Of a DNA stretch of 62,800 nt, positions 1 to 62,800 are shown piece after piece. Numbering within the stretch: position 1 is the stretch's first letter; each line of letters opens with the position of its first letter. The translations under genes and the position numbers were made by a program. The stretch is taken from positions 1-62,800 of the forward strand of contig JAHQWH010000012.1 in assembly GCA_029856105.1 (NCBI GenBank), read 5' to 3'. The notes beneath the pieces were generated by a model, which was given only the letters and a program-made list of their open reading frames with translations, did no database searches and was not told where the DNA came from. Source of the DNA: Promethearchaeia archaeon (lineage in GTDB: Archaea > Asgardarchaeota > Lokiarchaeia > Sigyniarchaeales > SOKP01).

Positions 1-385
1 CCTCTTTAAACTTCCTTCTGGCTATCAGATCACCAGCGTCACATAGAGCTTTCAATAAAGGAAATGCTAAATTACGATGAAGAATTCGAGTATCATAATC
101 ATTATCAAACCAAGCTTGAAGATTAGAACAATGTCCCCAAAATTCTGTTTCAGGAGGGACTAACCTATGATTTCGCTCCATTTTACGACTTAATTTCACA
201 GCTGCTTCGTCAATTGATCGGATTTCGTCGTATTTTTCAACGCGATCAATGGAAATATCTAATAGTAAGTACATACATTGCCTAAAAGGGCGATTTTTAA
301 CATAAATGACTGTTCTTCCACCCTCGAACTTTATTGTTAAAAAATCGTTAATTTTAAAATCTTTAACTGTATTATGACCCAACAT
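1..385 (-). CDS. Lokiarchaeal-type expanded-family protein (EFWGHCSNLQAW / LHRNLAFPLL domain), runs off the window start
   Basis: Not in the ORF track. Manual translation from ATG at 385 gives MLGHNTVKDFKINDFLTIKFEGGRTVIYVKNRPFRQCMYLLL...EFWGHCSNLQAWFDNDYDTRILHRNLAFPLLKALCDAGD..., open to base 1. Confidence 0.8.
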   Translation of the reverse strand, partial: MLGHNTVKDFKINDFLTIKFEGGRTVIYVKNRPFRQCMYLLLDISIDRVEKYDEIRSIDEAAVKLSRKMERNHRLVPPETEFWGHCSNLQAWFDNDYDTRILHRNLAFPLLKALCDAGDLIARRKFKE

Positions 386-547
386 AATAATCTAGAGTTA
401 ATTATATGGAAATTGAACAGATGGATTTATCGTCTAACTGCAATAAAAAATCAGTTATAAAAAATCACTGTTTTTTTTTATTTTTAAATGATGACAGACC
501 GCAAAAAAATTAGATTATTATTAACATATTTGTTGCACTTGTGTTCT

Positions 548-1891
548 CTATCTCAAGGGAGTAGAACACTCTGGACATTTAACCCAACTTGGTTTTACAT
601 AATAATTACATTTTGGATTAGGACATTCAATTTCTTTTTCTTCTTCAAGAAATGCTATTTTGTATGCTACACTCAACTCGCTTGCTGCCTCAATATCTTT
701 TATCTTTAGTAATTTATTTTCTTGAAAATTTAAACCGCACCTAATACAAATATTAGATAAATCGTTTTTTAAAACAGTTTTTCCGCATTTAGAGCAAAAC
801 CCTTGAATCTGCTCTAAAATTTCATCCATATCTAAACTTTTAAATTCATAAATAGATACCAAGTTTAAGTCTTCGTATCTTTCAGACCCTTCAATAATGT
901 CAATTAGTGAATTTACACCTCTCTTAGACTTTCGCATTTTTTCAGATTGAAGAATCATATCCATTAGGAATGGTCTTGAAAAACCCATATCCAAAGCCGT
1001 TTTAATTAACATTTTCTCAATTAGCATTTCAAAAGGTTCTCTAATACCTCCTATTTCAGCATCTTCATCCGCTTCCCATATTAGATTCATCTTCACTAGA
1101 TTTTCGGCTATTTTTTCTGCCATTTTGTCAAGATCGTAGATTTTTCGATAACCATCTAAATTTATGTGTATTATTTCTTTGATTAACCTATCCTTTATTA
1201 AGCGCAATGTAGTAGTGCCAATTATATCATCAGCATGAAAGAAAAAAATATCATCTCCTCGAGTAAAAATGTAGTAACCCAAATTATTTGACATTATCTT
1301 ATCAACATAGAAATCAATTCTTAATCTCTTTACTTCGTAATGCTTACAAAATTCATTTATCTCAAATTTAAAATCCCTTGTAGAAACCGAATTCAAAAAG
1401 ATGTAAAACAGAGTCAAATAGAAATCCTTATCCTTCTCCAATATAAAAAAGTTTTCTCCAACTTTTGATGTCATTTTTAGGATTTGATATATTATCGAAT
1501 CTGCTACTCCAATTTCTTTATAAAAGTTAACTAAATCTGATAATTGTGAAATATAACTATTCAATTCATTAAAATAATATGTTTCCGACTTATCAATATG
1601 CTCCTCGTTTAACATTTCAATGCCTAATTCAGTTATAAAATAGCGCTGCTCTTGTCTATTGGTTATTTGATTTTTAAATAACTTCTTTTCAATAATATTT
1701 TTCTTTTCGTGATTTTTCAAATATTTTGAGACCGTAGACCTACTCAATCCAGCATATTCTATCAAATCTGTGAAACGTTGAGAACCTAAATTCTTTAGCA
1801 AATACAGGATTCTTAAATCGTATCGATTAATTTTTTTGACTTCTGATAGGACTTTAGCTTTGACTTCCTTAGGTAAAGAAATTATGGACAT
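548..1891 (-). CDS. Winged-helix (MarR/ArsR-like) protein with C-terminal zinc ribbons
   Basis: N-terminal 'RFTDLIEYAGLSRSTVSKYLK...YFITELG' wHTH; C-terminal CSKC/CIRC and CPNPKC/CPEC pairs. Confidence 0.75.
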   Translation of the reverse strand: MSIISLPKEVKAKVLSEVKKINRYDLRILYLLKNLGSQRFTDLIEYAGLSRSTVSKYLKNHEKKNIIEKKLFKNQITNRQEQRYFITELGIEMLNEEHIDKSETYYFNELNSYISQLSDLVNFYKEIGVADSIIYQILKMTSKVGENFFILEKDKDFYLTLFYIFLNSVSTRDFKFEINEFCKHYEVKRLRIDFYVDKIMSNNLGYYIFTRGDDIFFFHADDIIGTTTLRLIKDRLIKEIIHINLDGYRKIYDLDKMAEKIAENLVKMNLIWEADEDAEIGGIREPFEMLIEKMLIKTALDMGFSRPFLMDMILQSEKMRKSKRGVNSLIDIIEGSERYEDLNLVSIYEFKSLDMDEILEQIQGFCSKCGKTVLKNDLSNICIRCGLNFQENKLLKIKDIEAASELSVAYKIAFLEEEKEIECPNPKCNYYVKPSWVKCPECSTPLR

Positions 1892-2106
1892 AAATATAAA
1901 AAAGAAATTGAACTATTTATACTTTTACCTATACTTATACTTTAGTTTTGATATCTTAATACTTATTAAAATGTGGATTGAAATCGGTTTTTAACCCAAA
2001 TTACTTTCCAAATTAGCGTAAAATTTAAATATCTATTTTGTAATAATAAATTGGATTTTGAATTTTATAACATAATCCTAATAAAATAACTAAAATCAAA
2101 ATAAAA

Positions 2107-2295
2107 ATGTCAATAGAAAAACCAAATTTATTAGAACGAATTAAAGCAATCGAAAGAAGACTAGATCAAATAGAGCAACGAATTTCTTCTATTGAAAACA
2201 GATTTGGAAGGTTTCCACCGAGACCAAGCCCTTATCCCGGGTCGCGCCCACCACCACATCCTCCAGGTCCTCCTCCCGAACCTTTCAGGTTTTAA
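2107..2295 (+). CDS. Small coiled-coil protein with proline-rich tail
   Basis: Heptad pattern LLERIKAIERRLDQIEQRISSIE followed by PPRPSPYPGSRPPPHPPGPPPEP; GC-richer than flanking intergenic DNA. Confidence 0.7.
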   Translation: MSIEKPNLLERIKAIERRLDQIEQRISSIENRFGRFPPRPSPYPGSRPPPHPPGPPPEPFRF

Positions 2296-2450
2296 ACACA
2301 ATAGAAAATCTTATTGAAGCTTAAGAAGATTGCTCTTAGCGAAATGTTAAACTCCAGTTCAATAAAAAATACCATAGAATTTAACTACATTTTATCTATT
2401 ATATTTTTAAACATAAATTTTTAAAACTATAAATAAAAAAGTGATAATTT

Positions 2451-2705
2451 ATGGCTCAATATCGTTTCAGATTGACTGGTGTCCCACCAGACCAAGCTAT
2501 CAAATTGATTGAAGTGGATCCTAATCAATCTATTGCAGAAATTAAAAAAACGGTTCAACGCGAATATAAATTGAATCCAATCTTGGCTATCCAGTTTATA
2601 TTTAAAGGAAAAGTCCTTCCTGACCAGCTTAAGTTCGCTAAAATTGGTATCCATCCTAAAAAAGATGTTATTACCGTAATGGCTACACAAGCCGGTGGAT
2701 CGTAA
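2451..2705 (+). CDS. Ubiquitin-like protein (beta-grasp fold) ending in GG-S
   Basis: 84 aa; 'IEVDPNQSIAEIK' and 'QFIFKGKVL' parallel ubiquitin 'LEVEPSDTIENVK' and 'RLIFAGKQL'; ends QAGGS. Confidence 0.85.
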   Translation: MAQYRFRLTGVPPDQAIKLIEVDPNQSIAEIKKTVQREYKLNPILAIQFIFKGKVLPDQLKFAKIGIHPKKDVITVMATQAGGS

Positions 2706-2851
2706 AACTAATACTGTTTATTTAGATATTATTTTTCTTTCTTTTTTTATTTCATATTTATAAAAATCAGTTTTTACGAATAACTCTGAATTTTAAAATG
2801 GTGCGAACTATTACATTATATAATCTTTAGTAGAAAAATGCGATAAATATT

Positions 2852-4081
2852 ATGTCTGATAAAAGCAAAATTGCGATACAGAAAATACAATCTGAGAATG
2901 TTCAAAAAGCAGTTTATAAAGCTCTAGAACTAATAAATGCTGGAGAAATTATGAAAACGGACCAAGTTATATTATTAAAACCAAATATACTTGGGGCAAA
3001 ACCTCCCGAGCGAGCTGCTACGACTCATCCTGAAGTAGTAAAGGCAGTAATCCACTGGGTTAAGAAATACAATCCCAAGAAGATTTATCTTTGTGATTCT
3101 TCTGGGACTTCTAAACCAGGCGCCACTGAAGTTGCGATGAAAGAAAGCGGTTTAAAGGCATTATGCGATGAAGAAGGTGTAGAGTGCATACCATTTGAAA
3201 AAACTGAAAGGAAGATTTACACAGTTAATGATCCCCTAGAAATAAATGAGATTACTAGTTCAATCTTGCTCGAAGAAGCTGATATCATTATTAATTTGCC
3301 AAAAATTAAGACCCATGGGCAGTGTTTGCTTACTTGTTGCATCAAAAATATGTTTGGAACCATTTTATTGGGTAATAAAGCCAGAACACACGCTAAATCA
3401 GCTCTGATTGAGCGTTTTTCTGCTGCATTAGCAGACATATATTCGGTGTCTAAACCACATCTGACAGTAATAGATGGATATCTATGTCAAGAAGGTAAAG
3501 GTCCATCTGCGGGCGATGTTGTGAAATTAGATGTTATTGTTGCGGGATATGATCCTGTAGCTTTAGATACAGTAGTTTGTCAAATCACAGGAATGAACCC
3601 TAACGATGTAATTCATCTTAAAAAAGCTGAAGAGAAAAGATTAGGAACAATGAATATGGACAATATTGAAATCCTTGGTAATTCTATTCAAGATGTATAT
3701 AGGAAGTTTAATATACCTAAAATTAGACCTGTATCTGCCCCTTTACCTCGCTGGCTAGCAAATTATATTGGAAATCTTATTTTTAGAGCAACAGTTAAAT
3801 TCAATCCAAACAAATGTAAGTTATGTGCTACGTGTTGGGAAAATTGTCCTGTAGATGCTATTATTCCTCCAAATGAAATTAAGAAAGGTAATATTCCAAA
3901 ATGGAATAAGAAAAAATGTATAACTTGTTATTGCTGCGTGGAATTATGCCCCCATGAAGCTGTTAACTTTAAGATAAATTATGTTAAGAATGTGATTTTC
4001 TCTTGGACTGGTATTATAATTATAGCAATCATTACTATACTATCGTTCTTACTTTTTCTCTGGGTTTCTGGTATTCTTTAA
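2852..4081 (+). CDS. DUF362 domain protein with 2x[4Fe-4S] ferredoxin domain and C-terminal TM helix
   Basis: LLKPN, TTHPEV, INLPKIKTH, KNMFG, DPVALD motifs; two CxxCxxCxxxCP; hydrophobic C-terminus. Confidence 0.9.
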   Translation: MSDKSKIAIQKIQSENVQKAVYKALELINAGEIMKTDQVILLKPNILGAKPPERAATTHPEVVKAVIHWVKKYNPKKIYLCDSSGTSKPGATEVAMKESGLKALCDEEGVECIPFEKTERKIYTVNDPLEINEITSSILLEEADIIINLPKIKTHGQCLLTCCIKNMFGTILLGNKARTHAKSALIERFSAALADIYSVSKPHLTVIDGYLCQEGKGPSAGDVVKLDVIVAGYDPVALDTVVCQITGMNPNDVIHLKKAEEKRLGTMNMDNIEILGNSIQDVYRKFNIPKIRPVSAPLPRWLANYIGNLIFRATVKFNPNKCKLCATCWENCPVDAIIPPNEIKKGNIPKWNKKKCITCYCCVELCPHEAVNFKINYVKNVIFSWTGIIIIAIITILSFLLFLWVSGIL

Positions 4082-4173
4082 AAATCAAAATTTTAATTTA
4101 TTACTTGAAAATCTTTTAAAGCTTTAAGATTAATATATTATATCATTAAAAAAATGTTAAATAACGCAATAAA

Positions 4174-5565
4174 ATGAAGTTCACTATATTAAATGGGAGC
4201 CCTAAAGGCGCTGAGAGCGTCACCATGCAGTATCTCTTGTATATTAAGAAAAAACATCCGGAACACGAATATAATATAATAAACATCGCACAAATAATCA
4301 AAAAGATCGAAAATGACGAAAAGAGATTCGAAGACATTATACTTCAGGTAAAAGAATCAGATGGCGTAATATGGGGTTTTCCCTTATATGTGATGTTAGT
4401 TTGCTCCCAATATAAGCGGTTTATTGAATTGATTTTCGAAAGAAATGCTGAAACCATATTCGAAAATAAGTATACTTTTGTCTTATCGACTTCTATTCAT
4501 TTCTACGATCATACAGCCCAGAATTATATGCATAGCATTTGCGACGATTTAAAAATGAAGTATGTGGGTAATTATCCCGCTGACAGTTGGGATCTTCTTT
4601 ACCCAAAGCGACGAGCAAGATGGCTTTTATTCGTTGAGGAATTTATAAAACACATTGAAAATAAATATCCTACTTCAAAACACTACGCTCCTTTAAAAAC
4701 AAGAGATTTCAAATACACTCCCGGAAAACTTATAGAGAATACAGAGAAAATTGATACACAAGGTAAAAAAATTCTTGTTGTTAGTGATGAGACTAATGAA
4801 AACACAAATATAGGAAAAATGATAAAGAAATTTAAAGAGTCTTTTTCAAGCGAGATCGAAATCATAAACTTATATGACATCGATGTTAAAGGGGGATGTA
4901 TTTCGTGCTTACAATGTGGTTACGATCATAAATGCTCCTATATAGGAAAGGATGGCTTTATTGAATTTTGGGAAGATGTAGTAATGACTTCGGACATTCT
5001 TGTTTTTGCTGGTGTTATTAAAGATAGATATCTTTCATCCAGATGGAAGATGGTTCAAGATCGAGCTTTCTATATGACTCACACACCAACTCTAACAGGA
5101 AAACAGATGGGTTATATTATTTCTGGACCTTTAAATCAAATCCCCAATCTTTCTCAAACTTTCCAAGCTCACATAGAAATTCAAGACTCAAATTTTGTGG
5201 ATATTATTACTGATGAATTTGGGACATCGGAAGAGATAGATGCCTTACTCCACGATTTTGCTCGGAGATTAGTTACATTTTCTAAAACAAATTACATCAA
5301 GCCAATAACCTTTTTGGGAGAAGGAGGTAAAAAAATATTTCGAGATGATATCTATGGAAGAAATCGATTTGTATTTTTAGCAGATCACGAATACTACGAA
5401 AAACATGGCTTTTATGACACTTTCCCGCAAAATGACGAACGAGCAAAAAAAATGAATGAAAAATTGATTCCATTAATGAGAATAGATAAAGTTAGGAATA
5501 AAATCAACGTGAAACAAGAATTTCTTCGCCCATTCACGAAGGTAATTGAAGATCCAAATAAATAA
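4174..5565 (+). CDS. NADPH-dependent FMN reductase / iron-sulfur flavoprotein with two flavodoxin-like domains
   Basis: N-terminal ILNGSPKG; second domain with GCISCLQCGYDHKC. Confidence 0.8.
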   Translation: MKFTILNGSPKGAESVTMQYLLYIKKKHPEHEYNIINIAQIIKKIENDEKRFEDIILQVKESDGVIWGFPLYVMLVCSQYKRFIELIFERNAETIFENKYTFVLSTSIHFYDHTAQNYMHSICDDLKMKYVGNYPADSWDLLYPKRRARWLLFVEEFIKHIENKYPTSKHYAPLKTRDFKYTPGKLIENTEKIDTQGKKILVVSDETNENTNIGKMIKKFKESFSSEIEIINLYDIDVKGGCISCLQCGYDHKCSYIGKDGFIEFWEDVVMTSDILVFAGVIKDRYLSSRWKMVQDRAFYMTHTPTLTGKQMGYIISGPLNQIPNLSQTFQAHIEIQDSNFVDIITDEFGTSEEIDALLHDFARRLVTFSKTNYIKPITFLGEGGKKIFRDDIYGRNRFVFLADHEYYEKHGFYDTFPQNDERAKKMNEKLIPLMRIDKVRNKINVKQEFLRPFTKVIEDPNK

Positions 5566-5585
5566 AAAATATAGATTTAGAAGGT

Positions 5586-5768
5586 ATGATAATGGCTTGG
5601 GGTGGCTCGTTAAATAAGAAAGGCTCTGATCACTTGAGAGATTTAAGAGAAGCAGATAAAGTAATAAAGTTTCTCGAAAAACTTAAAGAAGATCTAAGTG
5701 ACAATGAAAAAAAGTTAATTTCAAACACCATTGAAATAATAGTAGATCGTTTTACTAAAAGCTCTTAG
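5586..5768 (+). CDS. Small hypothetical protein
   Basis: 60-aa ORF filling the gap between two genes; amphipathic helical composition. Confidence 0.6.
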   Translation: MIMAWGGSLNKKGSDHLRDLREADKVIKFLEKLKEDLSDNEKKLISNTIEIIVDRFTKSS

Positions 5769-5771
5769 CCT

Positions 5772-6347
5772 TTAAAATGTCTTAATCAATTTTTTTATTA
5801 TTTCTATTAATTTATCCGCTTCTTTTTCAATCGTTTTAGTTAATTGAGGTTCAAAAAAAGGCAAATCGATATTATTGCTTCGTTCTTCTAGAGATAATTC
5901 GTCTTGTTTATATAACTTTAGCTCCGTAAATCCTTCAAAACTTTTTGGAACAAAGCCAATCATAAAAACATTCAAATCGGGTAATTTCTCAACGATTAGA
6001 TCGATTACAATATGTACAGGAATAGTGTGAGTAGAAATTGGCACGTAGTCGCAAATATTCTCGCGCTCTAATATTGCAACGGTCCCTGGAGGTTTGTTTA
6101 ACGTACAAGTGTCTAAAAGAATCAAATGCGAAGGTTCAAAATTTATTACGTCATCGATTCTTGCCATTGGATCAATTCCAGCGTTTATGAATATAACTCT
6201 TTTATCCGAATAAGATAGAAGTTTGCTAATAATATAAGGACCAACGCCATCGTCTCTTAGTTTTTCTTCTCCAATCCCCATGAAAACTACTTTTTTAGCG
6301 CCATTTAGCCTATTTAATAGTGTCTCGTAAAAATCTAAACCTTCCAT
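5772..6347 (-). CDS. hycI: Hydrogenase maturation protease (HycI/HybD family)
   Basis: MGIGEEKLRDDGVGP, ILLD and STHTIP motifs. The likely start is ATG 6347 (track start 6389). Confidence 0.85.
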   Translation of the reverse strand: MEGLDFYETLLNRLNGAKKVVFMGIGEEKLRDDGVGPYIISKLLSYSDKRVIFINAGIDPMARIDDVINFEPSHLILLDTCTLNKPPGTVAILERENICDYVPISTHTIPVHIVIDLIVEKLPDLNVFMIGFVPKSFEGFTELKLYKQDELSLEERSNNIDLPFFEPQLTKTIEKEADKLIEIIKKLIKTF

Positions 6348-6488
6348 AATTAAGTTATAAATCGTTCTATAAAACATTAATTTTAGCATTTCTATTAGAA
6401 TTCTAATTTTAAAAAAAAAACTATATATGTTCTTGAAATGAAATTTATCTACATTTTAAAAAAAATTAAATAAAAAATTAGGAGATTT

Positions 6489-7856
6489 TTGTTGTCAAAT
6501 AGCGTAAAAGATAAAATAAGCTCTCGAAATTTATGGGGGTATGCAATTGGCGCAATACCATCGGGTTTACTAGCATATGTATTTAGTTTAAAATATGTAG
6601 AACTTTTTTACGACGATTTACAGTTACTTCCAGGTCTATTTATTCTCGGACAAATAATTTACATGACCATTAATGCCTTAAACGACCCGTTGTCTGGACA
6701 GCTTTCTGATCGAACGAACCGCAAAAAATGGGGTAGTCGTAGAATCATATATATTAAATACGGCGCACCAATATGGGCTCTAACATTTTTATTGGTTTGG
6801 TTTCCGTGGAGTTTCGATAATCAAATAATAATATTTTTCCATTATGTCATAAGCATTTGTTTGTTTGATACTATGCTTACGCTTGTTGTTCTTGTATGGA
6901 TGGCGTTATTACCTGAAATGACTTCGGACATTGACGAAAGAAATAAAGGGCACTTCTTATCTTTAGTTTTTGGGGCAATTTTTGTAGTTCCGTTTTTTCT
7001 GATATTAGGAGATATGCAACCTACATCTCAAAGTTTCCAATTCTTAATGATTGGAATAGCTATTATTTCTACACTTTTTCTTTGGTTGACGGCATACTTA
7101 TGCGAAGAAAAACCAGAATTTCAAAAAGATGAGATATTTCCTTTATGGAAGTCTATGAAAGAAACGTTTAAGTTAAAGTCGTTCTTAATTTTTATAGGAT
7201 TTAACTTTTGCGTCACGTTCTTGAGTTCAATAGGACTAAGTTATCTATTTATATGGAGCTTTATACTTGGAGATAATTCAACCATCATATATTTCGTAAT
7301 ATTTATCCTTGTGGGTTATGGTTCAAACATTCTTTGTATGAAATTTAGGCCAAAATGGGGCATGCGCAAAATTATATTGAGATTTGGGGCCTTAAAAGTC
7401 GTAGGTATGCTCATTTCGTTTGTATTATTAGTGATTGTTCAGAGTTCATCGTTAGCTATGATTGGACTAATTATATCAACCTTTTTTGGAGGTTATGGCG
7501 TATTTGTGGTCCCAACCATGTATTTATCTGCTGATGAGGATGAGATTAACAACGGAACACGTAGAGAAGGGATGCTTTTGGGCATGAACGCTCTTTTCAC
7601 AAAACCAGCAGCTAGTTTAGGCCCAATAGTTGCAACAATAGTGTTAGAACTATTTCTATATAATTCAGGATCGGATATACAATCAGCTTTCACATTGATT
7701 GGTATTGATATTTTATTCTTGCTTATACCTGCCATTGTCACTGCAATAAGTCTGATTTTCATGTATTTCTATCCTCTCCATGGTGAAAAACTTAAAGATA
7801 TGAGGGTAAAATTAGATCAAATCCACATAGAAAAAAAAGCAAAGATGAAAACTTAA
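6489..7856 (+). CDS. MFS transporter, glycoside-pentoside-hexuronide (MelB/GPH) family
   Basis: NALNDPLSGQLSDRT, ALLPEMT, GTRREG and YPL motifs; about 12 TM helices; TTG start. Confidence 0.9.
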   Translation: MLSNSVKDKISSRNLWGYAIGAIPSGLLAYVFSLKYVELFYDDLQLLPGLFILGQIIYMTINALNDPLSGQLSDRTNRKKWGSRRIIYIKYGAPIWALTFLLVWFPWSFDNQIIIFFHYVISICLFDTMLTLVVLVWMALLPEMTSDIDERNKGHFLSLVFGAIFVVPFFLILGDMQPTSQSFQFLMIGIAIISTLFLWLTAYLCEEKPEFQKDEIFPLWKSMKETFKLKSFLIFIGFNFCVTFLSSIGLSYLFIWSFILGDNSTIIYFVIFILVGYGSNILCMKFRPKWGMRKIILRFGALKVVGMLISFVLLVIVQSSSLAMIGLIISTFFGGYGVFVVPTMYLSADEDEINNGTRREGMLLGMNALFTKPAASLGPIVATIVLELFLYNSGSDIQSAFTLIGIDILFLLIPAIVTAISLIFMYFYPLHGEKLKDMRVKLDQIHIEKKAKMKT

Positions 7857-7909
7857 ATTAAATCATAAAATTTAGTTAATTTTTTTTTTTACTCTACTAT
7901 TTTTTTATT

Positions 7910-8791
7910 ATGTTATTAAAAGGTAAAAACGTAATAGTTACTGGATCGGGAAGAGGTATTGGAAAAGCAGTAGCTATAGCTTGCGCAAGAGAGGGTGCTA
8001 ATATTGGACTATTAGCGAGAACACTTGAGGAAATAAATAATACAAAGCAAGAAATCGAATCTTTAGGGTTTGGCGTTAAAATCATCGTTAAAACTGCGGA
8101 TGTCACAATATACGATGAAGTTGCTGATGCGTTTAAATTTTTTCACGATAATCTTGGGTTGTTAAATGGTGTTGTCGCCAACGCAGGCGCTTCTCGGATG
8201 GGTAATACTCACGAATTTGATAATGAAAGATTTGCGAACATATTAAATGTAAATGTCTTGGGCGTATTTCACACTTTTAAAGCCGCGTATCCTTATTTGA
8301 AAAAAGACGATAAAAATGAAAAAGCCAGATTTGTAATTACGGGGAGCGCTGCTTATCCAATGGGTATGCCTAAATTTACCGCTTACGTAGCCGCTAAATA
8401 TGCCGTTGTAGGAATCCAAAGCGTTTTAGTTGCTGAATACAAAAAAGAAAATATTAATTTTAACATGGTTTTGCCAACACAAGTAGACACACGAATGCTT
8501 AGGAGCAGAAAAGCTGGAGATGGAAACAAACCAGATTATGTTTTAAATCCTTGGGATCTCAACGATTATTACTTATTTCTATTAAGCGATTATGCTAATA
8601 GAGTGGATAATGCTCTAATTTATTCTAGCGATTTTACTGAAGTTAAAAAGTTTTTATCCAAAGCACCTTCCGGTAAAACTGAAAGTTGGGAAGTTTTTAA
8701 GACCTATTTGGAAGAAAACTCACCTAAAATATATGCTAACGTTAAAAAATTAGGAAAATTAGTTGATTTTATAATTAAATCATCAAAATAA
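7910..8791 (+). CDS. Short-chain dehydrogenase/reductase
   Basis: TGSGRGIG, ANAG and YVAAK (YxxxK) motifs. Confidence 0.92.
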   Translation: MLLKGKNVIVTGSGRGIGKAVAIACAREGANIGLLARTLEEINNTKQEIESLGFGVKIIVKTADVTIYDEVADAFKFFHDNLGLLNGVVANAGASRMGNTHEFDNERFANILNVNVLGVFHTFKAAYPYLKKDDKNEKARFVITGSAAYPMGMPKFTAYVAAKYAVVGIQSVLVAEYKKENINFNMVLPTQVDTRMLRSRKAGDGNKPDYVLNPWDLNDYYLFLLSDYANRVDNALIYSSDFTEVKKFLSKAPSGKTESWEVFKTYLEENSPKIYANVKKLGKLVDFIIKSSK

Positions 8792-8928
8792 TTTTACAAC
8801 AAAAAAAGTTTGGATATAAAACTCATTTAAATTGAGTCTATTCTTTTTTTTTACTTTCCTAATCTTGGAGTTCTATTCGTTTAAAGAATTAAATTCTTTA
8901 ATTATGAATTGCTATGACATAATAGAAC

Positions 8929-9534
8929 ATGAACGAAAAAACTAATGAAAAAGTTGAAAAAGTCCAATTTGAAGGAATTATTGAGAAGGATAAGGTTATA
9001 ATATCAGACAAGGAATGCATTGAAGAATTTTATAAAGGTTCTTATATTGGTACGCTCGTAAAAAAAGATGACGCTGAAGATATTTTAGTCTTAGAGCCTA
9101 TTGAAGTATTACTCTTGTGCGAAAGAAATCGGATTTTGTTGTATCTTGAAAATGATAAGGAAAATGCTCTATACGATTTTGAAGGTTTGTTGGAGTATTT
9201 TTCGCAATTTGACGATCGTCTGTGGCAAAAATATATTATTTATATGGATTTGCGAAAAAGGGGCTATATTGTTCGAACGGGATATGGAGAAGGCATTGAC
9301 TTTCGAGTGTATAAGCGAGGGGCTGACTTCGAAAAAGATTCCGCCAAGTTCTTGATTTACCCCGTATTTGAAGGGTATCCAATAGATTTGAAAGAATTGG
9401 ACAAAATGTCTCGCGTAGCAATGAGCTCTCGTAAAGACTTGATTGTTGCTACTGTTGATAGATTGAGTAAACCGATATATTACAGCGTGAATAAATTCGA
9501 GATTATTAATAAAATAGAAACTCTCGATGATTAA
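8929..9534 (+). CDS. endA: tRNA-intron endonuclease subunit, probably the structural subunit
   Basis: YMDLRKRGYIVRTG, DFRVY and RVAMSSRKDLIVATVD match the archaeal EndA fold; the catalytic His position reads Ser. Confidence 0.85.
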   Translation: MNEKTNEKVEKVQFEGIIEKDKVIISDKECIEEFYKGSYIGTLVKKDDAEDILVLEPIEVLLLCERNRILLYLENDKENALYDFEGLLEYFSQFDDRLWQKYIIYMDLRKRGYIVRTGYGEGIDFRVYKRGADFEKDSAKFLIYPVFEGYPIDLKELDKMSRVAMSSRKDLIVATVDRLSKPIYYSVNKFEIINKIETLDD

Positions 9535-11197
9535 TATGCCAAATAAATTTGCGTGTGATACTTCAGTAATTTTTAATGGGCAGATTCTTAAATTATTAGA
9601 GGATAATGAGCTAGGAGAGTGTCCTGAAATTTATATTTCCAATATTGTTATCGCCGAAGTTGAGTATAGAACAAATGTTCAAAAAGAAATAGGGTTTTTT
9701 GGATTAAATGTATTAAAACAGTTGAGACAACTTCATGATGAAGGAGAGATAAGGCTTCACGTTGTAGGAAAACGGCCAACACTACAAGAGATAAAAATGA
9801 GTCCGGGGGGGGAGCTTGATGCCCTTATAAGAGACTCTGCTCTTCAAAACAATGCCGTACTTATAACAGCAGACCGAATTCAAGGTGATGTAGGTGTTTT
9901 TGAGGGATTAGAAGTATTATTCGCATGGGAAAAAAAAGCGTTAAAAGAAATCGAACTTTCTTCGCTTAAATTACTAGATTATTTTGATGAAACCACCATG
10001 AGCGTCCATCTTAAACAAGATCTACCACCCTACGCTAAGAAAGGAAGTCCTGGAAACTGGTACCTGCAAAAAATAAGTGAGGACCCCTTAACAACAAAAG
10101 ACATAGAAGATGTCGCGATGGAAATAATTGAAATGGTAAGGGAGGACGAGCGTTCGTTCGTGGAAATAGAGAAATTTGGTGCCGTCGTTGCTCAGTTACG
10201 AGAGTTTAGAATTGTAATAACGCGCCCTCCGTTTTCTAACGTTGTTGAGATTACTGCTGTCCATCCGCTTGTTAATCTCACATTATCAGATTATTCTATT
10301 GATGCTCGATTACATAAAAGATTAGAAAAAGCAGAAGGTATTTTAGTAGCTGGGGCTCCCGGAGCAGGTAAGAGCACATTTTCAGCTGCATTGGCAAATT
10401 TTTATTTAGACCAAAATAAAGTAGTAAAAACTTTAGAAAGCGTCCGAGATTTACAAGTTAGAGCTGAAATTACGCAATACACAAAACTAGAAGGAAGCCT
10501 TGAAAACTCTGCCGATATCCTTCTTTTAGTTAGACCAGATTATACAATATTCGACGAAGTTCGTGTCTTTGAAGATTTTAAGATTTATTCTGATTTTCGA
10601 TTATCGGGCGTTGGAATGGTAGGTGTAGTTCATTCTTCTTCGGCCATCGACGCAGTACAACGGTTTATTGGTCGAATAGAGCTTGGAATGCTCCCGTCAA
10701 TAATAGATACAATTATATTTATTGAAGGAGGTGACATCACTGCTGTTCTAACCCTCAAAATGACCGTTAAGGTACCCCATGGATTTAGAGACAAAGATTT
10801 GGCAAGACCCGTTGTGGAAGTTAGAGATTTTAAAACGGATCGTCTTGCTTACGAAATTTATTCGTTCGGTCAAGATATAGTAATTAATCCAATAAATCCT
10901 ATTGGCCTTAAGGATTCTTTTAAAACCAAAGAGCACTATAAAGGGGGATACCCTACTAAAAAGAGAAAAGAGAAGCGAATTGAGTTAGAGGTTGAAATAA
11001 AAAAGCAAAAAGTAATATTAAAAGCAAAACCGGAATTTGCTAGTAGTAATATTATTGTTTTTGCAGATGATCAGGAAATTTTTACAGGTTCATTGAGTCG
11101 ATCAAGCATTATAACGCTTTCTCTTTCAAACAAAGAAGGAAGAAAAGTTCTAAAAGAATACGATAGAAATAAAAAAATTTATGGAATTTTAAAATAA
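9527..11197 (+). CDS. PIN-domain P-loop ATPase (PINA, MJ1533-like)
   Basis: N-terminal PIN (DTS...E...D...TAD), Walker A GAPGAGKST, RPDYTIFDEVR, GVGMVGVVH, DLARPVVEVRDF. Confidence 0.92.
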   Translation: MINMPNKFACDTSVIFNGQILKLLEDNELGECPEIYISNIVIAEVEYRTNVQKEIGFFGLNVLKQLRQLHDEGEIRLHVVGKRPTLQEIKMSPGGELDALIRDSALQNNAVLITADRIQGDVGVFEGLEVLFAWEKKALKEIELSSLKLLDYFDETTMSVHLKQDLPPYAKKGSPGNWYLQKISEDPLTTKDIEDVAMEIIEMVREDERSFVEIEKFGAVVAQLREFRIVITRPPFSNVVEITAVHPLVNLTLSDYSIDARLHKRLEKAEGILVAGAPGAGKSTFSAALANFYLDQNKVVKTLESVRDLQVRAEITQYTKLEGSLENSADILLLVRPDYTIFDEVRVFEDFKIYSDFRLSGVGMVGVVHSSSAIDAVQRFIGRIELGMLPSIIDTIIFIEGGDITAVLTLKMTVKVPHGFRDKDLARPVVEVRDFKTDRLAYEIYSFGQDIVINPINPIGLKDSFKTKEHYKGGYPTKKRKEKRIELEVEIKKQKVILKAKPEFASSNIIVFADDQEIFTGSLSRSSIITLSLSNKEGRKVLKEYDRNKKIYGILK

Positions 11198-11228
11198 GAC
11201 TTTCATTCCATAAAAATACTTGTTCTAA

Positions 11229-11609
11229 TTATTTGGCTAATGCATTTCGAGCTCTATTTATGTCATCAACTCCGATGACCATCTTGTTTTTTTCAGCTAA
11301 GTAGATTAGGTCAATATTAACACCAACATTGCCTATTTTCCGAGCCATCTTCCCACCAGATCCGGGTTTCCCCGCAACATGGCCAATATCCATGACAAGC
11401 ACTTCACGCACAGCACTTACTTTAAAACCTGCTGATTCGAGCACATAACGAGTAACTGTTTCATCTTCAACCAAAATATGAATGACAGCTTCATCATTAA
11501 GGGGAATTCCACATAATCCTTCCATGTTTATGCCATTTTTGCCTAGAACCTCCCCCATATCAGCTAGTGCTCCAGGACGATTTTCCAAAATAACAGCTAT
11601 ATCTTTCAT
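11229..11609 (-). CDS. Tandem ACT-domain protein
   Basis: ENRPGALA...GINM and KPG...GVNIDLIY ACT repeats. Confidence 0.88.
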   Translation of the reverse strand: MKDIAVILENRPGALADMGEVLGKNGINMEGLCGIPLNDEAVIHILVEDETVTRYVLESAGFKVSAVREVLVMDIGHVAGKPGSGGKMARKIGNVGVNIDLIYLAEKNKMVIGVDDINRARNALAK

Positions 11610-11826
11610 TTTATGTTTTCTCTTATTTTTATTTATTTGATTTATAAATTTGATTCTTGGATGATTTTTTTCTAATGCTTAATTATGTCATCTCCCTATT
11701 TAAGTTTTTTTTTAAATTCCCCTTAAGCGCAATAGATTAAAAGAATAGAGAAATATAATACTTCAGCTTAAGTTATGTTAAAGATACTTATTTTAATAGA
11801 TATTATTTCTTTAATAATACTCCTTC

Positions 11827-11910
11827 TCAATTTTTCGTCAAAACGGCACGAGCCTTTTTTAAGTTACCAAATCCAATAACTATTCTGTTATTCTCAGCTA
11901 AATAGATTAG
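11827..11910 (-). pseudogene. 3' remnant of a paralogous ACT-domain gene
   Basis: Translates to LIYLAENNRIVIGFGNLKKARAVLTKN*, matching the adjacent gene's end LIYLAEKNKMVIGVDDINRARNALAK*; no start codon and an in-frame TAA just upstream. Confidence 0.75.
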
Positions 11911-11952
11911 ATTATTAGATTATACTTTATAATACCTATTTATAAAGAGATT

Positions 11953-12708
11953 TTAATCTTGTTCAATCATTTCTTTTATTCTATCAACTAAATTAGGAAG
12001 AACTTCTCCAATCGGCTCAAAAAATCTCAAATCAGCTTCGTCGTCGTAAGGAGTTTCGCCCATATTTAAAATTATTAATTTTGCGCCATTTCTCCACGCA
12101 ATTCCAGGCATACTTGCCGCCGGTGTTACAACTAAAGATGAACCAATTACAAAAAATACATCCGCTTTTTCAGATCTTCTCATTGATTCTTCGAGTTCGC
12201 CCATTGGTAAAGAATCTCCAAAGTTAACTATACTTGAAATAAGCCTCCCCTCACAATTGGGACATTTTGGCTGATTTTTTCGAACTCTTCCCGTCCTATA
12301 TCCTTGTCCCCATTTCATTTTGTCCCATTCCGCATCTTCAAATGTTAATTTTTTTCCACAATTTAAACATTCCATGAAATATAAATTACCGTGGAGTTCT
12401 GCAAGATTTTCGAAAGGAATCCCAGATTTCGCGTGAAGACCATCTACATTCTGAGAGATTAGGTAATCAAGCTTTCCCATCTTTAACAGTTCTACAATTG
12501 CATAATGCCCTTGATTCGGCCGGACTTGGTCCCAAGGAGGAGATTTTGGAGGTGGGAGGCCTTTGTCGCGACGAGTCCATACTCCATCTGGTCCACGATA
12601 ATCCGGTAGACCGCTATCTGTGCTGATCCCCGCACCGGTAAAAACTACTAAGTTTTTAGATTCGAAAATCCAAGTTGCGGCTAGTTCAATTTTTTCTTCT
12701 TGTTCCAT
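11953..12708 (-). CDS. Sir2-family NAD-dependent deacylase, SIRT6/7-like
   Basis: [30 protein letters not shown], ELHGN, two CxxC, GSSL. The likely start is ATG 12708 (track start 12747). Confidence 0.93.
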   Translation of the reverse strand: [251 protein letters not shown]

Positions 12709-12923
12709 ACAAATAAAATAATTTTTGTAAATAAAAAGGTAATCCATTTAGTTCCTTTTACTATTCTTATAAAAATAGATTTGTTATATTGACGTGTATA
12801 TCCAAATTAATCAGTTACTTTATAAAGGTAAATTCTATTTCATTTTTAGGGAATAATTATTCCTAAACCTTTATATTCACGAAGGTAGAAATATAATATA
12901 GGATAATTTAGGTTGAGTGTATA

Positions 12924-13316
12924 TTGACATATGCGTTAAATTTTAATAAAGATGAGATTATAGGCATTCAAATTGATTACGCAAGAATTAATTTTAAACC
13001 AGAACAGTTAAAATTGATAAAAGCAATAACGAACCTCATTTGTGAGCAAATCTCAATACCTGAACTAGCAATGAGAAGTACTACTTGGTTTTCCTTAAAT
13101 GAATGGCAAAATAAACATAATACGCCAGTTACGGAGATTGCTAATTTCCCTATTTCTGACAAATTAAAAGCGTTTAAGGAAATATTTAACATTGGTAAAA
13201 AACGCTTAAAAAATATGTTATCGTATCCTAAAGAACAAAGCGAAATATTAATTGATATCGCGTTTGAAAGAGCCTTTAAATTTTATTTGGGTTATCTCAA
13301 CAGAATCCATAGATAA
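12924..13316 (+). CDS. Hypothetical protein
   Basis: 130-aa ORF with TTG start in a gene-sized gap; no recognised motif. Confidence 0.65.
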   Translation: MTYALNFNKDEIIGIQIDYARINFKPEQLKLIKAITNLICEQISIPELAMRSTTWFSLNEWQNKHNTPVTEIANFPISDKLKAFKEIFNIGKKRLKNMLSYPKEQSEILIDIAFERAFKFYLGYLNRIHR

Positions 13317-13335
13317 TATCCCCCGTTTCAGATTT

Positions 13336-14070
13336 TTAATTTTTTCTCATTTCCAAGGAAATAATTAAATTCTTTAGATTGTCCTCTAAATTGTAATATT
13401 TTATCATCTCATACGCCCCCTCAATGTCTTTTAAATTAGACAAATTATGAGAATCACATCCAATTGAAACCATAATACCGTTTTTTTTCAATTCATTAAA
13501 AAAGATTTCGTATTTCCGAGAGTAAAAACGAGGATAACTCGAATTAAACTCAATTATTATGTTATATTGTTTTAAAAAACCTAACAAAACATTGAAACCA
13601 CCTAACATAAAAAAAGAAGAGTCAAAATGAGCAAGCCCCAATAGAGGAAATTTATTACTATTACGCCGATCTCTCCTCCAAGTTTCAATTAAGTTTTTAA
13701 TAAAAGCGATTCCTTCAAGGCTTTCAAGGTATTCAAATAAAATTAAATCGAATTTATTGGGATGGACATTATTTATTATATAATTCTCGGAACTGCTTAT
13801 ATCAATCTCGATTCCCTTAAAAAGATTTAATTTTCTATTTTTTTTAAAAATGTAAGCCTGACAGTAAGAAATTTCTTCTAAATACCTTTCAATTTTATCT
13901 AAATTATTAAGTGTGGGTATAATTTTGGATTTCCACGAATTTGAAAAATGGTCAGTAATGCAAATATAATCTAAGCCTAATTTAATGGCTGTTTTTACAA
14001 TTTGATTAATACTGTTCTTACCATCTGAATAAGTGCTATGTATATGTAAATTTAATTTTGGTAAGCTCAT
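13336..14070 (-). CDS. PHP-domain phosphoesterase
   Basis: NLHIHSTYSDG, ITDH, GIE, LAH and GCDSH motifs. Confidence 0.9.
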   Translation of the reverse strand: MSLPKLNLHIHSTYSDGKNSINQIVKTAIKLGLDYICITDHFSNSWKSKIIPTLNNLDKIERYLEEISYCQAYIFKKNRKLNLFKGIEIDISSSENYIINNVHPNKFDLILFEYLESLEGIAFIKNLIETWRRDRRNSNKFPLLGLAHFDSSFFMLGGFNVLLGFLKQYNIIIEFNSSYPRFYSRKYEIFFNELKKNGIMVSIGCDSHNLSNLKDIEGAYEMIKYYNLEDNLKNLIISLEMRKN

Positions 14071-14107
14071 TTTCTCGAAAAAAATTTATTAATTAATTCT
14101 TGAAAAA

Positions 14108-15979
14108 TTAAATACCTACAGATTTAAATTGCCTGTTTCGTTGCCACGACAAAATCCCGCAAAAGAAGAGAGATAATCCAAAAATTATTAGTATTGAAAT
14201 ATAAAGAGCCGTGCCGGATGTACTGGGAATATAGGTAACGGAAGTACCGATAATAAGAATGATATCTTGGATTGATAATAAATTATTGAATAGAAAATAT
14301 ACTATACCAAAAATAATACCACACGCAATAAATTGTATAATTGTGATTACTAAATTTGTAAAATGAATTATTTTAGATCTTTTTTTTCCTAAATCAATGA
14401 TCTGAGCGTTGCCTATATTAATTGCGACCTTTTCTTTATCCATTTTCCTAACGTAAAAATAGGCTAATTCTCTGAGGGGTGTTAAGTCGAGAATTACTGT
14501 CACAATAGTAAATACACACACACCAATCAAAACTCTATTTATTAGTATCAAAATTGGATTCACATATGAAAAGTTATTTATCACCCAAATAAATATTCCT
14601 AATACGGTTAAAAAGAAGAATTTAATACCAGTTAACGTTAAATTAATTGACGATTTATCTGCAATCGTTAATAAATGAAATGCAATTCCAATAATAAAAA
14701 TAACTAACCCTAGAATTAGGGCTTCTATTGAAATAATAACACCCAATATTACGGCAAAAGTCAAAAAACAAATGGTAATAAAAATTGGCAAAAAAGGAAA
14801 AAATGGAGCTTTAAATGGACGATCTAACTCTTTTCTCGTTCGTCTTAATTTTACTGCAGCAAAATTTACAAATGCTAAACCTACGAAATAAATAAAATTA
14901 GTAATTTCAGCAGTAAACCCTATACCAGCGAAAAGTACGAATAAAACGACTAAAATAATAGTGATTAATAAACCTAAAGCAGGCATGTTTTGCCTTTTTT
15001 TCGTTTCCTGAATTTTTTTAGGAATAAACCGATCTCTCGCTAAAGCAGTAATAACGCTGACTGCCGAACCTAACGCGGCATTTATTGCTATTAACGTCGA
15101 AATAATAGCAGCAAGAACCATAAAATAAAATCCAAATGGGCCAAGAACACTTTCAAACACATTAGCTAATAAGACGGGGTTTTCAGTTAATTCAGTTGGA
15201 TTTTCTCCTAAGTTTATCAATGCAATGAAAGTAATCAATAAATATATAATTATTGTCAATAAAATAGCATAAATATTAGTTTTTGGAATATTTTTAGAAG
15301 GATTTTTTAAATCGGGATTTAAATACGCTAAATTTGAAGTTATAGAAGTAAATAAAATAAATAACAATAAAAAAGCGGGTATTATACCTTCAAATTTTAT
15401 TTGAGTAAGAACAATATTTGGATTTGTGAATGGCGTTATTATCAATCCAAATAATATAAAGAACGCAAACATCCCAATTAATACGAGCGTAAATATTAAT
15501 AACGATTTAATTGCGATTTTTTGAGTTCTGAAAATTACTAAACTTGTTAATATTATAGGTAAAATTGCAATTATCGTAATAAGAGTATTGGAAGTTTGAA
15601 TATTTAATTTAATAAAAACCTCGTTAAATACTAAAGCAAAGATTTGCGCTGAAAAGGAACATGTAGCGACGTTAGCAATCCATAAAAAAAAGCCAATTAT
15701 AAACGCTAAGAACCCTCCAATACCTTCCTTACCGAAGTTGTAAGCACCTCCCGCAATAGGTAAACTAGTTGAAAGTTCAGCGTAATTTAATCCAGTAAAA
15801 AATATTAAAATGCCTCCCAAAATTAAACTTAGTAATATACCGGATCCTGCGTATTCGATTCCTAAACCTAATAATACGAATATAGACCCCCCTATTCCAC
15901 ATCCAACACCATATATTATCCCTTGGGACAATTTTAATGTTCTTTTTGGCAGAACTTCTTTAGGTTTAGTCTCATTCAT
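14108..15979 (-). CDS. APC-family amino acid permease with extra C-terminal TM segments
   Basis: GIGGSIF, YAELSTSLPIAGGAY, KNPSKNIP, ALARDRFIP and RPFKAPFFP motifs. Confidence 0.9.
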   Translation of the reverse strand: MNETKPKEVLPKRTLKLSQGIIYGVGCGIGGSIFVLLGLGIEYAGSGILLSLILGGILIFFTGLNYAELSTSLPIAGGAYNFGKEGIGGFLAFIIGFFLWIANVATCSFSAQIFALVFNEVFIKLNIQTSNTLITIIAILPIILTSLVIFRTQKIAIKSLLIFTLVLIGMFAFFILFGLIITPFTNPNIVLTQIKFEGIIPAFLLLFILFTSITSNLAYLNPDLKNPSKNIPKTNIYAILLTIIIYLLITFIALINLGENPTELTENPVLLANVFESVLGPFGFYFMVLAAIISTLIAINAALGSAVSVITALARDRFIPKKIQETKKRQNMPALGLLITIILVVLFVLFAGIGFTAEITNFIYFVGLAFVNFAAVKLRRTRKELDRPFKAPFFPFLPIFITICFLTFAVILGVIISIEALILGLVIFIIGIAFHLLTIADKSSINLTLTGIKFFFLTVLGIFIWVINNFSYVNPILILINRVLIGVCVFTIVTVILDLTPLRELAYFYVRKMDKEKVAINIGNAQIIDLGKKRSKIIHFTNLVITIIQFIACGIIFGIVYFLFNNLLSIQDIILIIGTSVTYIPSTSGTALYISILIIFGLSLFFCGILSWQRNRQFKSVGI

Positions 15980-16043
15980 TTTTTTTCCTTATAGTTTGTA
16001 ATTTCATAATAAGAAAATTTTACGGATTGAAAATTAATTTACC

Positions 16044-17504
16044 TTATGATTTTTCTAGATGGAAGACTCCACTTGCTATTGAGAACCCTCCAGAGATTAT
16101 AAGGATAAGAAAAAGTACGATATCCATATCACCAAGATTCAAAATTCCCATAAGACCGAGTAGTGCTAAAATAATAACCAAAACACCAATTCCGATCAAA
16201 ATCCCACCAAAAAACTTTGATAATCTATAAACTAACGATAAAAATTCTAATCTATGTATTCTACTTTCTTTATCTCTAATTTCTTCTTCTTGAGTATCCA
16301 GATCTAACTTTAGTTTTTGAAGAATAGTCCTAGCATCATTTGTACTTTGGTCTATTACTTCTTTTGCTTTAATAAGTTTATCGTGTTCTATTTGCAAATA
16401 TTCTACTTTTTCTGTGAGAGAGCTTAACCGCCCTTCTCTTTCAACATATTCAAGATTGGAAGATTCAATATCTTCTTTAATGTCTTCTAATCTCTTTTCG
16501 TTAGACTTAAACAAACTCTCTTTACTTATAATTTGTTCATCTATTGATTGTAAATTATCATTTAATTGCTGTATTCGTGATTCAATCTCAATTAAATTTT
16601 GTTGCTTTTCTGTTAGTTGGATTTTATATTTCGCTAGAAGTTCTTCATATGTTTCTCTTTGTTTTTCCATCTCAGGAAATCCATCTCGATAGTCCTGAAT
16701 TTCTTGTTCAACAGTTTTAATTCGAATTTCTTTTTTCTCAATTTGTTCTGATAATAACTTTTTTTCTTCTTCTTTTACTTCAATTTCTTTGTTTGTATGT
16801 TCTAATTCAAATTTGTTTTTTCCTATTGAAACTTTTAGCGTCTCGTTTTCAGCTGTTAGGCTTTTGATTTTTTTTTCTAAAGCTTCAGCATTTTCTTCTT
16901 GTTTTTTAAGTAGATTATCTTTTTCTCGAATTTCATGATTGAGTTTTGAAGTTATTGTTCGTAGTTCTTCTTGTTTAGATACTTTTTCTTTTACACTATC
17001 AGTTAAAACAATCAAATCTACTTGTCTCGTTTCGTAGCTTTTGACTAATTGTTCGTTATTTTTTATTAGTTCTTTATATTCTTCCTCTAAATTATCTTTA
17101 CTCTCTGTAATTATATCTAAACGCTCTTCCAAATTTTTCATTTCTTCGTTCTTACGATTATATCTCTCTTCAAGTGCGTTAATGGTTTCTTCAATTGCAG
17201 CTAAATACTCTTCCTTATCATCTATTTTTTTTGTTATTGATTCTAGTTTTTCTCGCACTTCTCGAATTTTTTCGTCAATCGCTTCATAATCTTTTTTTTC
17301 TATTTCTTTCTTATCCTGTTCAGTTTCACCATTTTTTATTGTGTCAGAAATATCTTCAATACTATTTTCAAACGTTCTAAGTTTCTTATCTATTAAATCT
17401 CTTGAATCTTTAGCCTTTGATAAATACTCTTTATCAATTTTTTCAGCATCCTTTTCAGATTTGTCTTCTGTTTTTTCCGGTTCTTCTTTGATTTCGTTAG
17501 TCAT
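16044..17504 (-). CDS. Long coiled-coil protein with C-terminal TM hairpin
   Basis: About 400 aa of E/K/L/I heptads, then two hydrophobic helices; no ATPase motif. Confidence 0.85.
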   Translation of the reverse strand: MTNEIKEEPEKTEDKSEKDAEKIDKEYLSKAKDSRDLIDKKLRTFENSIEDISDTIKNGETEQDKKEIEKKDYEAIDEKIREVREKLESITKKIDDKEEYLAAIEETINALEERYNRKNEEMKNLEERLDIITESKDNLEEEYKELIKNNEQLVKSYETRQVDLIVLTDSVKEKVSKQEELRTITSKLNHEIREKDNLLKKQEENAEALEKKIKSLTAENETLKVSIGKNKFELEHTNKEIEVKEEEKKLLSEQIEKKEIRIKTVEQEIQDYRDGFPEMEKQRETYEELLAKYKIQLTEKQQNLIEIESRIQQLNDNLQSIDEQIISKESLFKSNEKRLEDIKEDIESSNLEYVEREGRLSSLTEKVEYLQIEHDKLIKAKEVIDQSTNDARTILQKLKLDLDTQEEEIRDKESRIHRLEFLSLVYRLSKFFGGILIGIGVLVIILALLGLMGILNLGDMDIVLFLILIISGGFSIASGVFHLEKS

Positions 17505-17895
17505 ACTAGATTTTTTAATTTAAGATTTTTATTATCATTTTATTAAAAGTAGAATATAAAATTAAATTTAATATTTATTTAAATACAGAAAATTGATTGC
17601 TTTTTGTTCAAATAAATGTTGATATAAATAAATAATCATTTTCTACATCAAACTTAATTTCTTTATAAAATATACTCATCTCGCCTATTTAAACTTTTGA
17701 CTTCATTTTATTTTAGTACTCTATAGTCTCAATTTCGAGCAATAAATTTAAATATGAGTGTCTTTAGAAAGATAAATTTTTTCTGATTTTTTTCATCGTT
17801 AAACTCAGAATTTGTTGCCCCAATTATTATAAAACACTTATTGCTTAGCATAAATTACGATAAAAGCAAAATGGGGGGGAAATTTAGCTAAAATT

Positions 17896-18252
17896 TCAAT
17901 CAACTTTCGGTGGATTTGCGCGTTTATTTCTTTTTTCATCAAAATATAGTATATAATTGTTTCCCAATATATTTTTTAAGTTAGAATGATATTTTGGATT
18001 TCTTTTTTGAATCCATCTCATAGCATGTTTTATAGTCAAGATAAGTCTTTGTTGATCTTTTGATAGCCCTCTTTCAGTTGCTAATTCAGCATGAACCTTT
18101 ATTTTAGAATGTTTAATCCATTCTTCCATTAAATTTAGCACTTTCTCAGGCATATATTTCGATAAATCTTTGATGTTATTCCCAACTGATTTTCTTACGT
18201 AAATTGAAGGATCTTTCCTTAAAATTGTTAGAAATTCTAAGACAATTAATAT
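17896..18252 (-). pseudogene. 5'-truncated DNA alkylation repair (AlkC/AlkD-like, HEAT-like repeat) gene remnant
   Basis: The frame stays open upstream of the track ATG (18153): ILIVLEFLTILRKDPSIYVRKSVGNNIKDLSKYMPEKV, matching the family motif D-x-S-x-YVRxSVxNN-x-x-D-x-SK. An in-frame TAA at 18253-18255 cuts off the rest. Confidence 0.65.
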
Positions 18253-18353
18253 TTAATAATATTATTATTAAATTCTGTAAATATATAATTTTAATATAGG
18301 AAATGAAATAATAATTATTAGGTTAATTTCACCTAATATTTTACGACTAAACT

Positions 18354-20339
18354 ATGATTGATGTACAACTTGGAAATTATCCAATTATTATTAAACCAAA
18401 TTTGGGTAATCCCATTTTATTGAACTTAAGAGACTACAAAAATCGAGACCAAGTTCCATTTAATAACTTGTCGTTCGAAGCTCTAGTAATAGCAACTCCG
18501 TCTCATTCAACAAAAAAAGTTTTAGAACACTTCCATTTGAACATATTTATCCAGCCAATTTTAAAAGATAACGGCGATTTTTTGGAAAGACGAGGAGATC
18601 TAATCGCTTTACATATGGTTGAAATCGAAAAAATTGAAAAATTAGATTTTAGAGATCAGCCCGTTTTAGAGGAGTTAAATTGCGTGGTATGGGATATTAA
18701 TAATTGTGTTTTTCAATTTGACGATGTTTTTGGAAAAAGAAGCACGCTTTACAGAGTAAGGTTTCAAATACAAGATATTAAAAATATTGAAAATTTGTTA
18801 AAAGCCTCTAAAAGAGATTGTTTATTGTTTGATATAGTTCATGATGTCCCAAACATGAGCGAGAATAAAGTTAATTACCATAGTATCGCTATTTACGATA
18901 AAGATTGGAAAGATTTTAGCTTTATTCACGCTACAGATCTTCATATTGCAAGGAGAAATGACTTTATTTTAAATTATTTAAAACAAAATGTAAAGGCTAA
19001 GGTAAAAAATTGCGGTGGTAACGAAAAAAAAATATCAAAAATAAACAAATTTATTCTAACGCGAGATTTTGAACTCAAGGAAGAATTCCAAGAAGACAGA
19101 ATCGAAGAATTAAGAACAGCAAAATATAATTTTAATTATAATCTGAGAAAATTAATTGATTTTGCCAATAATAAAGTTTCGCAAAATAATTTAGATTTCG
19201 TTCTAATGACGGGTGATTTAATAGATTATCTTAATATCGCGAGAGGTAATTATCATTACAAGAATAATTTTCATGTTTTTATCGATATATTACTTGGATT
19301 GAATAAGGGTTTAAAAGAACCTCCCTATTTAGGAAACGATGAGGAGTTCGTTAATAAACAAGAAATTTTGGTTCCGATTTTTACCACTATTGGAAATCAC
19401 GACTATCGTAAAAACCACTACGGCATCAAATTTGGCCATGTTCATAAAATATTTGGTTTGACCCATTCAGATGTGAAAGGATATTACGATATCAAATTTT
19501 TTAATTACTTAACTGTCCTTCGAGCTAAAGATAAATTTTTAAAAGATTATTTTAGGTATATAAACCCTAATCTTAATTTTAAGCTTAAAATAGGAGATCA
19601 ATATAATTTCATATTTCTTGAGACAGGTCAGGATTCAATCGCAGATATGCATGACTTATTAAAAGGTGGTCCAAGTACAAAAGGAATTAAAGAATATCAA
19701 GTTGACTTATTACGTGCATATATAAGATTGGGTCATAATGAGAAAATTATTGTTGTCATGCATACACCTCCAGTTTCTCCCAATCTTAGTTATCTTAAAA
19801 GAAGAAAATTTAGAAGAAAATTTAAGATAAAAGGTAGACCGCTAAGTTGGTCAGATTTTTACGAAAGTAATTTAAGAAAATACAATGATACTGGAAGGTT
19901 AGATATGGTTTTAAACCTAAAGTACCAAACAATAATGTATAATTGGGCTACGCTTTTGAGAATTTTTACGGGATCAGATAAGATCATTAGGAGGAAAATA
20001 GACTTCGTTATGTGTGGCCACACACATACTTTAAAAGAGTATCGGTTAAAAGAAGCAAAAGAAACCGATCGAATAAATTTTGGTTTTTGGTTTTTCCCAA
20101 TTTATATCGAAGTACCTTGTGAAATTTACACTTCCCGGTATCGAGATAAATTTAAAGAAATTAAAGATCCTTTTGAACTAAAGGCTTGGTTTGACGTAAA
20201 TAAGCCCTTCGTATTTCAAACCCAAGCACTCGGTCCGCTTTCAGCAAAGTTCAAATTTAAACCACCAGGTTTTAGATATTATATTATTAAAAATAATCAA
20301 ATGGTTAGAGCTAAGGTCTTTTCATTACATTTAAAGTGA
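18354..20339 (+). CDS. Calcineurin-like metallophosphoesterase
   Basis: TDLH, TGDLID, GNHD, MHTPP and GHTH motifs. Confidence 0.88.
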   Translation: MIDVQLGNYPIIIKPNLGNPILLNLRDYKNRDQVPFNNLSFEALVIATPSHSTKKVLEHFHLNIFIQPILKDNGDFLERRGDLIALHMVEIEKIEKLDFRDQPVLEELNCVVWDINNCVFQFDDVFGKRSTLYRVRFQIQDIKNIENLLKASKRDCLLFDIVHDVPNMSENKVNYHSIAIYDKDWKDFSFIHATDLHIARRNDFILNYLKQNVKAKVKNCGGNEKKISKINKFILTRDFELKEEFQEDRIEELRTAKYNFNYNLRKLIDFANNKVSQNNLDFVLMTGDLIDYLNIARGNYHYKNNFHVFIDILLGLNKGLKEPPYLGNDEEFVNKQEILVPIFTTIGNHDYRKNHYGIKFGHVHKIFGLTHSDVKGYYDIKFFNYLTVLRAKDKFLKDYFRYINPNLNFKLKIGDQYNFIFLETGQDSIADMHDLLKGGPSTKGIKEYQVDLLRAYIRLGHNEKIIVVMHTPPVSPNLSYLKRRKFRRKFKIKGRPLSWSDFYESNLRKYNDTGRLDMVLNLKYQTIMYNWATLLRIFTGSDKIIRRKIDFVMCGHTHTLKEYRLKEAKETDRINFGFWFFPIYIEVPCEIYTSRYRDKFKEIKDPFELKAWFDVNKPFVFQTQALGPLSAKFKFKPPGFRYYIIKNNQMVRAKVFSLHLK

Positions 20340-20356
20340 AATGATCTGTTATTTTT

Positions 20357-21322
20357 TTATTGACCTTCTATTAATTCTATTACTTCTTCGTACGATGTAT
20401 TTGGCATAGGTCCGAAAAATTTAACTTTAAGAGCTCCAACTGCGTTTGCAAACAGTCCAATTCTTTTTAATTCCCATCCAGCTAAATACCCAACAATAAA
20501 TGCGCCTCCAAACGAATCTCCTGCCCCAGTGGGATCTATTTCTTTTACGCTAAATCCTGGGACGTTTATTCCATCAACGATCCCCGAAGAAAATATTTGG
20601 CACCCTTCTTTCCCTTTTTTTAAAACAACTAATTTGGGACCCATTTCCAGTAATTTCTTACAAGCTTTTTTCTCTCCTCTCACACCAGCTAACATTTCTG
20701 CTTCCTCACCGCTTGGGAATAATATAGTTGTCTTTTCTAACACTGGTTTTGATATTTTTATAATTGTTTTAATATCTAACATCTCAGGTCTCAAATTGGG
20801 ATCGAACGAAATAATTACTTGTGGATTTAGTGATTTGGCAATCTCAATTGCTTTATAACATGATTCTCGGGAACTTTCACTTATCGATAAAGAACTACCC
20901 ATAATGTGAAGAGTTTTGATGTTAGAAAAGTATTCTTTTTCAATATCTTCTGGAGTCACCTGCCCTGCTGCTCCCGGAGCAAAAATAAACTTGCGGGAGC
21001 CATCGGAATTGTATTGATTAAAAGCAATTCCCGTCGCTCTTTCTTTACTTACTCTTATTTTAGAAGTATCTACACCATCAATTTTCAATTTCTTAATAAT
21101 ACATTCCCCAAAATCGTCGTTTCCGATAACCCCAAAAAACCCTGTTGAAAAATTAAAAGGTGTTGACATACGCGCTGCTGAATCTATGAAGATTGCCGGA
21201 GCGCCGCTCGGAAAGGGGCCCTTATATAAACCCCCTTCCATACTATGAGGTATGTTATCTTCCGTTCTCATAATTTCAACAAGCAATTCGCCTAAACATA
21301 TAATCTCTGGATTCATTTTCAT
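20357..21322 (-). CDS. PfkB-family sugar kinase
   Basis: GPFPSGAPAIF, FDPNLR and DPTGAGDSFGG motifs. Confidence 0.93.
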   Translation of the reverse strand: MKMNPEIICLGELLVEIMRTEDNIPHSMEGGLYKGPFPSGAPAIFIDSAARMSTPFNFSTGFFGVIGNDDFGECIIKKLKIDGVDTSKIRVSKERATGIAFNQYNSDGSRKFIFAPGAAGQVTPEDIEKEYFSNIKTLHIMGSSLSISESSRESCYKAIEIAKSLNPQVIISFDPNLRPEMLDIKTIIKISKPVLEKTTILFPSGEEAEMLAGVRGEKKACKKLLEMGPKLVVLKKGKEGCQIFSSGIVDGINVPGFSVKEIDPTGAGDSFGGAFIVGYLAGWELKRIGLFANAVGALKVKFFGPMPNTSYEEVIELIEGQ

Positions 21323-21423
21323 GTTCTTAATTATCTTTGATATAATTAGAATAAAATTGGATTGCTAATAAAAATTTTAAAAAGTTTTAAAAAAATGAGA
21401 TGTTATTTTGATAAATTTTGCGA

Positions 21424-23175
21424 TTATACTATTCTAAAAAATATATCCACAAAAAAGATAATAAGAGGACACATTACTAAACAATATAATGCTATGCCAT
21501 TTTTATAAAATTTTGATATATACATAACTAACTGTCTGATGTAAAAAGTAATTACGCCAAATAAAATAAAAAACCCAATGTGAGAAATTATGCCTCCAAG
21601 TAATGGAGACGGTGGAATTGAAACGAATCCAACGAAAATTAGCAAAGAAACTAATCTTATTATCATCAAAAAGTAAACATGTTTAGGATTAAATTCTCTT
21701 AAAAATAGATAATCCATAACTCCTGAACCCAATCCTATGATTATATAAAAAAATATCGATGTGTTCAAGATGGGAATAATCGACTTGATCATAATAGTAG
21801 CATTTAGATTGTAGATAATTAAAAATATAACCATCGGTATTGATATCGCTAAGATTGTGTAAAAAAATAACGGAGCATCGTGTTTAAACCAATTTTTCCA
21901 TTCATCCTTCCAATTTGAATGTAATTCGCTTGGTATAAAAAGGAGAATGATGAGAGTAACTAAAGGATAGAGAACAAAATAGCCGTACATTAAGGAGACG
22001 TTAAAAATTAAGCATAGAATCCCTGTAATAAGAGCTGTTAGAAGGTAGGCGCTGGAACGATATATCATCATTTTTTTATATTTTTTACTTGCGGTTAATT
22101 CGTCAAATGGTGACTTTTCTCCAGGTAATTTTTCCCAATAAGGTTGAAGCTTAAAAATAATTACTTGAATGCTTATTCCTATAAACAGTAAAATTGAAGC
22201 AATAATAATTGAATTTTCTGAAATAATATTATCGGGATAAGCAAAAGGAATTAAATGTATATTAGCAACTTCGGACTCTAGATTAGAAATGTCAATTGAA
22301 GAATTGTAAAAATAATACTCAAACCAAACCAGTGAAAATTTTAAGGATGTATGGTCGTTTTCGTTATCAGTATGGCTTAACCCCGGTCTTAATTCTAATT
22401 CAATATCAGTTCTATTTTCACCGTTCAAAAGAGAATAAAAACTTATACTTGACTCAGGAGATACTAAAGTATCGCTGGTTCCGTGAATTAGCAATAAATT
22501 TTCTGTGTTTGTTTCGTTCGCAATATCGTAAGCATCTTGAATTTCTTCTAATCTTGTTACGGTAGGCGTAGTACCAATTAGATTCTGGAATGGAAAAGTA
22601 CTTAAGAATAAATCAAGAGATGCTAATGGATGATATAGCACAGTAGCATAAATTCTATCGTCTATTGCTTGAAGAATGGCGCCAATTCCTCCTCCATAAG
22701 AGAACGCAAATAAAGCAATGTGAGAAATGTTTGGAAAATCGTAATTGTTTTCAATATAGTCAAGAATTTCCACCATGTCGTATGGTTCCTTTCCCAAAAA
22801 TCCACTTGGTCCTGTAGATTCTCCGTGACCCCTTTGTTCAACTGAGAAAACGACAAACCCTCTTTTAACAAGCTGATATGCTTTATTTATGTTATCTTCT
22901 TTTCGAGAATTTATGCCATTTAGCATCAAAACCATTGGCACGGAATTATTATCGATACGATATAGATTTTCGTCAATATACATCACGCCTTTTATTGAAG
23001 CGCTATCTCGCATTTCTACAGAAAAATTTTCGTATACAATATTTTCTTCTCGAAAAAAATCTATTCTATCAGCACCTAAAGAAACGGCTGTGATAATAGA
23101 AACTATTGATAAAATAATCCCCGAAATGATCAGTAAAATTGATATCTGTTTTAGTAATTTTCTGCTTATCTGCAT
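21424..23175 (-). CDS. Membrane-bound alpha/beta hydrolase
   Basis: QRGHGES, nucleophile elbow AFSYGG, IHGTSD, SH; N-terminal TM and a multi-TM C-terminal half. Confidence 0.85.
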   Translation of the reverse strand: MQISRKLLKQISILLIISGIILSIVSIITAVSLGADRIDFFREENIVYENFSVEMRDSASIKGVMYIDENLYRIDNNSVPMVLMLNGINSRKEDNINKAYQLVKRGFVVFSVEQRGHGESTGPSGFLGKEPYDMVEILDYIENNYDFPNISHIALFAFSYGGGIGAILQAIDDRIYATVLYHPLASLDLFLSTFPFQNLIGTTPTVTRLEEIQDAYDIANETNTENLLLIHGTSDTLVSPESSISFYSLLNGENRTDIELELRPGLSHTDNENDHTSLKFSLVWFEYYFYNSSIDISNLESEVANIHLIPFAYPDNIISENSIIIASILLFIGISIQVIIFKLQPYWEKLPGEKSPFDELTASKKYKKMMIYRSSAYLLTALITGILCLIFNVSLMYGYFVLYPLVTLIILLFIPSELHSNWKDEWKNWFKHDAPLFFYTILAISIPMVIFLIIYNLNATIMIKSIIPILNTSIFFYIIIGLGSGVMDYLFLREFNPKHVYFLMIIRLVSLLIFVGFVSIPPSPLLGGIISHIGFFILFGVITFYIRQLVMYISKFYKNGIALYCLVMCPLIIFFVDIFFRIV

Positions 23176-23296
23176 CGAAATTACTAATTTTCTCTAATTT
23201 ATATAATTGTAGCTTTTATTTTATATAAAACAAGCTTTTATAATAGTATAAACCTTATTTAATTAACAATTCACTCTATTTACCAAGGCTTAATTT

Positions 23297-23551
23297 ATGG
23301 AATCAAAATGCGATATATGCGGAAAACCAGCCGTTGCTACTTGCTCAAAGTGCGGAATTCCCCTTTGTAGCGAACATATCGAGCATGGTATCTCGATAAG
23401 AACCAATGCCCCAACAATAGATTGCCCTAGTTGTCAAGTAAAGATGATTAAAAAGGTTAAAAAGAAATCTTATATTTTGGTTATTGTTTTTGTAGTTATT
23501 GCTGTCATTGTTATTCTTTATTTCAACAGCATATTCGGGTTTTTTGCGTAA
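23297..23551 (+). CDS. B-box/AN1-like zinc-finger protein with C-terminal TM anchor
   Basis: CDIC, CSKC, CSEH, CPSC, then a lysine run and one hydrophobic helix. Confidence 0.75.
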   Translation: MESKCDICGKPAVATCSKCGIPLCSEHIEHGISIRTNAPTIDCPSCQVKMIKKVKKKSYILVIVFVVIAVIVILYFNSIFGFFA

Positions 23552-23708
23552 AAAATAAAATCTTTTTGAAAAGTGAATAGTCTGTGTATAAAAATTTTTA
23601 CTTACTCTTTATAATTTCCATTATTTCTTATTTAAACGTTAAAAAAGATTATTTATTACGTTTCATAATACTTTCATAATAATAAGAATTAAATAATAGG
23701 GAATAACA

Positions 23709-24743
23709 GTGGGTTTAAAGACTAATATTACAGAAATGTTTGGGATTAAATATCCCATTATAGCCGCTCCAATGGGCCCGTTTTATACTACAGAATTAGC
23801 TGTGGCAGTTTCAGAAGCGGGAGGATTAGGAGTATTAAGTCATACTAATTTATTTGGAAAAAGTAGTTTATCTGAAATGAAGAAAAATATGGAATATGTC
23901 GTTGAGCATACTGATAAGCCTTTTGGCTTTAACATAAGAACTTCGAGAATGCAGATTGATGCACCAGGGCTCTGTCGGGCAATACCACGGTTCATAAACA
24001 ACAACCCGAAGATTAGAGAACAGTGCAATTATGTAATCACTAGCGCTGGAACGCCTAAAATGATTCAAAATAATGCGTTTAAGAAGCTTAAAGATGGTGG
24101 GTCAAATATTAAGCATTTTCACGTGGCACCTGCGTTATGGCTATCTGATAAATGCGTTGCTGCAGGTTGCGACGGTATGGTTATTACTGGTTGGGAAGGA
24201 GGCGGGCATCAATCGTATGAAAAAATAAGCTCTTTAGTACTTCTCCAGCAAGTTAAACAAAAGCATCCCGATTTCCCATTGATAGCTTGTGGTGGCTTTG
24301 CTACTGGAGAAGCCTTAGCAGCAGCATTAACCCTAGGAGCTGGAGGAATTGCTATGGGTTCTAGATTTATTGCCTCAAAAGAGAGTGAATTTCACGAAAA
24401 ATATAAAAATATCGTACCTTCTGCCAAAGCAACCGATACGACATGGGTTACTGGCGTTTTAGGTCCGATAAGGCTTTGGAAAAATAATTATTCGATGCAC
24501 CATGGTGTTGTTTCAAATAAAGAAGAAAAAATGGCGCTCGAGGCTGAACTTACTCCACAAAAGGCTTTAGAAGATCAAAAACATTACGAAATAACTTATG
24601 AAGGAAATATAGATGATGGTGCAGTTTTGTTAGGTCAAAGCATTGGTATTATCCACTCTATTGAAAATGTCAAAGATATTATTGAGAACATCATAAAGAA
24701 CGCTGAAAAGTCTTTGATCAGAGCTTCAAAATTAGTAATTTAA
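23709..24743 (+). CDS. Nitronate monooxygenase / FabK-like FMN oxidoreductase
   Basis: YPIIAAPM, VSEAGGLG, EGGGH, IACGG and MGSRF motifs; GTG start. Confidence 0.88.
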   Translation: MGLKTNITEMFGIKYPIIAAPMGPFYTTELAVAVSEAGGLGVLSHTNLFGKSSLSEMKKNMEYVVEHTDKPFGFNIRTSRMQIDAPGLCRAIPRFINNNPKIREQCNYVITSAGTPKMIQNNAFKKLKDGGSNIKHFHVAPALWLSDKCVAAGCDGMVITGWEGGGHQSYEKISSLVLLQQVKQKHPDFPLIACGGFATGEALAAALTLGAGGIAMGSRFIASKESEFHEKYKNIVPSAKATDTTWVTGVLGPIRLWKNNYSMHHGVVSNKEEKMALEAELTPQKALEDQKHYEITYEGNIDDGAVLLGQSIGIIHSIENVKDIIENIIKNAEKSLIRASKLVI

Positions 24744-24841
24744 ATTTTTTAATAAAAAATAGAAATTTTTTTATTTACAAAACTTTTTTTTAAAATATCA
24801 TTCCATAATATAATAAAGATTTATTAAAAAGGGGTGTTAAA

Positions 24842-25081
24842 ATGAAATCAAGGAAAAAAATTGAGCTTATTAATGAAATTTTAGATAGATATGACGATGG
24901 TACATGCTTTTACTGCGGAGCAACTCTAAATGGTGATTTGGAGGCTGAAGATTTTGATGATGGCTATTCTGCCGATTGGTGCCCTGACTGTTGCAAAAAT
25001 ATTGACCCTAACGATGATTGGGAAGAAGTATGCTTAGATGCAATAGATAAAGTTATTCATGATAGCCCCTTTAAGCCTTAA
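24842..25081 (+). CDS. Small acidic Cys-rich protein, probable zinc finger
   Basis: CFYC and CPDCC; D/E-rich; GGGGTG upstream of the ATG. Confidence 0.7.
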   Translation: MKSRKKIELINEILDRYDDGTCFYCGATLNGDLEAEDFDDGYSADWCPDCCKNIDPNDDWEEVCLDAIDKVIHDSPFKP

Positions 25082-25115
25082 ACCTTCAAGTGAAATATTA
25101 AAATAATTAAACTTT

Positions 25116-25544
25116 TTAACCTTTATTTCTCATCTCAGTTTCACATATGCAATGATTTGAACTTGTGATCTCTTCACCGCAAGGACACTTTTTGGGATGT
25201 CCATACTTCTTACAAATTTTATTTATAGTTTCACACGAGAGAAGTAGATTTAACTTTTCGCTCTCTCTATGAGCAAGTTCTGGTTTTACACCTAATTCGT
25301 AATATAATAGCGTTTCTATGAGTCCTGCGTGCCTAACTAATTCTTTTGCTAAATCATTCCCCTTAGATGTTAACTTGACTTCATGATAAGCTTCGTAATT
25401 CACATATCCTTTGCTTTTTAGTCTTTTAATACAACTACCTAAAGTTGAGTGAGCGATTAGCATTTTTTTTGAAAGATAACTAATTTTTATGGGTTCTTCT
25501 AAACGGTATATAAGCTTTATAACTTTATAATCTAAATCCATCAT
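25116..25544 (-). CDS. DtxR/MntR-family metal-dependent transcriptional regulator
   Basis: HTH, 'GYVNYEAYHEVKLTSKG', 'RHAGLIETLL', 'GHPKKCPCG'. Confidence 0.88.
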   Translation of the reverse strand: MMDLDYKVIKLIYRLEEPIKISYLSKKMLIAHSTLGSCIKRLKSKGYVNYEAYHEVKLTSKGNDLAKELVRHAGLIETLLYYELGVKPELAHRESEKLNLLLSCETINKICKKYGHPKKCPCGEEITSSNHCICETEMRNKG

Positions 25545-25575
25545 GATTTTTAGTTTAAAATCTCTATTTTTATTA

Positions 25576-26289
25576 TTATTTTATAAATATTTCATCTATT
25601 ATTTCTTTTACTCTTTTATCATTTGGATTGCCATCAAATACAATAGTACCATCCATTAGTAATAGTCTTGAACAATATGGAGTTAGTAAATCTAAATGAT
25701 GGTTTATAGCTATAATAGTAATATTGAATTTTTCATTTAATTCAGTAAGTAATTCCATTAACTCTTTTACCATTAAAAAATCCAAAGCGCTAGTCGGTTC
25801 ATCTAAAAGTATTACTTTAGGTTCAGAAACTAAGGCTCGTGCTACCATAACTTTTTGCAATTCTCCCCCAGATAAATGCCCAATTGGTCGATTCTTAAAT
25901 TTTCCCATGTGAACATCATGTAAAGCTTTCTCAGCTTGCTCTTTATCTTTAATTTTTAAAGGTTTTAAAAATCCAATTTTCCCATATAATCCCATCTCAA
26001 CAACTTCTAAAACTGAGGCAGGAAAAGTTTTTCGAGCTTTTGGATTTTGAGGTACATAACCAATATTTACTCGCATTTTTTTTAAATTATATGAGTTAAA
26101 TAATTTCACCGTACCTTCAATTGACTTTTTCAAACCTAATATTGTACTTAATAAAGAAGTTTTACCTGAACCATTTGGACCAAAAATTCCGATATATTCA
26201 CCTTGATAAATGTCTAAATTAATATTATTAAGTGCAATGGTATTTTGATATCCTACTTTAATATCTCTTAAACTAATAATTGGATCCAT
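25576..26289 (-). CDS. znuC: Zn/Mn ABC transporter ATPase
   Basis: GPNGSGKT, GYVPQ, LSGGE and LLDEP motifs. The true start is probably ATG 26289 (MDPIISL), in a TAATG overlap with the upstream gene's stop. Confidence 0.9.
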   Translation of the reverse strand: MDPIISLRDIKVGYQNTIALNNINLDIYQGEYIGIFGPNGSGKTSLLSTILGLKKSIEGTVKLFNSYNLKKMRVNIGYVPQNPKARKTFPASVLEVVEMGLYGKIGFLKPLKIKDKEQAEKALHDVHMGKFKNRPIGHLSGGELQKVMVARALVSEPKVILLDEPTSALDFLMVKELMELLTELNEKFNITIIAINHHLDLLTPYCSRLLLMDGTIVFDGNPNDKRVKEIIDEIFIK

Positions 26290-27347
26290 TATCTTCTCCT
26301 TCTTAAAATTATTCCTATAATAAATATTATTGCTACAGAAATCCCTATTATTAAAATTATTAACCATAAATCTAAGATTGGGGGGGGATCTAGCGGATGT
26401 GCTAATGCCCATATATCAAATTCGATCATCTGGGTATAATTCTCAATAGTAACATCTTTACCATTCCATTTAACATCTACATTTAATAAGGGTGTTAATA
26501 TAGCAATTTTAGAATTAGTTTCTCTTGCGATTTCATAGACATTTTCAGTTTCACGTTGGGGAGTAGTAACAATTAAATGGCAGTCTTGTTGTTTCATAAG
26601 GGTTATTATATTAGCTATATCTTTAGCAGAGGGTTCTTGTCCTTCTCCTTTCTCGATAGTCGCTATTCTCGAAATATTAAGCAAAGACTCTTGAAATAAG
26701 TAAAAGAAGGAGGGGTGATTCACAACTAATTTTGTTCCTTGAAAAATACTCTTAGCAGAATCTATTTCAATTAGTAATAAATCTAAAGTATTTATATAAA
26801 CCTCTGTGTTATTAGAAAAAATCCACTTATTGGATTGAAGTGGTTCATTATCCCAAAGAGTGTTATTAATTTTATTAGTAAAATTTATAATGTTATTAGG
26901 ATCCATCCATACATGAGGATTTGCAAATCCTAATAATGGATCTATCTTGAGAATTAATGGATCTACTAATTTTACTACAATAGAATCTTCCCATCCTGAT
27001 CTCCACCAAGGTTCTAAATCGGCTATTCCCAATCGGAAGATAATATCTGCATTTTCCAATGCTGATACCTCACTGCTAGTTGGTTCATATGAATGGGGAT
27101 CTTCTGCCCCACTTACAATCACAACAACATCTTGTCCAAGTATTTTTGTTACAATATCTTGAATTATTGTAATAGATGTAACTATATTTAAAGTTGTAGT
27201 AGATGGTTTAATCGTAGAATTAATTTGAGGATTTTCATAATCGGTTTCAATTGGAATATTTTCAACAAAAATCATTCCTGTAACCAGATAACCTATCAAG
27301 ATAAGAGCAAATATTCGATATTTTGAGTGAATTTTTATGTTGCCCAT
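26289..27347 (-). CDS. znuA: Zn/Mn ABC transporter substrate-binding protein (cluster A-I) with C-terminal TM anchor
   Basis: DPHSYEP, NPHVWMDP, HPSFFYL and EPSAKD motifs. Confidence 0.9.
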   Translation of the reverse strand: MGNIKIHSKYRIFALILIGYLVTGMIFVENIPIETDYENPQINSTIKPSTTTLNIVTSITIIQDIVTKILGQDVVVIVSGAEDPHSYEPTSSEVSALENADIIFRLGIADLEPWWRSGWEDSIVVKLVDPLILKIDPLLGFANPHVWMDPNNIINFTNKINNTLWDNEPLQSNKWIFSNNTEVYINTLDLLLIEIDSAKSIFQGTKLVVNHPSFFYLFQESLLNISRIATIEKGEGQEPSAKDIANIITLMKQQDCHLIVTTPQRETENVYEIARETNSKIAILTPLLNVDVKWNGKDVTIENYTQMIEFDIWALAHPLDPPPILDLWLIILIIGISVAIIFIIGIILRRRR

Positions 27348-27353
27348 TTAGTT

Positions 27354-27385
27354 TTACGGTTATTCGTAATTACGATTGATCGTAA
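27354..27385. promoter_or_regulatory. Two abutting 16-bp palindromic boxes TTACG-N6-CGTAA; candidate metalloregulator operator
   Basis: ttacggttattcgtaa + ttacgattgatcgtaa, directly upstream of the znuA ATG in the divergent znuA/znuB intergenic region. Confidence 0.65.
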
Positions 27386-27506
27386 ATAAGATTTAATATT
27401 ATTTAAATGTTCTCTTGGCATAAAATTATAAGGAATGGGTTTAAAATAAAATTAGAAAACACAAAAACTAATAAAAATGAACTAATTTTATCTAAATTGA
27501 AAAAAT

Positions 27507-28454
27507 ATGATTTATCAAAATTTTTTTGAAGCCTTAATGGAATTTACATTTTTACAACGGGCGTTAATAACATCAATATTAGTAGGAGTTATTTGTGGAT
27601 TAGTTGGAGTTTTTATAATTTTAAGACAACTTGTATTTATGGGAGCGGGAATTGCACATGCTTCTTTTGCAGGTGGTGCTCTTGGGATCCTTATTGGAGT
27701 TAACCCTTTCTTAACTATCTTTATGTTTGGTGCAGGTTCTGCGCTTACTATTGGATTTATTAATGAAAAGGGTTATGTAGAAGATAATAATGTTGCTGTA
27801 GGGATTATATTTTCGTTTACTATGGCTTTGGCGGTATTGTTTATTAGTTTAATACAAACTTATAATGCTGGTGTAAATGCTATTTTATTTGGAAATGTTC
27901 TTGTAGTTACAACCGAAGATCTTGTGCTATTAATTTTATTTAGTATATTCATTCTTGGAATTATATATTTCATGAAAAAAGAATTATTTTTTATGACTTT
28001 TGATGAAGAAATGGCAAGTGCTACCGGGTTACCCATTAGATTTTTGTCCTATTTGTTTTTAATATTAATTTCATTAGCTATTGTAGTCTCTCTAAAAGCA
28101 ATAGGTGCGATTTTAGTTTTTGCCATGATAGTTACTCCTGCTGCTGCAGCTTATCAGTGGAGTTACAAAATAAATAGAATAATATTACTTTCAATATTAT
28201 TTGGAGCTTTCTCCTCATTTTTAGGATTATTCTTCTCATATGAATTAGATTTGCCTTCAGGCGCTACTATTACTATAACAGTAAGTGTAGTTTTTGTAAT
28301 TTCAATGATATTTTCCCCAAAACGTCGCGCTGGTAAAGCTGTTGGCTCTAAACATGTAGATATTTGTGAAACATGTAAAAAAGCCGAAAATGAAGGGGAA
28401 TGTGCTTTATGCGCTCTTGAAGATGATGCTGAAACCCATAATCATAAACATTAA
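27507..28454 (+). CDS. znuB: Zn/Mn ABC transporter permease with Cys/His-rich tail
   Basis: GIAHASFAG, ILFGNVL, TFDEEMA, GAILV and PSGATI motifs; tail CETC...CALC...HNHKH. Confidence 0.9.
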   Translation: MIYQNFFEALMEFTFLQRALITSILVGVICGLVGVFIILRQLVFMGAGIAHASFAGGALGILIGVNPFLTIFMFGAGSALTIGFINEKGYVEDNNVAVGIIFSFTMALAVLFISLIQTYNAGVNAILFGNVLVVTTEDLVLLILFSIFILGIIYFMKKELFFMTFDEEMASATGLPIRFLSYLFLILISLAIVVSLKAIGAILVFAMIVTPAAAAYQWSYKINRIILLSILFGAFSSFLGLFFSYELDLPSGATITITVSVVFVISMIFSPKRRAGKAVGSKHVDICETCKKAENEGECALCALEDDAETHNHKH

Positions 28455-28525
28455 GAATTTAAAATACCAATAATAAGATAAATGCTCTTTTCATTGATAT
28501 TATTAAGAATTATTGAGGTTAATTA

Positions 28526-29962
28526 ATTATTCGCGAACCACTTCCACTAATTTGTACTGATTGTAAAAAGGAATTTAAATTTGACTCCATAGAATATAAA
28601 TGCCCAAATTGCGATGGTTTACTTTGGGTTAAATCAGATATTAGTAACTACAAGACCTCTTTTCTTAAAATTAAACAAATCCATAATTTTTGGGATTTTT
28701 ATTTCACTTTACCTAAAATTGATAAAAAATTCCTTGTAACTTTAGGAGAGGGTGGAACGCCATGTAAAGATTCTGAAAAAATTGGTCAGATTTTAGGTTT
28801 GAAAAACTTGAGTTTTAAAAATGAGACACAAAATCCTTATACAAACTCATTTAAGGATCGCGTTGGTGCATTATTAATATCTCATGCTCGAAGTTGGGAT
28901 TACGAAAAGGTTGTTTGTGCTTCAAATGGAAACCAAGGTGCTTCTATTGCTGCTTATGCTTCACTTGAAGGATTGAAATGTGTTAACATAATTCCGAAAG
29001 AAATAGACATTGGTAAGCGAGCTCAAATAATAACCTATAATTCTGAATTAATTATAAAGGGGGAAACTGTTGATGATACTTTGAAATATTCGTTAGATCC
29101 ACAATATAACTTATATTACCAAAGTACCCCTGAATACAATCCCCTAACAATAGAAGCTCAAAAGACAATATCGTTTGAAATATATCAACAAAAAGGAGTT
29201 CCGGATTGGGTTATCGTCCCAATGGGGAGCGGTGAGTTATTAGTAAGTATATGGAAAGGCTTTTCTGAACTTAAAGAAGCAGATATTATTAATAAAGTTC
29301 CAAAATTAATTGGAGTCCAGTCCCAAGCTTCCGCACCAATTGTTGATAACTTATTTGAAAAGAGCAAAAATAAAAAGGGAAATAAAGAAAAAATAAATTC
29401 TTTAGCTTTAGGAATTTTAGTTAGGGATCCAATTTTTAAAAATTTAGCACTAAAATATATCAAAAAAAGCAAAGGAACAGCTATTGCCATTCCTGAGAAT
29501 TTAATCTTAAGTTCAATTGATGAATTAATTAGAAATGAGGGAATTCTTGCAGAACCTGCATCAGCACTAACTTTATCAGCAGTTTATACCTTAGAACGAC
29601 AAGGAATTTTTAATAATAATGATAAAATCACCTGCCTTATAACAGGTAGTGGATTAAAAGCACCGTATGTGCTCGAAGCAATTTCATCAAGAACTAAAAC
29701 TGCGGGAACAGGAAAGATATTGAGCACTAAATTGAAAATTCTGTCTCAAATTTCTTTATCTAAAAATAATGGAATAGATGGAACTAAAATAAGAGAAATT
29801 ATCGGTTCTATAAAACGTGCCGCAGTTTATCAGCATTTGAAGGAATTAGAATCAAAAAATTTAATATTTAGAAAAAAAGAAGGTAAAAATGTGTTATATT
29901 TTATCACTGATAATGGTAGAAAGGTATTAGAAGCCTTAAATATATTAATTACTTTACTTTAA
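28526..29962 (+). CDS. thrC: Threonine synthase-like PLP enzyme with N-terminal Zn ribbon and C-terminal winged-helix domain
   Basis: The frame is open from 28523 and encodes CTDC/CPNC and LGEGGTP upstream of the track start (28799). SFKDR (PLP Lys), ASNGNQGAS, PMGSG, EPASA, LITGSGLK; C-terminal 'AVYQHLKELE...YFITDNG'. Confidence 0.82.
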   Translation: MIREPLPLICTDCKKEFKFDSIEYKCPNCDGLLWVKSDISNYKTSFLKIKQIHNFWDFYFTLPKIDKKFLVTLGEGGTPCKDSEKIGQILGLKNLSFKNETQNPYTNSFKDRVGALLISHARSWDYEKVVCASNGNQGASIAAYASLEGLKCVNIIPKEIDIGKRAQIITYNSELIIKGETVDDTLKYSLDPQYNLYYQSTPEYNPLTIEAQKTISFEIYQQKGVPDWVIVPMGSGELLVSIWKGFSELKEADIINKVPKLIGVQSQASAPIVDNLFEKSKNKKGNKEKINSLALGILVRDPIFKNLALKYIKKSKGTAIAIPENLILSSIDELIRNEGILAEPASALTLSAVYTLERQGIFNNNDKITCLITGSGLKAPYVLEAISSRTKTAGTGKILSTKLKILSQISLSKNNGIDGTKIREIIGSIKRAAVYQHLKELESKNLIFRKKEGKNVLYFITDNGRKVLEALNILITLL

Positions 29963-30588
29963 GTATCTTCAAGAGAAATTTCTGGTGAATTAAATTGAAG
30001 AAATACTTTATCAAATACTTGGGGTAAACCATCTACAATATTTTTTCTGGCAACAAAAGCAAAAATTAACGCTGATGAAACTCCTAACCCAAATTGAATT
30101 GTCCCATTAAATAAAAACTCAAATAACGCACTAGGGAAGCCGTATAATACTATTTCAACTATTAAATAACCGAAAACCATTACTAAACCTCCAAAAATTA
30201 CTGCTAAAAAATCTCTATAATTAAGTTTTAAGTGATGTTTTTTTGGATTGGCAATAAATCCTACAATAAATCCTTCTAACCCCTTTATAATTAAAGTCGG
30301 TATTGCATATATGGGCGCTATAAATAAATCTGTCAGTGCTGAGCCAAATCCTCCCGCAATGCCTCCTATTATGGGGCCAAATAAAAGCCCAGAGATCATT
30401 ACTCCAATATCTCCAAGATTAATGTACCCTTGAGTCGCAGGGATTGTTATGGGCACAATAAATGTTAAGACACATGTGAAAGCTGCAAATATCCCAATTA
30501 TTGATACGATTAAAGCATTTGTTGGTAATATATAACCGTAAAAAGTCCTATTTTTTGAAAATTCTTTATTCTCTGGCATTATTAACAC
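29959..30588 (-). CDS. ECF transporter S component
   Basis: GYINLGD, LLFGP, GSALTDL and TLIIKGLEG motifs; 5-6 TM helices. Confidence 0.88.
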   Translation of the reverse strand: MLIMPENKEFSKNRTFYGYILPTNALIVSIIGIFAAFTCVLTFIVPITIPATQGYINLGDIGVMISGLLFGPIIGGIAGGFGSALTDLFIAPIYAIPTLIIKGLEGFIVGFIANPKKHHLKLNYRDFLAVIFGGLVMVFGYLIVEIVLYGFPSALFEFLFNGTIQFGLGVSSALIFAFVARKNIVDGLPQVFDKVFLQFNSPEISLEDT

Positions 30589-30819
30589 GATTTATGATTT
30601 TTTAAATTCTTTTTTTAAATAATTTAGTATGGTTTCAACTTATATATAACTTTCATCTTTTATAAAACTAATTATCCAAAGAGAATAATAAAAAGAAAAC
30701 AAAATGACACTAAGAAACATATAAATTAGACAATTTCTATTATTTTTTAGATAATTTCTTAATATCAAAGTAAAATTAGTAAGATTTTTTTTTTTTTACT
30801 CGAAGAGGTATTACTGTCT

Positions 30820-32364
30820 ATGGTTTTTTCCAACGATAATAATGATGGAATGGAAATTGACAATCTATTCGAAATGGTTATCGATTTATACAATGCTTTA
30901 ATGAAATCATTCCCAGATTTAGTCGTAATTCTAGATTTGGAAGGAATCATCATAAATATTTCACGAAACATTCAAAATTTTTATGCTACAAAAAGTATAG
31001 AAGATTTCATTGGAAAAAATATAATAGATTTCGTAGTATCAGAAGACCAAGAGCCATTTAAAGAAGATCTTGAAAAAGCCATAAATCAAGGATTTTTAAA
31101 AATGGTAGAATATAACTTCTTTGGAGCAAATGATTCGAGATTTATAGGAGAATTAAGTTTAAGTTTAATTAAAAATAAAAAAAACGAACCAAATTTTTTT
31201 ATTGGGATAATAAGGGATATAACGAATTCAAAAGGTATAGAAAACGAATTAAGAGAAAATAAAGAAATGTTCCAGTTAGTAATTGATAATATTCCGCAAC
31301 TTATTTCTTGGAAGGATATAAACTCTATATATTTGGGTTGCAATAGCAATTTTGCTAGAGTTGCAGGTCTTAGTACACCCGATGAGATAATAAATAAAAC
31401 TGATTACGAATTACCTTGGAAAGTTTCGGAAACAGAGTCATTTTTTGAAATCGATCAATTAGTCATGGACACTAACAAGCCAGAACATCACATAATTTTA
31501 CCTCAACTTCAAGCAGATGGGAAAGGAGCTTGGCTTGATGCTAACAAGATTCCTTTACATGACATAAATAAAAAAGTTGTTGGATTACTAAGCACTTACG
31601 AAGATATCACAGAGAGAATTAAAACAGAAAAAATTCTTAAAAAATCAGAAAAAAGATATAAGGACGCATATAATAGAGCAGAATTTTATAAAGACGTGTT
31701 TGCTCACGATGTAAGCAACATCTTACAAGGGATACTCTCTTCAATCGAGTTGTGTAAGTTAAGTTTAAAAAATACTCAAACCCAAATAAGTTTAGAAAAT
31801 TTATATAACATAATTGAAGATCAGGTAAATCGTGGAGCAAAACTCGTCTCAAATATTAGAAAAATATCTTCGATTAGTGATATTGAAAATTCAATTATTC
31901 CGATTAATGTTTGTAACCTAATTGATATCTCTTTAGATAATATTCGTCAGATGTTTCCAAAAAAAAAAATTGTTTCGCAATGCAATACAGAATACGACGA
32001 AATTTATGTTAAAGCAAATAGTCTTTTACAAGATGTCCTCGAAAATATCTTACATAATGCAGTCAAACACAATAGAAACTCTATGATTGAAATCAAAGTA
32101 AATGTTTTAAAAGAAGTTCAAGATAAAATTAATTATATCAGGTTAGAATTCATAGATAATGGATTAGGAATACCAGATGCTCAGAAACTCACCATTTTTC
32201 AAAAGGGAGCTTTGGAATCCAGTAGTTTTAATAGGCTAGGTTTAGGCTTGTCATTAGTAAAAAAATTGGTTGAAACTTATCAAGGAAAGATATGGGTCGA
32301 AGATAAAGTTAAAGGAGACCATTCGAAAGGAACCAAATTTATTATAATGATTAAAGAAGAGTAA
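30820..32364 (+). CDS. PAS-PAS sensor histidine kinase (cytoplasmic)
   Basis: Two PAS/PAC domains (RDIT, EDITER), H-box FAHDVSN, N-box NILHNAVKH, DNGLGI, GLGLSLV. Confidence 0.93.
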   Translation: MVFSNDNNDGMEIDNLFEMVIDLYNALMKSFPDLVVILDLEGIIINISRNIQNFYATKSIEDFIGKNIIDFVVSEDQEPFKEDLEKAINQGFLKMVEYNFFGANDSRFIGELSLSLIKNKKNEPNFFIGIIRDITNSKGIENELRENKEMFQLVIDNIPQLISWKDINSIYLGCNSNFARVAGLSTPDEIINKTDYELPWKVSETESFFEIDQLVMDTNKPEHHIILPQLQADGKGAWLDANKIPLHDINKKVVGLLSTYEDITERIKTEKILKKSEKRYKDAYNRAEFYKDVFAHDVSNILQGILSSIELCKLSLKNTQTQISLENLYNIIEDQVNRGAKLVSNIRKISSISDIENSIIPINVCNLIDISLDNIRQMFPKKKIVSQCNTEYDEIYVKANSLLQDVLENILHNAVKHNRNSMIEIKVNVLKEVQDKINYIRLEFIDNGLGIPDAQKLTIFQKGALESSSFNRLGLGLSLVKKLVETYQGKIWVEDKVKGDHSKGTKFIIMIKEE

Positions 32365-32474
32365 TTTTACTCTATTATCATTTTATTCTCAAATAATGAT
32401 AAGGTTTTTTTAATTAAGGCAAGAAAAAAACATGATTAAAAAATCTTAATATTTGTCAATAATACATTATTATT

Positions 32475-35069
32475 ATGTTCATTTGTCTTGATAACTTAAT
32501 TCAAACTGAATTAAATCACGAAGAAGTTTTATTAATTCCAGAACCACAATATTTCAAGCTAATAAATCTTCAATTATTAAAATTCAGTGAAAAATCATTA
32601 ATTATATCTAATTTACCTAAAAAAGATTCCTTTATTATTGATCAGTTTCAAAAACAATTAGAAATTTTAGGATTTGAAAGAGAATTAGAAGTTAAATATA
32701 CCCAAGAAAATCTAAACCTTCCTCAAAATGAATCAATTATAGATATTTGTAAGGAAAATTTTCCTAAATTAAATTTTGATGATTTTTTGTATAATAAAAA
32801 CAAAATTGAACAAGGATATATTCTAATCTCTAATGAGTCAAAAATTTTTATAGAAGCGGATTCTTTACAAGGAATATTCTATGGGATTCAAACTTTAATT
32901 CAACTGATGAATTCAACCCCAACCAAGAAATTGATAAGTCAAGTGGCTATTATTGATTATCCCCTATTAAGAATTAGAGGTGTATCGGATGATATTTCGA
33001 GAGGTCAAGCTGCAACAATTGAAAATTTAAAGAAATTCATTAAAACGCTTAGCCACTTCAAAATTAACCATTACTACTTAGTTTACATGCAGGATATGTT
33101 TAAATTTGAAAAATATCCAGATATTGGCAAAGGCAGAGGAGCTTATTCTAAAGCAGAAATAAAAGATTTATTCGCTTATGCGAAAAAGCATTTTGTAGAA
33201 TTAATACCTATTTTTCAAACGATTGGGCACTGGGACAATATACTACACAATGAAAAATATTGGCAATATGGGGAATTTCCAGGCTCAAATAGTTTGAACA
33301 TCGCAAACGACAAAATCTATGAGGTATTAGATGGTATGATAAAGGATTTAAGTGAAGCGTTCGAATCTGAATACTTCCATATAGGCGCGGATGAAAGTTG
33401 GGATGTAGGGAAAGGAGCTTCAAAGGAAAATATAAACAAGATAGGAATCGGTAATGCGTACTTAAACCATTATAAAAAGATTTACGAGATCGTTAAAAGT
33501 CATGGATATAAAAAAATCATTATATACCACGATATCCTCTACAAATATCGAGAAGTTTTAGAAGGTTTACCCAAGGATATGATTGTAATGTATTGGAAAT
33601 ATAATACTAAAGAAAACCATCCAATTTTAAAAAAAATAAAAGAATTTAAATTGCCTATAATTGTTAGTCCTTCTATCATTGATTACAATCGATTGTTTCC
33701 GTCGTTTACCCGCTTTGAAAAAAACATATCAAACTTAATTAAAAATGGTTATGAAAACGGAGCTATAGGAGAAATAACTTCAAGTTGGGGAGACTATTCA
33801 AATAAGGAGATTAGAGAAAATCGATTTTACGGCTTTATTTACTCTTCAGAAGTTGGCTGGAATCCTTCGAAAAAGGTAAATCCAATTAAATTTTGGAAAA
33901 GCCTTTTACTTCATTTTTTTGGAATTAACGATCTTAGGTTATTTAAAGTTATAAGAACCTTAAGAGCTGTTGAAGATAAAAAGCGTTTACATACAAGACC
34001 TACTTTTTATTATAATCACTTTTTCAGTCACCCATATAACAAAAAAAGTTCATTATATAGAAAAAATCTAAAAACCTCTAAATTTAATTCTATAATCAAA
34101 AATATGGATGAAATCATTGTCATGTGTAATGATTTGGAGAAAATTGCTCCAAAGAATAAGGAAAACATTAGAATTTTAGCATTTATTGCGAAGCATATTA
34201 AATTTTACTGCAATAAGAGAATTAACTCTAAAAAATTAGTTGATTTTCGCTCGAACCGAGTAAAAGACGAACATAGATTACTAATAATAAAAGAAATCGA
34301 GGCTTTAAAAAAGGAGTTAAACAATCTCCTAAACGAATACGAAACCTTATGGTTGAACATTGCAAAAGAAGATGGTTTTGAATCAATAAAGAGGAAATAT
34401 TTGTGGTTATTGAAATTTTACGACGAAAAAGTTGAAGAAATTAACAGCGAAAGAGAGTGGACAAATCCAAACATCCCCAGTGAAACCATTTATCTTGATT
34501 CTAAGAAGAAACACCAAATTCACACTACATACTTTAAAAAAACGATTGAGATCGACGGAGAGATTGAAAGTGCTTACTTACAAGTAATAGGTGGGACTTT
34601 CGCAAAAATTAGTCTAAATAATAATCATATCGGCCATGTAATAACCAGACATTCGTTAAATTATGTGGTTTTAGAAAATAATATTCAAATATTTGATATT
34701 AGAAAGTATCTAGAACATGGTGAAAATCTAATTTTTATCGAAAATAAGGATTTTAGCGGAGGAATTGGGCCAATTAATGTTTATGGCGAAATAAAACTGA
34801 AATCAGGTCAAATAAGTCTAATAAAATCTGATAAGACATGGTTAGGGGCAAGAAATCACGATGGCCCGTGGAAAATTGTTAAAAGATTTGGTAGGCCACC
34901 CAAAGTTACTGGAGGTTTATGTTATCCCGATTTTGAGCGTAACGTTCATTCGTTAGAAAGCGATATGATGACTATGTTTAACGCTTTAATTGGTCGGATT
35001 CCAGTAAAGTTATATTGGATTTTAAAAATAGTTATAAAAATGTTTCATCGTTACGACGTTCTAGAATGA
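32475..35069 (+). CDS. Glycoside hydrolase family 20 (beta-N-acetylhexosaminidase-like)
   Basis: [31 protein letters not shown] (catalytic DE) and SWGD motifs. Confidence 0.9.
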
Positions 35070-35120
35070 ATATTAAGACGATAGAATAAAAAAAAATAAA
35101 AAAAATTAATTGCTTAATTA

Positions 35121-36413
35121 TCAATCGTTTTCTCTTATTACAATTGATTCAGGATTGTAAAGAATTTCTTGAATTTTAAGCCTATCTCCTGCATCCGCTC
35201 TTCCTTTCGAAAGAATTGCAATTGTCAACCATTCAAAGGACCCCTTGAACTCTACTTTTTCCCACAGTTTTACTATTAAGTACCAAAAGAGCACAACAAT
35301 AGCAAGGAGTAGCAAAAGTTGGTAACCGTTTAGTTTTCCATCTAAAGCACCCCAGCTGGTTACGGCGTCGAAAATCAATACAGGGAAAATTGTAACCCAT
35401 TGAAAACTCCAAATTGTCAATAACAACATGTTGAATCGTCTAAAGAAGATTGTTTTCTTTCCAAACTTTTCTGCTTTTCCCCTATAATCTACTAATTGAA
35501 GAATTAAAGTACCAATGGCTATCTCTCCAGCGGCTACAAAGCTAAACAAGAATAAGTTATCGCTATCTAAATCAAATCCAAGTATTAATCCTGAAATAAT
35601 CGCAGTTATAAAAAGGAACAAAGCGCTCAAATAAGACCATTTTAAAAAATTCTTTGTTATTCTTCCTTCGCCTATATAGGAGCCCGCAATCAACCCAAAA
35701 AGGGAAAGCGAGAGAAAAGGGACCAGAGGAGTAAATCTATTTATAAACGGTACAATTAAGATATAGGTTAAATTAGTCCAAAAATCGCGAGTAATCCAAT
35801 TATTCCAAGGACTCCTGAAATCTACAAAGTAGGCATTCCCAAATTCAATTACTAATGGGCGTAAAAGCAAAACGATAATTGAAAGAGTAAGAGCAAAGAT
35901 TAGAATCTTCTTAGAAGACCATCCTTTATACAAACAATAAGCGTAAATTCCACTGATAATTATTGTGGCAATACCTACAGTTTGTAAAACATTGATTCGA
36001 AATAAGTGATTCCCAAGACTCAACCAAATATCACTTTCACCTAAGATTACATCTAAAAGCAAGCCATTAAGCAACCCTTCTGATATAAACCCAAAAACCC
36101 AAATTATAAAGCCCCGTATTGCCTGATTTTTAAATACTCTTAATGCTGCCGGTTTTTTCTCCATTACTTCGATGTTCTTATTCCACTGTCTTCTAGTTGA
36201 AATTGTATTGCCAATTGCAGACATTAAGATAAATAGGCCATCGAAATATCCTAAGTAAAGCAGAACTACCCCTAAAATCAGTAGTAATATGGGAGCATCT
36301 CCGGCTATGATCTTGTCAACTTCTTCAGAAAACGCAACATTTAGCACATGGAAACAAACTACTCCCAAAATACCAACGCCTTTAATAAAGTCGAAACTTA
36401 TATATCGTTTCAT
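35121..36413 (-). CDS. Multi-pass membrane protein, acyltransferase-like (DUF1624/DUF418-like)
   Basis: N-terminal RYISFDFIKG...H, NVLQTVG and C-terminal KGSFEWL; about 10 TM helices. Confidence 0.65.
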   Translation of the reverse strand: MKRYISFDFIKGVGILGVVCFHVLNVAFSEEVDKIIAGDAPILLLILGVVLLYLGYFDGLFILMSAIGNTISTRRQWNKNIEVMEKKPAALRVFKNQAIRGFIIWVFGFISEGLLNGLLLDVILGESDIWLSLGNHLFRINVLQTVGIATIIISGIYAYCLYKGWSSKKILIFALTLSIIVLLLRPLVIEFGNAYFVDFRSPWNNWITRDFWTNLTYILIVPFINRFTPLVPFLSLSLFGLIAGSYIGEGRITKNFLKWSYLSALFLFITAIISGLILGFDLDSDNLFLFSFVAAGEIAIGTLILQLVDYRGKAEKFGKKTIFFRRFNMLLLTIWSFQWVTIFPVLIFDAVTSWGALDGKLNGYQLLLLLAIVVLFWYLIVKLWEKVEFKGSFEWLTIAILSKGRADAGDRLKIQEILYNPESIVIREND

Positions 36414-36574
36414 TTTTAATCAATTTTTTTGTGAAATTTGATTATATAAAAATTAAATAACACTTTGTTGTCAAAGTATATAAAATTAAACTCAATTTTG
36501 AAATAATTAGTTTTTAAGTTCTTTTGTTAATTTAGAACGAAAATGTAGAAAGAAAAAAAATTATTTGAATTTCT

Positions 36575-37534
36575 TTAAAAATTCGAGTAAATCATAAACT
36601 TATTTGCAGAGCCTAAACTGTAAATTTCGAACTTGCTTCCGCGCTTTGTCTCGCAAAACATTTGAATCATTGGAAAAAGATAAATTTGCGTGGTGATTTG
36701 TGCTTCCTTATCTTTTGAATGACTTTTATAGTCGCTTCCTGCTGAATTAATTGTTTTTTTTATGTTCTTGTTCCAATACCCTAATGAAGCTTCGCTTTTT
36801 GATTCAAGTTCTTTAAAATCGTTAAATCTAATACCTTCAACTTCTTCTATAATTTGGTGAAGATCTCGCTCAATTTCTTTTTCGTATTTTGTTTGTGCGC
36901 TGCTATGGAGTACTGGAATTCCAGTAACGACGGTTTTAAAAGGAACTGGTAGAATCTGATATTTAAACACGCTTTTGTGGCCTTCACAATCACTACATTT
37001 TATTTTTCTCGTACCTGTACCAAAACAAACTCCACATGGATAAGAAAACGGTTTCTCTTCCTTTTTCTGTTCTTCGCCAGTTAACACAGTCAATTTTTCT
37101 TCGATTTTTCCCGTTCCTTTACATGTTTTACATTTTTCTTCTGTAAAACCTTTACCACTACATTTTTTACAAGAAACTGCTTGAATTGTTTCGTAAGTAG
37201 GTACTTTTTCATCGCCTTTCCAATTTTCTTTGTTAAGCTTACCTTCACCCTTAAAAGAGTAAAATATTTCTCTCACAACTCTTGGGGCAAGAACAATTTT
37301 TTCTTCCGCATCTTTGGGTACCGCACCAACAGTTTTTTTAATCGCAAAATAAATTGCAGCTTCTTTTTGGGTATCTTTAACGTATTCCGCTGCACTTATA
37401 GCGTCTAGCGAAAAAATAGCACCTTTGGTACCAAATTGTTTTTCCATCTTTTTCTTATCATTTCTTACGGCAAGTAGTTTCCACTTCTCAAAAATTTCAT
37501 CTAAATTAGGAGTTTTTATTCTTACATCTGGCAA
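36575..37534 (-). CDS. DnaJ-type zinc-finger protein without J domain (SSUH2-like)
   Basis: CKKCSGKG, CKTCKGTG, CGVCFGTG, CSDCEG; no HPD motif; TTG start. Confidence 0.7.
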   Translation of the reverse strand: MPDVRIKTPNLDEIFEKWKLLAVRNDKKKMEKQFGTKGAIFSLDAISAAEYVKDTQKEAAIYFAIKKTVGAVPKDAEEKIVLAPRVVREIFYSFKGEGKLNKENWKGDEKVPTYETIQAVSCKKCSGKGFTEEKCKTCKGTGKIEEKLTVLTGEEQKKEEKPFSYPCGVCFGTGTRKIKCSDCEGHKSVFKYQILPVPFKTVVTGIPVLHSSAQTKYEKEIERDLHQIIEEVEGIRFNDFKELESKSEASLGYWNKNIKKTINSAGSDYKSHSKDKEAQITTQIYLFPMIQMFCETKRGSKFEIYSLGSANKFMIYSNF

Positions 37535-37667
37535 AATAATATCACATTAATTTTTTAAAACTTGAATTTATTTATTTAATAACTTTTGAATTATAAAAAT
37601 ATAAAATAGAATAATTTATAATTTTATTAAAACTAAATTAAAAAATACAAAATAAAACAGATGTAAT

Positions 37668-37829
37668 ATGTCAGCAGAAGAGCGTCAAAGTGTAGAATAC
37701 TTCTTACAATGGATTCAACAAGGAGGCCTTAAAGACTGGATTCAACATTTCTTAGATCAAGGAGATGAAGCAAAATTAAGGCAAGTTAAAGATATCTACG
37801 ATAAAATCAAAGCTGTTTTTGGATTTTAG
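37668..37829 (+). CDS. 53-aa helical small protein (below the track length cutoff)
   Basis: MSAEERQSVEYFLQWIQQGGLKDWIQHFLDQGDEAKLRQVKDIYDKIKAVFGF*; coding-like composition; 32 bp before the helicase gene. Confidence 0.7.
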   Translation: MSAEERQSVEYFLQWIQQGGLKDWIQHFLDQGDEAKLRQVKDIYDKIKAVFGF

Positions 37830-37861
37830 TTTCTAATTTTTGTTATTTTAGTTTAAATTGA

Positions 37862-40540
37862 ATGGTTTTTCTTTTGGCTACTCCTTCTAAAGATTACTTC
37901 ATTGTTTTCGACAGGAATTGGGAAAACAAGAAGCAACTATATTTCAACATAAACTTCTTTTATCTGAAATCGTATAAGAAAAAAAGGCAAATCTTTTCTT
38001 ACATCAATAAACCATTCTTTAGAGGGTTAGTACTTTTTGGGTTAGACTTTAAAAACAAAGTACGCCCCGTAGATTTTTCCAAGATTCAAGAAAACGGCCA
38101 CTTAGAGCAAATAAATCCGCGGCTCCTTAAAAAATTTTTAATTGACGAAAAAAATAAATTTATTGGTTTTTCAAGCCAAACTGATCCAGAAGAATTCAAA
38201 CTAATAAAACAAATGCTTGAAAATTTTCAGTTCGACGAAAATAATATTGTCTACCTAACATTTTGTAAATCATGCTTAGAAGATAAAAAATTCACTATCT
38301 TAAGCGAAAAAACCAAGATAAAATCGCTAAGAAATCAATTTATTTGCTCTAATTGTGCGTTGGATATTGTTCTGAAACAAGCACAACTTGCGGGCCTCAT
38401 CTCGTCTAATAAAATTAACCTTAAACTTAAGAATTTTTTTACTCATTTAATTTTAAAATTTAGGGATATTAATAAAGTACTAAACTCTTTTAAAGTGGAT
38501 TTTAACCCCGTTAAAAACAAGGACTTGACATTGTATGATGTAGAAAAAAATCCTCCAATTAGCAAAAAGTACCTCAACTTTAAGGTTGATAGCCTTAAAA
38601 TTCCCAAAAATTTTAAAGCTTTGTTAAAAACGCTTAATGTATTAACTTTACTACCGATACAAGTAATTTCAATTGAAAGGGGTTTGATAGAAGAACATAG
38701 TAATCAATTGGTTATGGCACCCACATCTGCAGGTAAAACATTAGTTGGCGAATTAGCAGGGATTACAAGAGTGATGAGAGAAAGGCGTAAAATGCTTTAT
38801 TTAGTACCGATAGTAGCTCTAGCTAATGTTAGAACAGAAGAATTTAAGAGTAAATATAAGATACTTAACTTAAAAATTATTAAGAAAGTAGGAGAATCTA
38901 TTCTCGAAAAAAAAGAACCGGACGATTTAGGCACACTGAGAACCGCGGATGTGATTATCGGTACATACGAAGCTATTGATTACATTTTAAGAAGTGGTAA
39001 TAAAGATAAATTAGGAACAATAGGAACAATAATTATCGACGAGATTCAGACTTTAAGCGATCAAGAACGAGGATTCATTTTGGACGGTCTAATAGCTAGG
39101 TTAAAATCAATCTTTAAAGACGTGCAATTTTTGTATCTAAGCGCAACAATAGGTGCGCCAGAAGCTTTAGCGAAGAATTTGGGTTGCATTTTGATTAATT
39201 ACAATAATAGACCTGTTCCTATTGAACGCCATTTAGTGTTATGTCTCAACGAATCAATAAAGCTCAGAAATATTACAAAGTTAGTGCGAGCTGCATACTC
39301 AGAAACATCTACATATGGGTTTAAAGGTCAATCGATAATATTCACAAATTCAAGAAAAAAGTGCGAATCACTTGCTAATTACCTTCAAAATAAAGGATTA
39401 AAAGTGATGTCATATCACTCTGGGCTTACACATGAAGAGCGTAAAGTAATTGAATTTAAATTTCAAAAGCAACATATTTCAGCGGTTGTCGCAACAGCAG
39501 CTTTAGCGGCGGGAGTAGATTTTCCAGCAAAACAGGTGATTTTTGAATCGTTAATTATGGGCATCAAATTATTAACTGTTGCCGATTTTGAGCAAATGTT
39601 AGGAAGGGCTGGAAGGTTAAAAAAGCACGATGTTGGATTAGCATATTTACTTGTAGAACCGGGAAAAATATGTTCTCATGAAACTAAAATAACCGAAGAA
39701 AATATTGCTATTAGCTTATTAAATGGAAAAATAAAAGACTTTGAATTACAGCTTGATGAGGATAAATTCTTAACGGAACTATTAGCCTTCATCTCAACAT
39801 ATAATGAAGGCATCGAGAAAGAGGAAATATATAAATTCTATAACTTTTTAATTAATTCTGATTATGAATTGGAAGCATTTTTAAAAAAATTATTAAAACT
39901 TAAACTTATCCAAATAGAAAATAATACTCAATATAAACCCACTTTTTTAGGTCAAGCCGTTGCTAAATCTTTTTTAACCGTTGAAAAAAGCCTGGAAATT
40001 ATCAATAACTTAAAAAAGAAAGAGAAAAAGATTATTGATATTGTTCTTGAATTAAAAGCATTGAGAAATGTTTATCTCACTAAAAAAGTCGTTGCTGATT
40101 TATCAAAACATAGACCAGCAAAATATTCCTCGAATAATTTCTTCAGTTCAAGCAATTTATCGCTGATGGACGCAAATTATGTGAAGAAAAGAAAATCATT
40201 TTCCCAAGAATTTATAGAATATATTGTTAAATGGACAAGAGAAATTTTCAACTGCGATTGTGAGGATAGCCCTTACTGTGAATGTGGAAGGTTGAACTTA
40301 GAGAGAATCATCTTGAAATTAAGAATTGAGGACAACCTCTCAATTGAAGAGCTTAGTTATTACTTAGAAGAAGAATACAACATTCTAGTATTTAAAGGGG
40401 ATCTTATTAACTATCTGGAAAGTTTAATATATTCGTTTGAAAGCATATTTAATATTTCAAAAGGGTTGCCCAAGCTGGATTCTGATTATAAGAAGGAACT
40501 TTTAGAGATTCCCGAAATAATAGAAAAAATTAAGAATTGA
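37862..40540 (+). CDS. Archaea-specific Ski2-like SF2 helicase (COG1202 / ASH-Ski2)
   Basis: APTSAGKT, DEIQ, SAT, ERHL, GVDFPA, QMLGRAGR; N-terminal CxxC pairs; C-terminal CDCEDSPYCECG. Confidence 0.9.
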   Translation: MVFLLATPSKDYFIVFDRNWENKKQLYFNINFFYLKSYKKKRQIFSYINKPFFRGLVLFGLDFKNKVRPVDFSKIQENGHLEQINPRLLKKFLIDEKNKFIGFSSQTDPEEFKLIKQMLENFQFDENNIVYLTFCKSCLEDKKFTILSEKTKIKSLRNQFICSNCALDIVLKQAQLAGLISSNKINLKLKNFFTHLILKFRDINKVLNSFKVDFNPVKNKDLTLYDVEKNPPISKKYLNFKVDSLKIPKNFKALLKTLNVLTLLPIQVISIERGLIEEHSNQLVMAPTSAGKTLVGELAGITRVMRERRKMLYLVPIVALANVRTEEFKSKYKILNLKIIKKVGESILEKKEPDDLGTLRTADVIIGTYEAIDYILRSGNKDKLGTIGTIIIDEIQTLSDQERGFILDGLIARLKSIFKDVQFLYLSATIGAPEALAKNLGCILINYNNRPVPIERHLVLCLNESIKLRNITKLVRAAYSETSTYGFKGQSIIFTNSRKKCESLANYLQNKGLKVMSYHSGLTHEERKVIEFKFQKQHISAVVATAALAAGVDFPAKQVIFESLIMGIKLLTVADFEQMLGRAGRLKKHDVGLAYLLVEPGKICSHETKITEENIAISLLNGKIKDFELQLDEDKFLTELLAFISTYNEGIEKEEIYKFYNFLINSDYELEAFLKKLLKLKLIQIENNTQYKPTFLGQAVAKSFLTVEKSLEIINNLKKKEKKIIDIVLELKALRNVYLTKKVVADLSKHRPAKYSSNNFFSSSNLSLMDANYVKKRKSFSQEFIEYIVKWTREIFNCDCEDSPYCECGRLNLERIILKLRIEDNLSIEELSYYLEEEYNILVFKGDLINYLESLIYSFESIFNISKGLPKLDSDYKKELLEIPEIIEKIKN

Positions 40541-40789
40541 AGAAAACTCAATCCTAATACTTTTGTACCATCGAAGAATGGAATTCAAACTCGCTATCCA
40601 ACGAGTTCACCTCCACAAAATTCGAAGATTTATACATATTAAATTACTAAGGTTAAAACTAATGACAGATTAGAGAATAAGAAGAATTGTTTCATAAAAT
40701 ATGAAAATAAGAAAAAAAAACTTCATTTGAAATTAGAGTAAAACCTTAAATAATAACGATATAAAATAGATATATCAATTTATAAAAAA

Positions 40790-41467
40790 ATGATTAATAT
40801 GTCAAAAAAAACTTTAAAATATGTTTCTACAGCCTTAGCAGTTATTGGAATTATTTTAATTGCATCTGGTCCAGTTGTGGGTGCTGTTAATGAAAAGATA
40901 ACTTTATTGGATGAGAAGGGAAAAACTGTACATGATGATAGTATGACTTTTATGAATTCAACTTATGCATTGAGCTTTACACTGGAGAAAAACCAAAAAA
41001 TTGATGTTGAAATGTCTGTAGATTTAGAAAACATGACCGTTATTATCATTTTTGTAGAAAAATCAGAATATTTAAATGATCTCGAAGTTAATGGAGCACC
41101 TAATGCCGGAGATGGTTTACAAATGTTATTTGCTAGTTATGATGATTTTGTTGTTGGAGAACCTATTGTTAGACATAATGATAATGATCGAATTTTAGGG
41201 ATGGGTTCTTACTACTATATGGAATTTATGGGAGGTTATACAGGAAGTGTTTTATATAGCATTCCTAATGATTACGTGATATTAATATGGGGTGCAAATT
41301 CGTGGGGATCAAACTCAACTTTAGGAGAACATGCGTATTTTAATATAAAAGTGATAATAGATGGTCCAGGTCAGGAAGCTGCGATACTTTTTTATCTTAT
41401 TGGAGGAGGCGTAATTTGTGTAGCTATTGTTATTGCATTAATAAATTCAAAAAAACAGAGGACATAA
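40790..41467 (+). CDS. Membrane protein with extracellular beta-rich domain
   Basis: N- and C-terminal hydrophobic helices around a polar beta-strand-rich core. Confidence 0.7.
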   Translation: MINMSKKTLKYVSTALAVIGIILIASGPVVGAVNEKITLLDEKGKTVHDDSMTFMNSTYALSFTLEKNQKIDVEMSVDLENMTVIIIFVEKSEYLNDLEVNGAPNAGDGLQMLFASYDDFVVGEPIVRHNDNDRILGMGSYYYMEFMGGYTGSVLYSIPNDYVILIWGANSWGSNSTLGEHAYFNIKVIIDGPGQEAAILFYLIGGGVICVAIVIALINSKKQRT

Positions 41468-41483
41468 AAGGTGATTAAATAAA

Positions 41484-41918
41484 ATGGAAGAAAATATAGC
41501 AAAAAAATGTTTAATTATTGGAATTATTGTTGCGGTTGTAGCAGGCACCATAATGATGATCAGTACCTCTTTGGCACTTAATGCTGATAATTGGAAAACC
41601 TATGCAGATGAAGAGAATCAGATGAATTATTGGTTAGGAAATTATGGATATCAAGAATACATATTAAAAGAACAAGAGATAATTTTAACAAATCTTTGGA
41701 TGGAACAACAAGGATTGGTTATTGGAAATGCTGCTAGAGTTGTTGTCAATATTGGGTTAATTTTGTTGTTTATTGGATTTATTGGATATGCTACAAATGA
41801 TCGTATAGATGAAAAAACAAAAAGAACACACTTAACTATTGCTGGTATTGTATTATTTGTTATGATGCTTACTACATTTTATACTCAAATTGGCATAATA
41901 GCAACGACAGGACCATAA
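41484..41918 (+). CDS. Hypothetical membrane protein (3 TM)
   Basis: Three hydrophobic helices; AGGTGA upstream; 16 bp from the previous gene. Confidence 0.7.
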   Translation: MEENIAKKCLIIGIIVAVVAGTIMMISTSLALNADNWKTYADEENQMNYWLGNYGYQEYILKEQEIILTNLWMEQQGLVIGNAARVVVNIGLILLFIGFIGYATNDRIDEKTKRTHLTIAGIVLFVMMLTTFYTQIGIIATTGP

Positions 41919-42125
41919 GAAAATTTTATATTCTAATTTTTTTTTTTTTATTCTTTCACTATATTTCTAAAGGAAAAATTAAAAATTGATTTTACAAATA
42001 CATTTTTAATTATTGAATTTTAATTTTATGATAAAAATAAAATAAATAAAATATTATTCGATAATTAATTACTTGATTAAATCGAAGATAAAAGTAAAGA
42101 ATTAATAAAACAAACTTCTAATTAT

Positions 42126-43073
42126 ATGATTTATACTATTTTTCTTTATCAGAGCCACACCGGTTTACTGATATACGATAAGAGCTTTCAAGAGATAAAT
42201 GCTGGAAAAATGGAAATGTTTAGTTCATTTTTTTTAACTCTAAAATCTTTTGTTTCTGAACTAGTTGTTGACGGTTCAAAAGAATTAAAAAACATCGAAC
42301 TAGGCGAATATACGGTTTTAATTACTTCACTTTCTAAGGTTAAAGTTGATATGGTTATAATCGCTGATAAAGAGGATGCAAAAGCTATAAACAAATTAAT
42401 ACCTAAATTAATTAAATTACTTCAGAAGTACGAGCAACAATTTCTTTCTTGGGATGGGAATAGCGAAGAATTTAAAATATTAGATCATCCACTTACTGAA
42501 TTAGTATCATCAAATGTAAAAGATGTGAAGAAAACATTGTTAAAAAGCCCCGAGCAGATACTTAAATCAATATGGGCACATAAAAAGAAATTAACAGAAG
42601 AAGAGTTTGAAAATCTAGTCCAGGAAAGAGATCTCTTGATTTATAAGATAGAAAACACTGTTAATATCCCAAGTAAATTAGCGATGACTCAAACGGCTGT
42701 AGAGCTTTCAGAAAAGCTACAAGATGAGAGCACGTTTTTGAAATACCAAGGTGAGGTAAACAGATTTAAAAATGAATTGAAGGACGCAAAGTTCAAATTG
42801 AATTTTTATTTAAACAAGATCAAGACTTCGGTAAACGAAGCTATTGATAATTTAGGCAATGACCCAATTCATTTGGGAGATTTTAAAAATTCTTATCTAA
42901 ATTTGTACTCATTTAGCACAAAACTAAAACTAGTAAAGGAAACGGGTTGGGAAGTTTACCGTGAACTAGCAAGCAAGCTCATTGATAAAAATTCTCTATC
43001 TGACCATGAACTCTCTGAAATCATTCAAACTTTATTAAATATGAGTACCAATGTGGGGGATTATTTAAATTAA
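42126..43073 (+). CDS. Longin-like domain protein with helical C-terminal region
   Basis: beta-beta-alpha-beta-beta-beta-alpha pattern: 'IFLYQSHTGLLIYDKSF...MFSSFFLTLKSFVSEL...LKNIELGEYTVLI'. Confidence 0.7.
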   Translation: MIYTIFLYQSHTGLLIYDKSFQEINAGKMEMFSSFFLTLKSFVSELVVDGSKELKNIELGEYTVLITSLSKVKVDMVIIADKEDAKAINKLIPKLIKLLQKYEQQFLSWDGNSEEFKILDHPLTELVSSNVKDVKKTLLKSPEQILKSIWAHKKKLTEEEFENLVQERDLLIYKIENTVNIPSKLAMTQTAVELSEKLQDESTFLKYQGEVNRFKNELKDAKFKLNFYLNKIKTSVNEAIDNLGNDPIHLGDFKNSYLNLYSFSTKLKLVKETGWEVYRELASKLIDKNSLSDHELSEIIQTLLNMSTNVGDYLN

Positions 43074-43085
43074 AAATTTTCGTAC

Positions 43086-44285
43086 TCATTTTATGTGTAA
43101 TTCTATTATATCGTTTTCTTTTAATTCGTAATCTAATCCCACTTTCTTCTTTAATTGTCGAGCATCTTTACGAATGATTATTGCGTAATCGAAAGACTCA
43201 AAAAATTTACGGTGTATTTTTATGGATACATCTCTTACCGTTGGGATAGGATCACTATCCAAAATTAAAGGTTTTTCAGCAACGACTGATTTATTCATTG
43301 TATAAACCTTAATTTTTTTTAAATGCTTTAAGATCACTTCCCCAAAATTGTTGGGAATCTCCTTCTTTCTATTGCTTGTCCCAATTATTAAAGGAAATTT
43401 ATCTGAATACAACTCTTCTAAGTTATGAAAAGTATTTTTTGTTAGCGATAGGTCTCCTTTTGTTCCCAGAATAATTGCCTTTTTATAAACTACGGAAGGA
43501 TTTAAAGTATCGACAATGTGATCGAGAGTAATCTTCCCGAAAACCTTTACAATAGCATTCCGTATACCTCCTGCGTGGGTTATTTCTCTGATCCTTTCAG
43601 TCAATTCTTCAATGTTGGTGTTTTCTTTAGATTCATTTGTTTGATAGAATACTTGTATCTTATTAGCCCCCGTTTTTTCAATCGTAATTGGAGGAGGGGG
43701 AACATTGATTCGTATATGTGATTTGTTCAACTCGCTTAAAAGTAAATCCATTTGTTCCTTATAATCTCGAGATAAATCGACGCATAAGCACATTAAATCA
43801 GCCGCTCTTAATTGCGATATGATCTCTTTACCATTTCCTATTCCAATTGAAGCTCCTTCCATAATTGAAGGCATATCAACAATTTGATAGCGGATTTTAT
43901 CGTATTCATATATACCTATCTCCGGGATAGCCGTGAATTTGCCAATTTTTTCTTTAGCAGCCCCCGTTAATAAATTTAATAGAGAAGTTTTTCCTACACC
44001 TGGAGTATGATAATCGCTTATTAATATTACTTGAATGCCTTCCTTTTTAATCGAGAAAGGACTAACCAGTTTTCCAATGCTTTTAACTCTTATTTTTTCC
44101 GACTCTTGTTCTCTCCTAAGTTTTGCAAGGCGAGATTTATTCAAAGCCACAATATTTTCTGTAGCTTTGTGTTTAGGAACTAGAGACAAAAATTCTTCGA
44201 GACGTTTTATTTTCTCGTCTATAGAAGAAGCATCTAGATACTTATTATATGCTGCTTGAGCTTCAGCTCCTATATTTGAGCTCAT
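43086..44285 (-). CDS. DRG/OBG-family GTPase with TGS domain and degenerate G-motifs
   Basis: VPKHKATE, PGVGKTS, GNGKEIISQLRAADL, IRIN, IHRKF and KVGLDYELKENDIIEL. Confidence 0.88.
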   Translation of the reverse strand: MSSNIGAEAQAAYNKYLDASSIDEKIKRLEEFLSLVPKHKATENIVALNKSRLAKLRREQESEKIRVKSIGKLVSPFSIKKEGIQVILISDYHTPGVGKTSLLNLLTGAAKEKIGKFTAIPEIGIYEYDKIRYQIVDMPSIMEGASIGIGNGKEIISQLRAADLMCLCVDLSRDYKEQMDLLLSELNKSHIRINVPPPPITIEKTGANKIQVFYQTNESKENTNIEELTERIREITHAGGIRNAIVKVFGKITLDHIVDTLNPSVVYKKAIILGTKGDLSLTKNTFHNLEELYSDKFPLIIGTSNRKKEIPNNFGEVILKHLKKIKVYTMNKSVVAEKPLILDSDPIPTVRDVSIKIHRKFFESFDYAIIIRKDARQLKKKVGLDYELKENDIIELHIK

Positions 44286-44309
44286 AAAATAATACCTTGT
44301 TAAAACGAT

Positions 44310-44765
44310 TTAAAAAATTGATCGAAATCTATCTTCCGTTTTTAATTTTAAATCTCCAATAATTTCATCAATTCTACTTTCAAATTTCTTGAAGAATTTT
44401 TCTTTTTTTGAAAAAATATCATTAAAAGAATATCTATTAAGAAAATGCGAATTAATTTCTTTTAGATGTTTTTTAACGATCTCTGAGTCCGTTTCTTTTT
44501 CGGTAATAGCAAAAGATATCAATGGTTGCTTATTTGATTCATCATTTGGTAATGAAATTAATTCGCAATAACAGACTAGTTTAAACGAGGCTAAAGAAAT
44601 AACATTGATGTCATCTCCAAAGACTTCTGTTGTGAAGCTTTCAAGAGCAGATAGAAATCCCGCTCTCAATTCTGGATCTAACCCCACTCCGGTATCTGAA
44701 TCGTAATATCTTTTGTTTAGGATATTACGTATACCTAAATTTATACCAAGTTCTAAAATAGCCAT
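44310..44765 (-). CDS. Stand-alone longin-like domain protein
   Basis: 'DPELRAGFLSALESFTTEVFGDDINVISLASFKLV...LKEINSHFLNRY...FKKFESRIDEII'. Confidence 0.72.
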   Translation of the reverse strand: MAILELGINLGIRNILNKRYYDSDTGVGLDPELRAGFLSALESFTTEVFGDDINVISLASFKLVCYCELISLPNDESNKQPLISFAITEKETDSEIVKKHLKEINSHFLNRYSFNDIFSKKEKFFKKFESRIDEIIGDLKLKTEDRFRSIF

Positions 44766-44933
44766 ATTTTTTAAAATTACTTAATTTTTAAGATTGGGAT
44801 AAAATTTAATCCTAAGCATATTAGGTCGTAGATATATTAATAATTTAACTTATATTTTTAACTGTATAATAGACCATTTTTTATTCCGTTTCTATATGAT
44901 TTTTTCGTTTATAAGAATGGTCTATTTTATCAT

Positions 44934-45785
44934 TTACAACTGCTTTTTATACGCATTAAATGTGTTTTGAAGCAAGAAGCTAACCGTCATAGGACCTACC
45001 CCTCCTGGATTTGGAGTAATCCACGAACTCTTTTCTAAGACTCCTTCAAAATCTACATCTCCAGATAATTTTCCATTTTCTCTCGATATACCTACGTCGA
45101 TAATTACTACGCCTTCCTTTACCTTTTCTTTAGTAATGAACTTTGGTTTTCCTATGGCAACGATTAAAATATCAGCTTTTTTGGTATAATCATCTAATTT
45201 TTTTGTGAACGAGTGGCAGATTGTAACTGTAGCGTTTCTTTTTAAAAACATGAAGATTAAAGGTTTGCCAACTAAGTTAGAACGATTAATTATAACAACA
45301 TTTTTACCCTGAATATCAATGTTGTAATGTTCCAGAAGCGTAATAATGCCTTTAGGAGTACAAGGTACAAAATCTTCGTTGTAATCGAACAATTTACCCC
45401 GATTTATGGGATGTAACCCGTCTACATCTTTTATCGGATCGATTTGCTCAATAAATTCAGAAGTATAGGGTCGTAAATCTCTTGGCAATGGTATTTGTAG
45501 AAGTATTCCATGAACAGATTTGTCTTTATTTAGCTTCTCAATTTCATCCAACAATTCACTTTTTGTTATATTTTTGTCTAAATCGACTAATATAGACCCT
45601 ATTCCTATTTCAGAGCAAGTCTTTCTTTTAATATTTATATACAATTTTGAAGCGGGGTCGTCTCCAACTAAAACAGCGGCTAATTTAGGCTCGATCCCAC
45701 TCGTCTTAATAAAAGAAGATATTTTATCTTTTAATTCTAAATTTAATTTTAACGCCAATTCTTTTCCATTTAATATTTTTCCCAT
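44934..45785 (-). CDS. folD: Methylenetetrahydrofolate dehydrogenase/cyclohydrolase
   Basis: KDVDGLHP, PCTPKG, RSNLVGKP, DVGI and PGGVGPMT motifs. Confidence 0.97.
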   Translation of the reverse strand: MGKILNGKELALKLNLELKDKISSFIKTSGIEPKLAAVLVGDDPASKLYINIKRKTCSEIGIGSILVDLDKNITKSELLDEIEKLNKDKSVHGILLQIPLPRDLRPYTSEFIEQIDPIKDVDGLHPINRGKLFDYNEDFVPCTPKGIITLLEHYNIDIQGKNVVIINRSNLVGKPLIFMFLKRNATVTICHSFTKKLDDYTKKADILIVAIGKPKFITKEKVKEGVVIIDVGISRENGKLSGDVDFEGVLEKSSWITPNPGGVGPMTVSFLLQNTFNAYKKQL

Positions 45786-45885
45786 AATAATCTTGATGTT
45801 AAACTTTGTTTAAATATAAGTTAAAGTAGGTTTTCAATGAAATAAATAGATGTTATTATTTACTTATTAAAAATTTAAAAAATGT

Positions 45886-46992
45886 TTAAATTCTTCTTTT
45901 ACGCCAAATTAGATAAATAGCTGCAATGATAATTCCACTAATTGACATAATTAGAATTAGCGTTAAAAAGTTAAACTCAACCATGAAGATCTCTTCGTTT
46001 AAAAGATCTAAGGAATTAAAACCTTTAAGTATTTCAAAGGCATAGTAAGAAGCGCTAATGGAAGAGAGTTTCTGATCATTTTCTTCATCGTGGTCGCTAA
46101 AACCTCCGTCCCGAAAGTTTTGATGGTTTAAAACCCAATTTACAGTTGGATTTTTATTCAATTCGTTACTATCTATTAACTTTATTCCTTCGACGCAAAA
46201 ATAAGTGCTGCTTAATAAGGAATTTTCGGCAAACGCGTCAGGTAAATATCCACCGAAATTTTCGAGATTAGCAGGATCGTTTATGTAAAACGATTTCAGA
46301 TAATTCAATGTGCTAGTCTGATTTGCTAAATCACTAATATCTCCTAATTTTTCAACCAAATAAATGGCGTAATAAGTAGTAAGCAAGGTAGATGATAAAG
46401 TTTGGTCTCCCCCATAACCACCATCGGTATTGTTGCACGATAACACCCAATTTTTATGAATTGTTTGATTCTCAACTGGCTCGTTGATTAAAGTAAATAT
46501 GTTATATATAAAGAAAGTCGAGATCAGATTTGCATTAGTAGATGTGTTAGTAGGGCTAAATCCACCCGTACTTTGAACTGTCTCATTTATATATTCGTAA
46601 ATCTTATCGTGTAAAATTGAATCTAACAGATCTAGCTTTCCAAGGAAACCTAGCGTACTTAAAAGGTAATATAAGTCATATATATCAATTTCTTCGTTGT
46701 TAAACATAGAAGTAATTTCATCTTCCAAGTATACTTCTAAAGCTGGAATATCTACTTTTTTAGTCGCTTGTAAAAAACTTTCAATAAGATAAGCGTTATA
46801 AAAATCTATAATTTCTATAGCGTTAGCAGTATCTTGCGTTAATATGCCAAAACTCTCGTCGTTATTTTGGTTTTCGTAAAGAAAATCGATTAAATGAATC
46901 TGTCGGGTTTTTGCTGATGCTATGGGAGCAATACCCAACAACAAGGTTATTATTAGCGCTAAAAACGTTAAACTCCGAAGTTTATATTTCAA
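45886..46992 (-). CDS. Secreted, membrane-anchored prenyltransferase/squalene-cyclase-repeat protein
   Basis: Signal peptide; four repeats (QSTGGF, NTDGGY, NFGGY, NFRDGGF, each followed by a S/T-Y/F-Y/F helix); C-terminal TM plus RKRR. Confidence 0.75.
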   Translation of the reverse strand: MKYKLRSLTFLALIITLLLGIAPIASAKTRQIHLIDFLYENQNNDESFGILTQDTANAIEIIDFYNAYLIESFLQATKKVDIPALEVYLEDEITSMFNNEEIDIYDLYYLLSTLGFLGKLDLLDSILHDKIYEYINETVQSTGGFSPTNTSTNANLISTFFIYNIFTLINEPVENQTIHKNWVLSCNNTDGGYGGDQTLSSTLLTTYYAIYLVEKLGDISDLANQTSTLNYLKSFYINDPANLENFGGYLPDAFAENSLLSSTYFCVEGIKLIDSNELNKNPTVNWVLNHQNFRDGGFSDHDEENDQKLSSISASYYAFEILKGFNSLDLLNEEIFMVEFNFLTLILIMSISGIIIAAIYLIWRKRRI

Positions 46993-47145
46993 TTAAAAAA
47001 AAACCCCAATCTGGTTTTAACTAAATTTTAATTTTTTAAATTTAACGTGAATTTAAAATTTAACGATATTTTGAGTTTTTAGTTAGATTATCTGATTAAT
47101 TCGTTTAAAATACAATAAATATAATTCGGCAAACTAAATTATATT

Positions 47146-48666
47146 TTAAAAGATTTCGCTAATATCTTTGTATAATAAGTCACTGTTGTTCTGAAATTCC
47201 TCGAGTGTAACAAACAAGCTCTGGAACGATGGTAAGCTTCCTAATATACTAGCGCCATTGAATATGGCAAATTGGAGGTTATCAGGAACGAAAAATCTTA
47301 TCACTTCATCAGATGAGTTGTAAAAACCAGAAAATTCTCTAGCAGGAGCTGATTGTTTAATAATCTCACGAGGGATCTCTGGTATATCAGTTGATTGAAA
47401 ATTTTCCCCACAAAAAGGACAAAATACAGATGCACTATCTTCAATTGTTTTTTTACACTTAGCACAAATTGTTTTACCATCCACAATATCTTTCTTCTTC
47501 TTTTTGGGAAAGTTACCAATAGAAAGCTCTGGTAAAACCATTCTCCCTCCACAAGATGGACAGAATTCCTTACCATCAGATAGGTCTACTAATACACCAC
47601 AATTTGGACAATTATCTTTTTGCTTTCGTGTTTTTCCCTTTAATTCCATTTTTTTATTTTTAGAAGGTTGAACAATTTTAGGTTTAGGAATTTTTCCCAA
47701 CTGGGGGATTAATTTGACTAATTCCAATTTCAACCTTTCTTCAAACCCCGAATATTGGAGATTACCACCTGCAATCATAATATGGGAGAGGAGGTCGCTC
47801 CAATAATATTTATCAATTCCTTGTAGACTGTTAATTACAGCTTGTGGAATATTTAATATGTTATAACCTAATAAATTGGGTTGAAACAATACCTCGGGAG
47901 CTTCGTGGAAAATATAGTTAGGAATATCAATACTAGCCCCGTCTGGCATGGCAAAACTAAAACTCTCGTTTAATTTAGGAGGATTTTCGGGATCCAAAAC
48001 GAAGTAACAGTTTTTCTCTTTAATTTCTTTAATTATCTCGTCAACAGCACTGGACTCAATATTAATACCCTCCCTCATTAATAAATTTTTTAGATGTTGA
48101 TTGACATCAGTTCCAGCTAAAGTCAATTTTTGAACTGATTGATCAACAATCTGCCCACCAATAATCGGGGTGATCCATGTAATCCCATCACCGCTCTCAA
48201 TTACTAACCCCGTCGTTAATCCTACGCTAAATAATGCCAAGACTGGTGTTGGAACCATTATTAAACTTTTTACTCTATGAGTTTCGTACAAAACACGAGC
48301 AATATATTCTTTAGTCTCTCGTAGGAGAAATGGTGGTTCGGTATATAATACGGGGTAATTAGAAAGATTTTCAATCCTTAAAAGTGAATAGAAAATGTAA
48401 TTTAAAATCTCATAATAATCGTTCCAATCCATTATCGCCCCCCTTTCGATAGGACGCTTTATTTTAAGAACGCCGCGCATTTTTACAACATCCATTCCAA
48501 TATATATATTACGTGCGCTTACATCAACCATAACAGCCTTGTATTTTTCAGTGCCAGTGATTGTGGGAAAAACATACCTAGGACTGGGTTCTCCCGCGAA
48601 TCCTATTTTAGTATAGGCTGAACCAATGTCGACGATAATCGGAGTTCCTGGAAGGGGTATTGCCAT
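47146..48666 (-). CDS. Actin-related protein with internal double zinc-ribbon insertion
   Basis: DIGSAYTKIGFAG, RPIERG, PVLYTEPP, TTGLVIESGDGIT, IKEKNCY, PEVLFQP, IAGGN and GASILGSL are collinear with actin. Confidence 0.93.
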   Translation of the reverse strand: MAIPLPGTPIIVDIGSAYTKIGFAGEPSPRYVFPTITGTEKYKAVMVDVSARNIYIGMDVVKMRGVLKIKRPIERGAIMDWNDYYEILNYIFYSLLRIENLSNYPVLYTEPPFLLRETKEYIARVLYETHRVKSLIMVPTPVLALFSVGLTTGLVIESGDGITWITPIIGGQIVDQSVQKLTLAGTDVNQHLKNLLMREGINIESSAVDEIIKEIKEKNCYFVLDPENPPKLNESFSFAMPDGASIDIPNYIFHEAPEVLFQPNLLGYNILNIPQAVINSLQGIDKYYWSDLLSHIMIAGGNLQYSGFEERLKLELVKLIPQLGKIPKPKIVQPSKNKKMELKGKTRKQKDNCPNCGVLVDLSDGKEFCPSCGGRMVLPELSIGNFPKKKKKDIVDGKTICAKCKKTIEDSASVFCPFCGENFQSTDIPEIPREIIKQSAPAREFSGFYNSSDEVIRFFVPDNLQFAIFNGASILGSLPSFQSLFVTLEEFQNNSDLLYKDISEIF

Positions 48667-48806
48667 AATTTATTTTTTTTTATGTGCTTTTATATAAATT
48701 TCCAAATTTAAATATTGGTATAATATTATTATAAAATGATTTTCTTTGATTAAATAATTTTTCCAAAAGAGGAAGCATTAATTAGAATATATTAATAGAT
48801 GATCTT

Positions 48807-48971
48807 CTATTCTTTTAGATTTTTAAATATTCTTTCGATAATTGATTGTTTAGAAATTAAACCTATTAATTGATTATCGTAGTTTACAAGAGGTACTCGC
48901 TCAACTTTCTGTTTAACCGTTTTTTCCAAGGCGAGCTCTAATGGTTCAATTGTTAAATTAAAATATATTTG
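48807..48971 (-). pseudogene. Single CBS-domain fragment, in frame after the ModE-like gene's stop
   Basis: QIYFNLTIEPLELALEKTVKQKVERVPLVNYDNQLIGLISKQSIIERIFKNLKE*; CBS-like 'RVPLVN...LIGLISKQSII'; no ATG. Confidence 0.55.
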
Positions 48972-49385
48972 TTAATCGATTTTTAAAGATTTTTCTAGTT
49001 TCTTTTCGATCCCTTCTAATTCAATTAAAAGATTTTTGTATGTTTTCAATAAATACAGGCCCCAATCGCTTAATTTCACCCAACCACCTCCACCAAGACC
49101 TCCTTTTTTTGTTTCTACGGGTGATATTCCGGTTCTAGCTTTAATTTTATTTAAAATATTCCATGCATATTTGTAAGAGTAGCCGCATTCTTTTGCCGCT
49201 TGAGTTAAAGATATAGGGGCTTTAACATCGGGTTTATCGATTTTTTCAAGAAGATTAGCCCAACCAGATCCTAAAATATTTTTACGGTCACCATTGTGAA
49301 ATTCTAGCCAGAATTTAATTCCAAAACCTATTTTAGCTTTTAATTTTTCGATATCGGGTTTATCATCTTCGGATTGTTTTTCCAT
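48972..49385 (-). CDS. ModE-type winged-helix regulator (DNA-binding domain only)
   Basis: SLTQAAKECGYSYKYAW and ETKKGGLGGGG motifs; no TOBE/Mop domain. Confidence 0.85.
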   Translation of the reverse strand: MEKQSEDDKPDIEKLKAKIGFGIKFWLEFHNGDRKNILGSGWANLLEKIDKPDVKAPISLTQAAKECGYSYKYAWNILNKIKARTGISPVETKKGGLGGGGWVKLSDWGLYLLKTYKNLLIELEGIEKKLEKSLKID

Positions 49386-49501
49386 ACTATCTAATTGATT
49401 TTCTTAATTTTAATATTTTTTATAAGAATAATAAGGCTAAAGAGAAAAACATTAAAGGAAAGTCATTTTTTTTTTTGTAAATATAAATTTGTTGACTAAG
49501 T

Positions 49502-50254
49502 ATGGTATTTTCTGGCGTAAGTAGTTCTGAAAAAAGGGGTAAAATAGTAATCGAAAACGTGTATTATTTTGTCGAAAATCCGATGTTGGATTGTAATCAG
49601 TTTATAATTGCTGATAAAAAAAACGATGAATTAGCGCTTTTTGACGCAGGAAATGGTCTTTCTTTAAAAGGGCTGATTGAAGGGATGAGTAAACTAGGTT
49701 TGAATTATGAACACATTACCAAAGTCTATCTTACTCACGAACATGTAGATCATGTGCTTGGCATATACCCATTGATTAAATTATTAAATAATAATCTTCC
49801 TGAGTTATTTGCTTATGGAGAAACGGCGAAGATATTGAGGGAGGGGGACGAATCAAAAATCTTTCCGGGGAATCTCGGGATCAGCCCCGGGATGTTTGGA
49901 CTAGAAATTATACCTTTAAAAGTTAGCGATTTGAAAGTAGAAGAAACGATTAGTATAGGTTCAGAATTTAATTTTCAAATTTATTACACACCAGGTCATT
50001 CTCTCGGATCAATCTGTTACTATGAGAGTAGCAAAAAAATTCTTATTCCTGGAGATTTAGTATTTGCGGGGGGCAGTTTTGGAAGGTACGATTTCCCGGG
50101 AGGTTCTTTAAACGCTCTAATTGAATCAATTAAATTTGTAAACAATTTAGATGTAAAATATTTGCTTCCAGGCCATATGAACATAAGTGATAATGGGAAT
50201 CAGCAAATTGAATCTTCTTATAGAATGGTCCAATCACTAGGAAGGTTTTTTTAA
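49502..50254 (+). CDS. Metallo-beta-lactamase fold hydrolase (glyoxalase II-like)
   Basis: THEHVDH, TPGHSLGS, GDLVF, GRYDFPGG and PGH motifs. Confidence 0.92.
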   Translation: MVFSGVSSSEKRGKIVIENVYYFVENPMLDCNQFIIADKKNDELALFDAGNGLSLKGLIEGMSKLGLNYEHITKVYLTHEHVDHVLGIYPLIKLLNNNLPELFAYGETAKILREGDESKIFPGNLGISPGMFGLEIIPLKVSDLKVEETISIGSEFNFQIYYTPGHSLGSICYYESSKKILIPGDLVFAGGSFGRYDFPGGSLNALIESIKFVNNLDVKYLLPGHMNISDNGNQQIESSYRMVQSLGRFF

Positions 50255-50415
50255 AATTTAAATACTTTTATCCTAGTGCTTCATTCTGTTAAGGATTTAC
50301 GAATATTAATCAAGTATACTATTTGATATATGAGAACATTTTTTAAATAAAAAATCTATATTGAAGTTAATCACCTAATTTAAAATAAAATAAAAAAAAG
50401 AATAAAGTAAAATTT

Positions 50416-51084
50416 GTGATTAAAATGTCTGAAAAAAAAGAAAAGATGGTAACCGAAATTTATCTACGTTCTTACCCAAAGATCATATTTTTCTGGCCTT
50501 TAGCGCTCGTTTCGTTGGTTATGTGGTTGTTACAGATGCTTGTTCCAACACCAGTCGCATGGTACGGAAACTTCTGGCTCGCTGTATTTGCTATAAACAT
50601 GTTTATTGTTGCTTTCGATTTTGGTAGCACGAAGTTTTTTGTTTTAATTCTTGTTATCGTTGTTGTGCTTTTACTCGTGATTTTTCTAATACCTGACCTA
50701 TTTGCGGGTGTTTCAGCGGAACCCTTTAATCCCGGGTTAACAACGAATTTCTACTTGGCAACTACATTAATAATGGCAGTTATTTTAGGACTGGTCGTGC
50801 TTGGTTCAAGGTTTGATTACTGGAAGATTGAGAGAAACGAAATTTACCATAAAGCAGGTATATTTAGCTCTGCTGAAAGATTACCAACAAAAAGTCTAAG
50901 AATTAAGAAAGAAATCCCAGATGTGTTTGAATTTTTCATATTACGAGCGGGTTCCATTACACTGATGCCTGGACACGGTGATGTCATCAATTTACCTACT
51001 GTACTTAATATCAACAAGAAACAGAACCAAATAGACTATTTATTGAGCCACGTCTCAATAGAACCTGATGAATTGGACGCTTAA
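50416..51084 (+). CDS. Membrane protein (4 TM) with C-terminal PH-like beta domain
   Basis: Four hydrophobic helices, then 'YWKIERNEIYHKAGIFS...AGSITL', which resembles bacterial PH domains. Confidence 0.65.
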   Translation: MIKMSEKKEKMVTEIYLRSYPKIIFFWPLALVSLVMWLLQMLVPTPVAWYGNFWLAVFAINMFIVAFDFGSTKFFVLILVIVVVLLLVIFLIPDLFAGVSAEPFNPGLTTNFYLATTLIMAVILGLVVLGSRFDYWKIERNEIYHKAGIFSSAERLPTKSLRIKKEIPDVFEFFILRAGSITLMPGHGDVINLPTVLNINKKQNQIDYLLSHVSIEPDELDA

Positions 51085-51269
51085 TTTCCTTTAATATCAA
51101 ATTAGATAAAAAATTTTTATTTTTTTTTAATTTTAATTTTTTTTATTTTCTTGTTGCATTGACAGTTATTACATTTAGTCAACAAATCAATCATTTAATT
51201 TAAAAAATCTCGCAGATGATATCAAATGAAAGAAGAAGGTTCGGAGGATGTTTCAAGATTTATAATATA

Positions 51270-51299
51270 TATAAACCAATTATAGAAAATTGGTTTATA
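51270..51299. promoter_or_regulatory. Perfect 12-bp inverted repeat upstream of the heliorhodopsin gene
   Basis: TATAAACCAATT-atagaa-AATTGGTTTATA, about 110 bp before ATG 51407. Confidence 0.45.
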
Positions 51300-51406
51300 A
51301 AAAATACATATTTAGCTTAAAAAGTTAAAAAGTTAAAATAAATTTAAACTGAAAATTTATAATTTTAATAGGGATTTTTTAAATTCTTAAGTGAACAATT
51401 AAGATT

Positions 51407-52246
51407 ATGACTGATATGAAAAATAAAGAAGAAGATTGGGTAATTCCAAAATCAGAGATAACTTTTGAATATCTAAAAAAATTCAATCGAAGTGCGATGA
51501 TTTTACATTTAGTACAAGGTCTACTAATGGTATTATTTGGATTTTTACCCTTCTTAGATTTTTCAATGGATATATATACATTCTATTTAGAGTTTGATCT
51601 CGGACCTCCACCTACATTATCTCCAAATCCCGAAGTGATATTTACCTTCACTGTTTTAGGAGCTTTCGTCGGAACATTCCTTCTCTTATCTGCAATTGCC
51701 CACTTTCTCATTGCTTACCCTTTAAACAAATTGTATATCAGAGATCTAAAGAAAGGAATAAATAAAGTGCGTTGGTTTGAATATGCACTTTCCAGTTCCA
51801 TTATGATTGTTCTTATCGCTTTATTCTTTGGAGTCTTAGATTTCTGGGCTTTATTTATGATATTCATATCTAATGCCCTTATGAATATGTTTGGGCTAAT
51901 GATGGAACTCCATAACGTATATACGAGGAAATTGAAGGAAAAAGTTAGATGGACGGCTTATTATCTTGGTGTTATAGCTGGTGCAGTTCCTTGGATCGTT
52001 ATTACCGCATATTTCATTAATACCGGCGTAGAAGGTGGAGAGATTCCCGGTTTCGTATATTGGATTTACGCAATTGAATTAATCTTCTTTAATACATTTG
52101 CAATTAATATGATCCTTCAATACAAAGGAATAGGTAAGTGGAAAGATTATTTATATGGAGAAAGAGTGTACATCATACTTAGTTTAGTCTCCAAAACATT
52201 TTTGGCGTGGTTGGTTTTTGGAGGAGTGTTCTCTCCAACTGGATAA
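51407..52246 (+). CDS. Heliorhodopsin
   Basis: ILHLVQ, SAIAHF, RWFEYALSSSIM (counterion Glu), MFGLMME, PW, FAINM, YGERVYIILSLVSKTFLAW (retinal-binding Lys in SxxxK). Confidence 0.96.
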   Translation: MTDMKNKEEDWVIPKSEITFEYLKKFNRSAMILHLVQGLLMVLFGFLPFLDFSMDIYTFYLEFDLGPPPTLSPNPEVIFTFTVLGAFVGTFLLLSAIAHFLIAYPLNKLYIRDLKKGINKVRWFEYALSSSIMIVLIALFFGVLDFWALFMIFISNALMNMFGLMMELHNVYTRKLKEKVRWTAYYLGVIAGAVPWIVITAYFINTGVEGGEIPGFVYWIYAIELIFFNTFAINMILQYKGIGKWKDYLYGERVYIILSLVSKTFLAWLVFGGVFSPTG

Positions 52247-52393
52247 CTAATTTTTTTTTTTTATTTTTTATTTAGAAATGTAACTTTCAAAAATAAATTG
52301 AATTTTGCTCAGAATTATGCTACATCTATTTTTTTAGGTTTTTTTTTGATTATCATTAGATTTAAGAATTAAATTATATTTTTAGTAATACTT

Positions 52394-53119
52394 ATGTCTC
52401 ATCCTCCAATTTTATTACTTGATTTTGATGGCGTTGTTATAACCCAAAAAGCTTTAGAATACGCCGCTTTGATTCATCTGAGGAAAACCTTCTATAAGTG
52501 GCAAAATATTAAACATTTAAGGCTTATAGATATAGCGAGGCTTTTTGAGGAAGCGGATTCGCAAAATAAAATTAAGGCTTTGATTAAGGTATATCGAGTA
52601 TATAAACGATTTATTCCGAGTAGATGGAGGCGAATCTTCTTTTTTATCAGGTTTAGGAGGATGTATCCTAAATACGAAAAATACGAAACGTTCAAACCTA
52701 ATTTAGAAGGAATTTTAAACGAATTAAAGAAGTGTGGAGTAATATTTGGGATCGTTTCAAATACAAGTGGAGAAAGGTTAGATTTTTTTAGGAAGAAATT
52801 AAATTTAGACTCCTATTTTTCCGCTTTTGTTTCCCGCGATGATACTCCGTTAAGAAAACCTCATGGTTATCCTGTTTTCGTTGCATTAAAACAAATTAAA
52901 CAAAACCTAAAAAGCCCTATAGATAAAACAAATGTGTTTCTAATCGGAGACCTTCCTACAGATATAGAATGTGCAAATAATGCGGGAATCATTAGTATTG
53001 CTCTACTTTCGGGGCATGGCACAAAAAATGGTTTGGAGAAGGCCAATCCAAGCGTTGTTCTTCGAGAAATCAAGGAGATTTTGGAGATTGACACATTCAA
53101 AAAATTATTATTGGATTAA
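52394..53119 (+). CDS. HAD-superfamily hydrolase (phosphoglycolate phosphatase-like)
   Basis: DFDGV, VSN, KPH and IGDLPTD motifs. Confidence 0.9.
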   Translation: MSHPPILLLDFDGVVITQKALEYAALIHLRKTFYKWQNIKHLRLIDIARLFEEADSQNKIKALIKVYRVYKRFIPSRWRRIFFFIRFRRMYPKYEKYETFKPNLEGILNELKKCGVIFGIVSNTSGERLDFFRKKLNLDSYFSAFVSRDDTPLRKPHGYPVFVALKQIKQNLKSPIDKTNVFLIGDLPTDIECANNAGIISIALLSGHGTKNGLEKANPSVVLREIKEILEIDTFKKLLLD

Positions 53120-53132
53120 ACATTAAATTTCG

Positions 53133-55874
53133 TTGATAATGTTTAATTTGGAAGAGTTTGAACGAGATCAAGATATTTATCCTATAGTTGAGAAACTCAG
53201 CAAGTTTCTTGATAAAAAAAAGATTGCAAAAGCAGAAAAAGTAATTGAACAACTGGATCAGTTATTAAAGGAACAAGAACACATAGTTCCAATAACTTAT
53301 ATATTAAGCATCTTAGCAGAACACGATTTCGAACTGATTTCTGAAAGTATCTTTAAGAAAGTAGAAGGTTATTGCGATTCCAAAGATCCAAAATTAAGGG
53401 TCAATACACTAATAATAATCGGCTTTGCAATGCTAGGAAATCAAAAGTATGTCGATAAATACTTTCAAAATTTCGTTAATAATTTGAGTAACGAAAATAA
53501 AGACATACGAGATAATGTCCATTACTTCTTGCAAGAAATTGTTGATAAAAAACCAAAATCAATTTGTTCCTATAGAAAGGATTTAATTAATGCTTTAATT
53601 ATAGAAGAGGATAAGGAAAATCTCGTTTCAATTATAAATTTTTTAGAGAAGTGTACCAATTTTGATTTTAAAAACCTATTTGATTTTAGAGACATTTCGA
53701 AATCACTTTTAACTAAATTTTATAGTAAAAAGCACTCAGGAATTTATTCAAAATTATTAACTTTGATTAAAACTATTTTTCCATCGTTAAAGGAAATAGA
53801 TGTTGAAAGTCTCGAATTAGACGAGCTTTTAAACTTACTAGATAAGATATTTCTTATGAAAAAATATAACTTTACGGAATTATCTGAAAAGACGGGAGTC
53901 ACATTAGAGAAATTTATTAAAATCAAAAAAAGGACAGAGAGAAAAGACCAAAAAATCTATTTTTACATTAAATTTAACGAGAATAAATTAATTTATTTTT
54001 ATGAGCTGGAAAAAGAGAAGTTAATTAAATTATTTGGAAAGGCTGAAAAATTACAGAAAAGAGAAATTTTCGTTATATTTAATCAAATAATTGACACCGA
54101 ACTTGAGTTGAGATCATTCTTAAATACGTTAATAAAGTTGAATCATATTGATGGATATTACTCAAAATTGGGTTATTTTTATTCTTTTAACTATGTAAAA
54201 TCAAACCTGTTAGAAAGTTTAAATAAGAAGGGGATGGTGAACCTCAAAAATTTTGATTACTTACCTCCGGAGTTTAATAATAGAGTTATAAAATACATAT
54301 CAAGTTCGACTAAACAAGTATTTTTATCCGGTAAAAACAATATAGCGTATTATTCTTTAAAAAAAATCCAACAACAAATAAATACCGAAGCTGCAAAAAA
54401 TACTTCTATCGATTTAAAAACCTATCGTGAGCGGTTAACGGAAAAAGACTTTATTAAATTAATAAAAAACTTACCAAAGGGTTATTTAGCTCCATATCGG
54501 AAAGGAACTCAATTGTTAACCAATGTAGGGTTATTGAAGGTTAAAAATGAGATAGAAAACTCTAAATTGATTGGGTATTATTCAATACCAGCGATCTCTG
54601 AAAAGCTAAACCTTAAAAAAGTTTTACTCATCGAGATCTTAGATGAATTTATAGATAAAAGGAGTGGAATTTTCGATAAAAACAGAGAAATTTTTTATTA
54701 CTTAAAGTTTTTAAACCAGAAGATTGAGCAAATAAATTCTATATCAAATCCAGATAAAAAAGAAGTACAAATAAATTTAATGGCAAAGGAACTCAACATA
54801 GAAAGAAATCGCATTCTTACAAAATTAGATGAAAAATTAAAACTTATTGAGGAAGAAATAAGAGAAAAGGATCAAATCAATATCCATGAATATAGTGAAA
54901 AAACGGGGATGGATAAAGATGGATTTATAGAATATATCAATAACTTGGGTCTGAATTATTTTAAAAAGGGAGACCTTCTCATTTTTAACGAATTGAAAAT
55001 TAACGGTGCTAAAAAAGACATCAAATCAATGCTTATAAAAAAATCTAAATCTGAAAATTGGATTCTTTTGGGAGACATTGATGTTTCCTCAAGTATTGTT
55101 GAAAATTTATTAAAGGAATTACAAAGCGATGAAAAAATAAAAGGAATTTTTCATATTAATGAAGGTGAATTGATTTTTTACACAGAAAAAGGAATCGAAA
55201 GTTTAATGCTGGAAAATAGTATGATGTTTTCTTTCCACGACATTTTTTACGGAAAGAAATTGAACGATAAAGAAATTGAGCTCTTACTTTCAATTCTTAA
55301 CCTTTTACTTAACAATAAAAAGCTAAAAGGTACTTTTGACAATGATTCGCTAACATTTGCTAGTTCTGACGTAATTTTCGCTCAAGATTATAATATAGTA
55401 CTATTTGAGTGTGAAAAAATAATAAACGCATATATTAAAACCTTCAATACTGAATTTGAAAAAATAAAAAAAATCTTAACGAAACGGAATGAAACAATAT
55501 TTCCTCAAGAAATTAAACTGATTCAAGAAACAATTGATAATATTAATGAAAAATATGTACGGTGGAGAAGTAACTTAGAAGCTTTTGTGAGAAAAGCTAA
55601 CATCACGCTTCTAAAAAAGCAAGGTTATTCAATTAAAAGATATAAAACACTATCATTATCTCCCGAAAAAAAAGAGGATATAAAATCTTTTGAGAACGAT
55701 CCAGAAGTTATAGATCTCTTATCTGGCTTTAACAGGTGGGTAAAATTATTCAACGCGTTAGAAATAAAATATGGGAATATTATTTTTTATCAAAAAAGGT
55801 TAATTAACGACGCGGATAATGTAGAAAATCGGAAAAAATTAGATGAATTGCTAATACAATTAAATTTAACTTGA
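53133..55874 (+). CDS. Large HEAT-like plus tandem PCI/winged-helix repeat protein
   Basis: N-terminal HEAT-like units (DSKDPKLRVN, SNENKDIRDN); repeated 'LIKLNHIDG', 'LQSDEKIKGIF' and 'LLNNKKLKGTFD' PCI-like ends. Confidence 0.6.
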   Translation: MIMFNLEEFERDQDIYPIVEKLSKFLDKKKIAKAEKVIEQLDQLLKEQEHIVPITYILSILAEHDFELISESIFKKVEGYCDSKDPKLRVNTLIIIGFAMLGNQKYVDKYFQNFVNNLSNENKDIRDNVHYFLQEIVDKKPKSICSYRKDLINALIIEEDKENLVSIINFLEKCTNFDFKNLFDFRDISKSLLTKFYSKKHSGIYSKLLTLIKTIFPSLKEIDVESLELDELLNLLDKIFLMKKYNFTELSEKTGVTLEKFIKIKKRTERKDQKIYFYIKFNENKLIYFYELEKEKLIKLFGKAEKLQKREIFVIFNQIIDTELELRSFLNTLIKLNHIDGYYSKLGYFYSFNYVKSNLLESLNKKGMVNLKNFDYLPPEFNNRVIKYISSSTKQVFLSGKNNIAYYSLKKIQQQINTEAAKNTSIDLKTYRERLTEKDFIKLIKNLPKGYLAPYRKGTQLLTNVGLLKVKNEIENSKLIGYYSIPAISEKLNLKKVLLIEILDEFIDKRSGIFDKNREIFYYLKFLNQKIEQINSISNPDKKEVQINLMAKELNIERNRILTKLDEKLKLIEEEIREKDQINIHEYSEKTGMDKDGFIEYINNLGLNYFKKGDLLIFNELKINGAKKDIKSMLIKKSKSENWILLGDIDVSSSIVENLLKELQSDEKIKGIFHINEGELIFYTEKGIESLMLENSMMFSFHDIFYGKKLNDKEIELLLSILNLLLNNKKLKGTFDNDSLTFASSDVIFAQDYNIVLFECEKIINAYIKTFNTEFEKIKKILTKRNETIFPQEIKLIQETIDNINEKYVRWRSNLEAFVRKANITLLKKQGYSIKRYKTLSLSPEKKEDIKSFENDPEVIDLLSGFNRWVKLFNALEIKYGNIIFYQKRLINDADNVENRKKLDELLIQLNLT

Positions 55875-55889
55875 AAATTTTGAGAATCT

Positions 55890-56177
55890 CTAAGTGTTTC
55901 TCTTACTTTCAATTTGAGAGATAATTTCTTCGATGTTTATTTTTTGATCTGATTTGATTTTATAAGATTTAGGAGAATATATGCCATTCATCTCTAAAAT
56001 ACCTTCCTTTTCAAGAAAGTCGAGAGATCTCCAAATAAAGTTAATTTTAGACCGATTAGAGGGTTTAATGTTATTACATCTTCTTATACTCTTAGTAGTA
56101 ACTAAATTGACACTATTATCTATTAATTTATTTATCGCCTCTAATGTTTCGCGTAAATTTTTAGAAAAAAAGTCCAT
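55890..56177 (-). CDS. Small putative winged-helix protein
   Basis: 'INFIWRSLDFLEKEGILEMNG...PKSYKI' recognition helix plus wing; GGAGG upstream. Confidence 0.6.
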   Translation of the reverse strand: MDFFSKNLRETLEAINKLIDNSVNLVTTKSIRRCNNIKPSNRSKINFIWRSLDFLEKEGILEMNGIYSPKSYKIKSDQKINIEEIISQIESKRNT

Positions 56178-56341
56178 GAGAGCCTCCCTTAGTAAAAAAA
56201 GAAATTTCGTAACTTCGTGTATTTATTTATTCGCAAGGATTTAAAAACTTTTATTCTTCTTAACTAAAAACGCTCAAAATAAGCTACATTGTAAAATTTG
56301 AAGAACTTGTAAAGAACATTTTGAATTTATTTATATATTTC

Positions 56342-57949
56342 TTAGTGTCGAAAAACCCTTTTACCACAAAAGACTAAAGCGCAATCTAATTCATCGGCTC
56401 GTTTAATAACCATCTCATCCCGTATAGATCCACCTGGATTGATTATAGCTTTCGCCCCTACATCTACTGCAGCTTCTAAACCATCTGGAAAAGGAAAGAA
56501 TGAATCTGTTCCCATATAAGAATTCTTTAATTCCTCTTGGTGACCAAACTCCTTTGCTTTTTGGGCTGCTAATTTAACCACATGTACTCTACTTTGTTGT
56601 CCTGCTCCTATTCCTATGGTATTAATACCATTGTTATATATTTGAACAAAACAAGCAGAATTAGATTTTACCCATTTTGAAACTTTATAAGCAAAGATTA
56701 GAGCCTCTTTTTCAACTTCAGTTACTTGTTTTTTACTAACTACATTCCATTCCTTAATAATAGGCTTACAATCGTATTCTTGGACAAGAACTCCTCCCAG
56801 TACTCCTCTAATTTCGGGATTTATATATATTTCTTCTCTTTTATCTAAAAAATCGCCATATTCTATGATTCTCATGTTTTCCTTTTGTTTGAGTATTTCA
56901 AGTGCTTCTTGTTCGAAAGAGGGCGCTAGTAAAACCTCCACAAAGATCTTTTCTTTATTTACAATAAAATCAGCTACATTTGCAGTTAATTCTTTGTTTA
57001 CACCCCATATTCCTCCAAAAGCGGACATTGGATCTGTATTAAATGCTTTTTTAACAGATTCTAATTGTTCTGTCTTATCAATAGCTATCCCATTGGGGCT
57101 GGTATGTTTCAATATCGCTGTAAGATAATCCTCCTTACTAAAATCTAGAAGCATTTGCATACAAGAATCTATATCGAGATAATTGTTAAATGAGATTTCC
57201 TTGCCGCTCAATTTTTTTAAATTATGAAGGCCATACATCGAAGTTGCATCTCGATAATAAGCGGCTTTTTGGTCCCAGTTCTCTCCATACCTGCAATCCT
57301 GTAATTTATCATATATTTTAATCAATTTATTTCCCAATTTAACTTCTGGATTATAATAATTTTGGAGATAACTTGCAATTGCTGCGTTGTAATCGGCCAT
57401 TATGACAAATACTTCTTGAGCTAATTTCGCTCTAGTTTTATCGCTCACTCCTCCTAATTTCTTTAATTCTCCGATTATAGTGCTATAATGTTTAGAATTA
57501 GGTATAACTACGACGTCAGGAAAGCTTTTTGCCGCTGCCCTTATCATTGTAGGACCGCCAATATCGATCATTTCTAAAGCATCAACTAAAGTAATATTTG
57601 GTTTTGCAACTGCCTCTTTAAATTGATATAAATTACAAACTACCATATCTATTGGTGGGATATCGTATTTTACGGCATCCTCTGAATCTTTTTTAATACC
57701 ACGGCGATAGAGGATTCCTCCTTCAATTTTAGGGTGCAAAGTCTTAACTCTTCCATCAAACATTTCGGGAGAGCCAGTATAGTCAGATATTTTTACGAAA
57801 TCAATGCCATTCTCCTTTAAAAGCCTCCCAGTTCCACCGGTTGATAAGATTTCAATTCCAAGTTCGCTTAACGACCTTACAAACTCAACTACGCCGCTTT
57901 TGTCAAAAACGGAGATTATAGCTCTTCTAATCTCTTTCTTATTTTTCAT
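56342..57949 (-). CDS. purH: Bifunctional AICAR transformylase/IMP cyclohydrolase
   Basis: ISVFDKSG, STGGT, GRVKTLHP, IDIGGPTMIRAAAK, RYGEN, KSN, GAGQQSR, DSFFPFPDG, PGGSIRD. Confidence 0.97.
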   Translation of the reverse strand: MKNKKEIRRAIISVFDKSGVVEFVRSLSELGIEILSTGGTGRLLKENGIDFVKISDYTGSPEMFDGRVKTLHPKIEGGILYRRGIKKDSEDAVKYDIPPIDMVVCNLYQFKEAVAKPNITLVDALEMIDIGGPTMIRAAAKSFPDVVVIPNSKHYSTIIGELKKLGGVSDKTRAKLAQEVFVIMADYNAAIASYLQNYYNPEVKLGNKLIKIYDKLQDCRYGENWDQKAAYYRDATSMYGLHNLKKLSGKEISFNNYLDIDSCMQMLLDFSKEDYLTAILKHTSPNGIAIDKTEQLESVKKAFNTDPMSAFGGIWGVNKELTANVADFIVNKEKIFVEVLLAPSFEQEALEILKQKENMRIIEYGDFLDKREEIYINPEIRGVLGGVLVQEYDCKPIIKEWNVVSKKQVTEVEKEALIFAYKVSKWVKSNSACFVQIYNNGINTIGIGAGQQSRVHVVKLAAQKAKEFGHQEELKNSYMGTDSFFPFPDGLEAAVDVGAKAIINPGGSIRDEMVIKRADELDCALVFCGKRVFRH

Positions 57950-58103
57950 AATTACTCAATTTTTTTTTAATCAAGATAATAAAATCAATATGAATATTTC
58001 AAAATAACATCTAATGTCGTTTAAAGTTAATTAATTGGCGTTTAATAAAATTTATCTTTGAAAGTCCTTTAATTTATGGAAGGTAAGAAAGAAAAACAAA
58101 ATT

Positions 58104-59573
58104 TTAGTACCTGCTGAGTAAGTCATGGGGGCGAGATTCTCTCTGACCAACATAGGAAACTACACCAATCTTTGCCTTTTTCATTTCGGTTATTCTTTTG
58201 GCTCCAGCATATATCATACCATTTAGAAGACCTTCTTTTAAGGTGAGTAATACGCCATCTATATCCCCAACAAAAGGAATATAATCGCTTACACCCTCTG
58301 GAAGCATTCTTGAACTTTCTGTGTACCGATCTGAAACATACCCAACAGTTCTTGCTTCTTTTGAGCCCATACCTCGATAAACTTTGACTTTTCTACCTTG
58401 AATTGTATCAACATATCCTGGGCTTTCTGTAGAACCAGCAAAGAAATGACCCGACATAATTAAATCAGCACCAACGGTTAACGACTTGGGTAAATCTCCT
58501 GGGTTTTTAAAGCCACCATCAGCGATTAAACTAATATTTGAACCATAATCCGCGATTGCGTCAGCTACTTGAGCAGTAGCAAAAAGAGTTGGCGCTCCAA
58601 CACCTGTTTGAATAGACGTAGTACAAATTGATCCTGAACCCATTCCAACCTTTAACCCTATAAATTTATCCTCATTAAAATCACACTTTGTAATTATATG
58701 TTCTGCCGCTTCATATGTTCCAATATTACCTAATACAAAGTTAGATTCTAACAAATCCATGAGTTTATTGGTACCATTGATATCTGCTGTCTTGTAAAAA
58801 TCTGCGACATCAATAAAAAATATATCAACATATTTGTCAATTTCTTTCAACATTTCTTGAGCCTGAGTTGATTCGGGGTATTTAGGTGATAAAGCTAAAG
58901 CGCATATTAAATGACCCTCGTTATCCATGGATGCTAAAGGAAATTCTGGTGCTAAATCCTTTTTTGTAATTAAACCCTTCAAATAACCGCTTTTATCAAT
59001 TATAGGAAGCTTTTCTTTACGGGATTCAAAGAGAATTTTTAGTGCTTTTTGCCGAGAGGCGCCAGGTTCAATAGAAATTACGCCTTTTGTCATATAATTC
59101 TTTATCTTGCCATTTTTTATATCGTTATCAGAAAAAGGGATATCTCTTTTAGTAAAAATCCCACAAACCTTTTTATCTTCGTCAACAACGACAATTCCAC
59201 TAATATTGTAATTTTCCATCATATACTTTGCTGTAGCAATAGGTTCGTTCGGAGTAATTGTAGCTACATCATCGATTACAAAAGACCTTGCTCTTTTTAC
59301 GATTCTTACCATCTCTAATTGTCTCTCATAGGTGCAATTACGATGTAAAACTCCTAACCCACCTAGTAAAGCCATTTTAATAGCCATTTCCTCTTCTGTA
59401 ACTGTGTCCATCGCGGCTGAAACTATCGGAATATTGAGTTTATGTGATCCTAGATGGGTTGATATATCAACTTCATTAGGTTCAAAATTAGTAAATCCTG
59501 GCTGAATGAGGATATCGTCGAAAGTAGCAATTAATTCTTTATAATGAACTTTATTGCGGTAATAATCTGTCAT
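58104..59573 (-). CDS. guaB: IMP dehydrogenase with CBS pair
   Basis: TFDD, SAAMDTVT, KVGMGSGSICTT, IADGG, YRGMGS and PEGV motifs. Confidence 0.95.
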   Translation of the reverse strand: MTDYYRNKVHYKELIATFDDILIQPGFTNFEPNEVDISTHLGSHKLNIPIVSAAMDTVTEEEMAIKMALLGGLGVLHRNCTYERQLEMVRIVKRARSFVIDDVATITPNEPIATAKYMMENYNISGIVVVDEDKKVCGIFTKRDIPFSDNDIKNGKIKNYMTKGVISIEPGASRQKALKILFESRKEKLPIIDKSGYLKGLITKKDLAPEFPLASMDNEGHLICALALSPKYPESTQAQEMLKEIDKYVDIFFIDVADFYKTADINGTNKLMDLLESNFVLGNIGTYEAAEHIITKCDFNEDKFIGLKVGMGSGSICTTSIQTGVGAPTLFATAQVADAIADYGSNISLIADGGFKNPGDLPKSLTVGADLIMSGHFFAGSTESPGYVDTIQGRKVKVYRGMGSKEARTVGYVSDRYTESSRMLPEGVSDYIPFVGDIDGVLLTLKEGLLNGMIYAGAKRITEMKKAKIGVVSYVGQRESRPHDLLSRY

Positions 59574-59757
59574 TTTTTTGCAAGGTTAAATATATGTTTT
59601 TATAATATATTTGATAAATATTATTTCTTATATTGAAATTTAAATATTTTTAATAAAGATCTGATTATAAGTTTTTAGGTATTAGTTTACGTAAAATATA
59701 TATTTTTTTAAAGAGATTGATTAAATTAGTGAAAATTAAATAATAGATTTTATCCAA

Positions 59758-60666
59758 TTACATACTAATTAGATTTTTTCTCGGTAAGTTTTTAATTCTT
59801 GGGTCGTTGATATATGAATCTAAAGTTTTTATAAAAATTTCTCGATCCTCCTTAATATTTGGAGTTTCAATTGAGCAATAATTACTTATATGATCGTTAA
59901 AAACCTGGGAATTAACATTTTCTCCAAGGTTTTCAATTATATCTCTTTCTTCTTTTAAACATTCAACGGGAGATAATAATTCAAATTCTCCGTTTTTCCA
60001 TTCCTTCCAAAGCGGAGTATTAGGTAATATATTTAAAGTTCTAAATCGAAAAATTGTGGGGTTAATTTCGGTTAACACTCTAGCAGTTCCTTTAACATGA
60101 TCTTCAGAGTACTTCTTTCCGCCCAAACCAAGCATAACATATAAACTTAATTTAATTCCAGAGTTTAACGCTTTTTTTCCTGCTTTAATCATTGATTCTG
60201 CGTTTGTGCCTTTTTTCATTATTCTTAAAATTTTACTGCTCCCACTCTCTAATCCCATGTAAACAATGTCTAATCCGGCCTCTGCCAATTGTTTAAGTTC
60301 CTCGTCTGTCTTCCTCAAAAGATCTAAGGCTTTAGCGTAGGAACTCACTCTTGGGACATTTTTTAGTCTTAATCGAACATATCTAATTATTTTAACTAAA
60401 TATTCAGTTGGGGCCGAAGTAGGATTCCCCCCAGCCAAAAAAACGGGATATCTATGATAATTTTTCTCGGCGTAATAATCAATTTCCTTTAGAACATCTT
60501 CTAGTGGTATAATTGCATAATCTTGAATGGTGCCATAAATACCTTTATATGTTCCACAAAATCGACAGCGATTCCAACTACAACCACCTGTTACGGCTAT
60601 GAGCACGCTATGCGCTTCTACTGGCGGTCTTATAATTATTTGACTCGGAGGGACTTTAGAAACCAT
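59758..60666 (-). CDS. Radical SAM protein
   Basis: IRPPVEAHS, CSWNRCRFC, YMGLESG, MLGLGG and DHISNY motifs. Confidence 0.9.
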   Translation of the reverse strand: MVSKVPPSQIIIRPPVEAHSVLIAVTGGCSWNRCRFCGTYKGIYGTIQDYAIIPLEDVLKEIDYYAEKNYHRYPVFLAGGNPTSAPTEYLVKIIRYVRLRLKNVPRVSSYAKALDLLRKTDEELKQLAEAGLDIVYMGLESGSSKILRIMKKGTNAESMIKAGKKALNSGIKLSLYVMLGLGGKKYSEDHVKGTARVLTEINPTIFRFRTLNILPNTPLWKEWKNGEFELLSPVECLKEERDIIENLGENVNSQVFNDHISNYCSIETPNIKEDREIFIKTLDSYINDPRIKNLPRKNLISM

Positions 60667-60851
60667 AACAATTCTACATTAATTAAATTTTTTGATCTTA
60701 ATTGCAAATTCAAATGCTAGTATGTTATTTTAAGCCTTTTTAGAATAAAGATTTAAGCTTTATATTTTTACAACAATTTCATAAATATTTTTTTTAATAG
60801 ATAATTTATAATTTTATACAAGTTTTATAATATCTAATCACACATGGTTTT

Positions 60852-61463
60852 TTGGTATTTAAATTGATAAGTACTAGTACCCAAAAGAAGGATGTTTTAT
60901 ATACCTGCAAAATTGTTATCGTTGGAGGGGCAAGTGTTGGAAAAACTTGTTTATTTAATCGATTTTGTTTTAATTCTTTCAATTTTGATTCTTCTATGAC
61001 AATAGGTCTAAACTTCCATTCAATTAATATACCAATTCGTAAAAAAGATGCTGTAAAGAGCTCAGGATTGGTCATCAATTCAATTTTCGATTTTGGCGGA
61101 CAGGACCGTTTTAAGCCCTTAATTCCTAAGTTTTTAGGAGGTGCTAACGGGGCTTTATTAATTTTTGACTTAACTAATCCTATATCATTTGAACAATTAA
61201 AATTCTGGTATGACCAATTACTAGAACACGCTGAAGGCTCAAAAATTCCTAAGATATTAGTAGGAAGTAAAAGTGATTTATTAGATTCATCCCCGAGAGA
61301 TAAGATTATCCAAGAAGAAGTTATAAAGGATTTTGTAAAAGAAAAGGAACTGGATGGATTTTTTAAAACATCAGCTTTAAAGAATCATAACGTGCTTGAA
61401 GTATTTAAAGAGCTAAATAATATGATATTAAGATATAACAATACTTCTTATGTCGTGTCTTAA
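60852..61463 (+). CDS. Rab-like small GTPase
   Basis: G1 GGASVGKT, G2 TIGLNF, G3 DFGGQDRF, G4 SKSD, G5 TSAL; no C-terminal Cys motif. Confidence 0.92.
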   Translation: MVFKLISTSTQKKDVLYTCKIVIVGGASVGKTCLFNRFCFNSFNFDSSMTIGLNFHSINIPIRKKDAVKSSGLVINSIFDFGGQDRFKPLIPKFLGGANGALLIFDLTNPISFEQLKFWYDQLLEHAEGSKIPKILVGSKSDLLDSSPRDKIIQEEVIKDFVKEKELDGFFKTSALKNHNVLEVFKELNNMILRYNNTSYVVS

Positions 61464-61480
61464 GAATAATTTTTGTTAAA

Positions 61481-62557
61481 TTAAAAAGTCCTCATAAATA
61501 TAAAATCGGAGAACTCACTAAAGAAAATCTTTTGATTTTTATTTAAATCTGGATAAATATCTTTAAGATGATCGTTTGCTTGACTAATCAAATTTTTAGA
61601 AAAGTGTTCCGCAATAATTATAGCATTAGTTTCAGCGAAAACATCCATCACTTGTTTAACATCGCTTTTATTCAACTCTTCTTCTTTACGGTAAATTTCG
61701 TTTAAAATTTTGGATTGTTCCTCGTCTGTATTTTGAACGGCTAATATGTAAACGATCTTTTTCTTCCTTGCTTTAATATCATCTTGCATGTCAAGTATAT
61801 CGTCCCGAATGGCAGACGCTTGGCCCATCAAGGCCATTGCTTTACTTAATGGATTTATCTGATAATGCATATTACCTTTAGCTAAGATTGCTCCAATTTT
61901 CGTTGATTTTTCCAATAAACTAGCTCTTTGCATTTCCGCGATGTTTAAATACTGTTCTAAAGACATAGTAATATTGTGATAGCTCATATATTCCTCAACT
62001 ATTTGCCCTTTCATTAAATTATCCATTGCCGAGGTGTATTCGTTTAGAGCTAATAACTTTAAATTTTCTGGAAATTTTGAGGCTTTTATGATGTCAAAAC
62101 CTAATAGATAGCCTTGCGTACCGCCTAATATGCTCATGTCTCTGCCATAATTGTTGGCTAATTCGTCTTTATGCGGAGTCTCTAAGTTCTTAAAAACTTT
62201 ATTTAATTCGTTTTTAAGTTGAACATGAAAAGTAGGTTTACCTCTTCTTTCGATATCACCATCCATAAGGTCGTCATGTATTATATGACCACTATGTAAC
62301 AACTCTACGGCCAGAGATACTTTCCTAATTTTATCTAGTTGATTATCCAAATAAAGAGGATTTACAATGCCAATAAACGCAGCGATTAACAAAATTGGAT
62401 GAAGTCGTTTCGCCTTTTTATTTAAAATAAATTCTTGAAGTTGTGTGAAAAAATCTTTTAGTAGAATTTCTTTCTCATTATTGTTCAAATACATAAAATA
62501 GGCTTCTAATTCTTTATCGATAGCAGCTTTCTCTACTTTTAGGAATTCTTCGATCAT
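61481..62557 (-). CDS. Polyprenyl diphosphate synthase family protein, divergent
   Basis: VELLH, FARM HDDLMDGDIERRG, KGQ and SARM RDDILD motifs. Confidence 0.88.
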   Translation of the reverse strand: MIEEFLKVEKAAIDKELEAYFMYLNNNEKEILLKDFFTQLQEFILNKKAKRLHPILLIAAFIGIVNPLYLDNQLDKIRKVSLAVELLHSGHIIHDDLMDGDIERRGKPTFHVQLKNELNKVFKNLETPHKDELANNYGRDMSILGGTQGYLLGFDIIKASKFPENLKLLALNEYTSAMDNLMKGQIVEEYMSYHNITMSLEQYLNIAEMQRASLLEKSTKIGAILAKGNMHYQINPLSKAMALMGQASAIRDDILDMQDDIKARKKKIVYILAVQNTDEEQSKILNEIYRKEEELNKSDVKQVMDVFAETNAIIIAEHFSKNLISQANDHLKDIYPDLNKNQKIFFSEFSDFIFMRTF

Positions 62558-62706
62558 TGTAAAATCACAAAATTTTCTTAAACAATTCGTATTAATATAG
62601 AATTAATAATAATATATCTTTTTGTGTGTTGTTAAACAACATTTTTATTATTATCTTTCCAATATTTCTTAAGCTCGTTAAAAATTATAAAAAGTGTGAT
62701 TAAAAA

Positions 62707-62800
62707 ATGCTTCTTGCCGTTGTGTCTGATTCACACGACAATCGAGAAAATATATTAAAAGCAGTTTCAATAATCAACGATAAAGGTGTGGATGCACTTA
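62707..62800 (+). CDS. YfcE/MJ0936-family metallophosphoesterase, runs off the window end
   Basis: Not in the ORF track; MLLAVVSDSHDNRENILKAVSIINDKGVDAL... with the SDxHxN motif. Confidence 0.8.
   Translation, partial: MLLAVVSDSHDNRENILKAVSIINDKGVDAL

Follow-up and report, generated by a model that had tools for sequence, protein, structure and literature searches.

The window analysed here, a stretch of 62,800 nucleotides from an Asgard archaeal contig, carries on its minus strand an open reading frame at 11953-12747 that translates into 264 amino acids when counted from its first ATG. From an ATG at 12708 the same frame yields a protein of 251 amino acids, a short-linker (class IV-type) sirtuin whose coding sequence, stop codon included, occupies 11953-12708, the coordinates also given by the first-pass annotation. 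We place the start at 12708 because homologs in the database are mostly 249-252 amino acids long, the N-terminus ME(L/Q)EEKIELA is conserved among relatives, most close relatives have stops upstream of it and a TTTTTATTT element is conserved in front of it. The 13-codon in-frame extension from the earlier ATG (12709-12747, minus strand) runs into stops in the equivalent frame of most same-genus relatives, its residues are not conserved, and it is probably untranslated. The TTTTTATTT element (12729-12737, minus strand) lies 21-29 nt 5' of the ATG at 12708, with position and letters kept across same-genus and same-family loci, which suggests a candidate archaeal TATA box and would imply a leaderless or near-leaderless mRNA. 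Scans for sigma-70 promoters and terminators returned sites no commoner than in shuffled sequences, and such models are not valid for archaea. Around the sirtuin lie housekeeping genes, which encode a tRNA-splicing endonuclease, a PIN-ATPase, an ACT protein, a PHP phosphoesterase and an amino-acid permease. The order PHP-domain gene, sirtuin, PIN-ATPase is kept at the level of the family and is gone in more distant Asgard lineages; apart from this synteny, comparison of related Asgard loci gave no conserved operon partner of the sirtuin, and no chromatin gene was found as its conserved neighbour in the window neighbourhood or in those loci.

The protein belongs to the SIR2 superfamily (PF02146; Pfam E 6.1e-34, with a score of 118 bits where the cut-off is 24). 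The match falls into two parts and leaves positions 27-57 of the profile uncovered. The NAD-binding motif GAGIS (residues 25-29; 12622-12636, minus strand) occupies columns that are invariant or nearly so in alignments of 152 and 65 sequences, and is followed by a short linker of 56 residues (residues 30-85; 12454-12621, minus strand), recognised by linker measurement and in the structural model, in place of the longer helical-module segment. The catalytic core QNVDGLH ... ELHGN (12391-12453, minus strand) contributes N87, D89 and, as general base, His106, none of which varies in any of the 152 aligned sequences, and the zinc-binding module Cys114-x2-Cys117 ... Cys149-x2-Cys152 (12253-12369, minus strand) has all four cysteines invariant in the alignments. 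The NAD-binding residues G25, A26, G27, S29, Q86, N87 and D89 and the catalytic H106 are all present. The segment from GAGIS to QNVD counts 56 residues here and 73-75 in canonical sirtuins, the four others of this genome among them, with about 17 residues of the helical module absent (canonical forms have 17-19 more); in general, Asgard, bacterial short and eukaryotic class IV proteins have linkers of 55-57 amino acids, where canonical sirtuins have 73-75. In the AlphaFold2 model, computed from a 65-sequence alignment with a mean pLDDT of 94.5, the linker region consists of one short helix at residues 43-48 and then a loop. The spacing from the catalytic Asn to the His (19 versus 17) was dropped as a class IV marker, as canonical relatives in the set show 19 too.

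Between the two CxxC pairs lies a segment of 31 residues (12265-12357, minus strand) with an Asgard-specific insertion, W-D...G-x-G-Y-R-T...N-Q-P, identified from spacer lengths, consensus and alignment. Each of the 21 Asgard rows has a spacer of 30-31 amino acids, compared with 12 for the bacterial short family, 21-28 for most eukaryotes and 17-23 for canonical sirtuins, and W-D...GxGYRT is kept in 21 of 21 Asgard rows, those of the window protein and of LoSIR2b of Lokiarchaeum ossiferum included. A conserved zinc-module insertion sets the Asgard members apart from the eukaryotic and bacterial ones, a modest addition of this analysis. A copy assigned to Pyrinomonadaceae also bears the Asgard-type insertion, most likely because the gene was transferred from Asgard archaea or the sequence was wrongly binned.

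SIR2 domains also occur in defence NADases (Thoeris ThsA, DSR, SIR2-HerA-like) that deplete NAD+ on infection, and a PIN-ATPase gene stands nearby; that the window protein serves such a purpose is nevertheless barely conceivable given the complete deacylase motif set, the zinc module and the SIRT6-like fold. Moreover, PADLOC models gave no match to the sirtuin, its neighbourhood holds no partner sensor or effector domain, and the PIN-ATPase gene is convergent and a neighbour at family level only.

Searching the PDB with phmmer returned human SIRT6 as the best sequence match (E 6e-51), in one uninterrupted alignment over residues 3-243, followed by Sir2Af2 (6e-42), SIRT7 (1e-30), SIRT5 (2e-23) and SIRT3 (2e-19), with Sir2Af2 and Sir2Tm aligning to the 251-residue sirtuin only in two pieces. 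Foldseek gave the same answer for the fold: human SIRT6 takes each of the first 32 places among the PDB matches of the model (TM 0.82-0.85, 38% identity), and Sir2Af2 and Sir2Tm rank behind it at TM 0.66-0.74. These results confirm that the likeness to SIRT6 is real and far beyond chance; the motifs that the first-pass annotation had quoted for it are present, and its view that the helical module is missing after VWT agrees with the linker length, the single-stretch SIRT6 alignment and the AlphaFold2 model. The CobB-type NCBIfam equivalog models (NF040867, NF001752, NF010736 and others) all stayed under cut-off with matches in two stretches (best 208.7 versus 243 and 206.7 versus 320).

We then surveyed 400 genomes of the phylum and detected the short-linker sirtuin in 183 of them at E <= 1e-45, a threshold that picks out this type since canonical paralogs reach only about 1e-26 to 1e-30. 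It is present in 36 of the 41 genomes of the genus and in 115 of the 134 of its own family; among the 400 genomes several other Asgard families carry it, some families are without any copy, and several Asgard genomes hold tandem duplicates. Members of the genus are 73-94% identical to the window protein; for the family the figure is 64-79%, and for more distant genomes 44-63%. In database searches the nearest relatives, at 73-95% identity, were found in metagenomes and MAGs labelled Lokiarchaeota, Promethearchaeota, Hod-, Hermod-, Thor- and Heimdallarchaeota, and a second search added Kariarchaeaceae, Helarchaeota, Freyarchaeota, Jordarchaeum, Borrarchaeum and Hodarchaeum as named members; several relatives bear the automatic JGI name 'mono-ADP-ribosyltransferase sirtuin 6'. 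The genome itself encodes five sirtuins, one with the short linker and four canonical paralogs at 33-35% identity to it. As identity follows kinship, presence is wide and local synteny is conserved, we regard the sirtuin as an old, vertically inherited pan-Asgard gene.

Outside Asgard archaea, an exhaustive HMMER search of 1.84 billion representatives yielded 649 proteins at E <= 1e-30. Most of the best 150 of these fall in one clade of long proteins, the majority of them unnamed metagenomic proteins, in which all members with a source name come from eukaryotes, namely fish (SIRT6), a lycophyte (an SRT1-type protein), a chytrid, Willaertia, Pyxidicula and an MMETSP protist; among the same 150 there was no clear SIRT7 ortholog, and four eukaryotic proteins with SIRT7-like N-terminal offsets matched SIRT6 better. 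Several prokaryote-sized lineages are also found among the representatives. One of these, P0126, is part of a large bacterial family whose proteins have about 230-235 amino acids and the same linker deletion; the named members of the family come from Desulfobacteraceae and, on a contig of 3.03 Mb, from a Deltaproteobacterium. Within the P0126 subgroup two contigs are clearly of bacterial origin, one by its sigma-54 activator and CheR/CheW/MCP genes, the other by DUF1570/TPR and RNase D genes and a WGR-PARP and Macro pair adjoining the sirtuin. A scan of genome contigs gave many bacterial matches, and by linker measurement only L010-L012 among the matches listed are short. Class IV-like sirtuins in bacteria have already been noted by a review (PMC8603916), and our modest addition is that the compact architecture, as read from the sequences, is common to a sizeable bacterial family. 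The first-pass annotation had taken loss of the helix bundle as the hallmark of class IV, and class IV as mainly eukaryotic. The deletion cannot serve as a eukaryotic signature, as it is found in a large bacterial family and, among 400 Asgard genomes, in 183, and the window sirtuin is not specific to Asgard archaea and eukaryotes.

For the phylogeny, 76 sirtuin cores were aligned with MAFFT L-INS-i. Asgard archaea contributed 21 sequences covering all named lineages, together with 4 canonical paralogs, bacteria 12 short-linker and 10 long-linker proteins, and eukaryotes 22 sequences, to which 7 unnamed short forms were added; the tree was inferred with IQ-TREE under LG+C20+F+G4 (PMSF), support being given as ultrafast bootstrap / SH-aLRT. 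Columns filled in less than half of the rows were removed, which excludes the linker trait itself, and the set is without eukaryotic class I and II sequences and without a true SIRT7 ortholog. The short-linker proteins, fish SIRT6 and plant SRT1 included, form one clade (100/99) apart from the canonical forms, with the long-linker P0128 at its base and bacterial long-linker sirtuins as nearest outgroup. The Asgard rows are paraphyletic at the base of this clade, where an Asgard-only subclade containing the window protein (100/99) comes first, and the other Asgard sequences, LoSIR2b among them, follow. All 22 eukaryotes group in one clade (100/99) on a long stem (0.58); their immediate sister in the maximum-likelihood tree is the bacterial P0126 subgroup (97/80). 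Further out, P0125 joins at 98/89, the Desulfobacterota-type family at 93/72 and then the Pyrinomonadaceae copy. An earlier quick tree of 106 rows had Asgard and eukaryotes as sister groups, and when the eukaryotes and Asgard were constrained to a clade with the bacterial forms outside, the cost was 15.4 log-likelihood units and the AU test did not reject the arrangement (p-AU 0.208). A quick FastTree had put the Heimdall sequence P0138 beside the eukaryotes. This protein is a second copy that has diverged, with relatives solely among ordinary Asgard proteins; the mixture model returned it to the Asgard group, and it was left out of the final tree because of its long branch.

The window protein is robustly placed inside the class IV-type clade, in a subclade made up of Asgard sequences alone, and falls neither within class III or U nor in a bacterial clade that would indicate recent transfer. 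Short-linker sirtuins do occur in bacteria, and transfers do happen, as the Pyrinomonadaceae copy illustrates; however, that the gene was recently acquired from bacteria or eukaryotes, or that the contig is a contaminant, is highly improbable here, given the 100/99 support for the Asgard-only subclade, orthologs in most genomes of genus and family whose identity follows kinship, the local synteny, and a G+C content of the gene region (~0.32) that equals that of the window (about 31% throughout). The suggestion that the gene is an Asgard relative of SIRT6/7 stands as to membership of the class IV-type clade, while ancestry of SIRT6/7 is not established by a tree in which the sister of the eukaryotes is bacterial and the Asgard alternative has p = 0.21. 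Since the maximum-likelihood tree favours bacteria and the Asgard constraint is not rejected, both are still allowed as the eukaryotes' immediate sister, and this outcome of the AU test is a further, modest addition to what was known.

To relate the gene to a characterised enzyme, we identified the SIR2 genes of Lokiarchaeum ossiferum B35 (Loki-B35). There are exactly three, their N- and C-terminal motifs match those of LoSIR2a, LoSIR2b and LoSIR2c in a recent preprint, and LoSIR2b (GNAMCCOK_01652) is the sole short-linker gene among them. Over 247 residues the window protein and LoSIR2b share 60% identity, while LoSIR2a, LoSIR2c and the canonical paralogs of the window genome reach 30-35%; with this difference in identity and a single short-linker gene in each genome, we consider the window gene the ortholog of LoSIR2b. 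The preprint prints the LoSIR2b sequence, of the short-linker type, in its supplementary table and reports that LoSIR2b progressively deacetylated the tail peptide of the Loki histone HLoB.2 and a yeast H4K16ac peptide in a reaction requiring NAD+, that among the three paralogs of Loki-B35 it was the one to act on histone tails, that the activity of LoSIR2a and LoSIR2b on a fluorogenic substrate matches that of human SIRT1, and that Loki and Hod SIR2 catalytic domains fused to a yeast targeting domain regained silencing in sir2-delta yeast (bioRxiv 10.64898/2026.07.02.735847).

From the fold, motifs, orthology and distribution observed here we infer that the gene product is quite probably, in this organism, an active NAD+-dependent protein lysine deacetylase/deacylase of a compact Asgard SIR2b lineage, with the tails of chromatin proteins as its likeliest substrates. 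According to established sirtuin chemistry, the Rossmann domain would hold NAD+ through GAGIS, Q86, N87 and D89, the acyl-lysine of the substrate protein would attack C1' of the nicotinamide ribose with His106 as general base, and the products would be nicotinamide, 2'-O-acyl-ADP-ribose and free lysine, the Cys4 zinc module presumably holding the small domain together. By orthology with LoSIR2b, the likeliest substrates would be the lysine-rich tails of histones, possibly Alba. The assembly, which is 92% complete, offers as candidates three histone genes of 66-73 amino acids and three Alba genes; no long-tailed histone was found in it, and its sole HLoB-like core runs off the contig end at the position of the tail. 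At only 60% identity, the choice of substrates could also differ from that of LoSIR2b, and one survey, in which class IV enzymes had little activity on free acyl-peptides (PMC10652111), speaks against the deacylase reading.

One alternative is the role of a general housekeeping deacylase resembling CobB, directed mainly at metabolic enzymes (for instance acyl-CoA synthetases), translation or other proteins instead of chromatin. In its favour, a long-tailed histone was not found in this assembly, the neighbouring genes are housekeeping ones with no linked chromatin gene, and the bacteria that carry relatives of this architecture have no histones. On the other hand, all the NCBIfam CobB equivalogs stayed under cut-off, the four canonical sirtuins of the genome could fill such a role, and it is the histone-tail-deacetylating paralog of Loki-B35 that is the ortholog, so we hold a CobB-like function to be a serious but rather unlikely alternative to deacylation of chromatin proteins.

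A second alternative is that the protein works in the narrow manner of SIRT6, as a poor deacetylase preferring long-chain fatty acyl lysine or as a mono-ADP-ribosyltransferase. SIRT6 is a poor peptide deacetylase, in contrast to LoSIR2b, which deacetylates short peptides robustly and in a manner comparable to SIRT1. The rank of SIRT6 as best match by sequence and fold, the JGI name, and the PARP and Macro genes adjoining one bacterial relative speak for this manner of working; yet the JGI name is an automatic orthology label and not a test, and the window protein shows neither of the marks of a SIRT6 ortholog in the narrow sense, the terminal extensions and the Cys3-x10-Cys4 insert. We therefore consider a SIRT6-like mode improbable and retain the NAD+-dependent deacetylase/deacylase as the preferred interpretation.

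SIRT6/7-type sirtuins are central chromatin regulators of eukaryotes, and for this reason their prokaryotic relatives bear on the rise of histone-based regulation. This bearing has already been argued in print, by the Asgard link published in 2022 and by the erasure of Loki histone-tail marks by LoSIR2b. Grau-Bove et al. (2022) recovered a well-supported clade of Asgard sirtuins (Heimdall and Loki) as sister to eukaryotic SIRT7, with SIRT6 nested within eukaryotic sequences (bioRxiv 10.1101/2021.11.30.470311). The gene can thus hardly be called overlooked, as the first-pass annotation had proposed, given that clade, the assays of LoSIR2b in the 2026 preprint and the name 'sirtuin 6' given by JGI; both the kinship of Asgard sirtuins with SIRT6/7 and the histone-tail deacetylation by LoSIR2b are known, and the window gene is one more ortholog. 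A vertical Asgard origin of SIRT6/7 has likewise been proposed in print. Along these lines, SIR2b might be the direct vertical ancestor of SIRT6 and SIRT7, with the bacterial forms secondary and the basic-rich zinc insertion an early histone-DNA docking element analogous to the SIRT6 insert. This reading is kept open by the basal paraphyly of the Asgard sequences and by an AU test that gave no rejection, and is weakened by the bacterial sister of the eukaryotes in the maximum-likelihood tree, so we put it forward tentatively, as a doubtful scenario.

Compared with known systems, the closest is LoSIR2b, which resembles the window protein in length (253 versus 251 amino acids), in the short linker and in the 30-31-residue zinc segment with W-D...GxGYRT, whereas its host belongs to another family of the same order, the local gene context differs from that of the window, and Loki-B35 has nine histone genes, long-tailed HLoB included, against the three short histones of the window assembly. 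The Asgard clade of Grau-Bove et al. is described in terms that the pan-Asgard short-linker lineage of the window gene fits, though the eukaryotes of our tree are all closer to SIRT6. The bacterial family of 230-235 amino acids (Desulfobacterota, Dehalococcoidia and unassigned phyla) shares the linker deletion and an RRDKGLPP motif at 47-56% identity, but has 12 residues between the zinc Cys pairs and is without the Asgard insertion. Canonical sirtuins (Sir2Af2, Sir2Tm, CobB, LoSIR2a, LoSIR2c) have the chemistry, the Rossmann core and the Cys4 zinc module in common with the window protein, and differ by 17-19 more helical-module residues and an identity of 30-35%. Human SIRT6 (PDB 3K35, 3PKI, 8G57) is alike in the helical-module deletion and the collinear core at 38-41% identity, with a TM of about 0.84 for the fold; it has 355 amino acids with N- and C-terminal extensions, of which the 251-residue Asgard protein represents the core. 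In addition, animal SIRT6 has a Cys3-x10-Cys4 zinc-finger insert where the Asgard protein has a plain CxxC second pair, the insertion of the latter being located before Cys3 and that of SIRT6 between Cys3 and Cys4. Lacking the extensions and the zinc-finger insert and having a vigorous ortholog, the window protein is best seen as a probable generic sirtuin deacetylase in a SIRT6-shaped body and not as SIRT6 itself.

Between the short-linker sirtuin gene (window 11953-12708, minus strand) and the gene for a PIN-domain protein with a T2SSE-like ATPase lies an ACT-domain gene (window 11229-11609, minus strand). Of 38 related loci, only 5 have it in this place; it appears to have been inserted locally and recently, in the closest relatives. 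On the other side, the sirtuin is separated from the PHP gene by a 130-aa ORF without Pfam match, which is encoded on the strand opposite to the sirtuin (window 12924-13316, plus strand). Since this ORF is kept in the same place in 18 of the 38 related loci, with 41-92% identity, it is likely to be a genuine gene. The tRNA-splicing endonuclease gene (window 8929-9534, plus strand) shares 8 nt with the beginning of the PIN-ATPase gene (window 9527-11197, plus strand, 556 aa), and this overlap suggests that the two are co-translated. The amino-acid permease of 623 aa (window 14108-15979, minus strand) carries a hydrophobic C-terminal extension reaching about 190 residues past the Pfam permease domain.

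Elsewhere in the window's genome, an HLoB-like histone core beginning YIAKAPIRRLMK was located on another contig (locus L151, G000:C136:28820-28978, minus strand). The contig end cuts it off at the position expected for the N-terminal tail, and its terminus reads an aberrant KADKRKIFSNSGICANV in place of the normal alpha-3 helix.

Short-linker sirtuins were also detected on contigs assigned to bacteria. The copy on a 4.9-kb contig of a Pyrinomonadaceae MAG (L010:3002-3736) contains the Asgard-type 31-residue zinc-module insertion, and this "bacterial" sirtuin either was acquired from an Asgard archaeon by transfer or sits on a contig that was binned wrongly. On the bacterial contig L147, roughly 3 kb separate the sirtuin (10001-10702) from a WGR-PARP_reg-PARP gene (13741-15177), which is followed by a Macro-domain gene (15203-15946); this group may form an ADP-ribosylation writer/eraser cluster. 

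Fused forms of the short-linker sirtuin exist: the proteins P0122 (408 aa), P0129 (481 aa) and P0130 (537 aa) bear N-terminal extensions of 160-300 residues before the short-linker sirtuin core, one of which is labelled by JGI as V-type ATPase subunit H-like.

Second copies are found within single genomes. One Heimdallarchaeota MAG encodes two short-linker sirtuins, P0138 and P0320 (locus tags INQ03_18640 and INQ03_20500), and one of the pair, P0138, is strongly divergent: its GPDGVWT motif is interrupted by a deletion, and no relative shares more than 49% identity with it. Within the window's family, several genomes harbour two short-linker sirtuin genes in tandem, with 66-76% identity to the query, as at G175:C323:18475-19212 and 19320-20066 and at further loci on G170:C9, G182:C79, G226:C29, G217:C18, G221:C271, G214:C190, G205:C5, G216:C89 and G194:C9. 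The window's genome has a single copy.

What the first reader, a model, noticed from the sequence alone, without database searches (positions are those of the whole stretch)
47146..48666. Actin-related protein carrying a ~130-aa double zinc-ribbon insertion
Seen: the protein is collinear with actin on both sides of residues ~322-452 (nt ~47311-47703). That segment is a Lys-rich insert with CPNC/CPSC and CAKC/CPFC pairs, between the equivalents of actin 'EITALAP' and '[11 protein letters not shown]'. Known: Arp3 has a much shorter insertion at this subdomain-3 loop, and Asgard genomes encode ARP-like paralogs besides Lokiactin. Inference: this is an actin fold displaying two zinc ribbons and basic patches (KNKK, RKQK, KKKKK), so it could link actin to nucleic acid or to a partner complex, reminiscent of nuclear ARPs. 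I know of no characterised actin with this architecture.
Basis: partly seen in the sequence, partly recalled or inferred. Interest (0 to 1): 0.8.

Follow-up and report, generated by a model that had tools for sequence, protein, structure and literature searches.

The report
Asgard actin relative with zinc-ribbon insert
This is a real, conserved gene of one order of Loki-type Asgard archaea encoding an actin-like protein that has lost actin's ATP-splitting residues and carries two small zinc-binding modules on flexible tethers at the face where a filament would normally grow; it may end or anchor actin filaments, but nobody has tested it.

Summary
ORF 47146-48666 (-) encodes a 506-aa actin-family protein (Pfam Actin 8.8e-70; model TM about 0.9 to actin). 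About 130 aa are inserted between actin's 'ALAPSTM' loop and the '[10 protein letters not shown]' strand and hold four CxxC pairs.

The insert is neither chimera nor accident. All eight Cys are invariant in 120 homologues (61-93% identity) and in more distant members. The clade has SH-aLRT 100 with the insert columns excluded. It occurs as one copy in 67/68, 6/7, 1/1 and 3/3 sampled genomes of the four GTDB families of one order, and in none of 226 genomes of 28 other Asgard families. Ca. L. ossiferum has a one-ribbon version (UYP44711.1).

The basic patches are not conserved (insert net charge +10 to -29), so a nucleic-acid role lacks support. Actin Q137 is never Q in the clade, and H161 is W/S/F/T (H only in L. 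ossiferum). Pointed-face filament contacts are invariant and lokiactin-like. Barbed-face contacts are replaced, and the insert sits at the T324 contact.

Best reading (about 0.33): a non-hydrolysing ARP that docks on a lokiactin barbed end, blocks growth and offers tethered zinc ribbons to a partner. The asymmetry is only suggestive (P = 0.07 and 0.19).

This scan had found the family before on other genomes. No paper was found describing the insert.

The parts
47146..48666 (-). Complete CDS of the zinc-ribbon actin-related protein (506 aa + stop)
   Evidence: orthologues
47695..48666 (-). Actin core, N-terminal part (residues 1-324: subdomains 1, 2, 4 and most of 3)
   Evidence: Pfam Actin 9-334; PDB actin alignments 6-323; model pLDDT mostly above 90; Foldseek TM to actin about 0.9
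48511..48549 (-). D-loop equivalent (residues 40-52, EKYKAVMVDVSAR), nearly invariant in the clade
   Evidence: K41 and Y42 in 122/122, M46 in 116/122 (L in the other six)
48175..48249 (-). Stretch holding the substitutions at actin's hydrolysis residues: T140 (actin Q137), E157 (D154), W164 (H161)
   Evidence: HMMER alignment to actin; clade table
47302..47694 (-). Insertion (residues 325-455) at the actin 322-326 loop: conserved entry 'LGxIPKP', variable linkers, two zinc ribbons, conserved exit 'PAxEF'
   Evidence: linkers pLDDT below 50
47539..47616 (-). Zinc ribbon 1 (residues 351-376; C353, C356, C369, C372)
   Evidence: Pfam Zn_ribbon_3 352-376; Cys invariant; pLDDT about 80 in the insert-only model
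47401..47472 (-). Zinc ribbon 2 (residues 399-422; C401, C404, C416, C419; conserved S413, F415, Y/F418, G420)
   Evidence: Pfam Zn_ribbon_15 and DZR_2. Missing in the L. ossiferum orthologue
47149..47301 (-). Actin core, C-terminal part (residues 456-506; equivalent of actin '[24 protein letters not shown]...')
   Evidence: second HMMER domain 456-495; pLDDT 82-95
48691..48698 (-). TATA-like 'TTTATATA' 25-32 nt upstream of the ATG, inside a 305-nt intergenic region; possible own promoter with a very short leader (inference, untested)
   Evidence: sequence read directly
48972..49385 (-). Upstream neighbour, 137 aa, ModE-N-terminal-like winged helix; adjacent to the ARP in 13 of 14 loci compared, but the family is phylum-wide
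   Evidence: PDB ModE 1o7l/1b9m E about 5e-6; synteny; 201/301 Asgard genomes
45886..46992 (-). Downstream neighbour, 368 aa, prenyltransferase-type alpha-alpha toroid with N-terminal signal-like segment and C-terminal membrane anchor; adjacent to the ARP in 12 of 14 loci, including both second-family loci (29-30% identity)
   Evidence: Pfam PF00432 4.8e-19; sequence; synteny

Best explanation
The gene encodes an order-specific Asgard actin-related protein that probably still binds nucleotide but hydrolyses it poorly or not at all. It keeps a lokiactin-like pointed-end face (D-loop, R62 and D244 equivalents). With this face it can dock onto the barbed-end face of lokiactin, either at a filament end or on a monomer. 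Its own barbed-end face is remodelled and carries, at the T324 contact loop, two independently folded Cys4 zinc ribbons on flexible tethers. A further lokiactin subunit therefore cannot add in the canonical way. The protein would thus terminate (cap) or mark barbed ends and use the ribbons to hold a still unknown partner. Shown here: the actin fold, the position, conservation and single origin of the insert, the loss of Q137/H161, and which contact residues are kept or changed. Inferred: zinc binding, docking on lokiactin, capping, partner recruitment.
For: (1) Actin fold and insertion point. (2) The insert is under selection. All eight Cys are invariant. D351, L362, D410, S413, F415, Y418, G420, E444 and F445 are at least 95% conserved. 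The ribbons are conserved almost like the core (0.78 and 0.69 vs 0.82), while the linkers are not (0.41-0.49). (3) The ribbons fold as separate beads: pLDDT about 80, pTM 0.26, linkers below 50. (4) Hydrolysis residues: Q137 is T/S/A in 122/122 aligned clade members; H161 is W in the window's family and S/F/W/T in the others; lokiactins and S. pombe Arp1 keep Q and H. D11, K18, G156, G158, K213, E214, G301 and G302 are invariant, so nucleotide binding is plausible. (5) I used the longitudinal F-actin contact pairs listed in PMC12674126: R39-D286, R62-D288, D244-R290, E241-T324, K61-E167, M44 pocket, Q49-Y169. The pointed-side partners are K41, Y42, M63, R64, K68, D242 and G243 in 122/122 and M46 in 116/122; apart from M63, they equal lokiactin's own residues or are K/R exchanges of them. 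The barbed-side partners are changed and mostly variable: Y166 to I/L/V, E167 to N/S/G, Y169 to Q/E/K/T, D288 to Y/N/H/L, R290 to W, and T324 is replaced by the 130-aa insert. Lokiactin keeps D286, D288 and R290, the partners that this protein's pointed face needs. (6) One copy per genome across the order. The L. ossiferum orthologue is transcribed below lokiactin level according to PMC9834061.
Against: The asymmetry is only suggestive when tested against random core positions. Pointed-set conservation is 0.883 vs a core mean of 0.80 (P = 0.07) and barbed-set 0.742 (P = 0.19). The consensus equals a lokiactin residue at 7/12 pointed vs 2/10 barbed positions, with a 36% background. Some barbed-cleft residues (F146, G149, T151) and W289 are strongly conserved, so the barbed face is not simply decaying and may have its own ligand. 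Lateral-contact residues (E270, K113 and E195 equivalents) also differ from lokiactin, which would weaken docking at a two-stranded end. No coordinates were available, so whether the tethered insert really occludes the barbed face was not examined. No binding data of any kind exist.
Confidence: 0.33

Rival explanations
1. Non-filament heterodimer module. The protein uses its pointed face to sequester one lokiactin monomer, or to pair with the mirror-image ARP paralogue of the same genomes. The result is a closed scaffold comparable in logic to eukaryotic Arp-actin modules, with the zinc ribbons attaching it to a larger complex.
For: The same residue pattern as for capping fits this. A second ARP clade of the order (L003, L016, L017) keeps all barbed-face contacts (Y143, Y166, E167, Y169, D286, D288, R290) but has changed pointed-face ones (M44 to D/G, K61 to S, R62 to I/L). 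The two ARPs are therefore complementary. Loss of Q137/H161 fits a static scaffold.
Against: No co-localisation of the two ARP genes: they lie on different contigs, C12 and C227. No partner complex was identified. Nothing separates this from capping with present data.
Confidence: 0.25
2. One reading: an ARP that links actin to nucleic acid through zinc ribbons and basic patches, like a chromatin-associated ARP.
For: Zinc ribbons often bind nucleic acids (general knowledge). In the window's own family linker 1 is on average basic, +3.8. A ModE-N-like winged-helix gene sits immediately upstream in 13/14 loci.
Against: Basic character is not conserved: the insert net charge ranges from +10 to -29 and is negative in five of the six more distant members aligned. 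ZnR1 itself is acidic on average, -2.2. The winged-helix neighbour belongs to a family found in 201/301 Asgard genomes, far beyond the ARP's range. No structural match of the insert to a nucleic-acid-binding domain, best Foldseek E 0.27.
Confidence: 0.1
3. Membrane or surface-protein tether. The ribbons and lysine-rich linkers attach the actin-like core, and through it lokiactin, to the membrane or to the short cytoplasmic tail of the neighbouring membrane-anchored toroid protein.
For: The prenyltransferase-type toroid protein, with a signal-like N-terminus and a C-terminal anchor ending in a WRKRRI tail, is the immediate downstream gene on the same strand in 12/14 loci. This includes both loci of the second family, where it is only 29-30% identical. 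Lokiactin filaments run along the membrane in cell bodies and protrusions (PMC9834061).
Against: Adjacency may be inherited synteny; FolD is kept in the block too. Basic linkers are not conserved. No amphipathic or lipid-binding motif was identified. Co-occurrence of the toroid protein was not tested.
Confidence: 0.12
4. A self-polymerising divergent actin whose filaments are decorated by zinc ribbons on the outside.
For: Complete actin fold with nucleotide-binding motifs. Strong conservation of both the D-loop and part of the hydrophobic cleft.
Against: Its own barbed face lacks the partners its pointed face would need: D288 to Y/N/H/L, R290 to W, Y169 to Q/E/K, and the insert at T324. Q137/H161 are lost. 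Lateral-contact residues vary.
Confidence: 0.08

Closest known systems
Ca. Lokiarchaeum ossiferum actin homologue UYP44711.1, one of the three 'ARPs' in Fig. 5d-e of Rodrigues-Oliveira et al. 2022 (PMC9834061)
   Same: Same clade and same order. I identified it through an exact match of the paper's RT-qPCR primer 361F in genome G312. Same insertion point, Q137 replaced (S), pointed-face residues K, Y, M, R, K, D kept. Reported as transcribed at a lower level than lokiactin.
   Different: 499 aa with only the first zinc ribbon, followed by an acidic tail. H161 is retained and D157 is C. The paper does not mention the insert or zinc ('zinc' 0 occurrences).
Lokiactin (Asgard actin; own-genome copies L001 and L002)
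   Same: Same fold, same D-loop 'KY..M' signature, about 36-38% identity over the core.
   Different: Lokiactin has no insert and keeps Q137, H161, D286, D288 and R290. It forms a separate clade. It is the filament former in situ (PMC9834061).
Eukaryotic Arp1 (centractin), the name JGI gives some members
   Same: PDB Arp1 chains score like actin (225 bits). S. pombe centractin is 39% identical over the first 275 residues.
   Different: No specific grouping in the tree; the backbone is unresolved. Arp1 keeps Q137, H161 and both filament faces and has no insert at this loop.
Eukaryotic ARPs with large functional insertions or end-binding roles (Arp11 at the dynactin pointed end; Arp4/Arp5/Arp8 in remodellers). 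From general knowledge, not tested here.
   Same: Same logic: an actin fold that keeps one interaction face, has lost polymerisation-coupled ATPase features and carries lineage-specific insertions.
   Different: No sequence or tree evidence of orthology. The insert is a pair of Cys4 zinc ribbons. The retained face is the pointed one, so any end binding would be at the barbed end, where eukaryotes use non-actin cappers.
Double zinc ribbon (Pfam DZR PF12773, Zn_ribbon_3 PF13248) proteins of archaea
   Same: Two CxxC-x(12)-CxxC knuckle pairs. An insert-only search recovers many multi-ribbon proteins at E 1e-13 to 1e-3.
   Different: Those are stand-alone or terminal modules. Here the pair is spliced into an internal loop of an actin fold. 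Only actin-linked proteins (P0124, P0152, P0168, P0178, P0125; P0125 is a fragment) match over the whole insert.

Membership tests
Actin family (Pfam PF00022) | Profile score above the curated cut-off | tested here: met
   235.8 bits vs cut-off 27, E 8.8e-70
Actin family (Pfam PF00022) | Four-subdomain actin fold | tested here: met
   AlphaFold core pLDDT above 90; Foldseek TM (target) 0.87-0.92 to actin chains, E about 1e-35
Actin family (Pfam PF00022) | Phosphate-1, phosphate-2 and adenosine motifs | tested here: met
   D13, K20, G159, G161, K216, E217, G300 and G301 invariant; S14 equivalent kept in the window's family but E in six distant members and Q in L. ossiferum; D157 equivalent is E/T there and C in L. 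ossiferum
Filament-forming actin / lokiactin | Catalytic Q137 and H161 | tested here: not met
   T140 and W164 here; Q137 never Q in the 122 aligned clade members nor in the L. ossiferum copy (S); alignment to actin
Filament-forming actin / lokiactin | Both longitudinal contact faces retained | tested here: not met
   Pointed face retained. On the barbed face D288, R290, Y166, E167 and Y169 are replaced and T324 is interrupted by the insert
Filament-forming actin / lokiactin | Groups with lokiactins in a tree | tested here: not met
   Separate clade, SH-aLRT 100, stem 0.88
Arp1 / centractin | Specific sister relation to eukaryotic Arp1 | tested here: inconclusive
   Backbone of the tree is an unresolved polytomy; only one Arp1 and one partial Arp3 sequence were available
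Double zinc ribbon (DZR PF12773 / Zn_ribbon_3 PF13248) | Profile score above the curated cut-off | tested here: inconclusive
   Zn_ribbon_3 27.5 vs 27 (just met); DZR 23.1 vs 27.3 (below) in this protein. DZR is listed among the precomputed Pfam domains of most orthologues
Double zinc ribbon (DZR PF12773 / Zn_ribbon_3 PF13248) | Four CxxC knuckles in two pairs, conserved | tested here: met
   8/8 Cys invariant; two beta-hairpin ribbons in both models
Double zinc ribbon (DZR PF12773 / Zn_ribbon_3 PF13248) | Zinc actually bound | not testable with these tools
   Needs metal analysis of purified protein
Chromatin-type (nuclear) ARPs, Arp4/5/8 | Orthology, or association with a remodeller (HSA-helix partner) | not tested
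   No eukaryotic nuclear ARP sequences were available by reference; no remodeller gene in the neighbourhood
Barbed-end capping factor (functional class) | Binds filament barbed ends and blocks elongation | not testable with these tools
   Only residue-level inference

The most novel reading that the evidence does not exclude
Loki-type Asgard archaea use dedicated actin paralogues as filament-end factors. The zinc-ribbon ARP would be a barbed-end terminator or anchor whose ribbons couple filament ends to a membrane or protein partner. The mirror-image ARP (L003 type) would be its pointed-end counterpart. That would be an actin-fold-based end-control system that evolved independently of eukaryotic CapZ, tropomodulin and Arp2/3 solutions.
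Probability: 0.2. Interest if true: 0.85.

Novelty: new variant of a known kind. Interest (0 to 1): 0.6.

Why it matters
[quoted passage not shown] How filament ends are controlled in these cells is unknown. Here is an order-wide, single-copy ARP with a remodelled growth face and tethered zinc modules. Orthologues exist in at least one cultured strain: Ca. L. ossiferum, shown by a primer match. A complete 4.36-Mb genome of the same family also has a copy. This gives a concrete, testable candidate regulator or anchor. It also shows that splicing a metal-binding module into an actin surface loop, the same logic as eukaryotic ARP insertions, arose in archaea too.

Tried and rejected
There is therefore no docking evidence either way.

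(2) Foldseek of the insert-only model against the PDB gave no hit with E below 0.27. The weak local superpositions (RanBP2-type fingers, ArnA) only show a generic small Cys4 ribbon.

(3) The search for related loci with the clade-wide alignment A3 failed because no stretch was conserved enough. With A4 it returned 62 Asgard-type MAG loci and one spurious short bacterial match (L094), but no cultured strain.

(4) A literature search for the Arp3 insert at this loop found nothing usable. The available 'Arp3' sequence P0275 lacks the region.

(5) Linkage to the ModE-N-like neighbour as a specific partner is rejected as evidence, because the family is in 201/301 Asgard genomes.

(6) Chimera or pseudogene is rejected.

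(7) The 91-aa ORF 47301..47576 (-) inside the gene in another frame is a mechanical ORF only.

(8) Names such as Hodarchaeota, Thorarchaeota, Odinarchaeota or Heimdallarchaeota on some records are not taken as evidence of a wider range. The GTDB-based sampling finds the gene in one order only.
Full report
1. THE OBSERVATION

The minus-strand ORF 47146..48666 encodes 506 aa. Pfam Actin matches residues 9-334 (E 8.8e-70, 235.8 bits, cut-off 27). HMMER against all PDB chains aligns residues 6-323 and then 456-495 to consecutive parts of actin. For the best hit, 9wc4_A 'HC1 actin', these are residues 29-351 and 354-393. For an ordinary actin, 8trm_A, they are 9-334 and 328-366.

The four CxxC pairs (C353/C356, C369/C372, C401/C404, C416/C419) and the lysine runs are there. 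Zn_ribbon_3 just reaches its cut-off. DZR, DZR_2 and Zn_ribbon_15 are just below theirs.

An AlphaFold model built on a 55-sequence alignment has a confident actin core: pLDDT mostly above 90, and Foldseek TM 0.87-0.92 to actin chains. The two ribbons are moderately confident (63-74), and the three linkers are below 50. Folded alone on 51 sequences, the insert gives two ribbons at pLDDT about 80 but pTM 0.26, meaning two beads with no fixed mutual arrangement.

2. REAL AND CONSERVED

- The 120 best database homologues are 61-93% identical, nearly all are 495-515 aa, and nearly all carry Actin plus zinc-ribbon Pfam domains.
- All eight Cys are invariant among them. So, nearly, are D351, L362, D410, S413, F415, Y418, G420, E444, F445 and the entry motif LGxIPKP.
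- An insert-only phmmer search of 1.8 billion representatives recovers further, more divergent actin-plus-double-ribbon proteins (P0124, P0152, P0168, P0178). Beyond those it finds only generic multi-ribbon proteins.
- In a 17-sequence clade-wide alignment (down to 30% identity) the eight Cys remain invariant, while linker length and composition vary freely.
- Within the window's family the ribbons are conserved almost like the core (mean top-residue frequency 0.78 and 0.69 vs 0.82). The linkers are not (0.41-0.49).

3. DISTRIBUTION AND ORIGIN

The window's genome (3.66 Mb, 238 contigs) has five actin-family genes: two lokiactin-like, two other ARPs and this one.

With a profile of the C-terminal half including the insert (A3), the gene is found as a single copy in:
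- 67/68 sampled genomes of the window's GTDB family;
- 6/7 of a second family of the same order;
- 1/1 and 3/3 of two further families of that order (in the last, the profile matches one ribbon clearly).
It is found in none of 226 genomes from 28 other Asgard families.

An insert-only query had missed the second family. The full-length query found it. One genome has a copy broken by stops (G225), and one 100%-complete genome has none (G040).

A maximum-likelihood tree with the insert columns dropped puts all insert-bearing proteins, plus one truncated record, in one clade (SH-aLRT 100, stem 0.88). Its relation to lokiactins, Arp1, Arp3 and the other Asgard ARPs is unresolved. This indicates one acquisition of the insert, at or before the base of the order.

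The RT-qPCR primer 361F that Rodrigues-Oliveira et al. give for 'actin homologue UYP44711.1' (PMC9834061) matches exactly once, in a 6.0-Mb one-contig genome of the second family. It lies inside a 499-aa member of this clade. So the Ca. L. ossiferum orthologue is already in the published ARP tree and expression panel. It has only the first ribbon plus an acidic tail. That paper never mentions zinc or the insert. Three full-text searches found no paper describing an Asgard actin with a zinc-ribbon insert.

4. WHAT THE ACTIN PART HAS KEPT AND LOST

Alignment to actin comes; alignment to lokiactins and S. pombe Arp1; counts.

Nucleotide-binding residues:
- D11, K18, G156, G158, K213, E214, G301 and G302 equivalents are invariant.
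- The S14 equivalent is kept in the window's family. It is E in the six distant members aligned and Q in L. ossiferum.
- The D157 equivalent becomes E/T in the six distant members and C in L. ossiferum.

Water-positioning residues:
- Q137 is T (93) or S (23) in the window's family and S/A elsewhere. It is never Q.
- H161 is W in all 116 family members and S/F/W/T elsewhere. It is H only in L. ossiferum.
- Lokiactins and Arp1 keep both residues.
It is established for actin that Q137 and H161 position the hydrolytic water. The loss suggests ATP binding without efficient hydrolysis (inference).

5. FILAMENT FACES

I took the longitudinal contact pairs from a published actin-trimer/F-actin analysis (PMC12674126): R39-D286, R62-D288, D244-R290, E241-T324, K61-E167/Y166, H40 to the carbonyl of residue 170, M44 in the hydrophobic pocket, and Q49-Y169.

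Pointed-side partners in this clade:
- K41, Y42, M63, R64, K68, D242 and G243 are invariant in 122/122; M46 is in 116/122 (L in the other six).
- Apart from M63 (lokiactins have L), they equal lokiactin's own residues (K, Y, M, K, D, G) or are K/R exchanges of them (R64 against K/R in lokiactins).

Barbed-side partners:
- Y166 to I/L/V;
- E167 to N/S/G/D;
- Y169 to Q/E/K/T;
- D288 to Y/N/H/L;
- R290 to W (I/L/R in distant members);
- T324 is the insertion point itself.
Lokiactin keeps D286, D288 and R290.

So this protein's pointed face has what it needs to sit on a lokiactin barbed face. A lokiactin subunit, or another copy of the ARP, would not find the canonical partners on the ARP's barbed face.

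I tested how strong this is. Against random sets of core positions, the pointed set is more conserved (0.883 vs 0.80, P = 0.07) and the barbed set less (0.742, P = 0.19). The clade consensus equals a lokiactin residue at 7/12 pointed and 2/10 barbed positions, against 36% overall. That is suggestive, not decisive.

Two caveats apply. F146, G149, T151 and W289 on the barbed side are strongly conserved, so that face probably has a ligand of its own. Lateral-contact residues also differ from lokiactin.

6. THE INSERT'S LIKELY ROLE

Insert net charge in the window's family averages +1.8 (range -9 to +10). It is -2 to -29 in five of the six more distant members and +4 in the sixth. Several of them carry long acidic tails after ribbon 2.

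A conserved polybasic nucleic-acid or lipid contact is therefore unlikely. What is conserved is the two ribbons themselves, including non-cysteine surface residues. That argues for a specific protein or other ligand (inference). Foldseek gives no significant match.

7. NEIGHBOURHOOD

The order of genes is: ModE-N-like 137-aa gene, then the ARP, then a prenyltransferase-type toroid protein with a signal-like N-terminus and a C-terminal anchor, then FolD. All are on one strand.
- This order is kept throughout the window's family, and the ARP-toroid-FolD part is kept in both loci of the second family examined, where the ARP is only 36-45% identical.
- The winged-helix family is phylum-wide (201/301). 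In one second-family genome its best copy lies on another contig than the ARP. It is therefore not a specific partner.
- Adjacency of the toroid protein is unexplained. It is the basis of the membrane-tether rival.
- The ARP has a 305-nt upstream spacer with a TATA-like box 25-32 nt before the ATG.

8. VERDICT

The best-supported reading is a non-hydrolysing, end-binding or heterodimer-forming ARP whose growth face is replaced by tethered zinc ribbons. Capping of lokiactin barbed ends is my preferred mechanism (0.33). The non-filament heterodimer module is close behind (0.25).

It is a new variant of a known kind: an Asgard ARP, uncharacterised, whose insert is not described in the literature I could search. 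Earlier notes of this scan reported the same family on other genomes and proposed the same capping idea. I re-derived the residue pattern independently, added the statistical caveat, and narrowed the range to one GTDB order.

Noticed in passing
L003 (G000:C227:36416-37498); also L016 (G089) and L017 (G213): A second ARP clade of the same order is the mirror image of this one. Its barbed-face contacts are all actin-like (Y143, Y166, E167, Y169, D286, D288, R290). Its pointed-face contacts are changed (M44 to D/G, K61 to S, R62 to I/L), and Q137/H161 are replaced (D/G, R). It may be a pointed-end counterpart or a heterodimer partner.
   Followed up: partly
L095 367..1866 (-) (G312:C1, about 1.225 Mb): The Ca. 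L. ossiferum orthologue was identified by the published primer for UYP44711.1. It has only one zinc ribbon plus an acidic tail and retains H161, so the second ribbon is dispensable in at least one lineage.
   Followed up: partly
window 45886-46992 (-), 47146-48666 (-), 48972-49385 (-), 44934-45785 (-): The block ModE-N-like gene, ARP, anchored prenyltransferase-type toroid protein, FolD is conserved. The toroid protein and FolD follow the ARP even in second-family genomes where the ARP is only 36-45% identical. No functional explanation was found.
   Followed up: partly
L001 (G000:C74:18410-19522) and L002 (G000:C160:7906-9018): The genome carries two lokiactin-like genes (441.7 and 426.7 bits to Pfam Actin, 85% identical to each other).
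   Followed up: no
window 51407-52246 (+): A heliorhodopsin gene (Pfam PF18761, E 1e-89) lies 3 kb from the ARP. No match to it was found in any of the 14 loci compared.
   Followed up: no
L038 (DATKTW010000100.1): A contig labelled 'Candidatus Nanopelagicaceae bacterium' carries a 71%-identical copy of this Asgard gene. This is probably a mis-binned or mislabelled MAG record.
   Followed up: no
G225:C102:13300-13931; G040: One family member has a copy interrupted by three stops (possible pseudogene or assembly error). One 100%-complete genome of the family has no match.
   Followed up: no
L014 (G297:C99) and L015 (G240:C168): Two genomes of other families in the same class have actin-like matches (28-30% identity) inside very long open frames (778 and 861 aa). 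These may be fused actin-domain proteins.
   Followed up: no
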